Shown: piece by piece, positions 1-58,801 of the stretch
Layout: every line of letters begins with the position of its first letter
Numbering within the stretch: the stretch's first letter is position 1
Source of the DNA: an uncultured Gammaproteobacteria bacterium
GTDB taxonomy: Bacteria; Pseudomonadota; Gammaproteobacteria; Steroidobacterales; JABDMI01
Length of the DNA: 58,801 nucleotides
Assembly: GCA_905479875.1 (NCBI GenBank)
Contig: CAJQOG010000153.1
Coordinates: forward strand, 1 to 58,801
Direction of reading: 5' to 3'
Notes under the pieces: generated by a model
What the model saw: only the letters and a program-made list of their open reading frames with translations
Told to the model about the DNA's origin: nothing
Databases searched by the model: none
Made by a program: the position numbers and the translations under genes

Positions 1-1662
1 TTTCCAACTCGCAGTCACACAGTAGCAGCGCAGGGCGGAATTTCTGCAGCTCTGGGTAATATGGGTAAAGATGATTGGCGTTGGCATGCATACGATACTG
101 TTAAAGGTTCTGATTGGTTAGGCGATCAAGACGCGATTGAATATTTATGTAAAGAAGCTCCTGAAGCCGTGATTGAACTTGAACATTACGGTGTGCCGTT
201 CTCGCGTACTGAAGAAGGTAAAATTTATCAGCGTCCATTTGGTGGTATGACCACTGAATACGGTGAAGGTCCTGCTGCACAACGTACTTGTGCAGCAGCT
301 GATCGCACCGGTCATGCGATGTTGCATACTTTATACCAACAGTCTTTAAAACATAATGCAAATTTCTTTATCGAATACTTCGCTTTAGATTTGATTATGG
401 AAGACGATAAATGTGTTGGTGTTATGGCCTGGAATTTAGAAGATGGAACTATCCATCGTTTTCGCGCTCAGATGGTGGTTTTAGCGACTGGCGGATATGG
501 TCGTGCATTTTTCTCATGTACTTCGGCTCACACATGCACTGGTGATGGTAACGGCATGGTTTTACGCGCAGGCATTGCTTTGCAAGACATGGAATTTGTT
601 CAGTTTCATCCAACGGGTGTTTACGGGGCGGGTTGTTTGATTACTGAAGGCGTGCGTGGTGAAGGTGGTTATCTTACTAATAACAAAGGTGAGCGTTTCA
701 TGGAACGTTATGCACCTAGTGCCAAAGATTTAGCTTCACGTGATGTTGTGTCGCGTTCGATGACTATGGAAATAAGAGCGGGCAATGGTGTAGGTGAAAG
801 TAATGACCACATTTATCTAAACCTGATGCATCTTGGTAAAGAAGTGATTGAAGAACGTTTACCGGGTATTGCTGAAACGGCACGAATTTTTGCCGGCGTC
901 GACGTCACCAAAGAGCCAATCCCAGTATTGCCAACTGTGCATTACAATATGGGTGGTATACCAACTAACTATAATGCCGAAGTAGTTACGCTTAAAGATG
1001 GTAATCCAGATCATGTAGTTCCGGGTTTAATGGCGGTAGGTGAAGCGGGTTGTGTTTCTGTACATGGTGCAAATCGTTTAGGTTCAAACTCATTGTTAGA
1101 TCTCGTTGTCTTTGGTAGAGCTTCGGCAATACATGCAGGAAAAATTCTAACCCCTGGTGCGCGTCAACCTGAACTGAAACCAGATGCTGGTAAAGAAGCG
1201 CTTGAACGATTAGATCGTTTACGTAACGCAAAGGGTGATAAACCGACAGCGGAATTACGTGACCGTATGCAGCGTATTATGCAGGGTCATGCGGCAGTAT
1301 TCCGTACTAGCGATGTAATGAAAGAAGGTGTTTCTGAGTTGGCAAAAGTAGTAGCCGACTTTAAAGACGTACACGTTTCTGACACCTCTTTAGTTTGGAA
1401 CACAGATTTACTCGAAACTTTAGAGCTAGATAATTTGCTGGGTAATGCAACTTGCACCATGGTACTTGCGGAAAACCGTAAAGAAAGTCGTGGCGCGCAT
1501 TCACACGAAGATTTTAAAGATCGTAATGACGATGATTGGATGAAGCATTCACTCATTTGGTTTAATGCAGATGGAAGTACTAAGATTGATTATCGTCCGG
1601 TGCATATGGATCCCTTAACTGAGGATATCAAGCATATTCCACCTAAGCCTCGTGTTTATTAA
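1..1662 (+). CDS. sdhA: Succinate dehydrogenase flavoprotein subunit, 5'-truncated by the window edge. The frame is open from nt 1.
   Basis: Translation from nt 1 reads [20 protein letters not shown]..., continuing into [25 protein letters not shown] and RGEGG motifs typical of SdhA/FrdA flavoproteins. sdhB follows directly. Confidence 0.97.
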
Positions 1663-1717
1663 TAATTAAAATCAGTAATTAAAAAACTATTTAAACTTTT
1701 AAAAGTAGAGAAGTAAC

Positions 1718-2503
1718 ATGGCAGAATTTCGTTTACCTAAAAATTCACGCGTAAATAAAAACGGTAAAATTTTTAAAGCATCTGGCGATGCGACTAAAGT
1801 TAAAAGTTTTAAAATTTATCGTTATGATCCTGATAGTGGTGAAAACCCACGTGTGGATAAATACGAAGTCGATATGGCTAAATGTGGCCCTATGGTTTTA
1901 GATGCCTTAATTAAAATCAAAAATGAAGTTGACCCAACTTTGACTTTCCGCCGGTCTTGCCGTGAAGGTATTTGTGGCTCATGTGCTATGAATATCGATG
2001 GCACTAATACATTGGCATGTACTATCGCTTGCGATGATGTTAAAGGCGATGTAAGTATCTATCCATTGCCCCATATGCCTGTAGTTAAAGATTTGGTACC
2101 AGATTTAACTAATTTTTATGCTCAGTATGCGTCTATCAAACCGTGGTTACGTACTTCAACCAAGGCTCCAATTGGACAAGAACGTTTGCAAAGTAAAGAA
2201 GATCAAGAAAAAATCAATGATCCTTCAGCTTGTATTCTTTGTGCTTGTTGTTCAACTTCATGCCCAAGTTACTGGTGGAATAGTGATAGATATTTAGGCC
2301 CTGCAATATTGATGCAAGCCTATCGTTGGATTGTAGATAGTCGCGATGAAGCAACTGGAGAGCGTTTAGATGAGCTTGAAGATCCATTTAAGTTATATCG
2401 TTGTCATACCATCATGAACTGTACGCGTACATGTCCTAAGGGCTTGAATCCTGCGTTGGCAATTGCTGAAACTAAAAAATTACTGGCTGAACGTAGACAT
2501 TAA
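1718..2503 (+). CDS. sdhB: Succinate dehydrogenase iron-sulfur subunit
   Basis: Three Cys clusters are present: [23 protein letters not shown] and [17 protein letters not shown]. It is 261 aa and lies directly downstream of sdhA. Confidence 0.97.
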
Positions 2504-2527
2504 TTTCGTTTTAGTAAAAAACAGTCA

Positions 2528-2558
2528 AAGGCAGGGCATGGCTCTGCCTTTTGTTTTT
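2528..2558 (+). terminator. Rho-independent terminator after sdhB
   Basis: Stem aaggcag/ctgcctt (2528-2534 and 2544-2550) is followed by the run ttttgttttt. Confidence 0.6.
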
Positions 2559-2589
2559 AAGATTTTTATTTTTTAATAGGTTGTAGGTT

Positions 2590-2850
2590 TTGTCTGACAC
2601 ATATTCACTCTCTAAGTTACGTTGGCATTGTCGTCGAGGTATGCGAGAATTAGACGTACTAATGCTTAGGTATTTAGATGATTCGTTTGAATTAGCTACA
2701 GCAACAGAACAACAAGGATTTGTTGATTTGCTGGCATTAGAGGATCCAATTCTATTCGCATATGTCGTAGGCAGGGAAGAGCCACAAGATGAAAATTTAC
2801 AAAAACTACTTAAAAAAATTCGTACCGGGTTACGCGTCCCGAAAATGTAA
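2590..2850 (+). CDS. sdhE: FAD assembly factor SdhE (YgfY/CptB family). A TTG start is assumed.
   Basis: LRWHCRRGMRELDVLM matches the conserved W-x-C-RRGM-x-ELD motif of SdhE/DUF339. The protein is 86 aa. Confidence 0.85.
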   Translation: MSDTYSLSKLRWHCRRGMRELDVLMLRYLDDSFELATATEQQGFVDLLALEDPILFAYVVGREEPQDENLQKLLKKIRTGLRVPKM

Positions 2851-2920
2851 CTCAGGCTACCCAGCTAACTCTGCTCGAGTTGATTATGAGCAAGCCTCAG
2901 CTAATAAGCTTAATGCTCGT

Positions 2921-3340
2921 TTGAATATATCAACTCCGCTTCCAACGTCATTACTGCATCATTTAATCAACTTGCTAATAGCCTCTTCTGCGATAGTATT
3001 GTTGTATCAGTTAAATATTCCCTTTGCTTATGCTGTGCTGATTTCTTTTTTTATTATATTTCTAGCTATTTTTGAAATCTCAAAAAATAGAAAACAGCGT
3101 AAGCGACTAGTAAGCTTGCAATGCATTGATCACACATGGGTCCTAAACTATATGCATGACTCTTATGACAAGGTTGAACTTCAATGCATTTCACAAGGTT
3201 TGGGCATTTTGTATTTGCTTAGCTTTGTCACAAAAGGAGAAAATAAGCCAGTAAAAATCTGTATCTGGAAGTACCAAACGGGGCCAGAATTCTTAGCTTA
3301 TTGTTCTCAGCTACTTTTAATTGGCAAAATGACGGATTAA
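2921..3340 (+). CDS. YgfX/CptA-like small inner-membrane protein. The start is uncertain.
   Basis: The ORF is open from 2789, but that start would overlap sdhE by 62 nt. An in-frame TTG at 2921 gives about 139 aa with two adjacent hydrophobic helices (LLHHLINLLIASSAIVLLY and AYAVLISFFIIFLAIF). This matches the size, topology and position of E. coli YgfX downstream of ygfY. Confidence 0.55.
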   Translation: MNISTPLPTSLLHHLINLLIASSAIVLLYQLNIPFAYAVLISFFIIFLAIFEISKNRKQRKRLVSLQCIDHTWVLNYMHDSYDKVELQCISQGLGILYLLSFVTKGENKPVKICIWKYQTGPEFLAYCSQLLLIGKMTD

Positions 3341-3373
3341 TAGAAAAAATTGTATAAATTACAATCATTTACG

Positions 3374-3401
3374 GGAACTTATGAGTTATTTAGCTCTCAG
3401 A
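3374..3401 (+). promoter_or_regulatory. Sigma-E (AlgU/RpoE)-type promoter upstream of rpoE
   Basis: GGAACTT (3374-3380), a 16-nt spacer, then TCAGA (3397-3401). This fits the remembered consensus GAACTT-N16/17-TCnnA of autoregulated rpoE/algU promoters. Confidence 0.6.
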
Positions 3402-3501
3402 ATTTATGTAAGTGCCCGAAATATGCCAGAAAAAATTTCATACTGCTAAAATAAGAGTAACTGTTTTGGGCCATTTGCTTTGCCAAATGGGAGTTCCATT
3501 A

Positions 3502-4167
3502 ATGAGTATTACTGCTTTGACTAAACCTGTGAAACCACACACAGATTCAACGTCTGTTGAACAAGTGCCGCAAAAGAGTGCAAAAGTCACTGACCTTGAG
3601 TTAGTGCGTCGTGTTCAGGCGGGCGAAAAAGCCGCCTTTGATATTTTGGTACTCAAATATCAGCATAAAATTATTAAGCTGGTCATGCGTTTCATGTCTG
3701 ATCATTCTGAGTCTCAAGATGTAGCACAAGATGCTTTTGTAAAAGCTTATAAAGCTTTACCTAACTTCAGAGGCGATAGTGCATTTTATACTTGGCTTTA
3801 TCGCATCGCGGTTAACACGGCTAAGAATTATTTGGTCTCCCGTGGCCGTCGACCAAGAAACTACAGTGGTGTTAAATTAAGGTCGGGTGAAGACGATGAC
3901 TTCGACCCATCAATGTTACTTACCTCCACTGATACTCCAGACCGTTTAGCAATGACTGCTCAGTTAAAAGAGGGTATTCATGAGGCAATTTCTGCACTTC
4001 CAGAAGATTTGCGTGTAGCAGTAAGTTTACGTGAATATGAAGGTATGAGTTACGAAGACATTGCACACATCATGGATTGTCCGATTGGCACTGTGCGTTC
4101 ACGTATTTTTAGAGCGCGTGAGTCTATTGAGAAACACATTCACGACTTACTGGAGTATTCTCAATAA
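3502..4167 (+). CDS. rpoE: ECF RNA polymerase sigma factor RpoE/AlgU
   Basis: Contains sigma-70 region 2 (FYTWLYRIAVNTAKN) and region 4 (LREYEGMSYEDIAHIMDCPIGTVRSRIFRARE). I prefer the ATG at 3502, preceded by GGGAG, over the upstream GTG at 3412, which sits almost on the predicted transcription start. An anti-sigma gene lies downstream. Confidence 0.92.
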   Translation: MSITALTKPVKPHTDSTSVEQVPQKSAKVTDLELVRRVQAGEKAAFDILVLKYQHKIIKLVMRFMSDHSESQDVAQDAFVKAYKALPNFRGDSAFYTWLYRIAVNTAKNYLVSRGRRPRNYSGVKLRSGEDDDFDPSMLLTSTDTPDRLAMTAQLKEGIHEAISALPEDLRVAVSLREYEGMSYEDIAHIMDCPIGTVRSRIFRARESIEKHIHDLLEYSQ

Positions 4168-4236
4168 GCCGTAATTATTAATAATAGTAAAAATTAATCC
4201 CATAAGAGGGAACGCTTTTCAAAACAGGTGTCTAAG

Positions 4237-4265
4237 TTACACTTAAGCATTAGATTTAAGTGTAA
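4237..4265 (+). promoter_or_regulatory. Perfect 10-bp hairpin in the rpoE-rseA spacer
   Basis: ttacacttaa (4237-4246) pairs with ttaagtgtaa (4256-4265) around a 9-nt loop. No adjacent U-run follows. Confidence 0.5.
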
Positions 4266-4310
4266 ATAAAGCCTTTTTCACCGATTGACAGAGTCAACGT
4301 TGAGGTAAAT

Positions 4311-5111
4311 ATGTCAGAGCAAATTAGTGAACAGATTTCAGCCCTTTTAGACGGCGAATTGCCGGAGGCTGAGTTAAGTTTGTTGTTACGCCAAATAGAA
4401 AGACAGCCATCTGTCTTAGAACAAGCCTATCGAGTCCAACAGGCGCATATATGCTCCCTTGGAGAGGCGCCATTAGGCCTAACTGAAACCTTAAGTTTTT
4501 CTACACGTTTACATGCCGCAATACGTGAGCAAGACGTTGTTCAAGATAGTAAAAGCGTTGCTCTTGCTTCATTTAATCAGCAGCAAAATAAAACGGATCA
4601 CAGTCAACTAGCTTTAGCCAATACACAAATTAGAACAGGCCAAACTGCTAGTAACGATAGTCGCTGGCGTCCCTTATTAGGTGCGGGAATTGCCGCAGCA
4701 GTTGCATTAGTTGCCGTTAATGCATGGCAATACCAAGATCAAAGTCCTGGAGATTTAGATGTTGGAGTTCTCGAAGCTGATAATAAAGAATTATCTAATT
4801 TCCAACCACCTACACAAAATCAAACCGTTGCCAGTAGCTTGAGTGCTAGTAATCCTAAAACTGACAACAGTTCCTACACGGTTCCAAATTTTGAGAACTT
4901 AAATACTGACTTACCAGTCCTTCCGGCCAATGATTTTCGTCAGGTTGGGTATTCTGATTATTTGCTACAAAATAATGTTGCTCCACAAAGTACTAGTAAG
5001 CAACTCTCACGTTTTGCTCAAGAACAGCGAGAAATTATTTACCAAGAACAAATTTATATTGACCCACGTTCTGGCCAAATTGTTCTTTCATATAGATCTA
5101 TTGTCGAGTAA
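4311..5111 (+). CDS. rseA: Anti-sigma-E factor, RseA/MucA-like
   Basis: The N-terminus ISALLDGELPEAELSLLL resembles the RseA N-terminal domain (LSALMDGE...). There is a single central TM segment (LLGAGIAAAVALVAVNAW), and the gene sits directly after rpoE. Confidence 0.8.
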   Translation: MSEQISEQISALLDGELPEAELSLLLRQIERQPSVLEQAYRVQQAHICSLGEAPLGLTETLSFSTRLHAAIREQDVVQDSKSVALASFNQQQNKTDHSQLALANTQIRTGQTASNDSRWRPLLGAGIAAAVALVAVNAWQYQDQSPGDLDVGVLEADNKELSNFQPPTQNQTVASSLSASNPKTDNSSYTVPNFENLNTDLPVLPANDFRQVGYSDYLLQNNVAPQSTSKQLSRFAQEQREIIYQEQIYIDPRSGQIVLSYRSIVE

Positions 5112-5177
5112 TAGTCCAAGTAATTTTACAAGTAAGCTGCACACGCGTTAAACTAAGAATTTGGTAGTGAGATAAGC

Positions 5178-5672
5178 ATGTTAGTTGAGCGAGGAGTTGT
5201 GAGTCTAGTTGATGCGAATAGTATTACTGTAAATTGCCGTTCAAAAATAGACTGTCTACGATGTGCTGAAGGAAAAGGATGTGGTGGTGGTATTCTGGCT
5301 CGTTGGCTTGGCGACCGACAATTTTCTGTTAAATCTTTCTATGACTCTTCGTCACAATTTCCAAAGATAGGTGACTTTGTCGCTATTGCAATTCCTGCAA
5401 ATCGTATTGTGAAATTGGCCGCAATTATGTACGGCATACCTTTACTCTTAATGATTGTACTTTTAGTAATTCAAGTGACTATTTTCTCAGACTTACCAGA
5501 ACCAGGCGTCATAGCGTTGGCAATTTTAGCTTTATTTATTGGCTTTAAGGTTTCTTCTTCATTAGTAGAAAAGGCTAACGCAAATGGATTGATGCTTCCT
5601 ACTTTGATTGATCAAGGACTTGAGATACAAAACCCTATTTCTAAATGTAAAAAAAGGCTTGAATCTGCATGA
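5178..5672 (+). CDS. rseC: Sigma-E factor regulatory protein RseC/MucC family
   Basis: An N-terminal Cys cluster (CRSKIDCLRCAEGKGCGGG) is followed by two TM helices, the typical RseC layout. The protein is 164 aa. Confidence 0.8.
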   Translation: MLVERGVVSLVDANSITVNCRSKIDCLRCAEGKGCGGGILARWLGDRQFSVKSFYDSSSQFPKIGDFVAIAIPANRIVKLAAIMYGIPLLLMIVLLVIQVTIFSDLPEPGVIALAILALFIGFKVSSSLVEKANANGLMLPTLIDQGLEIQNPISKCKKRLESA

Positions 5673-5908
5673 CATTACTTACTCTGTTTTATCGTGAAGG
5701 CTGTCATTTATGTGATGTAATGCTCAGTGAATTGGCCCCGTATTTACAAGTTCCTAATGTGAAATTACAGCGCATTGATATCGATGAACATCCAGAATGG
5801 CTTGAGGCTTATAACGAGTTTGTTCCTGTTTTACATATAGATGATGAGCCCGTGTGTAAATATCGCCTAGATAAAGCTAAATTGGATGTTTTTTTAGTCA
5901 GCGAATAA
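5669..5908 (+). CDS. Glutaredoxin-like small thioredoxin-fold protein (DUF836-like)
   Basis: 79 aa with a CHLC (CxxC) motif after the first beta-strand (LTLFYREGCHLCD). Its start overlaps the rseC stop by 4 nt. Confidence 0.7.
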   Translation: MTLLTLFYREGCHLCDVMLSELAPYLQVPNVKLQRIDIDEHPEWLEAYNEFVPVLHIDDEPVCKYRLDKAKLDVFLVSE

Positions 5909-6011
5909 GACAGATATTAATATTTGTATAGCAAATTCATTTAATTGCTATTCCTGCAAACAGGCTCGTTCAGACTCGATATAATGCAGCTTTGCAAATA
6001 CTAGTGCCCGT

Positions 6012-7799
6012 ATGTCTCATATTCGAAATTTCTCAATTATTGCTCATATCGATCATGGAAAATCCACGATTGCTGACCGTTTTATTCAAGTATGCGGTGG
6101 TTTAGAAGATAGAGAAATGGAAGCTCAAGTTCTAGATTCTATGGATATTGAGCGTGAGCGAGGCATTACTATCAAGGCACAAAGCGTGTCTCTAGATTAC
6201 ACAGCTACTGATGGACAAACCTACCAGTTAAATTTTATTGATACTCCAGGCCATGTGGATTTTTCTTATGAAGTATCCCGTTCATTAGCCGCATGTGAGG
6301 GCGCATTGTTGGTAGTTGATGCGGCCCAAGGTGTTGAAGCACAGAGTGTAGCCAACTGTTATACAGCAATAGAACAGGGCTTAGAAGTCATTCCAGTACT
6401 AAATAAAATCGATTTACCATCAGCTGATCCTGAGCGAGTAAAAAATGAAATTGAAGAAATCATTGGAATTGACACCGAAGATGCATTACTTGTTAGTGCT
6501 AAGAGTGGCCTGGGCATCCGAGAGTTACTCGATCAAATTGTTTTAAAAGTTCCTGCGCCAAGTGGAGATTCTGACGCACCTTTACAAGCCCTGATTATTG
6601 ATTCATGGTTTGATAATTATGTAGGTGTAGTTTCCTTAGTTCGGGTTATGAACGGTACATTGCGTAAACGCGATAAGTTTAAAGTGATGTCAACTGGTCA
6701 GGTACATCCGGCTGACAGAGTTGGTATTTTTACACCTAAAATGAATGACAGAGATCATCTAAAAGCCGGTGAAGTCGGGTTTGTTATTGCCGGCATTAAA
6801 GATATTCAAGGTGCTCCAGTAGGTGACACCCTAACGCATGAGAAGAATTCAGCAGTGGAACCCTTAGAAGGTTTTCAAGCTGTTCAACCACGTGTGTTTG
6901 CTGGTTTATTTCCAGTCAGCTCTGATGATTATGAAAACTTTCGAGATGCCTTAGCAAAACTTACCTTAAATGATGCGGCCTTACAGTATGAGCCAGAAAA
7001 TTCTACGGCACTTGGTTTTGGTTTTCGAATAGGCTTTTTAGGCATGTTGCATATGGAAATTGTGCAGGAGCGTTTAGAAAGAGAGTATCAGCTTGATTTA
7101 ATTACTACTGCGCCAACGGTAGTGTATGAGCTTGAACTTACTAATGGCGATGTTATTGAAATTGATAATCCAGCTAGATTACCTGCTGTAAACCAAATTG
7201 TTGAAATTCGTGAACCTATTATTGCCGCCTCAATTTTGGTGCCACAAGAGTATATTGGAGCGGTTATTAAACTCTGTATAGATAAACGTGGTGTGCAGAA
7301 AAATATGCTGTACTTGGGTAATCAAGTTTCTTTACAATACGATATTCCATTGAGCGAAGTAGTGTTAGATTTTTACGATAGACTTAAATCAGTGAGTCGT
7401 GGTTTTGCTTCTTTTGATTATGAATTAAAGTGCTTTGAAGCACAAAAAATGGTTAAATTAGACTTACTAATCAATGGTGAAACAGTAGATGCCTTATCAC
7501 TTATAGTACATAAAGACCGAGCATATGCGCGTGGGCGAGATTTAACCGATAAAATGAAGGAATTAATTCCACGCCAAATGTTTGAAATTGCCATTCAAGC
7601 CGCTATCGGCAATCAAATTATTGCTAGAACCAGTATTAAAGCACTGCGTAAGAATGTGACTGCTAAATGCTATGGTGGGGATATTTCTCGTAAGCGCAAA
7701 CTTCTTGAGAAACAGAAAGCTGGTAAAAAACGCATGAAACAGGTTGGTAATGTGGAAATTCCACAAGAGGCTTTTCTAGCTGTTCTGAAGGTCGATTAA
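6012..7799 (+). CDS. lepA: Translation elongation factor 4 (LepA)
   Basis: Begins [20 protein letters not shown]. It has the G-domain motifs DTPGH and NKID and the C-terminal LepA signature ([22 protein letters not shown]). Confidence 0.98.
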
Positions 7800-7874
7800 T
7801 AGGCTTTTTATCTAATTCATAGTAAAATTTAGATATTACAAAAAATATACAAAAAATAATTAAGGGGAACAAAG

Positions 7875-8261
7875 ATGCAAACGAGATTTAATTTTACTCA
7901 GAAACAAGAAGGGATGACATTTATTGGTATCGTTTTGATGTTCTTATTTATAGGGTTCTTATTGTTAGCTGTATTAAGAGTGTGGCCTATGTACTATGAA
8001 AATTTTGATGTGCAAAAATCATTAGAAGGTTTGGCTACAGATTATCAAAATGATAAAACCTTAACTGTTGCTAAAATGAAAAATTCTTTACAATCACGAT
8101 TGGATGTACAAAATGTATCTGGTCTAAAAGCAGAGGATGTTGTGTTTAAAAAAACTAGAAATGGTTATTCTGTAGATGCTTCTTACCAATCAGTAGAAAA
8201 TTTCTTAGGAAATTTGAATTTTATGGTCGATTTTGACCATGTGATAGTACTTGAAAGATAA
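7875..8261 (+). CDS. DUF4845-like small membrane-anchored protein
   Basis: 128 aa with one N-terminal TM helix (FIGIVLMFLFIGFLLLAVL). It occupies the position immediately upstream of rnc that DUF4845 proteins occupy in Pseudomonas-type lepA-lepB-x-rnc clusters. Confidence 0.6.
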   Translation: MQTRFNFTQKQEGMTFIGIVLMFLFIGFLLLAVLRVWPMYYENFDVQKSLEGLATDYQNDKTLTVAKMKNSLQSRLDVQNVSGLKAEDVVFKKTRNGYSVDASYQSVENFLGNLNFMVDFDHVIVLER

Positions 8262-8955
8262 ACAAATACAAGATTTCGCTCAATCGTTTGGGCTGGTTGA
8301 AATTGATCAAGGCTTGCTTAGGCAAGCCTTTACTCATTCCAGTCTTAGCAAGCAAAATAATGAACGTTTAGAATTTTTTGGCGATGCTGTACTAGATTGC
8401 ATATTATCGGAAGAGTTATATCTTAAATTTCCTAATGCTAAAGAAAATTATTTAACCAGGTTACGATCTCATTTAGTTAACAAAAACACCTTAGCTCAAT
8501 TGGCGCAAGAGTTAAGTTTTTCTGCAATGGTGCGACTTGGCGAAGGAGAACGCCGGACTGGTGGGCGTCAGAGAGATTCAGTTTTAGCTGACGCATTCGA
8601 AGCTGTTATTGGCGCGATTTTTTTATCACTAAATTATCAAAAAACTAAAGACTATATACTGAAAATATATGCGGATTTATTAAACGATTTACCAAGTGAG
8701 GCCGAACTAAAAGATCCAAAAACTCGCTTGCAAGAATATTTACAACAACGTGCATTACCGATTCCACAATATCAAATTGTTGAAGAGTCAGGTAAGCCTC
8801 ATGATAAAACTTTTGTGGTTGAAGTAAGTGTAGACGTTAAAACTGCTGAAAAAATAATTGTTAGAAAAACTTTACGTGCGAGTGGTAATAGTAGACGTTC
8901 TGCCGAACAGCAATCCGCTCAAGTAATTTTAGAACAAATCCTATCCGAGTACTAA
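8251..8955 (+). CDS. rnc: Ribonuclease III (TTG start assumed)
   Basis: Carries the RNase III signature ERLEFFGDAVLD, plus DAFEAVIGAIF and a C-terminal dsRBD. era follows. Confidence 0.95.
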   Translation: MKDKQIQDFAQSFGLVEIDQGLLRQAFTHSSLSKQNNERLEFFGDAVLDCILSEELYLKFPNAKENYLTRLRSHLVNKNTLAQLAQELSFSAMVRLGEGERRTGGRQRDSVLADAFEAVIGAIFLSLNYQKTKDYILKIYADLLNDLPSEAELKDPKTRLQEYLQQRALPIPQYQIVEESGKPHDKTFVVEVSVDVKTAEKIIVRKTLRASGNSRRSAEQQSAQVILEQILSEY

Positions 8956-8962
8956 TATCAAA

Positions 8963-9886
8963 ATGTCAGAAGAAAATACCAATAATAATCCGGAATTTCG
9001 TTGTGGTTATGTAGCCTTAGCTGGACGTCCCAATGTTGGGAAGTCGTCTATCTTAAATGCATTGCTAAAAACGCGTTTAAGCATTATCTCCCCTAAGGCG
9101 CAAACTACACGTCATCGCATCTTAGGTGTAAATACACTGCCTGAGGCGCAAGTATTGTATTTGGACCTACCTGGCATTCACCAAGCAAAACAATATAAAC
9201 AGCTAAATCGTCTAATTAATAAAACCGCATTGCAATCAAGTACTGATGCGGATGTTTTGGTTTTAGTGGTGCAAGCTGAAAAGTGGACCAAAGATGATGA
9301 AGCAGTATTGAAGCATTTGAAAGCGTTGCAGCGACCGATTATTGCTGTGATTAATAAAATTGATTTGTATAAAAAACGTGAAGAGGTTTTACCGTTTATA
9401 TTGAAACTACAAGGGCTGCATGACTTTTCGGAAATTATTCCTGTTTCAGCAATGAAAAAACTTAACATTGAGCATTTAGAGTCAACCCTAATAAACTATC
9501 TTCCACACCAAGAAGCTCTTTTTTCTGAAGATACGTTAACTGATAGACCTGAAAAATTTTATGTAACTGAGATTTTACGGGAAACTTTATTTTTTCAATT
9601 ACAAGAAGAATTACCTTATGGAGTAGAGGTTAAAATCGAGGATTGGGAGCAAACACAAAAAAATCTTCATATAGAAGTTGATTTGTGGATTTCTAAAGAA
9701 TCCTATAAGCCAATTTTATTGGGCAAGGGTGGTGAAAAGTTAGCATCTATTCGCGTAAATGCTGAACAAAAAGTAAGTCAATTTTTAGGACAAGAAACTA
9801 AATTACACATTCGTATTAAACTGGTTAAAGATTGGTCTTCACATGCAAAATTACTACAAGAGTTAGGTTACGAAATTAAGTCATGA
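8963..9886 (+). CDS. era: GTPase Era
   Basis: G1 motif GRPNVGKSS, DLPG, NKID and a C-terminal KH domain (GKGGEKLASI). Confidence 0.96.
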   Translation: MSEENTNNNPEFRCGYVALAGRPNVGKSSILNALLKTRLSIISPKAQTTRHRILGVNTLPEAQVLYLDLPGIHQAKQYKQLNRLINKTALQSSTDADVLVLVVQAEKWTKDDEAVLKHLKALQRPIIAVINKIDLYKKREEVLPFILKLQGLHDFSEIIPVSAMKKLNIEHLESTLINYLPHQEALFSEDTLTDRPEKFYVTEILRETLFFQLQEELPYGVEVKIEDWEQTQKNLHIEVDLWISKESYKPILLGKGGEKLASIRVNAEQKVSQFLGQETKLHIRIKLVKDWSSHAKLLQELGYEIKS

Positions 9887-10608
9887 GACGCCAAGTTATC
9901 ACACATGCTGATACTTTTTGTTTACATATAAAAAAATACAAAGAAACTTCAGCGATTTTAGATTGTTTTACTAAGGAGCATGGTCGTTTAGACGTTGTCG
10001 GAAAGGGTTTATATAGACATAAATCACGCAATGCACTGCCCGAGTACTTTCAAGAGTATAAGTTATCTAGTATAAATAGAACTGATTTAGGTACCTTAAC
10101 TGAGTTGGAGTTGGTGCGTTTAGAAGAAAAAATTCTAGGTCAGGCTTGGTTAGTCGCATGTTATGCAAATGAACTTTTGATTAAGTTTATCCCTCGTTTC
10201 GAACCCTTACCTGAATTGTATATGGCTTATATCTCTTTGCTAGATGATTTACGTCATGATACGAATCACCAAATCTCATTATTATGGTTCGAAAAAAGAC
10301 TCTTAGATAGCCTTGGCTATGGAATCAATTTTCTATACGATTCTGATAGTGGTGAATTTATTGAAGTAGAAAAATTTTATGAATATAAAGTTAACCGCGG
10401 ATTTAAAATCAGCCACGCACAAGCAAAATTTGTTCTACCTGGCTATGTAGTTCTAGCTTTGGCACATGAAACATGGCACGAAAGTTATAATGACTATTTT
10501 GATTTAGCAAAACGCACGGTTCGTATTGCTTTAAAGAATCAGTTAGGTGAAAATACATTAAGTACAGTTGCAGTAGTAAATGACCTTAATCATTTTATTA
10601 AAAAATAA
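9883..10608 (+). CDS. recO: DNA repair protein RecO
   Basis: 241 aa, overlapping the era stop (ATGA) in the conserved era-recO-pdxJ order. The sequence is divergent but the length and position fit. Confidence 0.8.
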   Translation: MRRQVITHADTFCLHIKKYKETSAILDCFTKEHGRLDVVGKGLYRHKSRNALPEYFQEYKLSSINRTDLGTLTELELVRLEEKILGQAWLVACYANELLIKFIPRFEPLPELYMAYISLLDDLRHDTNHQISLLWFEKRLLDSLGYGINFLYDSDSGEFIEVEKFYEYKVNRGFKISHAQAKFVLPGYVVLALAHETWHESYNDYFDLAKRTVRIALKNQLGENTLSTVAVVNDLNHFIKK

Positions 10609-10626
10609 TGTAGTGAGAGTTTTTAA

Positions 10627-11349
10627 ATGACAAGACTAGGAGTAAATATAGATCATGTAGCAACCTTACGCGAGGTACGTAAAGTTGATTACCCTGATAT
10701 TGTTGCTGCGGCACACGCAGCCATAAGTGGTGGAGCAGATGGAATCACTGTTCATTTGCGTGAAGACAGGCGTCATATTCAAGATCAAGATGTCATCCGA
10801 TTAAAGCAAGTAATTACTGTGCCGATGAATTTAGAAATTTCCACTTCAGAATCTATGGTTGATCTTGCATTAGAATACATGCCGGAACACGTTTGCTTGG
10901 TTCCAGAGAAACGTGAAGAAATTACTACTGAAGGTGGCTTAGATATAATTACTCATCGTGTTAAAACAGCCCAAGCAATTACGAAGTTACAAGCTAAAAA
11001 TATTCAAGTTTCGCTTTTTATTGATCCGGATTTAAAGCAAATAACGACTGCTGCTGAGCTCGGAGCTGATGTTATAGAAATACATACAGGGCATTATGCA
11101 AATACACGCAATAAAGCCGCTATGCTAACACTAATTGAAAAATCTGTAGAGCATGCAACTATGTTGGGACTGGAAGTCCATGCAGGACATGGTTTAACCT
11201 TAGGGAACCTTCCTCCTTTAGCGGTAATGAAAAATATTAAAGAGTTTAATATTGGGCATGCAATTGTTGCTCGTGCCTTGGAGAATGGTTTAAGGTCAGC
11301 TGTTAGAGACTATAAAAACTGTATCCAAAAAGCTCTTAAGTCAGTTTAG
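10627..11349 (+). CDS. pdxJ: Pyridoxine 5'-phosphate synthase
   Basis: LGVNIDHVATLRE, GITVHLREDRRHI and EIHTG motifs. Confidence 0.96.
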   Translation: MTRLGVNIDHVATLREVRKVDYPDIVAAAHAAISGGADGITVHLREDRRHIQDQDVIRLKQVITVPMNLEISTSESMVDLALEYMPEHVCLVPEKREEITTEGGLDIITHRVKTAQAITKLQAKNIQVSLFIDPDLKQITTAAELGADVIEIHTGHYANTRNKAAMLTLIEKSVEHATMLGLEVHAGHGLTLGNLPPLAVMKNIKEFNIGHAIVARALENGLRSAVRDYKNCIQKALKSV

Positions 11350-11356
11350 TATTTTT

Positions 11357-11722
11357 ATGTTGAGGGGTATTGGTACAGATTTACTTGAAATTAGGCGTGT
11401 TGAGGCAGTATACCTTCGTCACAGAAAACGCTTTATAAAGAGAGTGTTGACTAAGTCAGAAATAAATGAAAGTCTGACTCGAAAAAATATATGCAATTAT
11501 TTAGCAAAACAATTCGCTGCTAAAGAAGCAATCTCTAAAGCATTAGGGGTTGGCATTGGGGCTTTGAGTTTTCATGACATTGAGGTTTTGCGAAACTCTC
11601 ATGGTCAACCAATTGTTACTCTATCAAGTAAAGCTAATATCAAATTTTCAAAACCTAAGATTCACATTAGTTTAAGTGATACAAAAACACATGTAATAGC
11701 ATTTTGTATTATTGAAAATTAG
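11357..11722 (+). CDS. acpS: Holo-[acyl-carrier-protein] synthase
   Basis: GIGTDLLEIRR and FAAKEAISKALG motifs; 121 aa; follows pdxJ. Confidence 0.92.
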   Translation: MLRGIGTDLLEIRRVEAVYLRHRKRFIKRVLTKSEINESLTRKNICNYLAKQFAAKEAISKALGVGIGALSFHDIEVLRNSHGQPIVTLSSKANIKFSKPKIHISLSDTKTHVIAFCIIEN

Positions 11723-11726
11723 AACT

Positions 11727-14426
11727 TTAAATTTTTTCTTCAACAACAAGTGCTTTTTTTTCTAGTTTAGGCCAAATTTCTAATAATTCATTTTTAGCTT
11801 GTTGTACTTGAGCGGTGATAGTGTTGATTGATAAGTTATCTGCTGACCATAAAACTGGATTAATTAGGGTTTCTATTTCGTTTATTTTCTTTTGCAGTTT
11901 CTTAAAGCTTGTCATACTAATAGTGCCGTTTAAATTATGTACTTCATGGAACAACGATTGCTGCATATCTGTAAGGTCGTGAATATTGAATATTTCTTTT
12001 AGCTTGTTTAGATGTTCACGAATAGAGTTTCTACTTAATTCGTCTATTCGTTCTTGAATAGTTTGTCCAGTTATAACTTCAGGTGTTATGGGCTCCACTG
12101 GCTCAGCATGAGGTTCACCTTGGATGTCATTTAAAGCGTATTTTTTAATGGTTTCAACAAGTAGCTGGTCATTCAAGGGTTTAATTAGACAATCAGACAT
12201 ACCAGCTTGTATAAAGTGCTGATATTCAACTGTAGAGGTACTGGCTGTAATTCCTATAATAGGCGTTTTAGTGTCTTTAAATTCATTTCTAATTACTTTT
12301 GTAAGCTCTATGCCACTTAGTTTTGGCATGTGTGCATCCATGAGTATGGCATGATATTTGCGAGCTTTATAGAGCTCAAGTGCTGCACTTCCATCAGGAC
12401 AGCTTATAACCTTTGCACCAAATGAATTTAAGCGTTCTTCGATGATTTTTCGATTTAGATCATTATCCTCTGCAAGTAATAGAACATAGCCTTTCAGTGT
12501 ATCTTCAGTGGTTGTTTTGCTTGTCGATAATGTTGAAAGTGCTTTATTATTTGAAAATGTCTGACCCAGTTCAATATTGCTTATATTGTTATTAAGAATT
12601 GTGAAAGGCTCGATAAGCTTTAAATCCGACTTTGATAAGTAATCTAATGGTGCATAAATAAATACGTTTTTTGCAATTGTGTAAAGATTTTTTGCCCAGA
12701 TGGTTAATGATTTTATGTGTTCATAATCAAGAAGTATAAGAATTTTAGCGTCATTATCGTGTTGTAATACATTTTTATTATTGAGTAAAGAGTGCCAGCT
12801 GTTAAGAGTAACTTTATGACTAACCGGTTTAAGCCATTCCGGTATGTAAATATCCATATCCGAAATACTGTTGTATACAACTACTTTATACTTTATTAGT
12901 GCCGGTGTTCTTATTTCGTTGGCTTTTTGTGTTCCAGTCTGACTTGTCAAGTCGACTGTAAAACTACTGCCTTTATCAATGTTGCTCTTAACTGAAAGCT
13001 TAGCTCCAATAATCTCGCAAAGTTCTTTACAAATCCCTAGGCCCAAACCAGTGCCATGAACATCAGTTGTATCACGGTCTAAACGCGTATATGGGTCGAA
13101 TATAGTTTCTATGTCTTGTTCGGAGATTCCTTTCCCTGTATCGGTAATTGAGATAGAGATAGAAATTGTTTTTGAATCTATTTCTCGGCATGCAATATGT
13201 ATATACAATATACCGTTATGTGTGTATTTAACAGCGTTAGAAATAAGGTTAGCTAAAATTTGCCTAAATTTTATAGCATCGATTTTAATTGTTTGAGGTA
13301 ATTTTTCGCTAATATCAATGAAAAAATGATTGCGATGTTCAATGACTAAAAAAGATAACCCCATTGTTATTTCTTGTATCATTTTTCTTATATCGACATC
13401 ATTATAATCCAAATCTATTTTTCCAGCTTCTAAACGCGATAAGCTTAAAAAATTTGAAACTAACTCAAGTAAATTAGCGTTTGCTATTTGGATGGCATTT
13501 ACATGACTTAATTGTTTTCGGTCTAATGGAGTGCTGAGTAATAACCTACTATAGCCATCGATTGTATATAAAGGAGTTCTAAAGTCGTGGCTTAAGTTTG
13601 CAAAAAATGATGATTTAAGAGTTGTCTGGTTATTCAGGTCCTTATTTTGAATTGCTAGATGTGCATTTCTTTCTTCTAAGTCGATGAAGTTTTTTTCTAA
13701 TGTGTTTACATATTGAGAATCGTAACGATCAGAAAGTTCAGCAGTTTTGTCAATAAAGCTAAGTATTGGCTGAGCTTCCGAATTTAAAACACTAGAAATG
13801 CTATTTGAATTAGAGTATTCAGTTGTTAAGTTACGTTCTGCCTTTTGATTGATCTCTGTTATAAAATTTATGACTTGTTCTTTTTCCAACTCCCGATTTT
13901 TATTGATTGAAAGGTAAACTAGTAGTGGAATAATTGTCAGAATTAAGCTGCTGATTAAGACCCAGAATAATTCAAAAATATTAAGGTAAAATAGAGAAGA
14001 AAGTGTAAGAGTGAAGTATGTGGATAAGTTAGAAGGTGACTTTATATTTTTTACAGGACAGTTAGTTACGTTTTCAAATAGGGAGCGTATGAATGAATAT
14101 GAATGTATTGAATTGTCTGTGATAATTTCTTGTGCAGAAGAAATTTGCCAATGAGCAATTCTCGGAGCATTGCTAAGGGTATTCAGCTCAGCAGCCTCAC
14201 TGATACCTTGAAAATAATTTTTTAAAGCAGGTACATTTTTATAGCTAACGTCAGAGTGAATTGTTTGTGCAATATCTACACATATTTGGATCAGTTCGAT
14301 TTTCTGTTGTCTATAGTCATTACCAAGCTGAACCAGGGCAACAGCAATATAGAAAAAGAATATACAGAAACTAATCCGTAGCTTACGTCCGTATTGCTTG
14401 TCCGATTTGTTATAATTTCTATTCAT
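11727..14426 (-). CDS. Unorthodox hybrid sensor histidine kinase (TM-periplasmic-TM, HisKA, HATPase, extra alpha/beta region, receiver, HPt). Possibly a BarA/GacS-type orthologue.
   Basis: H-box FFANLSHDFRTPL (His280), an N-box (LISNAVKYT), and G-boxes DTGKGI and GTGLGLGICKE. The receiver is LLLAEDNDLNRK...ILMDAHMPKLSG (Asp697) ...LIKP. The C-terminal HPt-like region is FHEVHNLNG (His830). Its position next to rlmD mirrors the barA-rlmD adjacency I remember in E. coli. Confidence 0.85.
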   Translation of the reverse strand: MNRNYNKSDKQYGRKLRISFCIFFFYIAVALVQLGNDYRQQKIELIQICVDIAQTIHSDVSYKNVPALKNYFQGISEAAELNTLSNAPRIAHWQISSAQEIITDNSIHSYSFIRSLFENVTNCPVKNIKSPSNLSTYFTLTLSSLFYLNIFELFWVLISSLILTIIPLLVYLSINKNRELEKEQVINFITEINQKAERNLTTEYSNSNSISSVLNSEAQPILSFIDKTAELSDRYDSQYVNTLEKNFIDLEERNAHLAIQNKDLNNQTTLKSSFFANLSHDFRTPLYTIDGYSRLLLSTPLDRKQLSHVNAIQIANANLLELVSNFLSLSRLEAGKIDLDYNDVDIRKMIQEITMGLSFLVIEHRNHFFIDISEKLPQTIKIDAIKFRQILANLISNAVKYTHNGILYIHIACREIDSKTISISISITDTGKGISEQDIETIFDPYTRLDRDTTDVHGTGLGLGICKELCEIIGAKLSVKSNIDKGSSFTVDLTSQTGTQKANEIRTPALIKYKVVVYNSISDMDIYIPEWLKPVSHKVTLNSWHSLLNNKNVLQHDNDAKILILLDYEHIKSLTIWAKNLYTIAKNVFIYAPLDYLSKSDLKLIEPFTILNNNISNIELGQTFSNNKALSTLSTSKTTTEDTLKGYVLLLAEDNDLNRKIIEERLNSFGAKVISCPDGSAALELYKARKYHAILMDAHMPKLSGIELTKVIRNEFKDTKTPIIGITASTSTVEYQHFIQAGMSDCLIKPLNDQLLVETIKKYALNDIQGEPHAEPVEPITPEVITGQTIQERIDELSRNSIREHLNKLKEIFNIHDLTDMQQSLFHEVHNLNGTISMTSFKKLQKKINEIETLINPVLWSADNLSINTITAQVQQAKNELLEIWPKLEKKALVVEEKI

Positions 14427-14476
14427 TTTATAAAGATTGATTCACGTTGTGATTTACTATTTTATTGGGAACCCTA

Positions 14477-15253
14477 ATGCAGACCGTACTCGCTTTTGAT
14501 ATTGAAACCATACCAGATATTGCCAGTGCAAAGAACTACCTTGAGCTAAATGATCTAGATGATAAATCTGTTGCTGAAATTATGTTTACTCGTGCACGGC
14601 AAAAATCTGGGTCAGAGTTTCTGCCTTTGCATATGCATCGAATTGCGGCTATCTCAGTTACTATGCAGCGAGCAGGGCAGATCACAGTTTGGTCATTAGG
14701 TGACGAAAACTCTTCAGAAGCTGAAATTGTGCAGCGATTTTTTGACGGTATTGATAAATATCAACCAACTTTAGTCAGCTGGAATGGTTCTGGTTTTGAT
14801 CTACCTGTTTTGCATTACCGAGCTTTATTGCATGGAATTCAAGCGCCAACCTATTGGGATGTAGGCGAACACTCGCGTGATGCTAAATTTAATAATTATT
14901 TAGGTCGTTTTCACTGGCGACATATTGATCTTATGGACGTTTTAGCGGCGTACCAAATGCGCGGTCGAGCACCTTTGGATGAAATTGCGGTTATGTTGGG
15001 TTTCCCTGGAAAGCTTGGGATGTCAGGAGATAAAGTATGGGGAGCCTATCTAGAAGGAAAAATAAGTGATATTCGAGATTATTGTGAAACGGATACGTTA
15101 AATACCTTTTTAGTCTATTCGCGTTTTGAGCTTATGCGTGGAAATTTAGACCAAACTGGCTACGAAACTCTAATACAGAAGGTTAAAGACTTTTTGAAAG
15201 CGCAACAAAAGCCTCATTTCGAGGATTTTTTAAAGTCTTGGGAGACAAGTTAA
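14477..15253 (+). CDS. Predicted DEDDy 3'-5' exonuclease related to the PolB exonuclease domain (COG3298-like)
   Basis: Exo motifs are FDIETIPD (ExoI), SWNGSGFDLPVL (ExoII) and YCETD (ExoIII, Y-x3-D). I chose the ATG at 14477 (MQTVLAFDIET); the ORF is open from a TTG at 14465. Confidence 0.75.
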   Translation: MQTVLAFDIETIPDIASAKNYLELNDLDDKSVAEIMFTRARQKSGSEFLPLHMHRIAAISVTMQRAGQITVWSLGDENSSEAEIVQRFFDGIDKYQPTLVSWNGSGFDLPVLHYRALLHGIQAPTYWDVGEHSRDAKFNNYLGRFHWRHIDLMDVLAAYQMRGRAPLDEIAVMLGFPGKLGMSGDKVWGAYLEGKISDIRDYCETDTLNTFLVYSRFELMRGNLDQTGYETLIQKVKDFLKAQQKPHFEDFLKSWETS

Positions 15254-16569
15254 TGGCTCGTTCTAATGCATGGAGAAAACCATTTATCACAACTATTGAA
15301 GACTTATCGCATGATGGTCGTGGTGTTGCGAAAGTCGATGGCAAGGTGATTTTCATTCCAGGTGCTTTGCCAGGTGAAGAAGTAGAAGCCCAACGAGTTA
15401 GTCGCTCTAAAAAACATGAGACAGCTAAGCTTCTTGAAATTATCAAAAAATCTGAAGATAGAATTGAGCCCAAATGTGCCAGCTATACCGTTTGTGGTGG
15501 CTGTTCAATGCAGCACTTAAGTTCTGAAAACCAGATTAAAAATAAACAACAACTCATGCTAGAAAATTTTCAACGCATAGGTAAAGTTGCGCCTGAAAAT
15601 ATACTCCTGCCCCTAACTGCGGAAACTTGGGGGTATCGTCGACGCGCACGTTTAGGAGTACGTTATGTGCATAAAAAAGGCCGTGTTTTGGTTGGGTTTA
15701 GAGAAAAATTTAGTAATTTTATTACTGATATGCCAGCCTGTGAAGTGATAGATACTCGTTTAAACAAGCTGTTGCCTGAGCTATCTGATCTTATTTCGTC
15801 TCTAGAAATAAAGCGAGAAGTACCGCAAATTGAAGCATCGGTGGGTGATCATGCTTTAGCACTAGTATTTAGAATTCTTGCTGATTTAAATACAGACGAC
15901 CAAGCGAAATTTGAGCAATTTGCTAATGAACATAATGATGTGCATGTTTATCTGCAACGTGGCGGTTTAGATACTGTTACACCTCTAAAAGAATACCCAT
16001 CTTTAACCTATGATTTGGGAGACGGTTTGGTTTTGGATTTTGAGCCGGTTGATTTTGTACAAGTAAATGCTGGTTTAAATCGCTTAATGATACAACGAGC
16101 AATAAAATACTTAGATTGCAAGCCGGCAGATAAAGTTTTAGATTTATTTTGTGGCTTAGGAAATTTCACTTTTCCAATTGCAAAACATGTTGCTAGGGTT
16201 GTTGGTGTAGAAGGTGATAAAACCTTAGTGCAAAGAGCTCATGCAAATGCATTAAAAAATAATACTGAGAATGTTGAGTATCATGTCAGTAATTTATTTG
16301 AAGAGTTTGATAAGCAAGCATGGGCAAAAGAAAAATACGATACGCTTTTGATTGATCCACCGCGAGCAGGTGCTGAAATGGTTGTAAAAAGTAAAGGGAT
16401 GTTTGGAGTTAGGCGTATTGTTTATATTTCATGTCATCCTGGAAGTTTAGCAAGAGATGCCGGAATTTTGGTAAATGAACAAGGCTTTAAAATGGTTCAC
16501 GCGGGTGTTATGGATATGTTTCCGCATACAAGCCATGTCGAGTCAATTGCCATTTTTGAACGAGCTTAA
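15253..16569 (+). CDS. rlmD: 23S rRNA (uracil1939-C5)-methyltransferase RlmD/RumA
   Basis: An N-terminal TRAM-like region is followed by the Fe-S Cys motif (CASYTVCGGCSMQH), the SAM motif DLFCGLGNF, DPPRAG and the catalytic SC(H)P. The start ATG overlaps the upstream stop (TAATG). Confidence 0.93.
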   Translation: MARSNAWRKPFITTIEDLSHDGRGVAKVDGKVIFIPGALPGEEVEAQRVSRSKKHETAKLLEIIKKSEDRIEPKCASYTVCGGCSMQHLSSENQIKNKQQLMLENFQRIGKVAPENILLPLTAETWGYRRRARLGVRYVHKKGRVLVGFREKFSNFITDMPACEVIDTRLNKLLPELSDLISSLEIKREVPQIEASVGDHALALVFRILADLNTDDQAKFEQFANEHNDVHVYLQRGGLDTVTPLKEYPSLTYDLGDGLVLDFEPVDFVQVNAGLNRLMIQRAIKYLDCKPADKVLDLFCGLGNFTFPIAKHVARVVGVEGDKTLVQRAHANALKNNTENVEYHVSNLFEEFDKQAWAKEKYDTLLIDPPRAGAEMVVKSKGMFGVRRIVYISCHPGSLARDAGILVNEQGFKMVHAGVMDMFPHTSHVESIAIFERA

Positions 16570-16577
16570 TTTCTTTT

Positions 16578-17519
16578 ATGGCGTTAGAAATTGAACGGAA
16601 ATTTTTAATCACTAGTGATTCTTGGCGTAATTTTGTCTCGACAACTCTTGATATACAACAAGCTTACTTTAATCGAGATGATGCTTATTCTGTACGGGTA
16701 CGAATTGAGAATGACTCTGCTAATTTAAATATTAAGTCCAAAACTCTTGGAGCAAGTCGTGATGAGTATGAGTATGCTATTCCAGTAGCTGATGCCCAAG
16801 AGATGCTAAATAAACTTCCGGAAAAAATACAAAAAAAACGTCATTTAGTTAAATTCTCTAATCACACTTGGGAAATAGATGAGTTTTATGGTACTAACTC
16901 AGGCCTAATTGTTGCCGAAATTGAACTTAACAGTGAAGATGAAAAATTTGAACTTCCAGATTGGTGCGGTGATGAAGTTACTTATGATGGGCGTTTTTAT
17001 AATATTGCTCTAGTTGCCCAGCCGTATAAATACTGGGTTACGCATATAGATATTAGGACTGATTCGCAAACTTTATTTGGCATAAACCCTTTGGGTGAGT
17101 GTGTGCTTGAGTATTTAATTAGTACTGCTAAAAATGGTTTAGGTGAAATTAAAAATAGTCAATGTACTCCTAGAGGTTTACATACAATACGCGCAAAAAT
17201 TGGAAATAATCAAGCTAAGGACACGGTGTTTGTTTCGAGACGACCTACTGGAGAAATTTGGTCGCCTCAGTTAGATTCAGAGTCTCCCGATAGAGATTGG
17301 ATTCTTAGTCGTATTATGTGGCTATCAGGTTGTGAAAAAAATAAAAACCGCCTTGGTGATGTTGATAGTATGCAAAGATATATTTATATTCACGGTACAC
17401 CGCCATCAGAGTCTTTAGGAGTCCCACAATCACATGGGTGTATTCGCATGCGGAATGAAGATGTGATCGAGTTATTTGAACATTGTTTTATAGGAACAAC
17501 GGTAATGATCCATGAGTAA
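16578..17519 (+). CDS. Fusion protein with an N-terminal CYTH (triphosphate tunnel metalloenzyme) domain and a C-terminal YkuD (L,D-transpeptidase catalytic fold) domain. No signal peptide.
   Basis: The N-terminus MALEIERKFLI carries the CYTH ExExK motif, with further acidic strands (WEIDEF, VAEIEL). The C-terminus has the YkuD hallmarks YIYIHGTP...SHGCIRM. The ORF is continuous over 313 aa. Confidence 0.8.
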   Translation: MALEIERKFLITSDSWRNFVSTTLDIQQAYFNRDDAYSVRVRIENDSANLNIKSKTLGASRDEYEYAIPVADAQEMLNKLPEKIQKKRHLVKFSNHTWEIDEFYGTNSGLIVAEIELNSEDEKFELPDWCGDEVTYDGRFYNIALVAQPYKYWVTHIDIRTDSQTLFGINPLGECVLEYLISTAKNGLGEIKNSQCTPRGLHTIRAKIGNNQAKDTVFVSRRPTGEIWSPQLDSESPDRDWILSRIMWLSGCEKNKNRLGDVDSMQRYIYIHGTPPSESLGVPQSHGCIRMRNEDVIELFEHCFIGTTVMIHE

Positions 17520-18573
17520 AAAAGAACAGGATAATAATCTTTCATTTTTAGGCCCATTGATGGTGGACGTTGATGGGTTGGTTTTGTCTGAAGAAGATAA
17601 GCAAGTATTGACTAATCCTCTTATTGGTGGAGTCATTTTATTTACTAGAAATTATGCCAATAAAGATCAACTCAAAACGCTTGTTGCTGAGATTAAGGCA
17701 TTACGAAAACCAGAACTGTTAATAGCTGTGGACCACGAGGGTGGTCGAGTTCAACGTTTTCGTGAAGATTTTACTCCTTTACCTGCACTTGCAAAAATTT
17801 GTACTACTGAAACGGTTGAAACTTCACACATCGAGCTTGCTAAACAACATGCATGGCTTATGGCTGCTGAAGTTTTAGAATGTGGCATTGATATTAGCTT
17901 TGCTCCAGTAATTGATTTGGATTGGAAAATGTCAGAAGTTATTGGTGACAGGGCATTACATCAACATCCAAGAGCAGTCGCAAGACTTGCTGGCGCTTAT
18001 GTACAAGGAATGCATGCTGCTGGCATGGCGGCAACGGGTAAACATTTTCCAGGACACGGATCGGTTGAAGCTGATTCGCATGTGGCCCTACCCATCGACA
18101 GGCGACCACTTGAAGCGATTCGAAATGATATTAGCCCCTATAGGCCTTTAATCGAAAATGGTCTTGATGCCGTTATGATGGCACATGTTATTTATAATAA
18201 ATTAACTCGTATACCTGCTGGGTTTTCAGAATATTGGATACAAAGCGAACTTCGTGGCCGATTAGGTTTTAAAGGCGTTGTGTTTACAGATGATTTAAGC
18301 ATGAGAGCCGCTGATGTTGTTGGTGATATGCAAGAACGCGTTAATTTAGCCTTATATGCAGGCTGTGATATGGCTCTTGTGTGCAATGACAGGCCGGCAG
18401 TTCTCAATTTAATTGAAAATTTGAGTGAGAAAGTATGGCGAAATCATAGTGATGAAATTATTCAAAATCGCTTAAAAACTTTGTATTCAAAACCTAGTTT
18501 CGATACTCAAAAATTACAGTCATTGACTGAATGGCAGATTGCAGTTAACACTGTGACAGCATTAAACGATTAG
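17512..18573 (+). CDS. nagZ: Beta-N-acetylhexosaminidase NagZ (peptidoglycan recycling)
   Basis: GGVILF, VDHEGGRVQRF, KHFPGHG and FTDDLSM motifs of GH3 NagZ. It overlaps the upstream gene by 8 nt. Confidence 0.95.
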   Translation: MSKKEQDNNLSFLGPLMVDVDGLVLSEEDKQVLTNPLIGGVILFTRNYANKDQLKTLVAEIKALRKPELLIAVDHEGGRVQRFREDFTPLPALAKICTTETVETSHIELAKQHAWLMAAEVLECGIDISFAPVIDLDWKMSEVIGDRALHQHPRAVARLAGAYVQGMHAAGMAATGKHFPGHGSVEADSHVALPIDRRPLEAIRNDISPYRPLIENGLDAVMMAHVIYNKLTRIPAGFSEYWIQSELRGRLGFKGVVFTDDLSMRAADVVGDMQERVNLALYAGCDMALVCNDRPAVLNLIENLSEKVWRNHSDEIIQNRLKTLYSKPSFDTQKLQSLTEWQIAVNTVTALND

Positions 18574-18583
18574 AGTAAAGAAT

Positions 18584-19123
18584 ATGCAGTCTTGGAATGA
18601 TATAGTAGATAGTTCAGAATGTGTCGCCTCACGTTCTCAGGTGACGGATGCGATAAATGACTTAGCTGATAAAGTTACAGCTGATTATCAAACAAAAAAT
18701 CCAATTCTTTTGTGCTTAATGAATGGCGGCTTATTTCTAACTTCGGAGTTAAGTAAACGTTTATCGTTTCCCTTGCGTTTAGATTATTTGCATGCCACAC
18801 GTTATCGTGGAGAGACCACGGGCAAGGATTTGCAGTGGTTAAAAATGCCAAGTTTTAATTTAGCCAATGAGCATGTATTAATAATTGATGATATTTATGA
18901 TGAAGGAATTACTTTAAAAGAAGTTGAAGAAAAACTTTCACAACAAAAGGCCGCTTCAATCAAAACTTTGGTTTTAGTTGATAAACAACATACACGTAAG
19001 CCAAGAAATTATTCAGTTGACTATGTAGGCATGACCTTAGAAGACAAATACCTTTTTGGTTGTGGAATGGACTATCAGGGACACTGGCGACACCTCCCGC
19101 AAATTTATGCAATCACTGAGTGA
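18584..19123 (+). CDS. hpt: Hypoxanthine-guanine phosphoribosyltransferase family protein
   Basis: Type I PRT PRPP-binding loop VLIIDDIYDEGITL; 179 aa. Confidence 0.85.
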   Translation: MQSWNDIVDSSECVASRSQVTDAINDLADKVTADYQTKNPILLCLMNGGLFLTSELSKRLSFPLRLDYLHATRYRGETTGKDLQWLKMPSFNLANEHVLIIDDIYDEGITLKEVEEKLSQQKAASIKTLVLVDKQHTRKPRNYSVDYVGMTLEDKYLFGCGMDYQGHWRHLPQIYAITE

Positions 19124-19128
19124 TTTTT

Positions 19129-19869
19129 ATGAGTAAAGAGATGACAAAATTAGCTATCATTGGTGGCACGGGTATGACAAAACTTGATGGCTTAGAAATT
19201 ATTCGTCGTGAAGCGGTTTATACACCTTATGGTGAAACTTCTGGTTTTTTGATTTTTGGAAAATTGAATGAAAGAGAAATCTGTTTTTTACCACGTCATG
19301 GACATTCGTATACTATTCCTCCGCATAAAGTTAATTACCGAGCCAATATCTGGGCCTTGAAATCATTTGGAATTACGGATGTTATTGCAGTAAATGCGGT
19401 TGGCGGGATTGCTAAAAATACACCGCCAGGCATAGTAGTTATACCCGACCAAATAATCGATTACACCTATGGAAGAGAGCATACTTTTTCAGATGGAAAT
19501 AAGCCTAATGTTCAACATATCGATTTTACAAAGCCGTATTCTGAAGAGTTGCGTATTGAACTAATATCAGCCGCAGAAAAGGCAAATGTTGAAATAGTAG
19601 AGGATGGAGTTTATGCGGTGACACAAGGGCCACGTTTAGAATCTGCAGCTGAAGTAAACAGACTGGAAAATGATGGTTGTACTTTAATCGGTATGACTGG
19701 AATGCCTGAGGCGGGATTAGCAAGAGAACTTGGTCTTAATTATGTTAGTTGTGCATTTGTAGTAAATTGGGCAGCAGGTCGTGGAGAATTAGATATACAT
19801 GCCGATATTGAAAAATATCTTAATAAAGGCATGCATTCGGTAAGAGCAATTCTTAAAGCATTTATTTAA
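19129..19869 (+). CDS. mtnP: S-methyl-5'-thioadenosine/S-methyl-5'-thioinosine phosphorylase (PNP/MTAP family). The start is uncertain among 19120, 19129 and 19141.
   Basis: LAIIGGTG, FLPRHG, PHKVNYRANIWAL and TQGPRLES..IGMTGMPE motifs of the MTAP family. Confidence 0.9.
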   Translation: MSKEMTKLAIIGGTGMTKLDGLEIIRREAVYTPYGETSGFLIFGKLNEREICFLPRHGHSYTIPPHKVNYRANIWALKSFGITDVIAVNAVGGIAKNTPPGIVVIPDQIIDYTYGREHTFSDGNKPNVQHIDFTKPYSEELRIELISAAEKANVEIVEDGVYAVTQGPRLESAAEVNRLENDGCTLIGMTGMPEAGLARELGLNYVSCAFVVNWAAGRGELDIHADIEKYLNKGMHSVRAILKAFI

Positions 19870-19873
19870 AAGT

Positions 19874-20725
19874 TTAATTACTGGTTTTTTTAGCCATATT
19901 AAAAGTTTCTTCAATATTTAATTCTACTCTGATCTCTTGGATATATTTTTCCAAACGATCTTGTTTGATTTTTTGTTCTATTCTTGGGCGTAGATTTTCT
20001 AATGGTGGCGCTGAACCTATGCGTTCATCTTCTTTGAAAATTACATGAAAGCCATCCTTCGTTTGTACCGCTTCTTGTGAAAAACTCCCTTTTTCTAAAT
20101 TAATAGAAGCAGCTGAAAACTCTGGATACATTTGGCCTGGATAAAACCACATTAAGTCGCCACCATTTTGTGCAGATGGTCCAATAGAATTTTCTTTGGC
20201 AAGTTTAGAAAAGTCAGAGTTTGGTTTTTTTAAGCTCTCAATAACTGCTTGAGCTTCTTCTGCAGTGTTTAAAAGTATGTGTTTAACTTTTAGTTGTGGA
20301 ATTTCAAACTCGGCCTTAGCTATTTCATACTGTGCTGCTATGTCGACACTATTGATAGGGTTATCTTTTTCAAATTTCCGTAGCAATGCTTGTGCTAACA
20401 GATTTTTCTTCATATTGTGTGTTTGTAGTAAAAAATCCTCAGTTTTATCAAGACCATTAGAAATCGCTTTGCGACTTAGTAGCTCCAATTGTACAAACTC
20501 TGTAAACAGGTTATTTTGCACTTCTGGATTCATTTTCTCAAGGTCTTGTTGAGTGCGACTTTTCACGTAGCTTGCAAACTCGTTTTTATAGACACTGTGC
20601 TCACCTAGCTTAATGATTTGTTCTTGATCGGCAATTAATGCTTTACTTAATTCTAGATTATTATTTTGATTACAAGCGAAAAGTAAGCTTGTTGCTAAAA
20701 GCGAAAGTGCGAGTGTTTTTTTCAT
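19874..20725 (-). CDS. Parvulin-type peptidyl-prolyl isomerase lipoprotein (SurA/PpiD-like)
   Basis: Lipobox signal MKKTLALSLLATSLLFAC. The C-terminal PpiC rotamase domain reads KVKHILL...GGDLMWF...GFHVIF. Confidence 0.85.
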   Translation of the reverse strand: MKKTLALSLLATSLLFACNQNNNLELSKALIADQEQIIKLGEHSVYKNEFASYVKSRTQQDLEKMNPEVQNNLFTEFVQLELLSRKAISNGLDKTEDFLLQTHNMKKNLLAQALLRKFEKDNPINSVDIAAQYEIAKAEFEIPQLKVKHILLNTAEEAQAVIESLKKPNSDFSKLAKENSIGPSAQNGGDLMWFYPGQMYPEFSAASINLEKGSFSQEAVQTKDGFHVIFKEDERIGSAPPLENLRPRIEQKIKQDRLEKYIQEIRVELNIEETFNMAKKTSN

Positions 20726-20771
20726 TCTAAGCTCTTTGTATAGTTAAATTAAATCGTTATTTTGTGATTCT

Positions 20772-21623
20772 TTAAAAAACTTCATCGGGTGTTTTAGCGT
20801 CAATTGCTAAGGCATGAATATCTGTTTGCATCATACTTCCTAATGCTTTATAAATGAACTGATGCCTTTGAATTGAGCGCATATCTGTAAAGACTTTACT
20901 GATGATATTTAACCGAAAATGTCCACCACCATCTTCTGCGCCAGAATGTCCGGCATGTAAGTGGCTTTCATTTTCTAGGTTGATTGAAGCATCAGGCATG
21001 GCCTCTGTGAGTAAGCGCGTAATAAGTTCCTCTCGAGTGAACTCGGTTGATTCAGTCTGAGAAGTTTCTTTTTCCTTGGTTTCGTCTTCAATAAATTCAC
21101 CATTCTTCATTAGCCAAATGCCTTGTAGGATGGAGAAAACCAGAGTTGCACCTAGCAGACCAAAAACTTTAAACTTAACCCAAAATGCCATTGAGTAGTT
21201 ATAGGCAACGAATAAATTTACAAATCCGATAACAACAAAAAATATCACCCACATTAAACTGAGTTTGAACCAATTTTTATCGCTCAGTAATACTGCTTTA
21301 CCAAAAAGTGATTTAATTAATGGTTGCTTTGCAAATTTATGCGTAGCAAGAAAAGCAATTGCAAATGCCCAGTTAGCAATGCTCGGTTTCCATTGTATAA
21401 ATTTTTCATTTTTAAAGAAAAGTGTAAGGGCCCCTAAAATTAGAATGAAAGCTAAAGTACCTTTGTGCATTGTACTTAGTTTGCCATCAAGCTTCCAAAT
21501 ATAGAGCATACCTAAGCTGTAGCTAAGCATTAGTGCTGCTGTTGCTAAATATATATCTTTGCCTGTTGCAAAAAAAACAACTAGAAATAACCCAAGAGGG
21601 AGGTATTCAGCTAATTGACGCAT
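20772..21623 (-). CDS. yciB: Fusion of intracellular septation protein A (YciB/IspZ) with a C-terminal BolA-family domain
   Basis: Residues 1 to about 180 align by eye with E. coli YciB (LPL..F...Y....IY.ATAAL; FIQWKP; PLIKSLFGK; KFKVFGL). Residues from about 205 to 283 carry the BolA pattern (ENESHLHAGH...GGHFRLNIISKVF...RHQFIYKAL...IHALAIDAKTPDE). Confidence 0.85.
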   Translation of the reverse strand: MRQLAEYLPLGLFLVVFFATGKDIYLATAALMLSYSLGMLYIWKLDGKLSTMHKGTLAFILILGALTLFFKNEKFIQWKPSIANWAFAIAFLATHKFAKQPLIKSLFGKAVLLSDKNWFKLSLMWVIFFVVIGFVNLFVAYNYSMAFWVKFKVFGLLGATLVFSILQGIWLMKNGEFIEDETKEKETSQTESTEFTREELITRLLTEAMPDASINLENESHLHAGHSGAEDGGGHFRLNIISKVFTDMRSIQRHQFIYKALGSMMQTDIHALAIDAKTPDEVF

Positions 21624-21746
21624 TGTCTAAGTCTCAGTTATTTTTATTAGTCCGCTATGATACTTTAAATAGAATCAAAAAAGCACTGAGTAACGATACA
21701 ATTACTAATTCAAAACACTTATTGTGCAATTAGTTATAATAACAAA

Positions 21747-22367
21747 ATGACCCAATATTTTGAAATACATCCAGATAACCCTCAAGCAAGAATCATTCGC
21801 AGTGCTGTAGAAATGATACGTGCTGGGGCTGTGGTTGTGTATCCAACCGACTCTTCCTACGCCTTGGGTTGTCATATTGGGGATAAGATTGCGATGCAAA
21901 AAATCGCCCGTATTCGTGAATTTGATAAAAACCATCATTTTACTTTGGTATGTCGTGATCTATCAGAAATTTCGACTTATGCGAAAGTTGATAATGCCGC
22001 ATACCGCTTACTCAAAGCGCATACACCTGGTGCATACACTTTTCTATTGAAGGCTACAAAAGAAGTGCCTAAGCGTTTACAAAATGCCAAACGTAAAACC
22101 ATTGGATTACGAGTGCCAGACCACCTTGTTGCACAGGCTTTATTAGAGGAGTTGGGCGAACCCATTATGAGTACAACCTTGATTATGCCAGGTGCTGACT
22201 CACCGTTAAGTGATCCAGATGATATACGGGAATTATTGTCTAATCAGGTTGATCTTATAATTGATTCAGGCAATTGCGGTCTTGAAGCGACGAGTATTAT
22301 TGACCTAGTTAGTGGCGCCCCCCAAGTCATAAGAAGTGGTAAGGGCGATGTATCTGATTTTGTGTAA
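21747..22367 (+). CDS. yciO: L-threonylcarbamoyladenylate synthase-like protein, YciO/YrdC/Sua5 family
   Basis: VVYPTDSSYALGC, KNHHFTLV, GLRVPDH and STTL motifs. At 206 aa it is YciO-sized. Confidence 0.85.
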   Translation: MTQYFEIHPDNPQARIIRSAVEMIRAGAVVVYPTDSSYALGCHIGDKIAMQKIARIREFDKNHHFTLVCRDLSEISTYAKVDNAAYRLLKAHTPGAYTFLLKATKEVPKRLQNAKRKTIGLRVPDHLVAQALLEELGEPIMSTTLIMPGADSPLSDPDDIRELLSNQVDLIIDSGNCGLEATSIIDLVSGAPQVIRSGKGDVSDFV

Positions 22368-22512
22368 GATTACTGGTTGAACTGAACAATTTTCTGTATT
22401 TAACTAACTTGTTTAATTTATCGTCAAAAGTGCTGTTCTTTTGATAAACTTTCTTATTTCTGAGCTCAATTCTGAGTAAACAAATTAACCAAACTCCGTA
22501 TAATTTCAGCCT

Positions 22513-23184
22513 ATGGATTTGACTTTAATATTGCAAAAAATCACCTTATTTAGCGTGCCTTTTTTGTTAGCGATAATAGTGCATGAATTGGCACATGGTT
22601 TAGCAGCAAAACGCTATGGTGACCGCACAGCAGAAATGCTTGGACGATTGACACTAAATCCATCGAAACATATTGATCCATTAGGCACTATAGTTTTTCC
22701 TCTAGTATTATTGTTATCAGGAAGTGGTTTTTTATTTGGTTGGGCAAAGCCCGTTCCTGTTAATACTAGGAACTTGCGTGACCCTAAAAAGAGCATGGTA
22801 AAAGTGGCTGCTGCGGGTCCATTGTCAAATTTCTTAATGGCAATAGCTTGGGCAATCGTTTTAGCCGTGGCAGTTAGAGCACAACTTTTCGGGAGTTTTT
22901 CTCAAGCCGTTTCTACCATGGCATATTTCGGTGTAAGTTTTAATGTGTTGCTTATGATATTTAACTTACTGCCTATACCTCCTTTAGATGGTGGAAGAAT
23001 TGCAGTTGGAGTCTTACCTAATGAACAAAGCAGGGCGCTCTCAAAATTAGAGCCTTATGGAATGTTCATTATTATTGCTTTAGTTTATTTTGCATCTAAA
23101 AATGTACTACCGAGTTTTTTAAATTTTTTTGCCTTGATTGATTGGGCTACCTATAAAATCATTGCACTGTTTGCAGTGGGTTGA
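22513..23184 (+). CDS. Site-2 protease family (M50) membrane zinc metalloprotease
   Basis: HELAHG zinc motif in the first TM helix, multiple TM helices, and LLPIPPLDGG. Confidence 0.85.
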   Translation: MDLTLILQKITLFSVPFLLAIIVHELAHGLAAKRYGDRTAEMLGRLTLNPSKHIDPLGTIVFPLVLLLSGSGFLFGWAKPVPVNTRNLRDPKKSMVKVAAAGPLSNFLMAIAWAIVLAVAVRAQLFGSFSQAVSTMAYFGVSFNVLLMIFNLLPIPPLDGGRIAVGVLPNEQSRALSKLEPYGMFIIIALVYFASKNVLPSFLNFFALIDWATYKIIALFAVG

Positions 23185-23206
23185 TAATTTTTACAAAGAA
23201 TAAAAA

Positions 23207-24424
23207 ATGAGCCTTATTGAGAATAATCGAGTTGTTTCTGGAATGCGTCCTACAGGTGCTTTGCACCTGGGTAATTATCATGGCGCGTTAAAAAATTGGA
23301 TTAAGTTACAACACGAATATGATTGTTTTTATTTCGTAGCTGATTGGCATGCACTAACCACTCATTACGATGACCCAGCGCAAGTTGAACGAAATACTTG
23401 GGAAATGGTGACAGATTGGCTTGCGGCAGGTCTTAATCCAAAATCATCGACCATTTTTGTGCAATCAAAAGTACTTGAGCATGCTGAGCTACATTTACTA
23501 TTAAGCATGATTGCTCCACTCAGTTGGTTAGAACGAGTGCCTACTTATAAAGATCAAATTGAAAAATTAAAAGAACGTGATTTAGCTACCTACGGTTTTT
23601 TGGGTTACCCAGTATTGCAAAGTTCAGATATCCTTTTATATAGACCAGCACATGTACCAGTTGGAGAAGATCAAGTAGCACACGTTGAAATAACTCGTGA
23701 ATTAGCGCGTCGTTTTAATCATTTATATGGGCGTGAACCTGGGTTTGAAGACAAAGTTGAAAAAGCTCTAAAGTCTATGGGTAAGTCTTCAGCCAAAAAA
23801 TTTAAAGCATTGAGAAAATCTTATCAAGAAAAGGGTTTTGATGATTCTTTGCAAAGTGCATATCAACTTATTTCAGAGTTAAGTCATTTAACTATTGCAG
23901 ATAGAGAGAGGTTGCAAGGTTATTTAGAGGGAAGTGGTCGTAGTATATTAGTTGAGCCTCAATCATTACTGACTCCTGTACCTAAGATGCCTGGTTTGGA
24001 TGGACAGAAAATGTCTAAGTCTTACGGTAACACTATAGCCTTACGTGAAGATCCTGATGATTTAGTTAAAAAAATTAAAACAATGCCAACTGATCCAGCA
24101 AGAGTTCGTCGTACAGATCCTGGTACACCAGAAAAATGCCCAGTTTGGGATTTTCACAAAATTTATTCTGATGAAATCACACAGCGCTGGGTAAATGAGG
24201 GATGTACTACAGCAGGTATTGGGTGTATTGATTGTAAAATGAAAGTGGTTGAGCCAATACAAGCTGAAATTGCACCTATTCGTGCTCGTGGACAAGAGCT
24301 AGAGCGACACCAAGATCATGTGCACGCCATTATTAAAGAAGGCTGTGATGCGGCTCGTGAAGTCGCTAATGAAACCATGACCGATGTTCGTAAAGCTGTT
24401 GGCTTACAATATTCTGAAATTTAA
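23207..24424 (+). CDS. trpS: Tryptophan--tRNA ligase, long form with an insertion and a C-terminal Cys4 motif
   Basis: HIGH-type motif (GALHLGNYHG), GEDQVAHVE and KMSKS. At 405 aa it is longer than the 334 aa I remember for E. coli TrpRS. Confidence 0.95.
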   Translation: MSLIENNRVVSGMRPTGALHLGNYHGALKNWIKLQHEYDCFYFVADWHALTTHYDDPAQVERNTWEMVTDWLAAGLNPKSSTIFVQSKVLEHAELHLLLSMIAPLSWLERVPTYKDQIEKLKERDLATYGFLGYPVLQSSDILLYRPAHVPVGEDQVAHVEITRELARRFNHLYGREPGFEDKVEKALKSMGKSSAKKFKALRKSYQEKGFDDSLQSAYQLISELSHLTIADRERLQGYLEGSGRSILVEPQSLLTPVPKMPGLDGQKMSKSYGNTIALREDPDDLVKKIKTMPTDPARVRRTDPGTPEKCPVWDFHKIYSDEITQRWVNEGCTTAGIGCIDCKMKVVEPIQAEIAPIRARGQELERHQDHVHAIIKEGCDAAREVANETMTDVRKAVGLQYSEI

Positions 24425-24467
24425 TTGTTATTTATAACTCATCTCTTAGAAAAAAATAGGAAGTAAT

Positions 24468-25424
24468 GTGAACTCACCTGATATAAGTGAAAACACCACT
24501 GCAAAAACTTTAAGCATTGTGCAGCCTCAGCAAGATGAGATGCCATTTGCTTTTGTAGCTGGTGAGCCATTAACGGAGATGCCAAAGGATTTATACATTC
24601 CACCGGATGCATTAGAAATTTTTCTTGAAGCATTTGAAGGGCCATTGGATTTATTACTGTATCTAATTAAAAGACAGAACATTGATATTTTAAATATACC
24701 AATTGCTGAAATTACCAAACAGTACACTTCATATATTGAGCTTATGGAAGTACTGCATCTAGAGCTTGCTGGTGAGTATTTACTAATGGCGGCAATGCTC
24801 GCTGAAATTAAATCACGCATGCTATTACCTCGAGTTAACGATGAAGAGGCTGATGAAAATGATCCGCGTGCAGAATTAATTCGTCGTTTACAAGAGTATG
24901 AAAGATTTAAAACAGCGGCTGAAAATATTGACCATTTACCCCGTTTAGAACGCGATACCTTTGAAGTTAGTGCAGATGTAATTGAGCGTAATATTGTAAA
25001 GCAAGAACCTGTAGTTGAGCTTAAAGAGATTTTGCTAGCATTTGCAGCTGTGGTAAAACGTTCAGAGATGTTTACTCATCATCATATTAATTTTGAAAAA
25101 TTATCAGTTCGCCAGCGTATGGGAGAGTTGTTAATGCGTTTGGACGATGAGAATTATGTAGAGTTTACTGATTTGTTTGATGTTACAGAAGGGCGCATGG
25201 GTGTAGTGGTAACCTTGCTAGCTATACTTGAACTTACTAAAGAAGCATTAATGGATATCATTCAAGCTGAACCTTATGCAAAAATTCATGTTAAACGCGC
25301 AACTATGAAGGCTGAAGGAGAGAGCGAAATTGCTGCAGCTGATAATCTTGAAGCGCTGTTGCCAAAAACAACTTATGCAGATGAAATTGCTACTGATCAA
25401 GATAATAAGACAGGATCTGAATAA
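24468..25424 (+). CDS. scpA: Segregation and condensation protein A (GTG start assumed)
   Basis: GPLDLLLYLIKRQNIDILNIPIAEIT and DPRAELIRRLQEYERFK motifs. scpB follows. Confidence 0.92.
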   Translation: MNSPDISENTTAKTLSIVQPQQDEMPFAFVAGEPLTEMPKDLYIPPDALEIFLEAFEGPLDLLLYLIKRQNIDILNIPIAEITKQYTSYIELMEVLHLELAGEYLLMAAMLAEIKSRMLLPRVNDEEADENDPRAELIRRLQEYERFKTAAENIDHLPRLERDTFEVSADVIERNIVKQEPVVELKEILLAFAAVVKRSEMFTHHHINFEKLSVRQRMGELLMRLDDENYVEFTDLFDVTEGRMGVVVTLLAILELTKEALMDIIQAEPYAKIHVKRATMKAEGESEIAAADNLEALLPKTTYADEIATDQDNKTGSE

Positions 25425-25477
25425 GCGATAACTCAGAGTAAGAAAATTTAAATTATTTATTGATAGAAACTTAAATT

Positions 25478-26113
25478 ATGAATATTGATGTTGTAAAAAA
25501 TATATTAGAAGCCTCGATACTAGCATCTTCAAAACCGATGTCTGTAGATAATCTTATTACTGTTTTTGGTGCGGGCGAAAAGCCTGATAAAGCATTAATT
25601 CGTAAAGCCCTAGCTGCTTTACAAGAAGATTATACTGATAGAGGTACTGAACTAGTTGAAGTGGCCAGTGGTTTTCGTATGCAGGTTAATACAAAGTATA
25701 CTGAGTGGGTCTCTCGTTTATGGCAAGAACGTCCGCCAAAATATTCACGCGCTTTGTTAGAAACCATGGCCATTATTGCCTACCGCCAACCAGCAACTCG
25801 TGGAGACGTGGAGCAGATAAGAGGTGTTGCAGTTAGTACTAATATTATTCGTACACTAGAAGAACGTGGCTGGGTAAGAGTGCTTGGCCATCGAGATGTT
25901 CCTGGGCGACCTGCTATGTTTGGAACTACCAAAGAGTTTCTCGATTATTTCGGTTTGAAAAAATTAGATGAATTGCCAAGCTTGGCTGAAATTCGTGACC
26001 TTGACAGTTTGAATGTAGAAATGGATCTTAATCCTGATGTGCTTGTTAAAGTAACAAGTGATGATAGCGAAGATGATATGGATCGTAAGGCTCTCCTCTC
26101 CGAAGAGGAATAA
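25478..26113 (+). CDS. scpB: Segregation and condensation protein B
   Basis: ALLETMAIIAYRQPATRGDVEQIRGV and GRPAMFGTTKEFLDYFGL motifs. Confidence 0.93.
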   Translation: MNIDVVKNILEASILASSKPMSVDNLITVFGAGEKPDKALIRKALAALQEDYTDRGTELVEVASGFRMQVNTKYTEWVSRLWQERPPKYSRALLETMAIIAYRQPATRGDVEQIRGVAVSTNIIRTLEERGWVRVLGHRDVPGRPAMFGTTKEFLDYFGLKKLDELPSLAEIRDLDSLNVEMDLNPDVLVKVTSDDSEDDMDRKALLSEEE

Positions 26114-26124
26114 TTGGAAAATAT

Positions 26125-26892
26125 ATGACCGATACTCAAGATGATGCTGTTCGTCTACAGAAACTTATTGCTAATGCTGGTGTTGCTTCACGTCGTGAAG
26201 TTGAACGTTGGATAGATGCTGGACGAATTGTACTTAATGGTGTGCAAGCCAAATTAGGAGATAAAGCCACAATTAATGATCGTATCGAAATTGATGGAGT
26301 TCTGCTAAAAACTCGTAAAAAAACTAATACGGAGCACCGCACGGTTGTATTACATAAACCCGTAGGAGTTCTGTGTACTAGGAATGATCCTGAAGGTCGC
26401 CCTACAGTTTTTGAATTGCTTCCTACGCTTTATCAAGGGCGGTGGATTCAGGTGGGACGCTTAGATATAAATACCAGTGGTTTGATTATTTTTACGACTG
26501 ATGGTGAGTTAGCTCACCGTTTAATGCATCCTTCGTATGAAGTAGAACGTGAATATGCAGTAAGAATATTAGGTCTTCCTGAATACGAGACAATTCAAAA
26601 GCTTTTAAAAGGTGTTGAGTTGGATGACGGAATTGGAAAGTTTCACAAAATCGAAGCACAAGTCAGTAATGAAAAAAGAAGTGACAGCGCTAATAATTGG
26701 TTCCACGTAATTCTTAAAGAAGGGAAGAAAAGAGAAGTACGTCGTTTATGGGAAGCAGTAGGGCATAAGGTCAATCGACTGATGAGAATTCGCTATGCCA
26801 ATATACGTTTACACCGAGAAATAAAACCTAAGGAATATTTTGATTTAACCGGACAGCAGTTACTCGAGCTTAAAAGTAAAGTTAAGCTTTAG
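26125..26892 (+). CDS. rluB: 23S rRNA pseudouridine synthase B (RsuA/RluB family)
   Basis: N-terminal S4 domain (RLQKLIANAGVASRREVERWI) and catalytic GRLDINTSGLIIFT. Confidence 0.9.
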   Translation: MTDTQDDAVRLQKLIANAGVASRREVERWIDAGRIVLNGVQAKLGDKATINDRIEIDGVLLKTRKKTNTEHRTVVLHKPVGVLCTRNDPEGRPTVFELLPTLYQGRWIQVGRLDINTSGLIIFTTDGELAHRLMHPSYEVEREYAVRILGLPEYETIQKLLKGVELDDGIGKFHKIEAQVSNEKRSDSANNWFHVILKEGKKREVRRLWEAVGHKVNRLMRIRYANIRLHREIKPKEYFDLTGQQLLELKSKVKL

Positions 26893-26916
26893 GGAATTAT
26901 GCTAATAAGGTATAAA

Positions 26917-26948
26917 TAAAAAAACCACTCTAATTGAGTGGTTTTTTT
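26917..26948. terminator. Bidirectional rho-independent terminator between the convergent rluB and TonB-domain genes
   Basis: An A-run, the stem ccactc/gagtgg (26925-26930 and 26936-26941) and a T-run. It reads as a terminator on both strands. Confidence 0.8.
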
Positions 26949-26968
26949 ATTTTCTTTAAAGTGCTAAA

Positions 26969-28813
26969 TTAAAGCCGAAAGACTATACGAACCTGTGTGT
27001 TAGCAATTCTGACATTACCGTCTTCATCTTTATACGGTTGAAAGCTCCATGTTTGTACGGCTTCAAGTGCCGCACTACCAAAAAGTTTTCTTGTTTCTGG
27101 CTCTACACTAACAATTCTAACATTATTTACTGAACCGTCTTTTTCAACTGTTAAAGCAATTACCGCAGATCCATCAATACTTCTGCGTTGATAGTTATCA
27201 GGGTAGTTTGGAGGTGTTTTTATAATGCTTGTTAAATCCCCAATTACAACATCTACTGGTACAGTAGATAATCTTGTTATTTCAGCCTGTCTTTCTTCTT
27301 CAGCTTTTATGGCCGCAGCTGCTTGTGCATCTGCTTGTTCTTGTGCCAATCTGTTTGCTTCGACTTGCAATTGTTGTTCTGCTAATTCTATTTCTGCTTG
27401 TTCTTGGAGTTGTTCTTGTTCTCTAACGCTGCTTTCTAAACTGGTAATTCTCTGCCTCTCATTGGTGATTGCAGCTGAGCTAGCACCTAATCTTGCGGCA
27501 GAATCGACATAACGTTTTGCATTAGTAAAATCACTGTTTAGAGCAGCTGTTCGTGCCTCTAGCAGTAGTGAGCTGCTAAGGTTACGTTTTAAACCAGCAA
27601 TGGCTGAGTTACCTGGGTCTAATGCTTCTAAGCGGTTAATGAAATACTGAGCATTATTTCTATTAGGTGCTAACAAGCGATTTGTATTTATTGCTTCCCT
27701 GCTACGTGTAAGTAGGTTGCTAATTTCGCTTGCTTGGTCGAGTGATTTTTGTTGCTCTGTTATTGATGCTTTTAGTCCGGAAATATTTTCATCATCACCA
27801 AATAGCTTGTCGGCCACTCCAATTAAGCTTGCTGCATCAGTGACTGACCCACTGGCCAGAGAGTCTTCAACACTGGTGATAAGAGTTGATTTTTTTTCAT
27901 TAATTGAGTTTTCAATGAGTTCTAAAAATGCAGGTTTATCTATAGCCAAACCTCGGGCAAAATCAATACTGGCCTGAGCTTCTTCAGTGCTTCCATTTTG
28001 AATATGCAAATCTACATCACCTAATGCAGATTGGCTTAGTTCAAGCAAAGCTTTTTTTGCATTAAAGTTATTGGGATCAAGCTGTAAAATTTTGGTGTAA
28101 CTATCTAGGGCATTATTCTCTTCAGGTGGAAACAATATGCCAGAATCAAAAGATGCTTTGGCATTCACCGACAAAGCTTCTGCTTCGAGTTGAGCAGGTG
28201 TTTTTTCTACCTCTACAATAATAGGTGTAGAGGCTTGTTTCTCGGTTTTATCGCCAGACATAAACATCCAGCCAATTCCACCTAGAGTAAGTAAAGTAAT
28301 GCCAGCAATTATTGGTATCAGTTTGGAACTAGACTTCTTACTAGTAGGAGCTGAAGTGGGATGTGCCTTTTTGGGTTTAGCTACTTTTTGTTTTCTTGTT
28401 TCTGGCTTTTTGGCTTTTGGCATTTCAGATGCTTTTGCCTTTGCGTGTTTAAGTGACGCAGCTACAGCCAGACGCGTTTGGCCTGGGGATAAAGTTGCAA
28501 ATAAAACACGATAGGTTTCATTAGATAGATTTGATTCAAGTAATTGATCACGTTTGTCACGTGGACATACAAGTAAAGTTACCAGTTCTGGTTTATGCTT
28601 TTTTAATTGCTTAAGTGTGTCACCATTCATACTTGTAGCAGCTGCAAAATCTAAAATCGCTATAGGTGGTCTTTTTGAGTCTAATATTTCAAAACTCTGA
28701 GTTAGAGTTTTTGCTCTAATAACCTCATAGTCACTGTCTAAAATTGATAACACTGACTCAGCTACTTCTGAGGAGCTACACAATAAAAGTATTGATGTTT
28801 TTTCTTCTGACAT
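26969..28813 (-). CDS. Multidomain inner-membrane protein: N-terminal degenerate receiver-like domain, Lys/Pro-rich linker, one TM helix, TPR-like periplasmic repeats, Gln/Glu/Ala coiled coil and a TonB C-terminal domain
   Basis: The C-terminus PPNYPDNYQRRSIDGSAVIALTVEKDGSVNNVRIVSVEPE...FGSAALEAVQTWSFQP fits the TonB_C pattern. The TM helix is LIPIIAGITLLTLGGIGWMFM. The N-terminal 125 aa show the CheY-like beta-alpha periodicity (ILLLCSS / IAILDF / LVTLLVCP). Confidence 0.75.
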   Translation of the reverse strand: MSEEKTSILLLCSSSEVAESVLSILDSDYEVIRAKTLTQSFEILDSKRPPIAILDFAAATSMNGDTLKQLKKHKPELVTLLVCPRDKRDQLLESNLSNETYRVLFATLSPGQTRLAVAASLKHAKAKASEMPKAKKPETRKQKVAKPKKAHPTSAPTSKKSSSKLIPIIAGITLLTLGGIGWMFMSGDKTEKQASTPIIVEVEKTPAQLEAEALSVNAKASFDSGILFPPEENNALDSYTKILQLDPNNFNAKKALLELSQSALGDVDLHIQNGSTEEAQASIDFARGLAIDKPAFLELIENSINEKKSTLITSVEDSLASGSVTDAASLIGVADKLFGDDENISGLKASITEQQKSLDQASEISNLLTRSREAINTNRLLAPNRNNAQYFINRLEALDPGNSAIAGLKRNLSSSLLLEARTAALNSDFTNAKRYVDSAARLGASSAAITNERQRITSLESSVREQEQLQEQAEIELAEQQLQVEANRLAQEQADAQAAAAIKAEEERQAEITRLSTVPVDVVIGDLTSIIKTPPNYPDNYQRRSIDGSAVIALTVEKDGSVNNVRIVSVEPETRKLFGSAALEAVQTWSFQPYKDEDGNVRIANTQVRIVFRL

Positions 28814-29467
28814 ATCCCTTACCTGTTATTAACGGCTTAACGTAGTAATTTTTTTATTGCTGTACTAAGGCACAGTTCTTTACATTTATTTACTATGATA
28901 CTCACTAAAAATGTTATTACAACCAATAAGCTACAATAACTTCTTAATAAATCCTATAATTTGGGAAATTTATTAGCAGTAGATTGTGCAGTGCAAGAAA
29001 CTATCAATAAAAAGAGCAAAATTATATTTACCTCGATTTGAAGACTTGTTTGATTTACCTATAGGTAGAAATTAATCTTGGCCCTAAATTGGCTTTCAAC
29101 GGTAAATAAAGTTCAGGATAGAAGTCAAAATCTAAAGCGTGTTTTATATACTTTACTATAATTGTTGTGAAGGTTGATGCTATTGATTTCTTTTCTATTG
29201 AATGATTTGCACTTGCACGCGCACAGTTTCAGTATGAATATGAGGAATGGGGTTGTAATTGGGTGGCACCTTGACTATTTTTTCTTTGAATTACTAACTA
29301 AATTGGGCCGTTAACAGTTACTTTTCCTTTAAATAAGCCTTCATCACTTATATGTTATTTAATTAATATATTACAGTAGCGGTTCTATTACGACATCAAC
29401 TCATGTTTGTTGTTAAATAATTGGTTATTATGTGAGCTCTAAGTTGTAACATATTTGGCACACTTTT

Positions 29468-31129
29468 ATGAAAAAAATTAAACTTTGCGCTCAAATCGGT
29501 TTGTTAATCGGTACGTCTTTTATACTTGCCTGCGGTGGGGGATCGGATACAGCTAATAGCTCTAATCCAAACACACCAGTTGTTGTGAACCCGCCTCCTG
29601 ATGTATCGATCAGTCAACAGGCTGCTTCAAAATTCTTAATTCAAGCAAGTTTTGGACCTACTACCGCAGACATAGAAACGCTGAGCGATTTGGGTTATGA
29701 GGCTTGGCTGAATCAGCAGTTTGCTCTGCCTATTACTAAACACCTTAGCTATGTTGATTCTTTAGTAGATATAGGTGGGCGAGAATATGTAGCAGCTTGG
29801 CTTGCGACTTCTACCAAAGCTGACGATCAAGTAAGACAAAGAGTTGCTTTTGCCCTAAGTGAGTTATGGGTGGTTTCACGTCATGGTCTTGATTTTTCAA
29901 ATAATGAAGAGGCCGCTAGAGGTCTTACAAATTACTACGATATCTTACTTGAACATTCTTTCGGTAATTATCGAGAGCTAATGACTGCAGTGACCTTAAG
30001 TCCAATAATGGGAGATTACTTGAGTATGAGGGGCAATCAAAAAGCTGACTCTTCAAGAAATATCCGGCCTGATGAAAACTATGCACGAGAAATGTTACAG
30101 CTATTTACTATTGGGTTGCATGAATTGAATCTTGATGGGACGCAGAAGTTAGATGGTTCGGGTAAAGCTATTCCTACTTATACACAGGATGATATTGAAG
30201 CCATTGCCCGTGTTTTTACAGGGTGGCACTATGCTAGTTATAATATTCCAGATACGGATAGAGATAAATTTAATCCAATGAAAGCTTTTGAGGATAGGCA
30301 CGATAGAGGTCAAAAAGAATTTTTTTCTGGCTCAATTATCCCAGCCGAACAAAGCGCTGAACAAGACCTTGAGCAAATTTTAGATATAGTTTTTAATCAC
30401 CCAAATGTTGGTCCTTTTGTTGGAAAACAACTCATTCAACGTTTAGTTACCAGTAATCCTTCAAATGCCTATGTAGAGCGTGTTGCAAGTGTTTTTAATA
30501 ATAATGGCAGTGGCGTGCGCGGCGATATGAAAAGCATTGTTAAAGCTATTTTGTTAGACGATGAAGCACTGACAGGCATTACGAGCAGCGATAAAATCTT
30601 TGGTAAAATTAAAGAGCCCTTAATACGAATGGTCGGCATTTGGCGAGCATTTAATGCCAGCGCATCAAATGGTGAATTTGACTATAAATACTTTACTGAA
30701 TCATTAGGGCAAGGGCCGCATCTTGCGCATCATGTATTTAATTTTTTTAGCCCTAGCTATTCACCGCGTGGAACATTTCAAGATAATAATTGGGTCGCTC
30801 CAGAGTTTCAAATTCATACTGAAGCCAATCAAACGGGAATGACCAATGTGTTTCAATGGTTAGTCATTAATCGAAATAACAAGAACAAAACCAACCCTGA
30901 TGAGAATGATATTTTAATTAATTTAGATAATGAAACAAATTTAGCTGCTGATTTAGACGCTTTATTGGATCATTACGATATGTTGCTTTTTGCAGGTGAA
31001 ATGAGTTCTGAATTACGCACTATTAGTAAAGCTTATGCTGAAACTATTAATGCTGACCAGCCAGACAGACGAGCTTGGGAAATACTGGGTTTACTTGTTG
31101 TATCGCCAGAATTCATGATTCAAGATTAA
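29468..31129 (+). CDS. DUF1800 family protein, predicted lipoprotein
   Basis: Lipobox signal (LLIGTSFILAC). The motifs FGPT, LLEHSFGNYRELM, SPIMGDYLS and PDENYAREMLQLFTIGL resemble the DUF1800 signatures I remember. Confidence 0.75.
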   Translation: MKKIKLCAQIGLLIGTSFILACGGGSDTANSSNPNTPVVVNPPPDVSISQQAASKFLIQASFGPTTADIETLSDLGYEAWLNQQFALPITKHLSYVDSLVDIGGREYVAAWLATSTKADDQVRQRVAFALSELWVVSRHGLDFSNNEEAARGLTNYYDILLEHSFGNYRELMTAVTLSPIMGDYLSMRGNQKADSSRNIRPDENYAREMLQLFTIGLHELNLDGTQKLDGSGKAIPTYTQDDIEAIARVFTGWHYASYNIPDTDRDKFNPMKAFEDRHDRGQKEFFSGSIIPAEQSAEQDLEQILDIVFNHPNVGPFVGKQLIQRLVTSNPSNAYVERVASVFNNNGSGVRGDMKSIVKAILLDDEALTGITSSDKIFGKIKEPLIRMVGIWRAFNASASNGEFDYKYFTESLGQGPHLAHHVFNFFSPSYSPRGTFQDNNWVAPEFQIHTEANQTGMTNVFQWLVINRNNKNKTNPDENDILINLDNETNLAADLDALLDHYDMLLFAGEMSSELRTISKAYAETINADQPDRRAWEILGLLVVSPEFMIQD

Positions 31130-31139
31130 GGAGCAGGTA

Positions 31140-32492
31140 ATGAATAAATTTAATCGTAGAGATTTTCTTAAATTAGGTGCTGCTTCAATCATCGGCTCAG
31201 GTGTTGCAAACTTTCCTAATTTGTCTTTTGCTCAATCGGCGTTTAGTGATTATAAGGCCTTAGTATGTGTTTTCTTGCATGGCGGTAATGATGGATTTAA
31301 TTTAATAGTTCCGACCGATGCCAATTCATATTCTGAATATGCAAATTCACGGCAGAATTTAGCTGTAGAGAGTAATTTATTATTACCCATCTCGCCCCTA
31401 AGTAATGATGGGCATACCTATGGTTTACATCCAAGTGCTGCTCCATTACAGAGCTTATTTGATGATGGGAAAATGGCGATAGTAAGAAATACAGGTCACT
31501 TAATTGAACCAGTGACACGTGCACAAATACTTGATAACTCGGCAAATTTACCTACGGAGCTTTTTTCTCATAATAACCAGCAAAATCAATGGAAAACTAT
31601 TAATACAAACCCCTTATCAACCTCTGGCTGGGGCGGGCGGCTAGCAAATTTATTTGCTACTCAGCAAAGTGAGCCATTGTTGACTGGTATCTCAGTAGAT
31701 GATCGTAGTCTCTGGCTTAGCCACCCTGATACACAGGATTTATCTATATCGGCAAACGGATTTAATGACTATTGGTATGTTGATCAGAACGATAATGGTT
31801 CAGAGAATAAACGTCGCACAGCGTATTTAGAAAATTTATATAGAGCACATAATAAAGAATTTAATAAAGGAATCGCTGGTGTGCAGCAGCGAACTTTGGA
31901 ATTGGTTGAATCTATAGGCAGTACATTGTCTGCATCTACACCAATTTCTACTGTATTTCCAGAAGGTAGCCGAATTGCATCACGACTAAAACAAGTGGCA
32001 AATATGATCGGGTCGCGCGAAGCTTTAGGCATGCATAGACAAGTGTTTTTTGTAGAAATGGGTGGCTTTGATACACATGACACGCAAAACCGAGACCAAG
32101 CCGAATTGTTCAATATGCTGTCAACTTCTTTAAAGGCATTTTATGATGCGCTGACTGAAATCGGTGTGGCGGGTGATGTTACAACATTCACAGCTTCTGA
32201 ATTTGGGCGTACCTTAACCAGTAATGGTGATGGTACTGATCATGGCTGGGGTAGCAATCACTTAGTGATTGGCGATGCTGTTCGCGGTGGAGATATGTAC
32301 GGTGCTATGCCAAGCCTGGCTATTGAAGGTGCTGATGATTCAGGAAGAAGAGGGCGAATTATTCCAACTACTTCTGTAGAGCAATATGTACATAGTATGT
32401 TGCAATGGTATGGTTTAGATAGCACTCAAATAAATACTGTTTTACCAAATGCTGGAGCTTTTAATATAAATGCCGTGAATTTGATGCTGTAG
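31140..32492 (+). CDS. DUF1501 family protein (sulfatase/alkaline-phosphatase-like fold), Tat-exported
   Basis: Twin-arginine signal NRRDFLKLGAAS. The motifs LHGGNDGFN, GGFDTH and SEFGRT...GTDHGWG resemble DUF1501. It lies 10 nt downstream of the DUF1800 gene. Confidence 0.75.
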   Translation: MNKFNRRDFLKLGAASIIGSGVANFPNLSFAQSAFSDYKALVCVFLHGGNDGFNLIVPTDANSYSEYANSRQNLAVESNLLLPISPLSNDGHTYGLHPSAAPLQSLFDDGKMAIVRNTGHLIEPVTRAQILDNSANLPTELFSHNNQQNQWKTINTNPLSTSGWGGRLANLFATQQSEPLLTGISVDDRSLWLSHPDTQDLSISANGFNDYWYVDQNDNGSENKRRTAYLENLYRAHNKEFNKGIAGVQQRTLELVESIGSTLSASTPISTVFPEGSRIASRLKQVANMIGSREALGMHRQVFFVEMGGFDTHDTQNRDQAELFNMLSTSLKAFYDALTEIGVAGDVTTFTASEFGRTLTSNGDGTDHGWGSNHLVIGDAVRGGDMYGAMPSLAIEGADDSGRRGRIIPTTSVEQYVHSMLQWYGLDSTQINTVLPNAGAFNINAVNLML

Positions 32493-32518
32493 AGAACGAT
32501 ACTAAGCGTTTATACAAA

Positions 32519-32550
32519 AGTCCTTTATTTTTTAAAGGGCTTTTTTTTTA
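32519..32550. terminator. Terminator hairpin between the convergent DUF1501 and sseA genes
   Basis: Stem ccttta/taaagg flanked by an A-run and a long T-run (aaaagtcctttattttttaaagggcttttttttt). Confidence 0.6.
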
Positions 32551-33369
32551 TGAAAAAGAAATAGGGTATTTAGAATCAGCGCCCCATTCTGTCCATGAGC
32601 CATCATAGACATGCATACAATGATAACCAGCTATTTGAGCAGCAAGTAACACTACACAGGCAGTTACCCCTGAACCACAGCTGAAAATATGGCTTTTATT
32701 AATATCCAGTTTGGCATCTTGGAAAATGCTTTTCAATTCTTTGCTTTTTAAATATTCACCGTCTTTTAATAATGAGGTGAAAGGGATGTTTATAGAATTA
32801 GGAATATGTCCTAAGCGTAGCCCTTCACGTGGTTCAGCTTCACTTCCATTGAATCTACCAGCCGAACGAGCATCTATGATCTGTATTTCGTCGTTAAGGT
32901 GTAAGTTGAAAATATCATCTCCAGATCTGATATGGTCTTTTTTTATTTCACCTATAAAATTGCCAGTTTGATTAACTAAGCCAAGCGTATCGCTTATTGG
33001 CCGTTTTTCTTTAATCCATTTTGGTAAACCACCGTCTAAAACATGAATTGAATGATGTCCCATTGTTTGAAACATCCACCATACTCTAGGCGAAGAAAAT
33101 ATTCCTTTATTATCATAGACAATAATTACACTGTGTTTGTTTATACCTAGATTTCTAGCCTCGGCGTTAAACACATCAGCACTAGGCATCATGCCTGGTA
33201 AATTACTTGTGATATCACAGAAAACATTTTTAAAGTCAAAGCGACGTGCTTTAGGAATGTAGGATTGCTCAGAAAAACATTGCACACTACCATCAAGTAT
33301 CACAATATTTTCATGGTTAATGTTTTGTGCTAGCCAATTGGTTGTTACAAGTGGGGATGTAATTTGCAT
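32548..33369 (-). CDS. sseA: 3-mercaptopyruvate sulfurtransferase (tandem rhodanese)
   Basis: Aligns by eye with E. coli SseA throughout (SPRVWWMFQTMGH; IIDARSAGRF.G...EPR.GLR.GHIP). The active-site loop is CGSGVTAC. Confidence 0.9.
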   Translation of the reverse strand: MQITSPLVTTNWLAQNINHENIVILDGSVQCFSEQSYIPKARRFDFKNVFCDITSNLPGMMPSADVFNAEARNLGINKHSVIIVYDNKGIFSSPRVWWMFQTMGHHSIHVLDGGLPKWIKEKRPISDTLGLVNQTGNFIGEIKKDHIRSGDDIFNLHLNDEIQIIDARSAGRFNGSEAEPREGLRLGHIPNSINIPFTSLLKDGEYLKSKELKSIFQDAKLDINKSHIFSCGSGVTACVVLLAAQIAGYHCMHVYDGSWTEWGADSKYPISFS

Positions 33370-33377
33370 AATCTAAA

Positions 33378-33725
33378 TTAGGGAGTGTTACCTTTGAAAT
33401 AATCTTTTATCCAATTGTAGAGAACTTCTGAACTTAGATCGGACATGGCGTAGGTTTCAAATTTAGTACCTGGATTTTTATCTTTGAACGAATATTGATA
33501 ATTAAAAGTTTCAGGTTGACTATCATGCAAAACAATGATTATTTGTTTGCTTGTTTTTAAACAATCAATGGTCATAACATCAGCAGGAACTCCGCTTTCA
33601 CGCATCTTATGGCTAACGCCCACAATCGGGTTAATATCAGAAAAGTTCTTTTGAATATCAGTATGTGCTTGTGTGGTGATGTCACAAAGTTTTCTTAGTT
33701 GAGGTGTGATATTTTTATTTCCCAT
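33378..33725 (-). CDS. Hypothetical soluble protein (115 aa), no recognisable family
   Basis: The ORF overlaps the upstream membrane-protein gene by 11 nt and ends 8 nt before sseA. The case for coding rests on this tight operon packing only. Confidence 0.5.
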   Translation of the reverse strand: MGNKNITPQLRKLCDITTQAHTDIQKNFSDINPIVGVSHKMRESGVPADVMTIDCLKTSKQIIIVLHDSQPETFNYQYSFKDKNPGTKFETYAMSDLSSEVLYNWIKDYFKGNTP

Positions 33726-34407
33726 TATTTAAAAAGACTAGTTTTTGCCAAACTTTTTGACTTAAGCCCGTGCATAAACTTTCAATGTCATTTGCTGCAG
33801 AAACAATTTCTGGTTCTGGTAGATGTTCTGAATAGAGAGCTGCAATTTTACCAATAAGCGATAACATTTCAGCACAGTAATCCAAGTAACGTTGAAGTTC
33901 GAAGGCGCTCATTGTTCGTTCTGGAGAATTGGCTGTGCGTGTGTGCACTCGAGTAATAACTGTTGGATCTTTAGTGAGTTGGTGCATATCAATCACGTGC
34001 GCGATGGAGCGTAACTGATGTAGGGCCTCTAGAACAGATTTTCTTTTAGTTCTTGTTTCAAAACTTATTAGAAAGAAGAGGGCAGCTCCAACCAGTAGTA
34101 CATCATTTATTAAAGCTTCTGTAATTTGAATTATGTCGACAAGGCCAGGTTTCTTTAATTTCCATTCAAAAACACTAAAGGTATAAATGAGCAGGATAAG
34201 GAAAGAAGTAATGGTTACAATCACTCCTGCACGAATCCAGAGGTTTGGTTTTGCTATCTCTTCAATTTTTGATTGTGCGCCTTTAGCGGTTTCATGTAAT
34301 TCTTCGCTCACGCGGCTAATGCTAGAATCAGGAAAGCGTTCTTTTATACGGTTTTCAAGTTTAGTAATTGTAGTAATTACTTTTTGGAAGTTTAGTTCTT
34401 TATACAT
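33715..34407 (-). CDS. Hypothetical two-TM membrane protein (230 aa) with a cytoplasmic helical C-terminal domain
   Basis: Two hydrophobic helices (LWIRAGVIVTITSFLILLIYTF and VLLVGAALFFLISF) are followed by about 110 aa of helical sequence (HQLRSIAHVIDMHQLTKDP...). No family recognised. Confidence 0.55.
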   Translation of the reverse strand: MYKELNFQKVITTITKLENRIKERFPDSSISRVSEELHETAKGAQSKIEEIAKPNLWIRAGVIVTITSFLILLIYTFSVFEWKLKKPGLVDIIQITEALINDVLLVGAALFFLISFETRTKRKSVLEALHQLRSIAHVIDMHQLTKDPTVITRVHTRTANSPERTMSAFELQRYLDYCAEMLSLIGKIAALYSEHLPEPEIVSAANDIESLCTGLSQKVWQKLVFLNNGK

Positions 34408-34430
34408 TTTTATGGAATCTGGATAGTGGA

Positions 34431-35183
34431 TTACTGAGCATTAAACATCACACCATTATCGTCAGACTTTTCAGAGAATAAATATACATATGCATTCACC
34501 AAATCGACAGGTTTGGCAATTAATGATTTATCTTCAGCTGGAAATGCACTCAATCGCATTCCAGTATGAGTGGCTCCAGGATTGATGCTGTTAAAGCGAA
34601 TGTTCTTGGTGTTTTCAAATTCATCAGCAAGTGTTTGCATTAAGCTTTCTGTAGCAAACTTAGAAGCGGAATAAGCACCCCAATAAGCACGGCCCATACG
34701 ACCAACGCTACTGCTGGTAAATACCACTGAAGCATTCTCTGATTTAAGCAGAACTGGCAGCAGGGCTTTAGTCATTACAAAAGCTGCAGTAACATTCACG
34801 TGCATCACTTTTTGCCATTGCGCAGCATCGTATTGTGCAATAGGAGTAAGTGTTCCAAGAATACTGGCATTGTGTAGTAAGCCATCTAGGCGGCCGTATT
34901 CTTTTTCAATAACATCCGCCATGTCTTCGTAGTCTTTTTCATGTGCACCGGCTAAATCCAAAGGAAATATTGCGGGTGTGTTTTTTCCTAGGGAAACGAT
35001 TTCATCGTACACCTTTTCTAGTTTTTTTATGGTCTTGCCTAGTAAGATTACAGTAGCGCCTTGTTTTGCGTATTCAATCGCTACCGCCTTACCAATGCCG
35101 GCTCCGGCACCAGTTATAAGAATGACTTTATTGGTGAGTGCGTTAACTAACGTTGGTGTATTTTTAAGTGATGGTATGTTCAT
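34431..35183 (-). CDS. yciK: YciK-like short-chain dehydrogenase/reductase
   Basis: ILITGAGAGIGKA Rossmann motif, NASI, and the Y-x3-K catalytic motif (YSASKFA). Confidence 0.85.
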   Translation of the reverse strand: MNIPSLKNTPTLVNALTNKVILITGAGAGIGKAVAIEYAKQGATVILLGKTIKKLEKVYDEIVSLGKNTPAIFPLDLAGAHEKDYEDMADVIEKEYGRLDGLLHNASILGTLTPIAQYDAAQWQKVMHVNVTAAFVMTKALLPVLLKSENASVVFTSSSVGRMGRAYWGAYSASKFATESLMQTLADEFENTKNIRFNSINPGATHTGMRLSAFPAEDKSLIAKPVDLVNAYVYLFSEKSDDNGVMFNAQ

Positions 35184-35190
35184 GTGTTTA

Positions 35191-36480
35191 TTATTTTTCT
35201 TCGTTTGAGTCTCTATTAATTCGTAAAGCTGTTTCTACGGGTGTCAATTCTGTTAACTCATTGCTGGTATTAATACCCATATCTTTAAACTTACGTGCGC
35301 CAGGTAAAACGGAACGTTCTAATGAGCCTACTGCATCATTATAGGCTTTATTGCTGCGTTCTAGGTTTTTCCCAATATTTGAGATATGGGTGGTAAAGGT
35401 ATTCAAGCGTTTATATAAGTCTTCAGCAATCTTGCGTATGTTCTCAGCGTTTTTTGCTAATTCTACTTGTCGCCATCCGTAAGATATGGTTTTAAGTAGG
35501 GCGATTAAGCTATTAGGTGTTGCTAGAATAACGTTTTGTTTCAGAGCTTCGTCAAACAAACTTGGATCTTTATCCAAGGCTGCCGATAAAAATTGTTCGC
35601 CCGGAATAAACATCACCACAAATTCTGGTGTATTGTGAATAGCTTCCCAGTATTGCTTTGAAGCGAGTTGTTTTATATGCGTTTTAATGTGCTGTACATG
35701 CCTAGACATGTGTGTATTGATTTCTTCATCAGTTGTGCTTTCTAGGGCATCTAAATAGGCTTGGAGAGGGGTTTTTGCATCAACTATTATTTGTCTATCA
35801 TCAGGTAGAGAAACGACCATGTCGGGGCGCAATCGTTGTGCACCGTCTGTTGAGACTTGCTCTGTGAAATCACAATGCTGAACCATACCTGCCACCTCAA
35901 CAACTCGTTTTAAGGTTTGTTCTCCCCATAAACCGCGTACTTGCGGTTTGCGTAATGCGTTGACCAGATTGCGGGTTTCAGATTGCAGCGTATTTTGCGT
36001 GCTACGCAATTCCACAAGCTCTTGCTTTAGCTGGCCAAAACTTTCATGACGTGTTTTTTCAATATTCCCAATCTGTTGTTCGGTTTTTTTCAAAGCTTCA
36101 GCAATTGGATTGAGTAGGTTTTGAATTGAAAGTTGACGTTTTTCTAAATCAGAACTCGCATATTGCTGCTGGTTATTTAGTTTTTGTGTGGCGAGTTGTA
36201 AAAATTGATTATTGTTTTTTGTTAGCGATTGATTGGCAAGATCATGAAAAGCATTTTCTAATTGCTCTCTAGCAAGCTCTAAGGCGTTATCACGTTCCTC
36301 ATCTAAATCGTCTTGGCTTTTAAGTTTGGCTTCTGCGATTATGCGTTTTTCTTTTTCAACACTGAGCGTCTTAGTAGCATAAAGACTTCGAATAAGTAAA
36401 CCTAAGAGTAGGCCTACTAATAAACCAATACCTAGGGCAATCAGTAAATTTGGTGTCAGGGTTATTTCTGAAAAATTCAT
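35191..36480 (-). CDS. rmuC: DNA recombination protein RmuC
   Basis: An N-terminal TM helix, a long coiled coil and a C-terminal RmuC nuclease-like domain (GLWGEQTLKRVVE...PDMVV.LPD....VDAKTPL.AY...FVVMFIPGE). Confidence 0.88.
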   Translation of the reverse strand: MNFSEITLTPNLLIALGIGLLVGLLLGLLIRSLYATKTLSVEKEKRIIAEAKLKSQDDLDEERDNALELAREQLENAFHDLANQSLTKNNNQFLQLATQKLNNQQQYASSDLEKRQLSIQNLLNPIAEALKKTEQQIGNIEKTRHESFGQLKQELVELRSTQNTLQSETRNLVNALRKPQVRGLWGEQTLKRVVEVAGMVQHCDFTEQVSTDGAQRLRPDMVVSLPDDRQIIVDAKTPLQAYLDALESTTDEEINTHMSRHVQHIKTHIKQLASKQYWEAIHNTPEFVVMFIPGEQFLSAALDKDPSLFDEALKQNVILATPNSLIALLKTISYGWRQVELAKNAENIRKIAEDLYKRLNTFTTHISNIGKNLERSNKAYNDAVGSLERSVLPGARKFKDMGINTSNELTELTPVETALRINRDSNEEK

Positions 36481-36483
36481 TTA

Positions 36484-37161
36484 TTACTTAATAAGGTCTT
36501 TTAGTTCGTGCAATGAATCAATATGAGCATCAGCGCCCCAATCATAATGCGAATCTCCATCACGTACAAAACCATATCCGGCTGCAACGCTGTACATATC
36601 GGCATAATTGGCTGCCTCAATATCACGTATACAATCTCCTACATAGGCGGTATGTTGTGGAGCGGTTCCAATCTCACTTGCACCCAATAACACGCCTGAA
36701 GAGTAGGGCTTACGATTTGGCATTGTGTCGGCTGCAATTAAACATTGCCTGCCTTTAAGTTCATCAATATGTTCCAGCAAACTCACTGTGAGATAGGCGG
36801 GCTTATTAGTCACTATGCCCCACTTAATATTATCGTGAGTGAAATGTTCGATTAACTCATTAAAACCATCAAAGACTGATGTGTCTTGATAAATATTATC
36901 AGCGTAGGTCTCTAAATATTCTTTGCGTAATTTTAGAGCATCAAATTTTTTCCAGGCTTCTCCAAAACCAAACTCAAGAAGGGCGTTGGCACCATATGAA
37001 ACACAAGAACGTGCTGCAGATATTTCTACGCTTGGAAAGTCATAATTATTAAGAACCAAGTTCAAGGCATGAATCATATCGGGCGAAGTATCGAGCAGGG
37101 TTCCATCTAAATCAAAAAGAACACCAGTGATTGGTTTTTTCGGTTTTTTGTTTATGCTCAA
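36484..37161 (-). CDS. HAD-family phosphatase, phosphoglycolate phosphatase-like; likely MurNAc-6-phosphate phosphatase MupP by synteny
   Basis: HAD motif I is LFDLDGTLLDT, with further motifs VTNK and GD..RD. Its position next to ubiG corresponds to the mupP (PA3172) position I remember in Pseudomonas. Confidence 0.7.
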   Translation of the reverse strand: MSINKKPKKPITGVLFDLDGTLLDTSPDMIHALNLVLNNYDFPSVEISAARSCVSYGANALLEFGFGEAWKKFDALKLRKEYLETYADNIYQDTSVFDGFNELIEHFTHDNIKWGIVTNKPAYLTVSLLEHIDELKGRQCLIAADTMPNRKPYSSGVLLGASEIGTAPQHTAYVGDCIRDIEAANYADMYSVAAGYGFVRDGDSHYDWGADAHIDSLHELKDLIK

Positions 37162-37179
37162 AATAATGTGCTCTGTTGC

Positions 37180-37887
37180 TTAAGCAATTCGGTAGTGAGC
37201 TAAATAATTAACATCAACGCCATCACCTAGAGAATATAATCTAGCAATGGGGTCGTAATGCATGCCTGTAATATCTTGTAACTTTAAATCAGCTGTTAAA
37301 GCCCAACGATTGAGTTCAGATGGCTTTATAAATTTTTCATAGCTGTGTGTGCCTTTTGGTAGCATGTTTAATACATATTCAGCTCCGACAACAGCGAATA
37401 AAAAGGCTTTTGGATTGCGATTAATGGTAGAAAAGAAAACGTCGCCGTCTTTTTTGACCATATCTTTGCAGGCGGAAATTACTGAGCCAGGATCAGGTAC
37501 GTGTTCTAGCATTTCTAAACAAGTGACCACATCAAAGGCTTGTGCATTCTCTAAGGCAAACTCTTCAGCTGTAATTAATTGGTAATTAATATCCAAATCT
37601 GATTCTAAGCGATGCAGTTTGGCAACATTCAATGCTTTATCGCCCATGTCAATACCAGTAACTTCAGCACCTAGTTGTGCCATGGATTCTGTAAGAATGC
37701 CACCGCCGCAGCCAACATCTAAGACTTTTAAGCCTTGTAGCGGTCGACGAGTATTGATGTAATTTAAACGTAAAGGATTGATTTCATGCAAAGGTTTGAA
37801 ATCGCCTGTTTTGTCCCACCATTTGGCTGCTAAGTCATTAAATTTAGCGAGTTCATTGGGATCAAAGTTTTGTTGTGCGTTCTTCAT
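37180..37887 (-). CDS. ubiG: Bifunctional ubiquinone biosynthesis O-methyltransferase UbiG
   Basis: [19 protein letters not shown], and the SAM motif [13 protein letters not shown]. Confidence 0.94.
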
Positions 37888-37889
37888 AA

Positions 37890-39203
37890 TTATGGTGACT
37901 CTGTAAAGTTAGAATGCCATTTTTGTACATCTTCACTCAGTTCGGCTTCATCTAAATTAGTCAAAAGTTTCTGATTTAATAAATGTTTACCTGCTACCCA
38001 AACGTCACTTACCTGACTTGCACTGGCAGAATAAACAATTTGTGAAACGGGATTATGCACTGGTTGTGTATTTAATGCTGATAGATCAATGCAACAAATA
38101 TCGGCCCACTTATCAACTTCTAAACTACCAATTTCGTCGCCAAGTCCAAGTGCTTTGGCTCCATTAATTGTTGCCATTTCAATAGCCGTTTGTGCACTTA
38201 CAGCAGTTGCATCTTTTGCAACCACCTTGGCCAGCATTGCAGCGCTACGCATTTCGCCTAACATGTCATGATCATTGTTACTCGCTGCACCATCAGTGCC
38301 TAGAGCAACATTTACTCCGGCTTTAATCAATTTGTCTACTGGACAAAAACCTGAAGCTAATTTCATATTGGACTCAGGACAGTGCACAACGTTTACACCA
38401 TTATGGGCAAGTTTTTCAATTTCCTCATCAGAAAGTTCAGTCATGTGCACCGCAATTAAATCAGGAGAGAGTACGCCTAAATTTTCCATGCGCTGCATTG
38501 GTCTTTGCCCGGTTTTTTCTACACTATCGGAAACTTCAGATTCAGTTTCATGTAAATGTATATGAATAGGTTTTTCTAATTCATATGCTGTAGCAACAAT
38601 ACGTTTAAAATTATCATCATTAACGGTGTAGGGTGCATGTGGTGCAAACACGGTTGAAATTAATGGGTCCGTTTTGTATTCGTCAGAAACAGCTAAACCT
38701 TTTTCAAAATACTCATCGGCGTTACTGGCCCATGCACTTGGAAAATCAATCACAATCATTCCAACGGTGGCTCGCATGCCCAAGTCTGAGGCTGTTCGTG
38801 CCACCACATCTGGATAAAAATACATATCATGGAAACAAGTGGTACCTGACTTTAACATCTCTGCGATTCCTAATTGTGTGCCTAAGCGCATGAACTCGGG
38901 ATTTATTTGACTCGCTTCGGCAGGCCAAATATGGTCGTTTAACCAAGTCATTAAAGGTAGGTCATCGGCTAAGCCACGGAATAAACTCATTGCGATATGT
39001 GTATGAGCATTAATCAGGCCCGGCATGACCACGTGATTGGATCTCTCAATAATGTGTCTTGCAGAGTATTTTTCAGCTGCTTCATCAATTGGCAAAAGAT
39101 CAATTATCCTTCCATGTTCGATTGCAATGGAGTGATTTTCAAGGACTTTGAACTCGGGAGCTACTGGTAAAACCCAGCGTGCGTTTATTAATGTATCAAT
39201 CAT
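37890..39203 (-). CDS. mtaD: Amidohydrolase of the TRZ/ATZ family, likely 5'-methylthioadenosine/S-adenosylhomocysteine deaminase
   Basis: [39 protein letters not shown]. Its position beside ubiG and mtnA corresponds to Pseudomonas PA3170. Confidence 0.85.
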
Positions 39204-39382
39204 GAATTTATATATTCTTTAGGTGCAAATCTCTAGTTGTTTTATCGCGCTACAAATTTTGTTAAATAGGGTTTTATTTAATGGACAATTATCCTTAAGC
39301 GAATTATAGTCTGTTGTACGGTCTTTTAGCTATTTATGCCATTGAATTTGCTAATTATAGTCCTTAAAAAATCAAACCCACT

Positions 39383-39408
39383 GAGACATGCGCATGTCTC
39401 TTTTTTTT
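39383..39408 (+). terminator. Terminator-like hairpin plus U8 tract in the thrA leader (candidate attenuator)
   Basis: Perfect palindrome gagacatgcgcatgtctc (39383-39400: 7-bp stem, GCGC loop) followed by tttttttt (39401-39408). It lies 31 nt upstream of the thrA ATG, and no upstream plus-strand gene needs terminating. Confidence 0.6.
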
Positions 39409-39439
39409 GCTTTATGTTTTACGAAGTTGTTCAATAATA

Positions 39440-41938
39440 ATGTCTGATAAGAACTCAAATCCTAACACTTGGTTAGTACAAAAATTCGGCGGCTCTGCAC
39501 TTAGAGAGGCCACTTCACTGCATGCAATAGCTGATATTGTGCAATCACAGCGTCCACAACATCGTGTAGCAGTAATCACTTCTGCTTTATATGGTGTAAC
39601 AGATGCTTTAGAAAATTGCATTCGAGTTGCCTTAACTAGCGATGATGATTTTAGTAATTTATTAGATGATTTACATCAATTGCATAAAGATTGTATTGCT
39701 TCTCTTAAATTACCTGAGCAAGTTGCTAAAGTATTACTTGAAACTATTGCGCAAAACATGGCTGAGATTGCTCAGAAGCTCAATGGTATCCGTATGTTGG
39801 GACGTTATCCTGATACGACTCGTGCTGAAATTTTAGTAGTTGGTGAGCTGCTGTCTAGTCAAATTCTGGCTGCAATTTTGTCTAAACGAGGACTAATTGT
39901 TCAATGGGGAAATCCTGAGTTGATAAAAGCCAGTGAAGAAACTGCTACTCGATCTCCATTAAGTGCCAGCTTTGATGTTGAAAAAACTCGCAAACACCTA
40001 CAGGCAGCAATTTTAGATCAAACCGAAGTTGTTGTGATTCCAGGCTTTGTGGCAAGTTCTGCTGATAACACCATCGTAACTCTAGGGCGTAACGGTTCAG
40101 ATTATTCTGCAGCAGGTATTGCAGCTTCTTTATCCGCAGTTAGTTGCCAAATTTGGAAAGATGTAGATGGCATTTACACTGCGGATCCACGCATTGTTCC
40201 AAATAGCCAACTTCTGCATGAGGTTAGTTATACCGAGGCGATGGAGTTGTCTTATTTTGGTGCAAAAGTAATTAATGCCAAAGCCTTGCTGCCTTTGACT
40301 CTACATAAGATTAATTGTGAAATTAAAAATTTTGAAAAACCAGAAGAAAAAGGCACTTTAGTACATGCAGAGCCTTCTTTGGATAGCGAAAAGAAAGTTA
40401 AAGGCGTTACTCACTTAGATAATGTCAGTGTTGTAACTTTAAAAGGTATGGGGCTGCGCGGCATGGTTGGTTTTGCTAGACGCGTTTCGGATGCGCTAGC
40501 TAGGCAAGATATTTCTATATTGCTAATTGTGCAATCGTCTAGTGAATATAGTTTAACTTTATGCGTAGCATCGGAAGATTCTGAGCAAGCTAAGAAAGCA
40601 TTAGATATAGAATTCTTTTTTGAGTTGGAACAACATTTAGTTGAGCCTATTCAATTACAACATCGTCGTTCTGTGGTTTCATTGGTTGGTGATGGTATGA
40701 AACATCAACGAGGTTTAGCGGCACGATTTTTACAAGCTATTGCCTCAGCTCGAATCAATGTAGAAATTCTTGCTCAAGGCTCAACCGAAAGCGCAATTGC
40801 CGTTGTGGTAGATCATAAAGTTGCTCCTTTAGCAGTCAAGGCCACGCATGCGGCTTTTTTTAGCGAACTATTACCAGTGGACGTTATCCTTTTGGGCTGC
40901 GGTAATGTTGGCACAGAGTTGTTGGCACAAATCCAACGTCAGCAAGAATCACTTAAAAAACAACAAATTGGTTTACGGGTAAGGGCGATTGCAAATAGTC
41001 GCAAACTTTTACATTCTGCCGAGAGTATTGATTTAGAACATTGGAAAGAGCAAGTTGAAAACAATGGTGATACTTATACATTTGCTGATGTAATCGCCTT
41101 GCAGCAGAAATATGGCTTGTTAAATCCAGTAATTGTTGACTGCTCTAGTAACCCGGAATTAGGCCTGCAATATGCAAACTTTTTAAATGCTGGCTTTCAC
41201 GTAGTTGCTGCGAATAAAAAAGCCAATACCGATTCACAAGCTTACTATCAAGAAATGCGTACAGCGGCAAACAATAATTTTAGAAAGTTTCTTTATGAAA
41301 CTAATGTGGGCGCAGGTTTGCCGTTATTAGATAATTTGCAGTCCTTAATTCGATCTGGTGATACTTTACAGGGCTTCCAAGGAATTCTTTCTGGTTCTTT
41401 GTCGTTAATCATGGGCTTATTACAAGACGGCTTGAGTTTTTCAGATGCTGTCCTTAAAGCTAAAGAGATGGGTTTCACCGAGCCTGACCCACGTGATGAT
41501 TTATCAGGAATGGATGTGGCACGTAAGCTACTTATCATTGCAAGAGAAGTGGGTTTGCAAATGGAACTGGCGGATATTAGTGTTGAGGCCTTAACTCCTG
41601 CAAGTTTTAATGACTTGAGTGTAGAAGAAATGTTAGTTGCGCTACCTAATTTAAATGATGATATTCAAAAACGTATAGACGCTGCGAAGTCAGGAAATAA
41701 AATTTTACGCTATGTGGGCAGTTTAAAAGATGGTAAATGTCATGTTGGTATTGAAGCCGTATTAGCAAGTGATCCACTAGCTGGCGTACGAGATGGAGAA
41801 AACGTATTAGTTCTAAATACCAGCTACTACAATCCAATCCCATTAGTTTTACGTGGTTATGGAGCCGGTGCTGCCGTAACAGCTGCTGGCGTGTTTGGTG
41901 ACATTCTAAGAACAATTCGCGGCCCAGCTGATAGATAA
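39440..41938 (+). CDS. thrA: Bifunctional aspartokinase / homoserine dehydrogenase
   Basis: KFGGSAL aspartokinase N-terminus, TLGRNGSDYSA, ACT repeats, and a homoserine dehydrogenase half (LLGCGNVGTEL...). I prefer the ATG at 39440 over the upstream TTG at 39407, which lies inside the U-tract. Confidence 0.95.
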   Translation: MSDKNSNPNTWLVQKFGGSALREATSLHAIADIVQSQRPQHRVAVITSALYGVTDALENCIRVALTSDDDFSNLLDDLHQLHKDCIASLKLPEQVAKVLLETIAQNMAEIAQKLNGIRMLGRYPDTTRAEILVVGELLSSQILAAILSKRGLIVQWGNPELIKASEETATRSPLSASFDVEKTRKHLQAAILDQTEVVVIPGFVASSADNTIVTLGRNGSDYSAAGIAASLSAVSCQIWKDVDGIYTADPRIVPNSQLLHEVSYTEAMELSYFGAKVINAKALLPLTLHKINCEIKNFEKPEEKGTLVHAEPSLDSEKKVKGVTHLDNVSVVTLKGMGLRGMVGFARRVSDALARQDISILLIVQSSSEYSLTLCVASEDSEQAKKALDIEFFFELEQHLVEPIQLQHRRSVVSLVGDGMKHQRGLAARFLQAIASARINVEILAQGSTESAIAVVVDHKVAPLAVKATHAAFFSELLPVDVILLGCGNVGTELLAQIQRQQESLKKQQIGLRVRAIANSRKLLHSAESIDLEHWKEQVENNGDTYTFADVIALQQKYGLLNPVIVDCSSNPELGLQYANFLNAGFHVVAANKKANTDSQAYYQEMRTAANNNFRKFLYETNVGAGLPLLDNLQSLIRSGDTLQGFQGILSGSLSLIMGLLQDGLSFSDAVLKAKEMGFTEPDPRDDLSGMDVARKLLIIAREVGLQMELADISVEALTPASFNDLSVEEMLVALPNLNDDIQKRIDAAKSGNKILRYVGSLKDGKCHVGIEAVLASDPLAGVRDGENVLVLNTSYYNPIPLVLRGYGAGAAVTAAGVFGDILRTIRGPADR

Positions 41939-41959
41939 ATAAATGAACATATTACTGAC

Positions 41960-42901
41960 ATGAAAAAAATATCAATTTTTGCACCAGCTTCTATAGGTAA
42001 TGTATCTGTTGGCTTTGATTTGCTTGGCCTGGCGGTTACTAGCAAGCAACAGGACCTCGGTGATGTGGTTAGTGTTGAGTTAGCGGATGAAAATGCTTTA
42101 CATATTGAGGGTGATTACGCACATGTATTGACTTGTGAGCCAAAAGATAATTTGGTGTGGACGGCTTTAGAAAAATTTAATCAATATATTGAGCAAAATA
42201 CTCAAGTTACAATTCAGACGGTAAAGCTCACTTTAAATAAAAAGCTACCAATTTGTTCGGGCTTGGGTTCAAGTGGAACATCAGTGGTCGCCTCATGTAT
42301 GGCTTTAAATGACTTTTACAATAAACCGCTAAGTGAGTTAGATTTACTAGAACTTATGGGGCAGTGTGAAGCAGGTGCTAGTGGTAGTGTGCATTACGAT
42401 AACATTGCGCCAACTTATTTAGGTGGATTACGTTTATGTGATTCAGCTTGTAGTAAAACATCGGTATTGCCGTGGCCCAAAGAGTGGTCATTAATTTTGG
42501 CATATTCTGGTGTTGATGTGCCCACTGCACAAGCGCGACAGGCTTTGCCTGATACCTACCCTCGTTCAATCGTGATTCAACAGATGCAATATCTGGCACA
42601 TTTTGTAGATGCGCTTCACCAAAATGAATTAGCAAGAGCAGCATGCAATGTTCAAGACTTGATAGCCGAGCCATATCGTAGCCCATTTTTACCATATTTT
42701 GATGAAGTTACAAGAACCCTCCAGAATAAGTACAAGGTCTTGGCGAGCGGAATTTCTGGCTCTGGACCGACAATATTTGCAATTGTGGATGACTCTATTG
42801 ATAAAGAAGCTGTCAAAGAATATCTAGAAAAAGAATACTGCCAAGACAATGGTTTTGTTGTGTTGGCAAATTGCGATCACCAAGGCGCGCGACAAATATA
42901 A
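41960..42901 (+). CDS. thrB: Homoserine kinase
   Basis: FAPASIGNVSVGFDLLG and the GHMP motif PICSGLGSSGTS. Confidence 0.95.
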   Translation: MKKISIFAPASIGNVSVGFDLLGLAVTSKQQDLGDVVSVELADENALHIEGDYAHVLTCEPKDNLVWTALEKFNQYIEQNTQVTIQTVKLTLNKKLPICSGLGSSGTSVVASCMALNDFYNKPLSELDLLELMGQCEAGASGSVHYDNIAPTYLGGLRLCDSACSKTSVLPWPKEWSLILAYSGVDVPTAQARQALPDTYPRSIVIQQMQYLAHFVDALHQNELARAACNVQDLIAEPYRSPFLPYFDEVTRTLQNKYKVLASGISGSGPTIFAIVDDSIDKEAVKEYLEKEYCQDNGFVVLANCDHQGARQI

Positions 42902-42959
42902 GAGCGGCCTACTCGATAGGCTTTACAGATAGCTAACATAATGAATTGAAGCAGTGTAT

Positions 42960-44225
42960 ATGCAATATTTTAATCTAAAAGAACCGTCTCAAATAGTAAG
43001 TTTTAGTGAAGCGATTCAGCTGGGCTTAGGCAATAAGCAGGGCTTATTTATGCCTACTGAAATTCCTGAATTTTTTGATCGGCGTATAATTGAGCTGCTT
43101 AATATGCCCTTTGCAGAGCGTAGTGTTGAAATTTTGGCGCCATATCTTGCACCAGAATTCGATTACGATGAAGTCAAAGAAATCGTTCATGACGCATTTA
43201 ATTTTGAAATTAAACTTGAGAGTGTTAATGAAAGTAAAAATCAACATGTACTTGAGTTGTTTCATGGGCCTTCATTAGCATTTAAAGATTTTGGAGCACG
43301 GTTTTTAGCGCGTTGTTTGAGTAAAGTATTAGGCTCAAATGACACAACCATATTAACTGCTACCTCGGGAGATACTGGTGCGGCCGTGGCGCATGCTTTT
43401 TATGCCGTGGATAATGTACGCGTGATTATTCTTTATCCCAAAGGTAAAGTTGCTCCCTTACAAGAAAAACTATTCAGTACGCTTGGTTATAATATTGAAA
43501 CTCTTGCGGTAGACGGTGATTTTGATGCTTGCCAAGCCTTGGTCAAGCAAGCTTTTTCAGACGAGAAATTACGTGAAGCGGTTCCAATCAGTTCAGCAAA
43601 TTCAATAAATATTGCACGTTTGCTGGCTCAAGTTTGTTATTACTTTGAAATAATAGCTCAGCACCCTCAAGTAAATAATGTGTGTGTGCCTAGTGGTAAT
43701 TTTGGCAACTTAACAGCAGGACTTATTGCTAAAGTTATGGGCTTGCCTTTGCAAAAATTTATGGCAGCAACCAATGCTAACGATACCGTGCCGCGTTTTT
43801 TACAAGATGGTACGTGGGCACCAAATCCAACGATAGCAACTGTAACCAATGCGATGGATGTAGCGCAGCCAAATAATTTCCCACGAGTTGAGTATCTTGC
43901 ACGTGCTTATGGTTTTAAATTTAACCAAACTATTTTTTCAAAATCCGTCACGGATACACAAACCAAAGCAGCGGTTAAAATTTTACATTCAAATGGTTAC
44001 CTAGCTGATCCACATACTGCTTTAGGCATATTTGCCAGTCGTGAATGGGAAAATGTGGCAACTTTGGGTACCGCTCATCCTGCAAAATTTTTAGAAGTCC
44101 TAACAGAGCAGGGTATTATTGTTGATTTACCTCCTGCGATAGCAAAAGTCGAAGATAAGCAAAGTCTAGCGATAGATATGGCTAATGACTATATTGCGTT
44201 TAGGGAATATTTGAAAGAAGCTTAA
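42960..44225 (+). CDS. thrC: Threonine synthase
   Basis: The N-terminus MQYFNLKE resembles the E. coli MKLYNLKD. It has the PLP-lysine motif SLAFKDFGARF and TSGDTGAA. A GTG at 42954 is an alternative start. Confidence 0.94.
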   Translation: MQYFNLKEPSQIVSFSEAIQLGLGNKQGLFMPTEIPEFFDRRIIELLNMPFAERSVEILAPYLAPEFDYDEVKEIVHDAFNFEIKLESVNESKNQHVLELFHGPSLAFKDFGARFLARCLSKVLGSNDTTILTATSGDTGAAVAHAFYAVDNVRVIILYPKGKVAPLQEKLFSTLGYNIETLAVDGDFDACQALVKQAFSDEKLREAVPISSANSINIARLLAQVCYYFEIIAQHPQVNNVCVPSGNFGNLTAGLIAKVMGLPLQKFMAATNANDTVPRFLQDGTWAPNPTIATVTNAMDVAQPNNFPRVEYLARAYGFKFNQTIFSKSVTDTQTKAAVKILHSNGYLADPHTALGIFASREWENVATLGTAHPAKFLEVLTEQGIIVDLPPAIAKVEDKQSLAIDMANDYIAFREYLKEA

Positions 44226-44244
44226 TTTTTCATTAAATTTATTT

Positions 44245-45297
44245 ATGTATTCTGATTTTTCACCCATACGTTGGAAAAATAACTGTCTAGAGTTATTGGA
44301 TCAGCGTTTATTGCCTGATAAAGAAGTTTGGTGGACGCATGAGTTTCCTGAAGCTACTGCAAGAGCTATTAGCGATATGATGGTAAGAGGGGCTCCTGCA
44401 ATTGGAATTACTGCTGCTTACGGCGTAGCCTTGGCTTGTATGCAGCTTGCAAAGTCGACCAATGCTGATTGGCGTGGCAAATTGAATAAAGATCTAGAGT
44501 TACTAGCACAATCACGCCCTACAGCAGTTAATTTGTTTTGGGCCCTAGAGCGCATGCAAACTGTGCTAAAAAGTGCTGCAAGCCCATCACGAGCTTTTAC
44601 ACTTGCCTTAAATGAAGCTAAAGCTATTCATCAAGAAGACTACCGAATGAATCTTGCAATCGGTGAATTTGGTTCTTCCTTATTGCCTAAAGAAGCCAAT
44701 GTACTTACTCATTGTAATACTGGTGCTTTAGCCACAGGAGGTCATGGAACAGCGCTTGGAGTTATTCGTACGGCATGGGGTAAAGGAAATTTGAAGCATG
44801 TTTATGCTAATGAAACTCGTCCTTGGTTGCAAGGTTCGCGTTTAACAATATGGGAATTATTAAGGGAAAATATTCCATGTACTTTGCAGGCTGATTCAGC
44901 AGCGGCATTGTTAATGAAGACTAAAAAAATTGATTGGGTAATTGTCGGCGCCGACAGAATTGCAGCTAATGGTGACACGGCAAATAAGATTGGCACCTAT
45001 TCTTTGGCCTTGTTGGCTAAAGCCCATGGAGTAAAATTTATGGTTGCGGCTCCCACAACTACAATTGATATGGCGCTCGGGTCTGGAAACTTAATCACAA
45101 TTGAAGAGAGAGAAACAGGTGAACTGTGGCGAGCTGCGAGTCAGGCCGATGCTCCAGAAAAATTGAATTTTCATAACCCAGTATTTGATGTTACACCTGC
45201 TAATTTGATTGATGCGATTGTAACTGAAAAAGGTATTGCAAAATCGAATGGTAATGGTGAGTTTAATAATGCTATTTCGGTGTGGTTCTCCGCATAG
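44245..45297 (+). CDS. mtnA: S-methyl-5-thioribose-1-phosphate isomerase
   Basis: eIF-2B-alpha/beta/delta-like family motifs: VRGAPAIG, SRPTAVNL, THCNTGALAT, ETRPWLQGSRLT, GADRIAANGDTANKIGTY. Confidence 0.93.
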   Translation: MYSDFSPIRWKNNCLELLDQRLLPDKEVWWTHEFPEATARAISDMMVRGAPAIGITAAYGVALACMQLAKSTNADWRGKLNKDLELLAQSRPTAVNLFWALERMQTVLKSAASPSRAFTLALNEAKAIHQEDYRMNLAIGEFGSSLLPKEANVLTHCNTGALATGGHGTALGVIRTAWGKGNLKHVYANETRPWLQGSRLTIWELLRENIPCTLQADSAAALLMKTKKIDWVIVGADRIAANGDTANKIGTYSLALLAKAHGVKFMVAAPTTTIDMALGSGNLITIEERETGELWRAASQADAPEKLNFHNPVFDVTPANLIDAIVTEKGIAKSNGNGEFNNAISVWFSA

Positions 45298-45577
45298 GTT
45301 TAAGGTGTTTTTTCATTAGAAATCAGTGTGGTTATTTATATCCTCTAATCTTAATTTACTCGTACGAGAGAGGCGTTTTTTTGTTATAATCAACCGCTAA
45401 ATTAGTAAGATAAAATTCAATCTAAACAGGTACTTAAGAATCTTCCATAAGCGCCTGTTTTTGTTTATAAAAACAAAATTTTCTTACGAATAAAAAAACA
45501 CCAATTTTGAGTTATGGGATGCCTAAGAATTAGGCTGAAAAAACTAGTGTAAAAATTGACTAAAAAACGGATAAAAA

Positions 45578-48181
45578 ATGACCGAAAACGAGAAGCCAAG
45601 TTTCGCTAAAGAAGTCCTCCCGATTGCCCTTGAAGATGAGATGAAACAGTCCTATCTCGATTACGCCATGAGCGTGATTGTAGGACGAGCTCTACCAGAT
45701 GTTCGCGATGGTCTAAAGCCAGTACACAGGCGTGTTCTATATGCCATGAAAGTTCTCGGCAATGATTACAATAAAGCTTACAAAAAATCAGCCCGTGTTG
45801 TTGGTGATGTGATTGGTAAATATCATCCACATGGTGATACTGCGGTATATGACACAATGGTTCGTATGGCTCAGCCATTTTCAATGCGCCACATGCTTAT
45901 CGACGGTCAGGGTAACTTTGGTTCTGTTGACGGTGATTCTCCGGCAGCTATGCGTTACACCGAAGTACGTATGGCAAAAATTGCTCATGAATTGCTAGCT
46001 GATTTAGAAAAAGAAACGGTTGATTTCATACCTAACTATGATGAGTCAGAATGGGAGCCTGCGGTTTTACCCACTCGAGTTCCAACTCTATTGATTAATG
46101 GCTCTTCTGGTATTGCTGTAGGTATGGCTACCAATATTCCTCCTCATAACCTCAAAGAAATTATCGATGCTTGTATTGCTTTGATAGATAAGCCTGACAG
46201 CACTATTGCCGAGTTAATGGAGTATGTACCTGGTCCTGATTTCCCAACGGCCGGTTTCATTAATGGCGCTAAAGGTATTTATGAGGCTTATCATACGGGT
46301 AGAGGTAGAATCTATATTCGTGCTAAAACGCATATTGAAGAAACAGGCAAAGCTGATAAGCAAGCTATTATCATTACCGAATTACCATATCAAGTTAACA
46401 AAGCTCGCTTAATCGAAAAAATTGCGGTTTTAGTTAAAGACAAAAAAATTGAGGGCATTACTGAATTACGCGATGAGTCTGACAAAGATGGTATGCGTGT
46501 ATATATCGAGTTACGTCGTGGTGAAGTTGCTGATGTGGTGCTTAATAATCTTTATAAGCAAACGCCTTTACAACATGTGTTTGGTATCAATATGGTTGGA
46601 CTGGTTGACGGTCAGCCGCGTCTACTTAACCTAAAAGATATTCTTGAAGTCTTCTTACGTCATAGACGTGAAGTGGTAACTCGCCGAACTATTTTCGATT
46701 TAGCCAAAGCCAGAAAGCGTGCACATATTCTTGAAGGGTTGGCGATTGCTTTAAACAATATCGATCCAGTTATTGCTCTGATTAAGTCAGCAGCCACTCC
46801 AGCTGAAGCTAAGGTTAAATTAGTTGCTGCTGCGTGGGCACCTGACTTAGTTGCTGAAATGCTTGAGCGCGCGGGCGATGTAGTAACTCGTCCTGATGAA
46901 ATTGGTGAAGGCTTTGGCTTAATTGAAGGTAAATACCACCTAACAGAAATGCAAGCGCAGGCGATTTTGGATTTACGCTTACATCGTCTAACCGGATTAG
47001 AAAAAGATAAAATTGTTAATGAATATGCAGAAATTCTTGCTGTTATTAAGGATTTATTAGATATTTTAGGTAGTCGTGAGCGTTTATCGCAAGTTATTCA
47101 TCAAGAGTTAATTGCAATTTCTGAAGAGTATGCTGATCCGCGCCGTACCGTTATCCTTAATAACCATCTTGATTTAAGTATCACCGATTTAATTACTGAA
47201 GAAGACGTAGTAGTTACTTTATCTAAGGAAGGTTATGCCAAGGCTCAGCCGGTAACTGATTATCAAGCTCAGCGTAGAGGTGGGCGAGGTAAATCAGCAA
47301 CTAAAACTAAAGATGAAGATTACATCGATAAATTATTTGTCGCGAGTACACATGATAATCTTTTATGTTTCTCAAGCTTAGGTAAAGTTTATACACTTAA
47401 GGTGTATGAATTACCAATTGCTAGTCGCGGCGCTAGAGGTAAGCCGATTGTGAATCTGCTTCCTTTAGAAAAAGATGAAAGCATTGATGCGGTATTGCCT
47501 ATTCGTGAATTCAGTGAAGAAGAATATGTCTTCATGGCTACTTCAAATGGCACGGTTAAGAAAACACAACTTTCGGCATTTGCACGTCCGCGTGCTACAG
47601 GTCTGAAAGCCATTGAATTACGCGATGACAATACATTAGTTGATGTTGCTGTTACTAACGGCTCACAAGACATTATGCTATTCGCTAGTAGTGGTAAAGC
47701 AATTCGTTTCCCTGAAGATAAAGTACGTCCAATGGGTAGAACGGCTGCAGGTGTACGTGGCATTCGACTTAAAGACGAGCAAAAAGTTATTTCGCTTATC
47801 GTGGTTGAAGAAGAAGGTGAAATTCTATTAGCTTGTGCAAACGGTTACGGCAAACGTACTAAGCACGCTGACTTCATGGCTAAAAATCGTGGCGGTCAAG
47901 GTATGATTGCGATTAAGGTTTCTGAGCGTAATGGTGACTTGGTTGGAGCAGTTCAAGTAAAAGACGCTGACGGTTGTATGATTATTACCGCTAACGGCAC
48001 TTTGATTCGTACTAAGGTTGCTGGTATCTCAATCGTTGGGCGAAACACTCAAGGTGTACGTCTCATTCGTGTAGACGAGGGTGATGCTTTGGTTGGACTA
48101 GAGAAAATCGAAGCTGCTGAAATTGAAGATGAAGACGTAGTAACACTTGAAACCGAAGCGGGAGATGATTCCGAAGAGTGA
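45578..48181 (+). CDS. gyrA: DNA gyrase subunit A
   Basis: [28 protein letters not shown], the [16 protein letters not shown], the catalytic Tyr region AAMRYTE, and C-terminal beta-pinwheel repeats with an acidic tail. Confidence 0.99.
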
Positions 48182-48240
48182 GAAAATTAATTGTCCCTAG
48201 CTCGAATCCCTCAGCTTGACTGGGGGTCTAGCGTTCTTTT

Positions 48241-48271
48241 AAAAAAGCCCATCCTTTGATGGGTTTTTTTC
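48241..48271 (+). terminator. Rho-independent terminator after gyrA
   Basis: aaaaaagcccatc-cttt-gatgggttttttt. A weaker hairpin precedes it at 48208-48226 (ccctcag/ctggggg). Confidence 0.8.
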
Positions 48272-48541
48272 TTATTGATGACAGATATAAATATATGATG
48301 CTACAAAGTCATTAATAGCTAATAGTGTTTATAAGTTAGCCAATAGTTTTATAGATTGCATGAATCTATTTGCTTGTGATTCATGATAAATTCCACAAGA
48401 AAAACACCAAATAAACCTGTATCATTCATACAGTCGTTTTAACGATCCCTTTGGCCGAAATTGAACAAATTTCAGGCTTTTTCTTTTGCCGAAAAATCTA
48501 CTGTAAATAACGGTAATTCAACACAAGAAGCCGATTAAATC

Positions 48542-49621
48542 ATGCGTGTTTATAATTTTAGTGCTGGTCCTGCAACTCTTCCTGAAAGCGTTTTAACCGA
48601 AGTTCAAGCCGAACTTTTAGATTTCCAGGGTACTGGAATTTCCGTAATGGAGCACAGCCATCGCTCCAAGACTTTTGTTGAGGTTGCCGAAACGGCTGAA
48701 AAAGATCTTCGGGAACTAATGGGTATTTCTGATGAATATTCTGTATTGTTTTTACAGGGTGGTGCAACGAGTCAGTTTTCTTTAGTTCCTCAAAACCTTT
48801 GTCAAGCAACTGACACTGCAGATTATATTGTAACTGGCCAGTGGAGTAAAAAAGCAGCATCACAAGCAAAGACTTTTGTTAATGTGAATGTAGCGGCTGA
48901 TACTTCTGCGTCTAAGTTCACTCAAGTTCCTGAAGTTGCTGCTTGGAACTTAAGCGATAACTCTGAGTATGTACATATTTGTAGTAATGAAACTGTTCAC
49001 GGAGTTGAATTTTCTGGAACTCCAGATGTAGGTAACCGTTTGTTGATTGCTGATATGTCTTCATCAATTCTTTCGCAAGAAATTGATGTGAGTAAATACG
49101 GCATCATTTACGCTGGCGCTCAAAAGAATATTGGTCCAGCTGGATTAACTATCGTCATCGTACGTAAAGACTTATTAGAAAGAGCTGGCCAGAATATTTC
49201 TCCTGTATTTAATTACAAGGCGATGGATGCAGCTGGTTCTATGTCTAACACGCCACCAACTTTTGGTTGGTATATGGCTGGTAAGGTTTTTAAATGGTTG
49301 AAGGAGCAGGGTGGAGTGAGTGCAATCGGTGATTTGAATGCGAAAAAAGCTCAATTACTTTATTCAGCTATTGATAATTCAGATTTCTACGCTAACCCAG
49401 TTGCTGTGAATGCTCGTTCACGTATGAATGTTCCTTTCACTTTAGCTACGCCAGAACTTGATGATAAATTTTTAGAGCTTGCTGGCAAAGCAAGTTTAAC
49501 TAATTTAAAAGGTCATCGTTCGGTAGGTGGCATGCGTGCAAGTATTTATAACCCTATGCCTTTAACTGGTGTGCAAGCTTTGGTTGACTTTATGGCCGAG
49601 TTTGAGAAGTCGCACGGGTAA
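48542..49621 (+). CDS. serC: 3-phosphoserine/phosphohydroxythreonine aminotransferase
   Basis: YNFSAGPA N-terminus, FLQGGAT, the PLP-lysine region GAQKNIGPAG, and GGMRASIYN. Confidence 0.96.
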   Translation: MRVYNFSAGPATLPESVLTEVQAELLDFQGTGISVMEHSHRSKTFVEVAETAEKDLRELMGISDEYSVLFLQGGATSQFSLVPQNLCQATDTADYIVTGQWSKKAASQAKTFVNVNVAADTSASKFTQVPEVAAWNLSDNSEYVHICSNETVHGVEFSGTPDVGNRLLIADMSSSILSQEIDVSKYGIIYAGAQKNIGPAGLTIVIVRKDLLERAGQNISPVFNYKAMDAAGSMSNTPPTFGWYMAGKVFKWLKEQGGVSAIGDLNAKKAQLLYSAIDNSDFYANPVAVNARSRMNVPFTLATPELDDKFLELAGKASLTNLKGHRSVGGMRASIYNPMPLTGVQALVDFMAEFEKSHG

Positions 49622-49644
49622 ATAAATACTCACATAAATAGAGA

Positions 49645-49727
49645 AATTGCCGCGTCGCGCTGCTCCTCGCAATGACAGCTAAATTGTTTGTCATCGCGAG
49701 GAATCAAAGATTCAGTGGCGATCTTCA
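49645..49727. repeat. REP-like palindromic intergenic element (single copy in this window)
   Basis: The 14-nt arms tcctcgcaatgaca (49664-49677) and tgtcatcgcgagga (49689-49702) pair at 13 of 14 positions around an 11-nt loop. Partially complementary GC-rich outer arms flank them (attgccgcgtcgcg / agtggcgatc). The element is strikingly more GC-rich than its surroundings. Confidence 0.6.
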
Positions 49728-49775
49728 AAACGTAATCCATATTTAAAAAATTAAAATTTAATCGAGAGTTCGATC

Positions 49776-50942
49776 ATGACTTATAAAGTACTAACCTTAA
49801 ATAATATCGCTGCAGAAGGCATGAACCGTTTGCCTCGTGAGCAATACGAAGTCGCTTCTGAGTTTACACATCCTGATGCGATTATGCTGCGTTCTTTTAA
49901 AATGCATGGCATGGATATTCCTGACACTGTAAAAATTGTTGGGCGTGCCGGTGCTGGAGTCAATAATGTTCCAGTTGAAGCCTTGGGTAAACTAGGCATT
50001 CCTGTACTTAACGCGCCTGGCGCCAATGCAAATGCAGTTAAAGAGCTAGTTCTTGCCGGTATTCTTTTAGCCGCACGTAATGTAACTGGAGCTTGGCAGT
50101 ATGTTAAAGAGTTGGAGCTTGAAGGCGATGCGCTTAAGAAAGCCGTGGAAGCTGGTAAAAAGCAATATGTAGGTTATGAGCTTCCAGGTAAAACATTAGG
50201 CGTTGTTGGTTTGGGCGCTATTGGTGTTGAAGTTGCTAATGCTGCTTTAGGCTTAGGGATGCGTGTTATCGGTTTTGATCCAAGTATTACAGTGAGTAAT
50301 GCCTGGAATATGTCAGCTGGTGTTGAGCAAGCCGTTAGTTTGGATGACTTATGCAGTCGTGCTGATTTAGTAACGGTTCATGTGCCTTTAATTGAAGCAA
50401 CAAAGAATCTTATTAGTGAGTCGCGTATTAAGTTATTAAAAGATGATGCCGTTGTGCTTAACTTTGCTCGTGATGGTATTGTGGATGAAGATGCTTTATT
50501 TGCACGCTTAGATGCTAAGACTTTACGTTATTACGTTACTGATTTTCCAATTAATGATCGTAAGAATCACGCTCGTGTTATTGCTTTGCCGCATTTAGGT
50601 GCGTCTACTGGAGAAGCTGAAACTAATTGTGCGGTGATGGTGGCTGAAAATATTCGTGAGTACTTAGAAAACGGCAATATTCGCCATTCTGTGAATTTTC
50701 CTGAAGCTATTATGCCAAGAAATGGCGGCCAAAGAATTACCGTAGCAAATGCCAATATTCCAAACATGGTTGGACAGATCACAACAATTCTTGCGGATGC
50801 TAACTTAAACATCGTTGACTTACTTAATAAGTCTCGTGGTGATATTGCTTATACCGTGATTGATGTTGAAGGCGATGTGCCTGAAGATGTGATTGCTAAG
50901 ATTGCCGGAATAAAAGGTGTTTTGAAAGTTCGCTCAATTTAA
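49776..50942 (+). CDS. serA: D-3-phosphoglycerate dehydrogenase-type 2-hydroxyacid dehydrogenase with a C-terminal ACT domain
   Basis: NAD motif GVVGLGAIGVEVA; catalytic region LNFARDG..D, PHLGAST. The C-terminal 70 aa or so are ACT-like (NIPNMVGQITTILADANLNI). It is adjacent to serC. Confidence 0.8.
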   Translation: MTYKVLTLNNIAAEGMNRLPREQYEVASEFTHPDAIMLRSFKMHGMDIPDTVKIVGRAGAGVNNVPVEALGKLGIPVLNAPGANANAVKELVLAGILLAARNVTGAWQYVKELELEGDALKKAVEAGKKQYVGYELPGKTLGVVGLGAIGVEVANAALGLGMRVIGFDPSITVSNAWNMSAGVEQAVSLDDLCSRADLVTVHVPLIEATKNLISESRIKLLKDDAVVLNFARDGIVDEDALFARLDAKTLRYYVTDFPINDRKNHARVIALPHLGASTGEAETNCAVMVAENIREYLENGNIRHSVNFPEAIMPRNGGQRITVANANIPNMVGQITTILADANLNIVDLLNKSRGDIAYTVIDVEGDVPEDVIAKIAGIKGVLKVRSI

Positions 50943-50980
50943 TCTAAGTTAGTTTAACAAAAGTTGTAGAGTTTATTGGT

Positions 50981-51604
50981 ATGCAGTATTTTTCTAATCA
51001 AGACATCAATAAGCTGAATAAGCTTTTTCGCATTAATTTAATTAATAGCAGCACGGGATACAAGCCGGCAAATTTGATTGTGACGCATTCACCTGAAAGT
51101 GAAACTAACGTGGCAGTGTTTAGCTCAGTAGTGCATTTGGGGTCAGATCCTGCATTATTGGGGTTTACCATTAGGCCAACCACTGTGCCGAGACATACTT
51201 ATACCAATATTCGTGCAACAGGTGAGTACAGTATCAACCATGTTCACAAAAATATTTTAGCGGATGCTCATCACACCTCTGCAAAATACCCTGCCGGCGT
51301 GTCTGAGTTTTCAAAAACCGATTTACAAGAAGAGTATAAAGCTGATTTTTCTGTACCTTTTGTTGCGGGCGCGCCTGTTCAGATAGCTATGAAATATATT
51401 GAGGAATACCATATTAAAGCTAATGATGTCATTTTAATGGTGGGTGAAATTCAAGGTATATATTTAGCTGAGAACCTACTGCATGATGATGGATTAATTG
51501 ATATAGCCAAAGCTGAGGTCGCAACAGTGACTGGCTTAGATGCTTACTCCGTACCTCAGTGTATTGACGAACGCTTTACTTACCAACGTCCAAATGATAA
51601 ATGA
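50981..51604 (+). CDS. Flavin reductase-like (FMN-binding split-barrel) family protein
   Basis: 207 aa. The pattern PANLIVT....ETNVAVFSSVVHLGSDPALLGF..RP is reminiscent of the flavin reductase-like domain. This is a weak by-eye assignment. Confidence 0.5.
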   Translation: MQYFSNQDINKLNKLFRINLINSSTGYKPANLIVTHSPESETNVAVFSSVVHLGSDPALLGFTIRPTTVPRHTYTNIRATGEYSINHVHKNILADAHHTSAKYPAGVSEFSKTDLQEEYKADFSVPFVAGAPVQIAMKYIEEYHIKANDVILMVGEIQGIYLAENLLHDDGLIDIAKAEVATVTGLDAYSVPQCIDERFTYQRPNDK

Positions 51605-51669
51605 TCGGCAATAACTAAAAATTGCTGGTTATAATGTTGACTATTAATAAAATAATTTGAATCAAGACT

Positions 51670-52788
51670 ATGATAGATTTTTCTAAACTTGCTCAAGCTG
51701 GTGTTCGTGAGCTGAAAGCCTATATACCTGGGAAGCCGGTATCCGAGTTACAACGTGAGCTAGGTTTGGATCATATTGTTAAACTTGCTTCTAATGAAAA
51801 CCCTTTGGGCCCAAGTAAAGCGGTGGAAGCTGCAGTTGCTGGAGCTCTTAAAGAGCAAGCTCGTTACCCAGACGCGTCTGGCTATGAACTAAAAGATTTA
51901 TTGGCAGTGAAGCATAAGGTTAAGCCAAATCAAATTACTCTTGGTAATGGCTCAAACGATGTTTTAGTGTTTCTTGCCCAAGTTTTCTTAAGTCCTGATA
52001 CTAATGCAGTATTTTCACAATATGGCTTTGCTGTCTACCCAATCGCTACGCAGTCGGTTGGTGCAACTGCAAAAATTGCACCAGCAAACTCACCTAAGCA
52101 TGACCAGCCTTTGGGGCATGATTTAGCTGCTTTAGCGGCTTTGATTGATGAGAATACACGTGTGGTCTTTGTTGCCAATCCAAATAATCCAACTGGCACT
52201 TGGGTGGGCTCTGCTGATTTAGAAACTTTTGTCTCTAATGTTCCCGACACCTGTATTGTGGTTGTCGACGAAGCTTATACCGAATACGTAACTAATCAAG
52301 ATGTTCCAGACACTTCGCAATGGTTGGGAAAGTATCCTAATCTGGTAGTAACAAAAACATTTTCAAAGGCTTATGGCTTAGCGGGCTTTAGAGTTGGTTA
52401 TGCCTTATCTCATCCTGATGTGGCAGACCTTCTAAACCGTATACGTCCACCGTTTAATGTGAATTCCCTAGCCTTACTAGCCGCTCAAACAGCTCTTGGC
52501 GATTCGGATTATTTAAAAAAATCAGTGGAGTTGAACGAACAGGGCAAAATTTATTTAAAAGCAGAGTTAAGTGCTATGGGTTTAGGTGTTATTCCTAGTG
52601 CAACGAATTTCTTACTTGTTGATATGAAACAAGATGCTTCTGGTTTAAATCAAGACTTACTTAAAGCTGGTGTTATTGTTCGTCCAGTAGGTAATTATGG
52701 TTTGCCTAATCACTTACGTATCAGTATTGGCTTACCGGAAGAAAATGAATTCTTTATAAAAGCTTTAAAGAAAATCTTAAATAAATAA
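51670..52788 (+). CDS. hisC: Histidinol-phosphate aminotransferase
   Basis: LASNENPLGPS, NPNNPTG, DEAY.EY, and the PLP-lysine motif KTFSKAYGLAGFRVGY. Confidence 0.93.
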   Translation: MIDFSKLAQAGVRELKAYIPGKPVSELQRELGLDHIVKLASNENPLGPSKAVEAAVAGALKEQARYPDASGYELKDLLAVKHKVKPNQITLGNGSNDVLVFLAQVFLSPDTNAVFSQYGFAVYPIATQSVGATAKIAPANSPKHDQPLGHDLAALAALIDENTRVVFVANPNNPTGTWVGSADLETFVSNVPDTCIVVVDEAYTEYVTNQDVPDTSQWLGKYPNLVVTKTFSKAYGLAGFRVGYALSHPDVADLLNRIRPPFNVNSLALLAAQTALGDSDYLKKSVELNEQGKIYLKAELSAMGLGVIPSATNFLLVDMKQDASGLNQDLLKAGVIVRPVGNYGLPNHLRISIGLPEENEFFIKALKKILNK

Positions 52789-52798
52789 AGGCAAAACC

Positions 52799-54130
52799 TT
52801 GTCGCAAAAAAATACAGCAGTAATCAAGCAAAATAATAAGCCGCTTAAAGGTGTTTTACGTGTGCCCAGTGATAAGTCAATTACTCAGAGGGCTTACATT
52901 TTTGGTGCAATGGCCGAAGGGGTAACTACAGTAAATAATCCTTTGAACTCTGCCGATGCAGAAGCAACATTGGCAGCAGTTATATCATTGGGTGCTGAGC
53001 TCGTTTCTAGAACTGAAACACAAGTGGTTCTGCGTGGAGTAGGTGGTAAAGGTTTCACGGCACCTGAAAACGGCTTAATCGACTGCCAAAATTCGGGTAC
53101 AGGTATGCGTTTGCTGTGTGGAGCAATAGCAGGACAAGGCATTAAAGTGTCTTTATCTGGTGATGAGTCTCTTAATAAACGTCCAATGGAGCGAGTTGCT
53201 GTTCCATTGCGTGGCATGGGCGCTATTGTAAATACCAAAGAAGGCAAACCGCCTATAGAAATAGATGGTGGTAACTTAAAAGCCATTGAATACCACTCTC
53301 CAGTATCTAGTGCTCAAATAAAATCTTGTGTATTACTTGCTGGCTTACAGGCCGAGGGCACGACGGTTTTAGTTGAGCCCCAAACTAGTAGGGATCATTC
53401 AGAAAAAATGTTGCCTAGTTTCGGTGTAGAGCTGCGTTCGAAAAAAAATACTGAGACTGGAGAAAACCGAGTCATTATCCAAGGCGGCCAAAAACTAGCG
53501 GCTTGTGAAATTAATGTTCCAGCTGATCCATCAAGTGCGGCCTTTATTATGGTGGCAGCAAGTTTGCTTGAGGGCAGTGATGTAACGCTTCCAGAGGTTG
53601 GTATGAATCCAGGTAGAACCGGTTTACTCAAGGCCTTACGACAAATGGATGCAAGTATTGAAATTCAAAATGCTCGATTCTTTGGTGAAGAGCCTGTTGC
53701 AGATTTGCGCATTCAGGGAAAAAAACTCAAAGCAGCAAATATAAAACCGGCCGATGTTGTGAATATGGTGGATGAAATTCCAGTGCTCATGCTTGCTGCT
53801 TCCTTGGCTGAAGGTGATAGTATATTTGAAGGTTTGGGCGAATTACGCGTTAAAGAAAGTGATCGTCTTGCTTTGATGATTGATAACCTTAAAGCAGCTG
53901 GAATAGATTGTGAAATCACTCAAAATGATGGGGCTATTGTTCGTGGCAAAGATAGCCTTAAAGCTCTGGATGAGCCATCAAATTGGACTGTTGAGCATGA
54001 CCATAGATTGGCCATGACTGGCGCTGTTGCTGGACTGTGTTCACCAGCTGGAATTCATTTGGATGACGTAGATGCTGTTGCTGTTTCATGGCCAAATTTC
54101 ATGCTGGATTTGCAAGCTTTAACTCGGTAA
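52799..54130 (+). CDS. aroA: 3-phosphoshikimate 1-carboxyvinyltransferase (EPSP synthase), TTG start assumed
   Basis: VPSDKSITQRA, NSGTGMRLL, LNKRPMERV, VKESDRL and HDHRLAM motifs. Confidence 0.94.
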   Translation: MSQKNTAVIKQNNKPLKGVLRVPSDKSITQRAYIFGAMAEGVTTVNNPLNSADAEATLAAVISLGAELVSRTETQVVLRGVGGKGFTAPENGLIDCQNSGTGMRLLCGAIAGQGIKVSLSGDESLNKRPMERVAVPLRGMGAIVNTKEGKPPIEIDGGNLKAIEYHSPVSSAQIKSCVLLAGLQAEGTTVLVEPQTSRDHSEKMLPSFGVELRSKKNTETGENRVIIQGGQKLAACEINVPADPSSAAFIMVAASLLEGSDVTLPEVGMNPGRTGLLKALRQMDASIEIQNARFFGEEPVADLRIQGKKLKAANIKPADVVNMVDEIPVLMLAASLAEGDSIFEGLGELRVKESDRLALMIDNLKAAGIDCEITQNDGAIVRGKDSLKALDEPSNWTVEHDHRLAMTGAVAGLCSPAGIHLDDVDAVAVSWPNFMLDLQALTR

Positions 54131-54187
54131 ATGTTTTAATGTGACACTCGAATTTTAATTATTAATTAGATTAAATACTTGCTATAA

Positions 54188-54874
54188 ATGACTGATATTA
54201 AGAATAAAAAAATAGTTACCATTGACGGACCTAGTGGCTCAGGCAAGGGTGCAGTCTCTCGTTTGTTAGCTGGTTCTTTGGCTTGGAATTTATTAGATTC
54301 GGGTGCTATATATCGACTAGTTGCTCTGCATTCTCAGCGATTGAATATTGAACACACTGAGGTATCAGCTCTGACCGAGGTATCGACTAACTTACCTGTG
54401 GCTTTTAGTATTGAATCACAAGGTGGCGAAACTCAAGTTCTGCTGGATGGTGAAGATGTGAGTCTGGCAATTCGTGAAGAGGCCATTGGTGAACGTGCTT
54501 CAAAAATAGCCGTTTTTCCAGAAGTTAGGGCGGCGCTTTTACAGCGCCAAAGAGACTTTGCAACTGATCAGGGTTTGATTGCTGATGGGCGAGATATGGG
54601 AACTGTCGTGTTCCCTGAGGCGGCTCTTAAAATTTACCTCACCGCAAGCGCTAGGGCGCGAGCGGAAAGACGCTTCAAACAGTTGGAGCAGAAAGGGATT
54701 CCTGCTAAAATAGATGGGCTTTACTCGGGCATATTGGCTCGAGACGATCGTGATGCCTCTCGCAGTAGTTCTCCACTAAAACCTGCCGACGATGCCATTC
54801 AAATTGATACCACCAATATTGGTATTGATGAAGTGATGGGAATTGTTGAACGATTAGTGAAAGATCAGCTTTAA
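54188..54874 (+). CDS. cmk: (d)CMP kinase
   Basis: P-loop IDGPSGSGKG, DSGAIYR, ADGRDMGT, RRFKQL and ARDDRD motifs. Confidence 0.95.
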   Translation: MTDIKNKKIVTIDGPSGSGKGAVSRLLAGSLAWNLLDSGAIYRLVALHSQRLNIEHTEVSALTEVSTNLPVAFSIESQGGETQVLLDGEDVSLAIREEAIGERASKIAVFPEVRAALLQRQRDFATDQGLIADGRDMGTVVFPEAALKIYLTASARARAERRFKQLEQKGIPAKIDGLYSGILARDDRDASRSSSPLKPADDAIQIDTTNIGIDEVMGIVERLVKDQL

Positions 54875-54929
54875 GTAGTCTCATATAATTCGTTTCATAC
54901 CAGTTTTCCCATATAAAGTATTTTCATTT

Positions 54930-54958
54930 GTTCGCTTTGGATAAGGCGAACTTTTTTT
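54930..54958 (+). terminator. Rho-independent terminator after cmk
   Basis: A 9-bp stem gttcgcttt/aaggcgaac (including one G-U pair) with a GGAT loop, followed by ttttttt. Confidence 0.75.
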
Positions 54959-55035
54959 GTTTAACCCGAGAGAAAACGGATGACTCTTTCGTTTATACAT
55001 TTTATTGAGGTGGAGCATCCTGCTCCTACTATTTT

Positions 55036-56706
55036 ATGACTGAATCTTTTGCTGAACTATTTGAACAAAGCATTGCCAACCAATCGTTTAACAACGGTGA
55101 AATTATTATCGGTAGTGTTGTTGATATCCAAGACGACTTTGTAGTCGTTCATGCGGGCCTAAAATCTGAAGCTGTTATTCCAATTGCACAATTCAAAAAT
55201 GCAGCTGGTGAACTTGAAGTTGCTGTTGGAGACGACGTAGAAGTTGCTCTTGACTCACTTGAAGATGGTTTTGGTGAAACACGTTTGTCACGTGAAAAAG
55301 CTAAACGCGCTCGTACTTGGAAAGTTCTTGAACATGCCTTTGAAAATAGCGAAAAAATCAAAGGTCTTATTACAAGTCGCGTTAAAGGTGGCTTTACGGT
55401 TGATATTGACCATGTACGTGCTTTTTTACCGGGTTCATTGGTAGATGTACGTCCAATTCGCGATCCTTCATATTTAGAAGGTAAAGAACACGAATTTAAA
55501 GTAATCAAACTTGATGAGCGTCGCAACAATGTTGTGGTATCTCGTCGTGCTGTACTTGAGCTTGAAAACTCTGCAGAACGTGATGAATTACTTAAAACTA
55601 TGGAAGAAGGAACTCGCCTTAAAGGTGTGGTTAAAAATCTTACTGACTACGGTTCATTTGTTGACCTTGGTGGTATTGATGGTCTTCTACATATTACGGA
55701 TATGGCATGGAAACGTGTACGTCATCCTTCTGAAATCGTTAGTGTTGGTGATGAAATCGACGTTGTGGTTCTTAAGTTTGATAAAGAGCGTAACCGTGTA
55801 TCACTTGGCATGAAGCAATTAGGTGATGATCCTTGGGCTAACATTACTCGTCGTTATCCACCAAACACACGAATTTTCGGTAAAGTTTCAAACATTACTG
55901 ATTACGGTTGTTTCGTTGAGATTGAAGACGGCGTTGAAGGTCTGGTTCACGTTTCAGAAATGGATTGGACTAATAAGAACGTTAACCCAGCTAAAGTTGT
56001 ACAGCTTGGTGATGAGAAAGAAGTTATGGTTCTTGAGATTGACGAAGATCGTCGTCGTATCTCTTTAGGCATGAAGCAATGTGCTGCGAATCCATGGGAT
56101 GAATTCTCTGGCCAATACGCTAAAGGCGACAAAATAGAAGGTAATATTAAATCTATTACTGAATTCGGTTTATTTGTTGGTCTTCCTGGCAACATTGATG
56201 GCTTGGTTCATATGTCTGACATCTCTTGGGATATTCCTGATGAAGAAGCAGTACGTAACTACAATAAGGGCGACCATGTTGAAGCCGTAATCTTAAGCAT
56301 CGATCCTGAGCGCGAGCGTATTTCTTTAGGTGTTAAGCAGTTAAGCAATGATCCGTTCTCGGGTTACTTAGCAGCAAATCCTAAAGGCTCAATCATCAAA
56401 GGTATTGTTACTGAAGTTGATGCTAAAGCGGCAATGGTTGATTTAGGCGACGGTATTATTGGCCAGCTTAAAGCATCAGATCTTTCTGTTGATCGTGTTG
56501 AAGATGCAAGCAAAGTTCTTAAAGTGGGCGATGAAGTTGAAGCGAAGTTTGTTGGTTTAGACCGCAAGACTCGTATGGTTACATTGTCGGTAAAAGCTAA
56601 AGATCGTCACGATGAAGAAGAAGCAATGCGTGATTATCAATCGGCTTCAACTGGTGGTTCAACTTTAGGTGATCAATTGAAAGACTTGATGACCTCATCT
56701 GATTAA
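55036..56706 (+). CDS. rpsA: 30S ribosomal protein S1
   Basis: Begins [10 protein letters not shown]. It has six S1 repeats (e.g. [27 protein letters not shown]) and is 556 aa. Confidence 0.99.
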
Positions 56707-56750
56707 TTGCTTATAAAACAATTATTTAGAATCACAACTTAATGTGAATT

Positions 56751-56779
56751 AAACCGACGCTTAGGCGTCGGTTTTTTTA
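56751..56779 (+). terminator. Rho-independent terminator after rpsA
   Basis: aaaccgacgc-ttag-gcgtcggttttttt: an 8-bp GC-rich stem followed by a T-run. Confidence 0.9.
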
Positions 56780-56953
56780 TGCACGACGCAAAGTTATAGG
56801 CTTGGAAAAGCCTATATAGCAATTAATTTAAAAATAAATGCCTAAGTGATTGAAATACAATGCAAAATGATTAATAATGGGTTTTGTTTATTAAATGGAC
56901 AAGGGCTTTAAGTCTTTGAGCCATATAAGAAAATTAAATTTTGAGAATTTAAA

Positions 56954-57256
56954 ATGACTAAAGCCGAATTAATTGAGCGTCTCGCTAAAAAGCAAAAACA
57001 TCTTCCTGTTAAAGATGTTGAGCTTGCGGTAAAACATACTATTGAAATGATGAGTAATTCTTTATCCAATGGAGAGCGAATTGAAATTCGCGGCTTTGGA
57101 AGTTTCTCTTTGCACTTTCGTGCTCCACGTTTAGGTCGAAATCCAAAGACTGGTGATGCCGTTTCATTGTCTGGTAAAAACGTACCGCATTTCAAGCCTG
57201 GTAAGGATTTACGTGAAATGGTTAATGAAGGACGAATCTATCCTATTAAGGACTGA
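56954..57256 (+). CDS. ihfB: Integration host factor subunit beta
   Basis: [10 protein letters not shown]..., [20 protein letters not shown] and VPHFKPGK, the HU/IHF fold signature. It follows rpsA as in enterics and pseudomonads. Confidence 0.96.
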
Positions 57257-57468
57257 AGATTAAAGAAAACGTAAGTAGAGCTAATAAGTTTCTGCGAGAT
57301 GCATCTAACAAGTACCACTAGACTAAAAATATCCTGAATTCTCAAGAGAACGAAAAGACTATTTTTCAGTCAAACATTGAAATCAATTCAATAGACCTTA
57401 TATACAATTCTAGATTTTTAGTAGAACTATAATCCTATTTACACAACTTTAACAAAAAGGTATTTATC

Positions 57469-57750
57469 ATGGCTAAAGCCACAGCTCGACATATTTTGGT
57501 CGAAACAGAAGAAAAATGTATTGAATTAAAAGCAGAAATCGAAGGTGGTAAAGACTTTGGTGAAGTAGCTATGGCTAACTCTAGCTGTCCATCAGGCCAG
57601 CGTGGCGGTGATCTTGGTGAATTTGGACCGGGTATGATGGTTCCAGAATTTGATAAAGTGGTTTTCTCTGGTGATCTTGGTCAGGTACATGGTCCTGTGC
57701 AGACACAGTTTGGTTATCATTTATTAGAAATTACTAGCCGTACTGACTAA
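57469..57750 (+). CDS. ppiC: Parvulin-type peptidyl-prolyl cis-trans isomerase C
   Basis: 93 aa. ARHILV, CPSGQRGGDLGEF and FGYHLLE motifs. Confidence 0.93.
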   Translation: MAKATARHILVETEEKCIELKAEIEGGKDFGEVAMANSSCPSGQRGGDLGEFGPGMMVPEFDKVVFSGDLGQVHGPVQTQFGYHLLEITSRTD

Positions 57751-57777
57751 TGTAAAGATTAGTTATAAAGAACTTAG

Positions 57778-57805
57778 GCCTCGTAGCACTTACGGGGCTT
57801 TTTTA
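57778..57805 (+). terminator. Rho-independent terminator after ppiC
   Basis: gcctcgta-gcact-tacggggc (8-bp stem with one G-U pair) followed by tttttt. Confidence 0.8.
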
Positions 57806-57880
57806 TGCATGAAATAAATGCTTACTCCAGTACAATGCTATTAACTAGTTATAAGCAGAATTAAACTGCGGAGTTTTAAA

Positions 57881-58261
57881 ATGTCTCTTGATGAAATTAT
57901 TGCATCACCATTTGGAAATCTAGGTGATAACGAAGAACAAGCCTGTGAAAAAGTGCATGCTGTTATGTTAACTGCACTTGATGCACATACTCGTAGCGAC
58001 TATGAGAAATTTTCGTCTCTTTGTACGGATGAGTTTATTGATCAAATTGACGAAGATGAATTCATTGAAACTTGTAATGAGATGAATCCAAATTATGGCC
58101 CATTGGTAAAACTAGAGTATATGGGAAGTTTAGAGAGAGTTGAGCTAGTGCAATTTTTATGGAAGGGAAACTTTCATAATGCAGAAGAGCAAATATTAGT
58201 CACAGCAAGTTTTGCCAAGGCAAAGAATATTCCATTGATTGAGTGGTTGTGGATAGAATAA
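57881..58261 (+). CDS. Hypothetical acidic protein (126 aa), family not recognised
   Basis: ORF preceded by ggag (gcggagttttaaaATG). It has no TM segment or signal peptide, is rich in D/E, and ends 25 nt before the next gene. Confidence 0.5.
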   Translation: MSLDEIIASPFGNLGDNEEQACEKVHAVMLTALDAHTRSDYEKFSSLCTDEFIDQIDEDEFIETCNEMNPNYGPLVKLEYMGSLERVELVQFLWKGNFHNAEEQILVTASFAKAKNIPLIEWLWIE

Positions 58262-58286
58262 TTAAACAGAAGTGAAGGATTTATCA

Positions 58287-58801
58287 ATGGCAAAAGTAGC
58301 AGTTATTTATCATAGTGGTTTTGGACATACAAAGCGTCAAGCAGAAGCCGTAGTGCGCGGCGCTGAAGAAGTTCCTGGTATTGAGGTAGTAATTTATAGC
58401 GTAGCTGAGGCCGGAGAAGATATTGACGTATTTGATGATGCAGATGCCATTATTTTCGGTTGCCCTACTTATATGGGGAATGTTTCAGCGGATATGAAAA
58501 AATTCCAAGAAATTGCCGCCAGTAAATGGTTCAGCATGGATTGGAAGGATAAAATTGCTGGTGCTTTTACTAATTCATCCTCTTTTTCTGGAGATAAGAT
58601 GAATACATTGTCGTCCATAATGATAAATGCTATGCAACATGGCATGATTTATGTAGGTACAGCGATGTTTCCTGCGCCAAATGAAACAGACTCTATGGAA
58701 AACCTAGAAGGGCCTTCAAGTAATGCTCTTAATCGTGTGGGCTCATCAATTGGCCCTGCAGCAAGTAGTTTTCAAGTAAACCCACCACAGGCGCCAGGAG
58801 C
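58287..58801 (+). CDS. Flavodoxin-like fold NAD(P)H:quinone oxidoreductase (WrbA-like), 3'-truncated by the window edge
   Basis: Not in the supplied ORF track because it has no stop. The ATG at 58287 is preceded by gaagga. The translation MAKVAVIYHSGFGHTKRQAEAV...ADAIIFGCPTYMGNVSADMKKF parallels E. coli WrbA (MAKVLVLYYSMYGH...[20 protein letters not shown]). Confidence 0.8.
   Translation, partial: MAKVAVIYHSGFGHTKRQAEAVVRGAEEVPGIEVVIYSVAEAGEDIDVFDDADAIIFGCPTYMGNVSADMKKFQEIAASKWFSMDWKDKIAGAFTNSSSFSGDKMNTLSSIMINAMQHGMIYVGTAMFPAPNETDSMENLEGPSSNALNRVGSSIGPAASSFQVNPPQAPG

Follow-up and report, generated by a model that had tools for sequence, protein, structure and literature searches.

A CYTH–ElsL fusion protein encoded directly upstream of nagZ in an uncultured gammaproteobacterium

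Introduction

Cytoplasmic conversion of tetrapeptide to tripeptide stems is the reaction of E. coli LdcA (peptidase S66), which has a Ser-His-Glu triad, and of Vibrio LdcV, which uses zinc. ElsL of Acinetobacter baumannii (WP_000077301) is an L,D-carboxypeptidase that works in the cytoplasm, is specific for tetrapeptides and depends on a catalytic Cys, C138; E. coli LdcA can take its place (Dai et al. 2021, PMC8649774). A cytoplasmic YkuD carboxypeptidase is not, as such, a new idea, having been published and shown biochemically in that study, which does not mention linkage of ElsL to nagZ and whose orthologue list kept proteins of 105–200 aa (PMC8649774). This length filter is a search convenience, with no biological criterion behind it.

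For the stand-alone CYTH protein NeuTTM (NE1496) of Nitrosomonas europaea (PDB 2FBL, 3TYP), we know of no physiological role or partner. NeuTTM is a specific inorganic triphosphatase with no significant cyclase activity; Tyr28 and Lys52 have been proposed as its catalytic dyad, and a proofreading role was suggested by its authors (PMC3440374). E. coli YgiF, a CYTH–CHAD protein, has no equivalent of NeuTTM Lys52 (PMC3440374).

Here we analyze a gene that joins a CYTH domain to an ElsL-type YkuD domain, found in a 58,801-nt stretch of DNA (the window) from an uncultured marine gammaproteobacterium. The C-terminal half of its product has the signal-less YkuD fold, the SHGC Cys and the recycling context of A. 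baumannii ElsL, but the latter stands alone at ∼164 aa, and the domain described here lies behind CYTH in a protein of 313 aa. At that length, the protein falls outside the published orthologue list; because of the 105–200-aa filter, CYTH–ElsL fusions were excluded and went unseen. LdcA and LdcV share the predicted reaction with the fusion protein, yet their folds and chemistry are unrelated to it and there is no sequence relationship. With NeuTTM, the CYTH half shares the ExExK motif, the Tyr/Lys dyad and a length of ∼150 aa; NeuTTM stands alone, whereas the present subfamily is found in Gammaproteobacteria, in linkage with recycling genes. YgiF likewise couples a CYTH triphosphatase domain to a second domain, which in YgiF is polyphosphate-binding CHAD and here is a peptidase. 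ElsL–GNAT fusions of Rhodocyclales (Aromatoleum petrolei, P0044; Azoarcus sp. DN11, P0049) also combine ElsL with a small-molecule enzyme domain in signal-less proteins of ∼300–330 aa, but in these ElsL is N-terminal, the partner is an acetyltransferase, and the loci show no nagZ linkage. Our literature search found no paper that joins CYTH with YkuD as a fusion, or with peptidoglycan recycling, muropeptides or nagZ/ampG/ampD.

Results

Gene order at the locus

The fusion gene belongs to a run of six genes (14465–19869), with features as follows:

14465..15253, + strand: PolB-exonuclease-like 3'-5' exonuclease (Pfam PF10108, E 4e-91), opening the six-gene run
15238..16569, + strand: rlmD, 23S rRNA m5U1939 methyltransferase (NCBIfam NF009639, 560 bits)
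16578..17519, + strand: CYTH–ElsL fusion protein, a single ORF of 313 aa with an ATG start and two Pfam domains
16578..17036, + strand: CYTH (triphosphate tunnel metalloenzyme) domain, NeuTTM-like, residues 1–153 (Pfam PF01928)
17037..17519, + strand: predicted ElsL-type YkuD L,D-carboxypeptidase domain, residues 154–313 and the stop codon (Pfam PF03734, NCBIfam NF040925)
17512..18573, + strand: nagZ, beta-N-acetylhexosaminidase (NCBIfam NF003740, 448 bits versus a cutoff of 207)
18584..19869, + strand: hpt (hypoxanthine-guanine phosphoribosyltransferase) and the gene for S-methyl-5'-thioinosine phosphorylase (NCBIfam NF006605, 225 bits, and NF006599, 355 bits), closing the run

The fusion starts 8 nt after the end of rlmD, and its TAA stop (17517–17519) overlaps nagZ, whose ATG begins at 17512, by 8 nt, as the original prediction had stated. 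That prediction also called the fusion translationally coupled to nagZ. The tight packing is not specific: spacings throughout the run, those of the fusion and nagZ included, range from –16 to +10 nt, and functionally unrelated genes are packed just as closely. What does hold is conservation of the nagZ linkage, which extends down to ∼50% identity. In two related loci, L001 and L002, nagZ lies directly 3' of a CYTH–ElsL fusion, and in many others it lies directly 3' of a stand-alone ElsL gene. The order of hpt and the phosphorylase gene after nagZ recurs in L001, L002 and many further loci. L001 and L002 also retain a larger block, in which lepA, rnc, era, recO and pdxJ precede rlmD, nagZ, hpt and the phosphorylase gene; its members are housekeeping genes of unrelated function whose order changes slowly. 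Among the 36 ORFs scanned, out of 54 in the window, there was no further recycling gene.

The fused reading frame

The prediction of a single 313-aa ORF joining CYTH and YkuD was borne out. Pfam detects both domains, and the sequence contains EIERKF and SHGCIRM. The same architecture is common to ∼37 protein clusters (313–341 aa, 48–98% identity). All 14 clusters of the window's own clade are fused, and the 12 closest to the window each have a length of exactly 313 aa. In L001 and L002, the fusion was verified as a single ORF within long, high-quality contigs. Contigs from two runs of a different study (X4, X5) cover positions 16500–17600 with 23 substitutions and no indels; inside the ORF, 11 of these changes are synonymous and 6 non-synonymous. 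Between strains, change is mostly synonymous in the CYTH half and the ElsL half alike. The fusion is not a frameshift artefact.

We also asked whether relatives carry the two domains as separate genes, a comparison that gave a positive answer. Calls of fused or separate were made from tblastn anchors and direct frame tests. In many Gammaproteobacteria, CYTH and elsL are separate neighbors, 1–60 nt apart; ∼18 loci have this arrangement, with a gap of 3 nt in L003. Full-length tblastn matches had suggested fusions in L003, L006, L042, L045, L061 and L066, but when the frame was extended, CYTH proved to end in a stop codon of its own in each, so these are adjacent genes. As this comparison shows, the fusion arose through loss of the stop codon between neighboring co-transcribed genes. 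On a tree of 59 CYTH+ElsL entries, the fused state requires at least three changes, at least two of which are forced by well-supported branches, and it is kept across ∼50% sequence divergence. We infer more than one gain or loss of the fused state, which has been stably maintained. Among the top 120 proteins of 172–548 aa with this type of CYTH, CYTH plus YkuD is the sole two-domain architecture and ElsL the sole recurrent fusion partner. Searches by sequence and fold found no solved structure that holds both CYTH and YkuD.

The C-terminal ElsL-type domain

Pfam PF03734 (YkuD) matches residues 156–311 with E 1e-20. By far the best family match of this half is NF040925, 'cell wall-recycling L,D-carboxypeptidase ElsL' (E 3e-53, 180 bits), whereas models of periplasmic L,D-transpeptidases reach at most 28 bits over a stretch of ∼45 residues around the active site. 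The score of 180 bits lies below the curated NCBI cutoff of 270 bits for NF040925, a model of type 'exception', and the model appears to have been tuned to proteins closely related to that of Acinetobacter. L046, a relative that stands alone, is likewise under the cutoff at 187.6 bits, and unfused relatives belonging to genera listed among the published ElsL orthologues have scores close to that of the fused domain. The half is 55–65% identical to stand-alone, signal-less YkuD proteins of 160–195 aa. In an alignment of 19 fused proteins, C288 (SHGCIRM) and H272 (YIHG) are invariant. The structural model matches B. subtilis YkuD and LdtMt2 in Foldseek.

Simple measures agree with the claim that signal peptide and transmembrane segment are absent. 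The ExExK motif begins at residue 4, the first β-strand of the N-terminal CYTH domain begins at residue 2 in the AlphaFold model, and the highest 19-residue Kyte–Doolittle mean is 1.04. In a Pfam scan, the fusion protein contained solely CYTH and YkuD, with neither a peptidoglycan-binding domain nor Peptidase_S66. Judged from its sequence, the C-terminal half is very likely an L,D-carboxypeptidase of the ElsL class. The proposal of an LdcA-like cytoplasmic carboxypeptidase encoded beside nagZ is thus supported by the NF040925 match and the far lower transpeptidase scores, although the concept had been published before.

The N-terminal CYTH domain

Pfam PF01928 (CYTH) matches residues 3–134 with E 5.7e-15, and orthologues of the N-terminal half form a family of stand-alone CYTH proteins of 155 aa. 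NeuTTM is its nearest solved relative by both sequence and fold: the sequence match has E 2e-12 at only ∼30% identity, and the top Foldseek matches are 3typ and 2fbl, with TM-scores of 0.69–0.70 on the target. Invariant in fused and stand-alone orthologues are E4, E6, K8, Y30, R40, R42, K53, E63, K86, R88, D101, E114 and E116. In HMMER alignments to 2fbl and 3typ, Y30 and K53 correspond to NeuTTM Tyr28 and Lys52. Certain databases label some relatives 'adenylate cyclase'; the nearest characterized relative is the non-cyclase NeuTTM. The AlphaFold model of the whole protein is compact and of high confidence (pLDDT 93.9, pTM 0.86). On these residues, the CYTH half is somewhat more probably than otherwise an active triphosphatase.

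Genes near CYTH in related loci

We surveyed 48 well-flanked CYTH loci, which were picked by similarity to the window's CYTH and are not phylogenetically independent. Genes for ElsL, NagZ, AmpG, or a family-5 binding protein with permeases (a peptide ABC importer) lie near CYTH in 27 loci, 15 of which have no rlmD. In the other 12 of these, rlmD is upstream of CYTH, and none of the 48 shows rlmD in the absence of a recycling gene. The remaining 21 loci have no recycling gene nearby, and among the other settings of CYTH are argS, sugar epimerases and molybdenum-cofactor genes. AmpG neighbors exceed the TIGR00901 cutoff and are only 36–71% identical among themselves. In L093, AmpG and CYTH are co-directional and 12 nt apart. 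In high-GC loci, which have no ElsL there, a gene of ∼900 nt lies between CYTH and nagZ; considered as a candidate LdcA, it proved to encode a DSBA-like thioredoxin-fold protein. A Pfam tally of 125 neighbors, from CYTH loci without ElsL, NagZ or importer, contained no recycling family beyond AmpG-like MFS transporters.

Discussion

Taken as a whole, the data are best explained by an ElsL carboxypeptidase and a NeuTTM-type CYTH enzyme fused from adjacent genes, a reading to which we assign a probability of roughly 0.7. The product would be one cytoplasmic protein with two catalytic domains. The ElsL half would act after the co-translated NagZ, using Cys288 and His272 to cleave the terminal D-alanine off recycled tetrapeptide stems, and the tripeptide product would re-enter cell-wall synthesis. 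The CYTH half would be an intact NeuTTM-type tunnel enzyme, most likely a metal-dependent hydrolase acting on inorganic triphosphate or a related triphosphate. The two activities would be chemically independent yet co-regulated. We know of no peptidoglycan-recycling step that makes or uses a triphosphate, which leaves CYTH without an evident chemical function in the pathway. Whether CYTH is truly part of the recycling module, as opposed to a syntenic passenger, stands at about even odds. That the gammaproteobacterial NeuTTM-type CYTH is a working component of cytoplasmic peptidoglycan recycling is a more tentative proposal, a little short of even. It is drawn from the fusion to ElsL here and, elsewhere, from apparent co-transcription with ElsL, NagZ, AmpG or a peptide ABC importer that lacks an ATPase.

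A false indel that merged two neighboring genes would be conceivable where so many relatives carry CYTH and ElsL just 1–60 nt apart as separate genes. The fusion of the entire clade (14 clusters), the indel-free contigs of an independent study and the long, high-quality contigs of L001 and L002 effectively refute an assembly or sequencing artefact. It is also very improbable that the YkuD half is an L,D-transpeptidase-type enzyme acting on another cytoplasmic substrate rather than a recycling carboxypeptidase. This would accommodate the NF040925 score below the curated ElsL cutoff and the distance of the fused domain from the assayed A. baumannii enzyme, but the transpeptidase models match poorly (≤28 bits over ∼45 residues), stand-alone relatives from ElsL genera score alike (187.6 bits), and linkage to nagZ, a peptide importer and AmpG-linked CYTH suggests recycling. 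Different again is a regulatory role for CYTH, which might bind a phosphorylated ligand or, like a class IV adenylate cyclase, make a cyclic nucleotide, and so control the ElsL half allosterically; recycling would then be tied to nucleotide or energy status. CYTH domains generally bind organic phosphates, some databases carry the cyclase label, and the near-linkerless junction and the model's high pTM, an indirect measure, suggest a rigid two-domain layout. Such a role nevertheless seems unlikely, given that the hydrolytic residues are all kept, which fits catalysis more than mere binding, that CYTH is a separate protein in most relatives, and that NeuTTM is a specific triphosphatase without significant cyclase activity (PMC3440374).

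The most serious competitor to a functional link between CYTH and recycling is a passenger fusion, in which CYTH serves as a 'metabolite-proofreading' housekeeping triphosphatase within an old syntenic block and was joined to ElsL by neutral loss of a stop codon. In a slowly rearranging block of unrelated genes, adjacency of CYTH could reflect inherited order and not function. The equally tight spacing of genes with unrelated functions in the six-gene run and the conservation of the larger block in L001 and L002 are what such a history would leave, as are the 21 of 48 CYTH loci with no recycling neighbor, the contexts with argS, sugar epimerases or molybdenum-cofactor genes, and the high-GC loci in which a DSBA-like gene separates CYTH from nagZ and ElsL is missing. 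A proofreading role had, moreover, already been proposed by the NeuTTM authors (PMC3440374). Several observations fit a passenger fusion less well. CYTH remains with recycling genes in the 15 loci that lack rlmD and is never with rlmD alone. A second, unrelated arrangement places CYTH beside AmpG, with the 12-nt gap of L093 and AmpG proteins of 36–71% identity. The fused state has changed at least two to three times and been kept across ∼50% divergence, and ElsL is the sole recurrent partner. We regard a passenger fusion as a real contender, though slightly less probable than its absence.

Were the link to prove inherited gene order only, what is left would be a known enzyme in a domain architecture not reported before. 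In Acinetobacter, β-lactam susceptibility and cell shape depend on ElsL-type enzymes. The occurrence of the ElsL family also as CYTH fusions, as GNAT fusions and within importer operons gives a wider view of how recycling is organized outside E. coli. To our knowledge, specific inorganic triphosphatases such as NeuTTM have so far had no physiological context; gene neighborhood and fusion would give this CYTH triphosphatase its first cellular one, and the repeated fusion and proximity to ElsL, NagZ, a peptide importer and AmpG are a concrete place to look for its role. If CYTH does work in recycling, the muropeptide pathway would include a hitherto undescribed element, either a metabolite that bears a triphosphate or a phosphate, or a control step that depends on phosphate.

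The fusion is a single two-domain gene

The original prediction described one continuous ORF that joins a CYTH to a YkuD domain and encodes no signal peptide, and each of these points held up.

16578–17519, + strand: CYTH–YkuD fusion ORF, ATG start, 313 aa

Pfam assigns residues 3–134 of the product to CYTH (E = 5.7e-15) and residues 156–311 to YkuD (E = 1e-20). A search across 5.8 billion proteins returned ∼37 clusters with both domains (313–341 aa, 48–98% identity), including proteins named from Nevskiaceae and Salinisphaera. In comparison loci L001 and L002, on contigs of 3.1 and 4.3 Mb, the fusions are single unbroken ORFs. Over 16500–17600, contigs from X4 and X5, sequencing runs of a different study, differ by 23 substitutions and carry no indels. 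These data argue against a frameshift artifact. Within the ORF, 11 of 17 substitutions are synonymous (7/11 in the CYTH half and 4/6 in the ElsL half). The ExExK catalytic motif begins at residue 4, hydropathy means over 19 residues peak at 1.04, and the AlphaFold model has its first beta-strand from residue 2; together, these leave a signal peptide no space.

At the junction (PYKYW-VT-HIDIR), the first ElsL strand follows the final CYTH motif with almost no linker. The model has a pLDDT of 93.9 and a pTM of 0.86, the latter pointing to a putative domain interface. Fold comparison of the model found no solved chain with both CYTH and YkuD domains.

The C-terminal half resembles ElsL

By far the best family for the C-terminal half is NCBIfam NF040925, 'cell wall-recycling L,D-carboxypeptidase ElsL' (E = 3e-53; 180 bits, below the curated NCBI cutoff of 270), matched over model positions 23–158 of 164. 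Models of periplasmic L,D-transpeptidases, by comparison, score at most 28 bits, over ∼45 residues around the active site only. H272 and C288 are invariant across the fused proteins, and the modelled fold of this half resembles YkuD and LdtMt2. These data favor the earlier proposal of a cytoplasmic L,D-carboxypeptidase, which stays a prediction for this protein; the idea of such a YkuD enzyme is already known. ElsL of A. baumannii is cytoplasmic, depends on Cys138, cleaves tetrapeptide but not pentapeptide muropeptides, and can be substituted by E. coli LdcA (Dai et al. 2021, PMC8649774).

The ElsL half is 55–65% identical to signal-less stand-alone YkuD proteins of 160–195 aa, and one stand-alone relative (in locus L046) scores 187.6 bits against NF040925, likewise under the 270-bit cutoff. 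Alcanivorax, Thiomicrospira and Marinobacterium occur both among our loci and in the orthologue table of the ElsL paper (PMC8649774). On these grounds, we regard the YkuD half as a member of the published ElsL family in a broad sense. Going by its family, it would act in the cytoplasm once NagZ has taken off GlcNAc, shortening recycled tetrapeptide stems to tripeptides.

A second type of fusion, ∼300–330 aa and signal-less, has an N-terminal ElsL and a C-terminal GNAT acetyltransferase; carriers are protein clusters P0044 and P0049 plus ∼15 more (Aromatoleum, Azoarcus and other Rhodocyclales). Both CYTH and GNAT fusions are absent from the ElsL paper because its methods left out matches of >200 aa (PMC8649774).

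The CYTH half retains its catalytic residues

Among solved structures, 3typ and 2fbl (NeuTTM, Nitrosomonas europaea NE1496) come closest in sequence to the CYTH half (E ∼2e-12), and fold comparison of the AlphaFold model agrees (TM-score 0.69–0.70 on the target). NeuTTM, for which a Tyr28/Lys52 dyad has been proposed, is an inorganic triphosphatase of high specificity with no known physiological role (PMC3440374). The two dyad residues align with Y30 and K53 of the fusion. Thirteen residues (E4, E6, K8, Y30, R40, R42, K53, E63, K86, R88, D101, E114 and E116) are invariant in 19 fused and 20 stand-alone orthologues, so the CYTH domain is very likely catalytically active and, as its family suggests, would hydrolyze a triphosphate. 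It is 54–61% identical to an abundant stand-alone family of 155–160 aa (5454 matches at E ≤ 0.001). Among the best 120 proteins of 172–548 aa with this CYTH type, CYTH plus YkuD was the sole two-domain architecture.

Separate-gene relatives and repeated changes of the fused state

Most loci first taken for fusions proved, upon extension of the frame from the CYTH start, to hold two genes with a stop after CYTH. In this unfused layout, a CYTH gene of 155–160 aa with its own stop is followed after 1–60 nt by an ElsL gene of ∼160 aa, often in a different frame. A Rosetta-stone relationship, raised in the original prediction, is thus borne out by ∼18 loci with the two as separate adjacent genes. 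The order in L003, checked by eye, is rlmD, CYTH, a 3-nt gap, ElsL and nagZ.

A maximum-likelihood tree built from 59 CYTH+ElsL rows requires at least three switches in fusion state, at least two of which are forced by well-supported branches. All 14 rows in the window's own clade are fused; a second fused pair (clusters P0036 and P0037) is nested within unfused rows; and a large clade including the Salinisphaera/Nevskiaceae proteins has 22 fused and 3 adjacent-gene rows.

In five loci, CYTH and ElsL are separated by a gene for a family-5 substrate-binding protein, and the order is CYTH, SBP_bac_5, ElsL, two Dpp/Opp-type permeases and NagZ.

Importer–ElsL–NagZ loci
L046: 1868–5602
L016: 4359–8381
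L109
L169: 5564–10400
L167: 6862–10525

No ATPase genes lie near these five operons, which could represent an MppA/Opp-like route of murein-peptide uptake coupled directly to trimming.

Linkage to nagZ

The ORF after the fusion is nagZ (NCBIfam NF003740; 448 bits versus a cutoff of 207). Its ATG at 17512 lies inside the fusion's 3' end, 8 nt ahead of the end of the TAA stop, as originally described. This longer start is probably the real one, since the next candidate start codon comes only after the LGPLM motif, which is N-terminal in the NagZ orthologues read. The two genes belong to a packed run of six: PolB-exonuclease-like, rlmD, CYTH-elsL, nagZ, hpt and S-methyl-5'-thioinosine phosphorylase, with spacings of -16, +8, -8, +10 and -4 nt. 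Between rlmD and the phosphorylase gene, L001 and L002 preserve this core order, with an MscS-type channel gene inserted after nagZ in L002. The rnc-era-recO-pdxJ block that lies upstream in the window is also found in both: L002 has it on that side, and L001 has it inverted on the opposite side. Of the two, only L002 shows lepA. Given the tight packing and conserved mixed block, the nagZ overlap alone says little.

What carries weight is the adjacency outside this block. Stand-alone ElsL lies directly before nagZ, with the other neighbors absent, in ten loci of Gammaproteobacteria (L019, L026, L034, L040, L052, L054, L058, L068, L074 and L075). Along with the fusion–nagZ pairs of L001 and L002, these show that the linkage is conserved. 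Among Betaproteobacteria, nagZ lies 2–5 kb downstream in Methylophilaceae ElsL loci, and none was found near ElsL in Gallionellaceae and Rhodocyclales loci.

Other genes in the window were also noted. The PolB-exonuclease-like gene (3'-5', PF10108, 14465–15253) runs 16 nt into rlmD; many loci have a homologue upstream of rlmD, immediately next to it in L001, L006, L032, L050 and L136. Between acpS and this gene lies a hybrid sensor histidine kinase of 899 aa that includes receiver and Hpt-like regions (11727–14426, - strand); L001 instead encodes a response regulator/Hpt protein in the vicinity. The product of a 283-aa ORF (20772–21623, - strand) resembles a YciB-type membrane protein carrying a BolA-like domain at its C terminus. 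The methylthioinosine branch of methionine salvage is represented by three genes, dispersed across the window.

19120–19869: S-methyl-5'-thioinosine phosphorylase (NF006599, 355 bits)
37890–39203: Amidohydro_1 protein, which could be a methylthioadenosine deaminase
44245–45297: IF-2B-family protein, which could be MtnA

CYTH genes and the recycling module

A metagenome collection was scanned with a stand-alone CYTH alignment, and eight database look-ups were added, giving 88 CYTH loci. Counts were taken on the 48 flanked by 1.5 kb or more in each direction; as loci were chosen by similarity to the window's CYTH and are phylogenetically non-independent, the counts are descriptive. A recycling or import gene lies close to CYTH in 27 of 48: ElsL, NagZ, binding protein or permeases downstream in 21, and an AmpG-family transporter alongside in 6. 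Upstream rlmD is present in 12 of these 27 and absent in 15. None of the 48 has rlmD without a recycling gene, and 21 have neither.

CYTH–AmpG loci
L086: 5724–7468
L093: 4456–6468
L102
L119
L132
L143

At each of these, a stand-alone CYTH orthologue neighbors a gene for an AmpG-family muropeptide permease. All five AmpG neighbors scored against TIGR00901 pass (398–516 bits; cutoff 350). Most pairs are divergent, with 38–68 nt between starts; in L093, the genes are co-directional, 12 nt apart. In L098, CYTH is coupled directly to nagZ (4-nt overlap), with no ElsL. Metagenome loci of 66–71% G+C (L103, L107, L110, L125, L126 and L129) have the order rlmD, CYTH, DSBA-like gene, nagZ, hpt and phosphorylase gene, with no ElsL at that position; the DSBA-like product is thioredoxin-fold with a CPWC or CPYC motif. 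Where ElsL, NagZ and importer genes are all absent, CYTH has varied neighbors (argS, sugar epimerases, response regulators, molybdenum-cofactor genes), among which no further recycling family was found.

Accessory or passenger

The CYTH domain may be a syntenic passenger, fused neutrally to ElsL. The mixed housekeeping block around the fusion and the 21 CYTH loci with no recycling gene nearby are what one would expect in that case. Harder to accommodate are the AmpG–CYTH arrangement, which is independent of the ElsL/nagZ block, the retention of CYTH with the recycling module when rlmD is absent, and the recurrent change between fused and unfused states; all three favor an accessory function. 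Yet to our knowledge, inorganic triphosphate is neither made nor used in any recycling reaction (NagZ, AmpD, AnmK, Mpl or the MupP/AmgK/MurU route), and so we hold the two readings at about even odds.

Both the CYTH–ElsL architecture and the wider CYTH–recycling association are absent from the searchable literature, in which CYTH is not combined with peptidoglycan recycling, muropeptide, nagZ, ampG or ampD, and the single paper naming both CYTH and YkuD treats them separately. If the accessory reading is right, which we put at roughly one in two, CYTH would be a genuine part of the cytoplasmic recycling module, with a novel substrate or control role.
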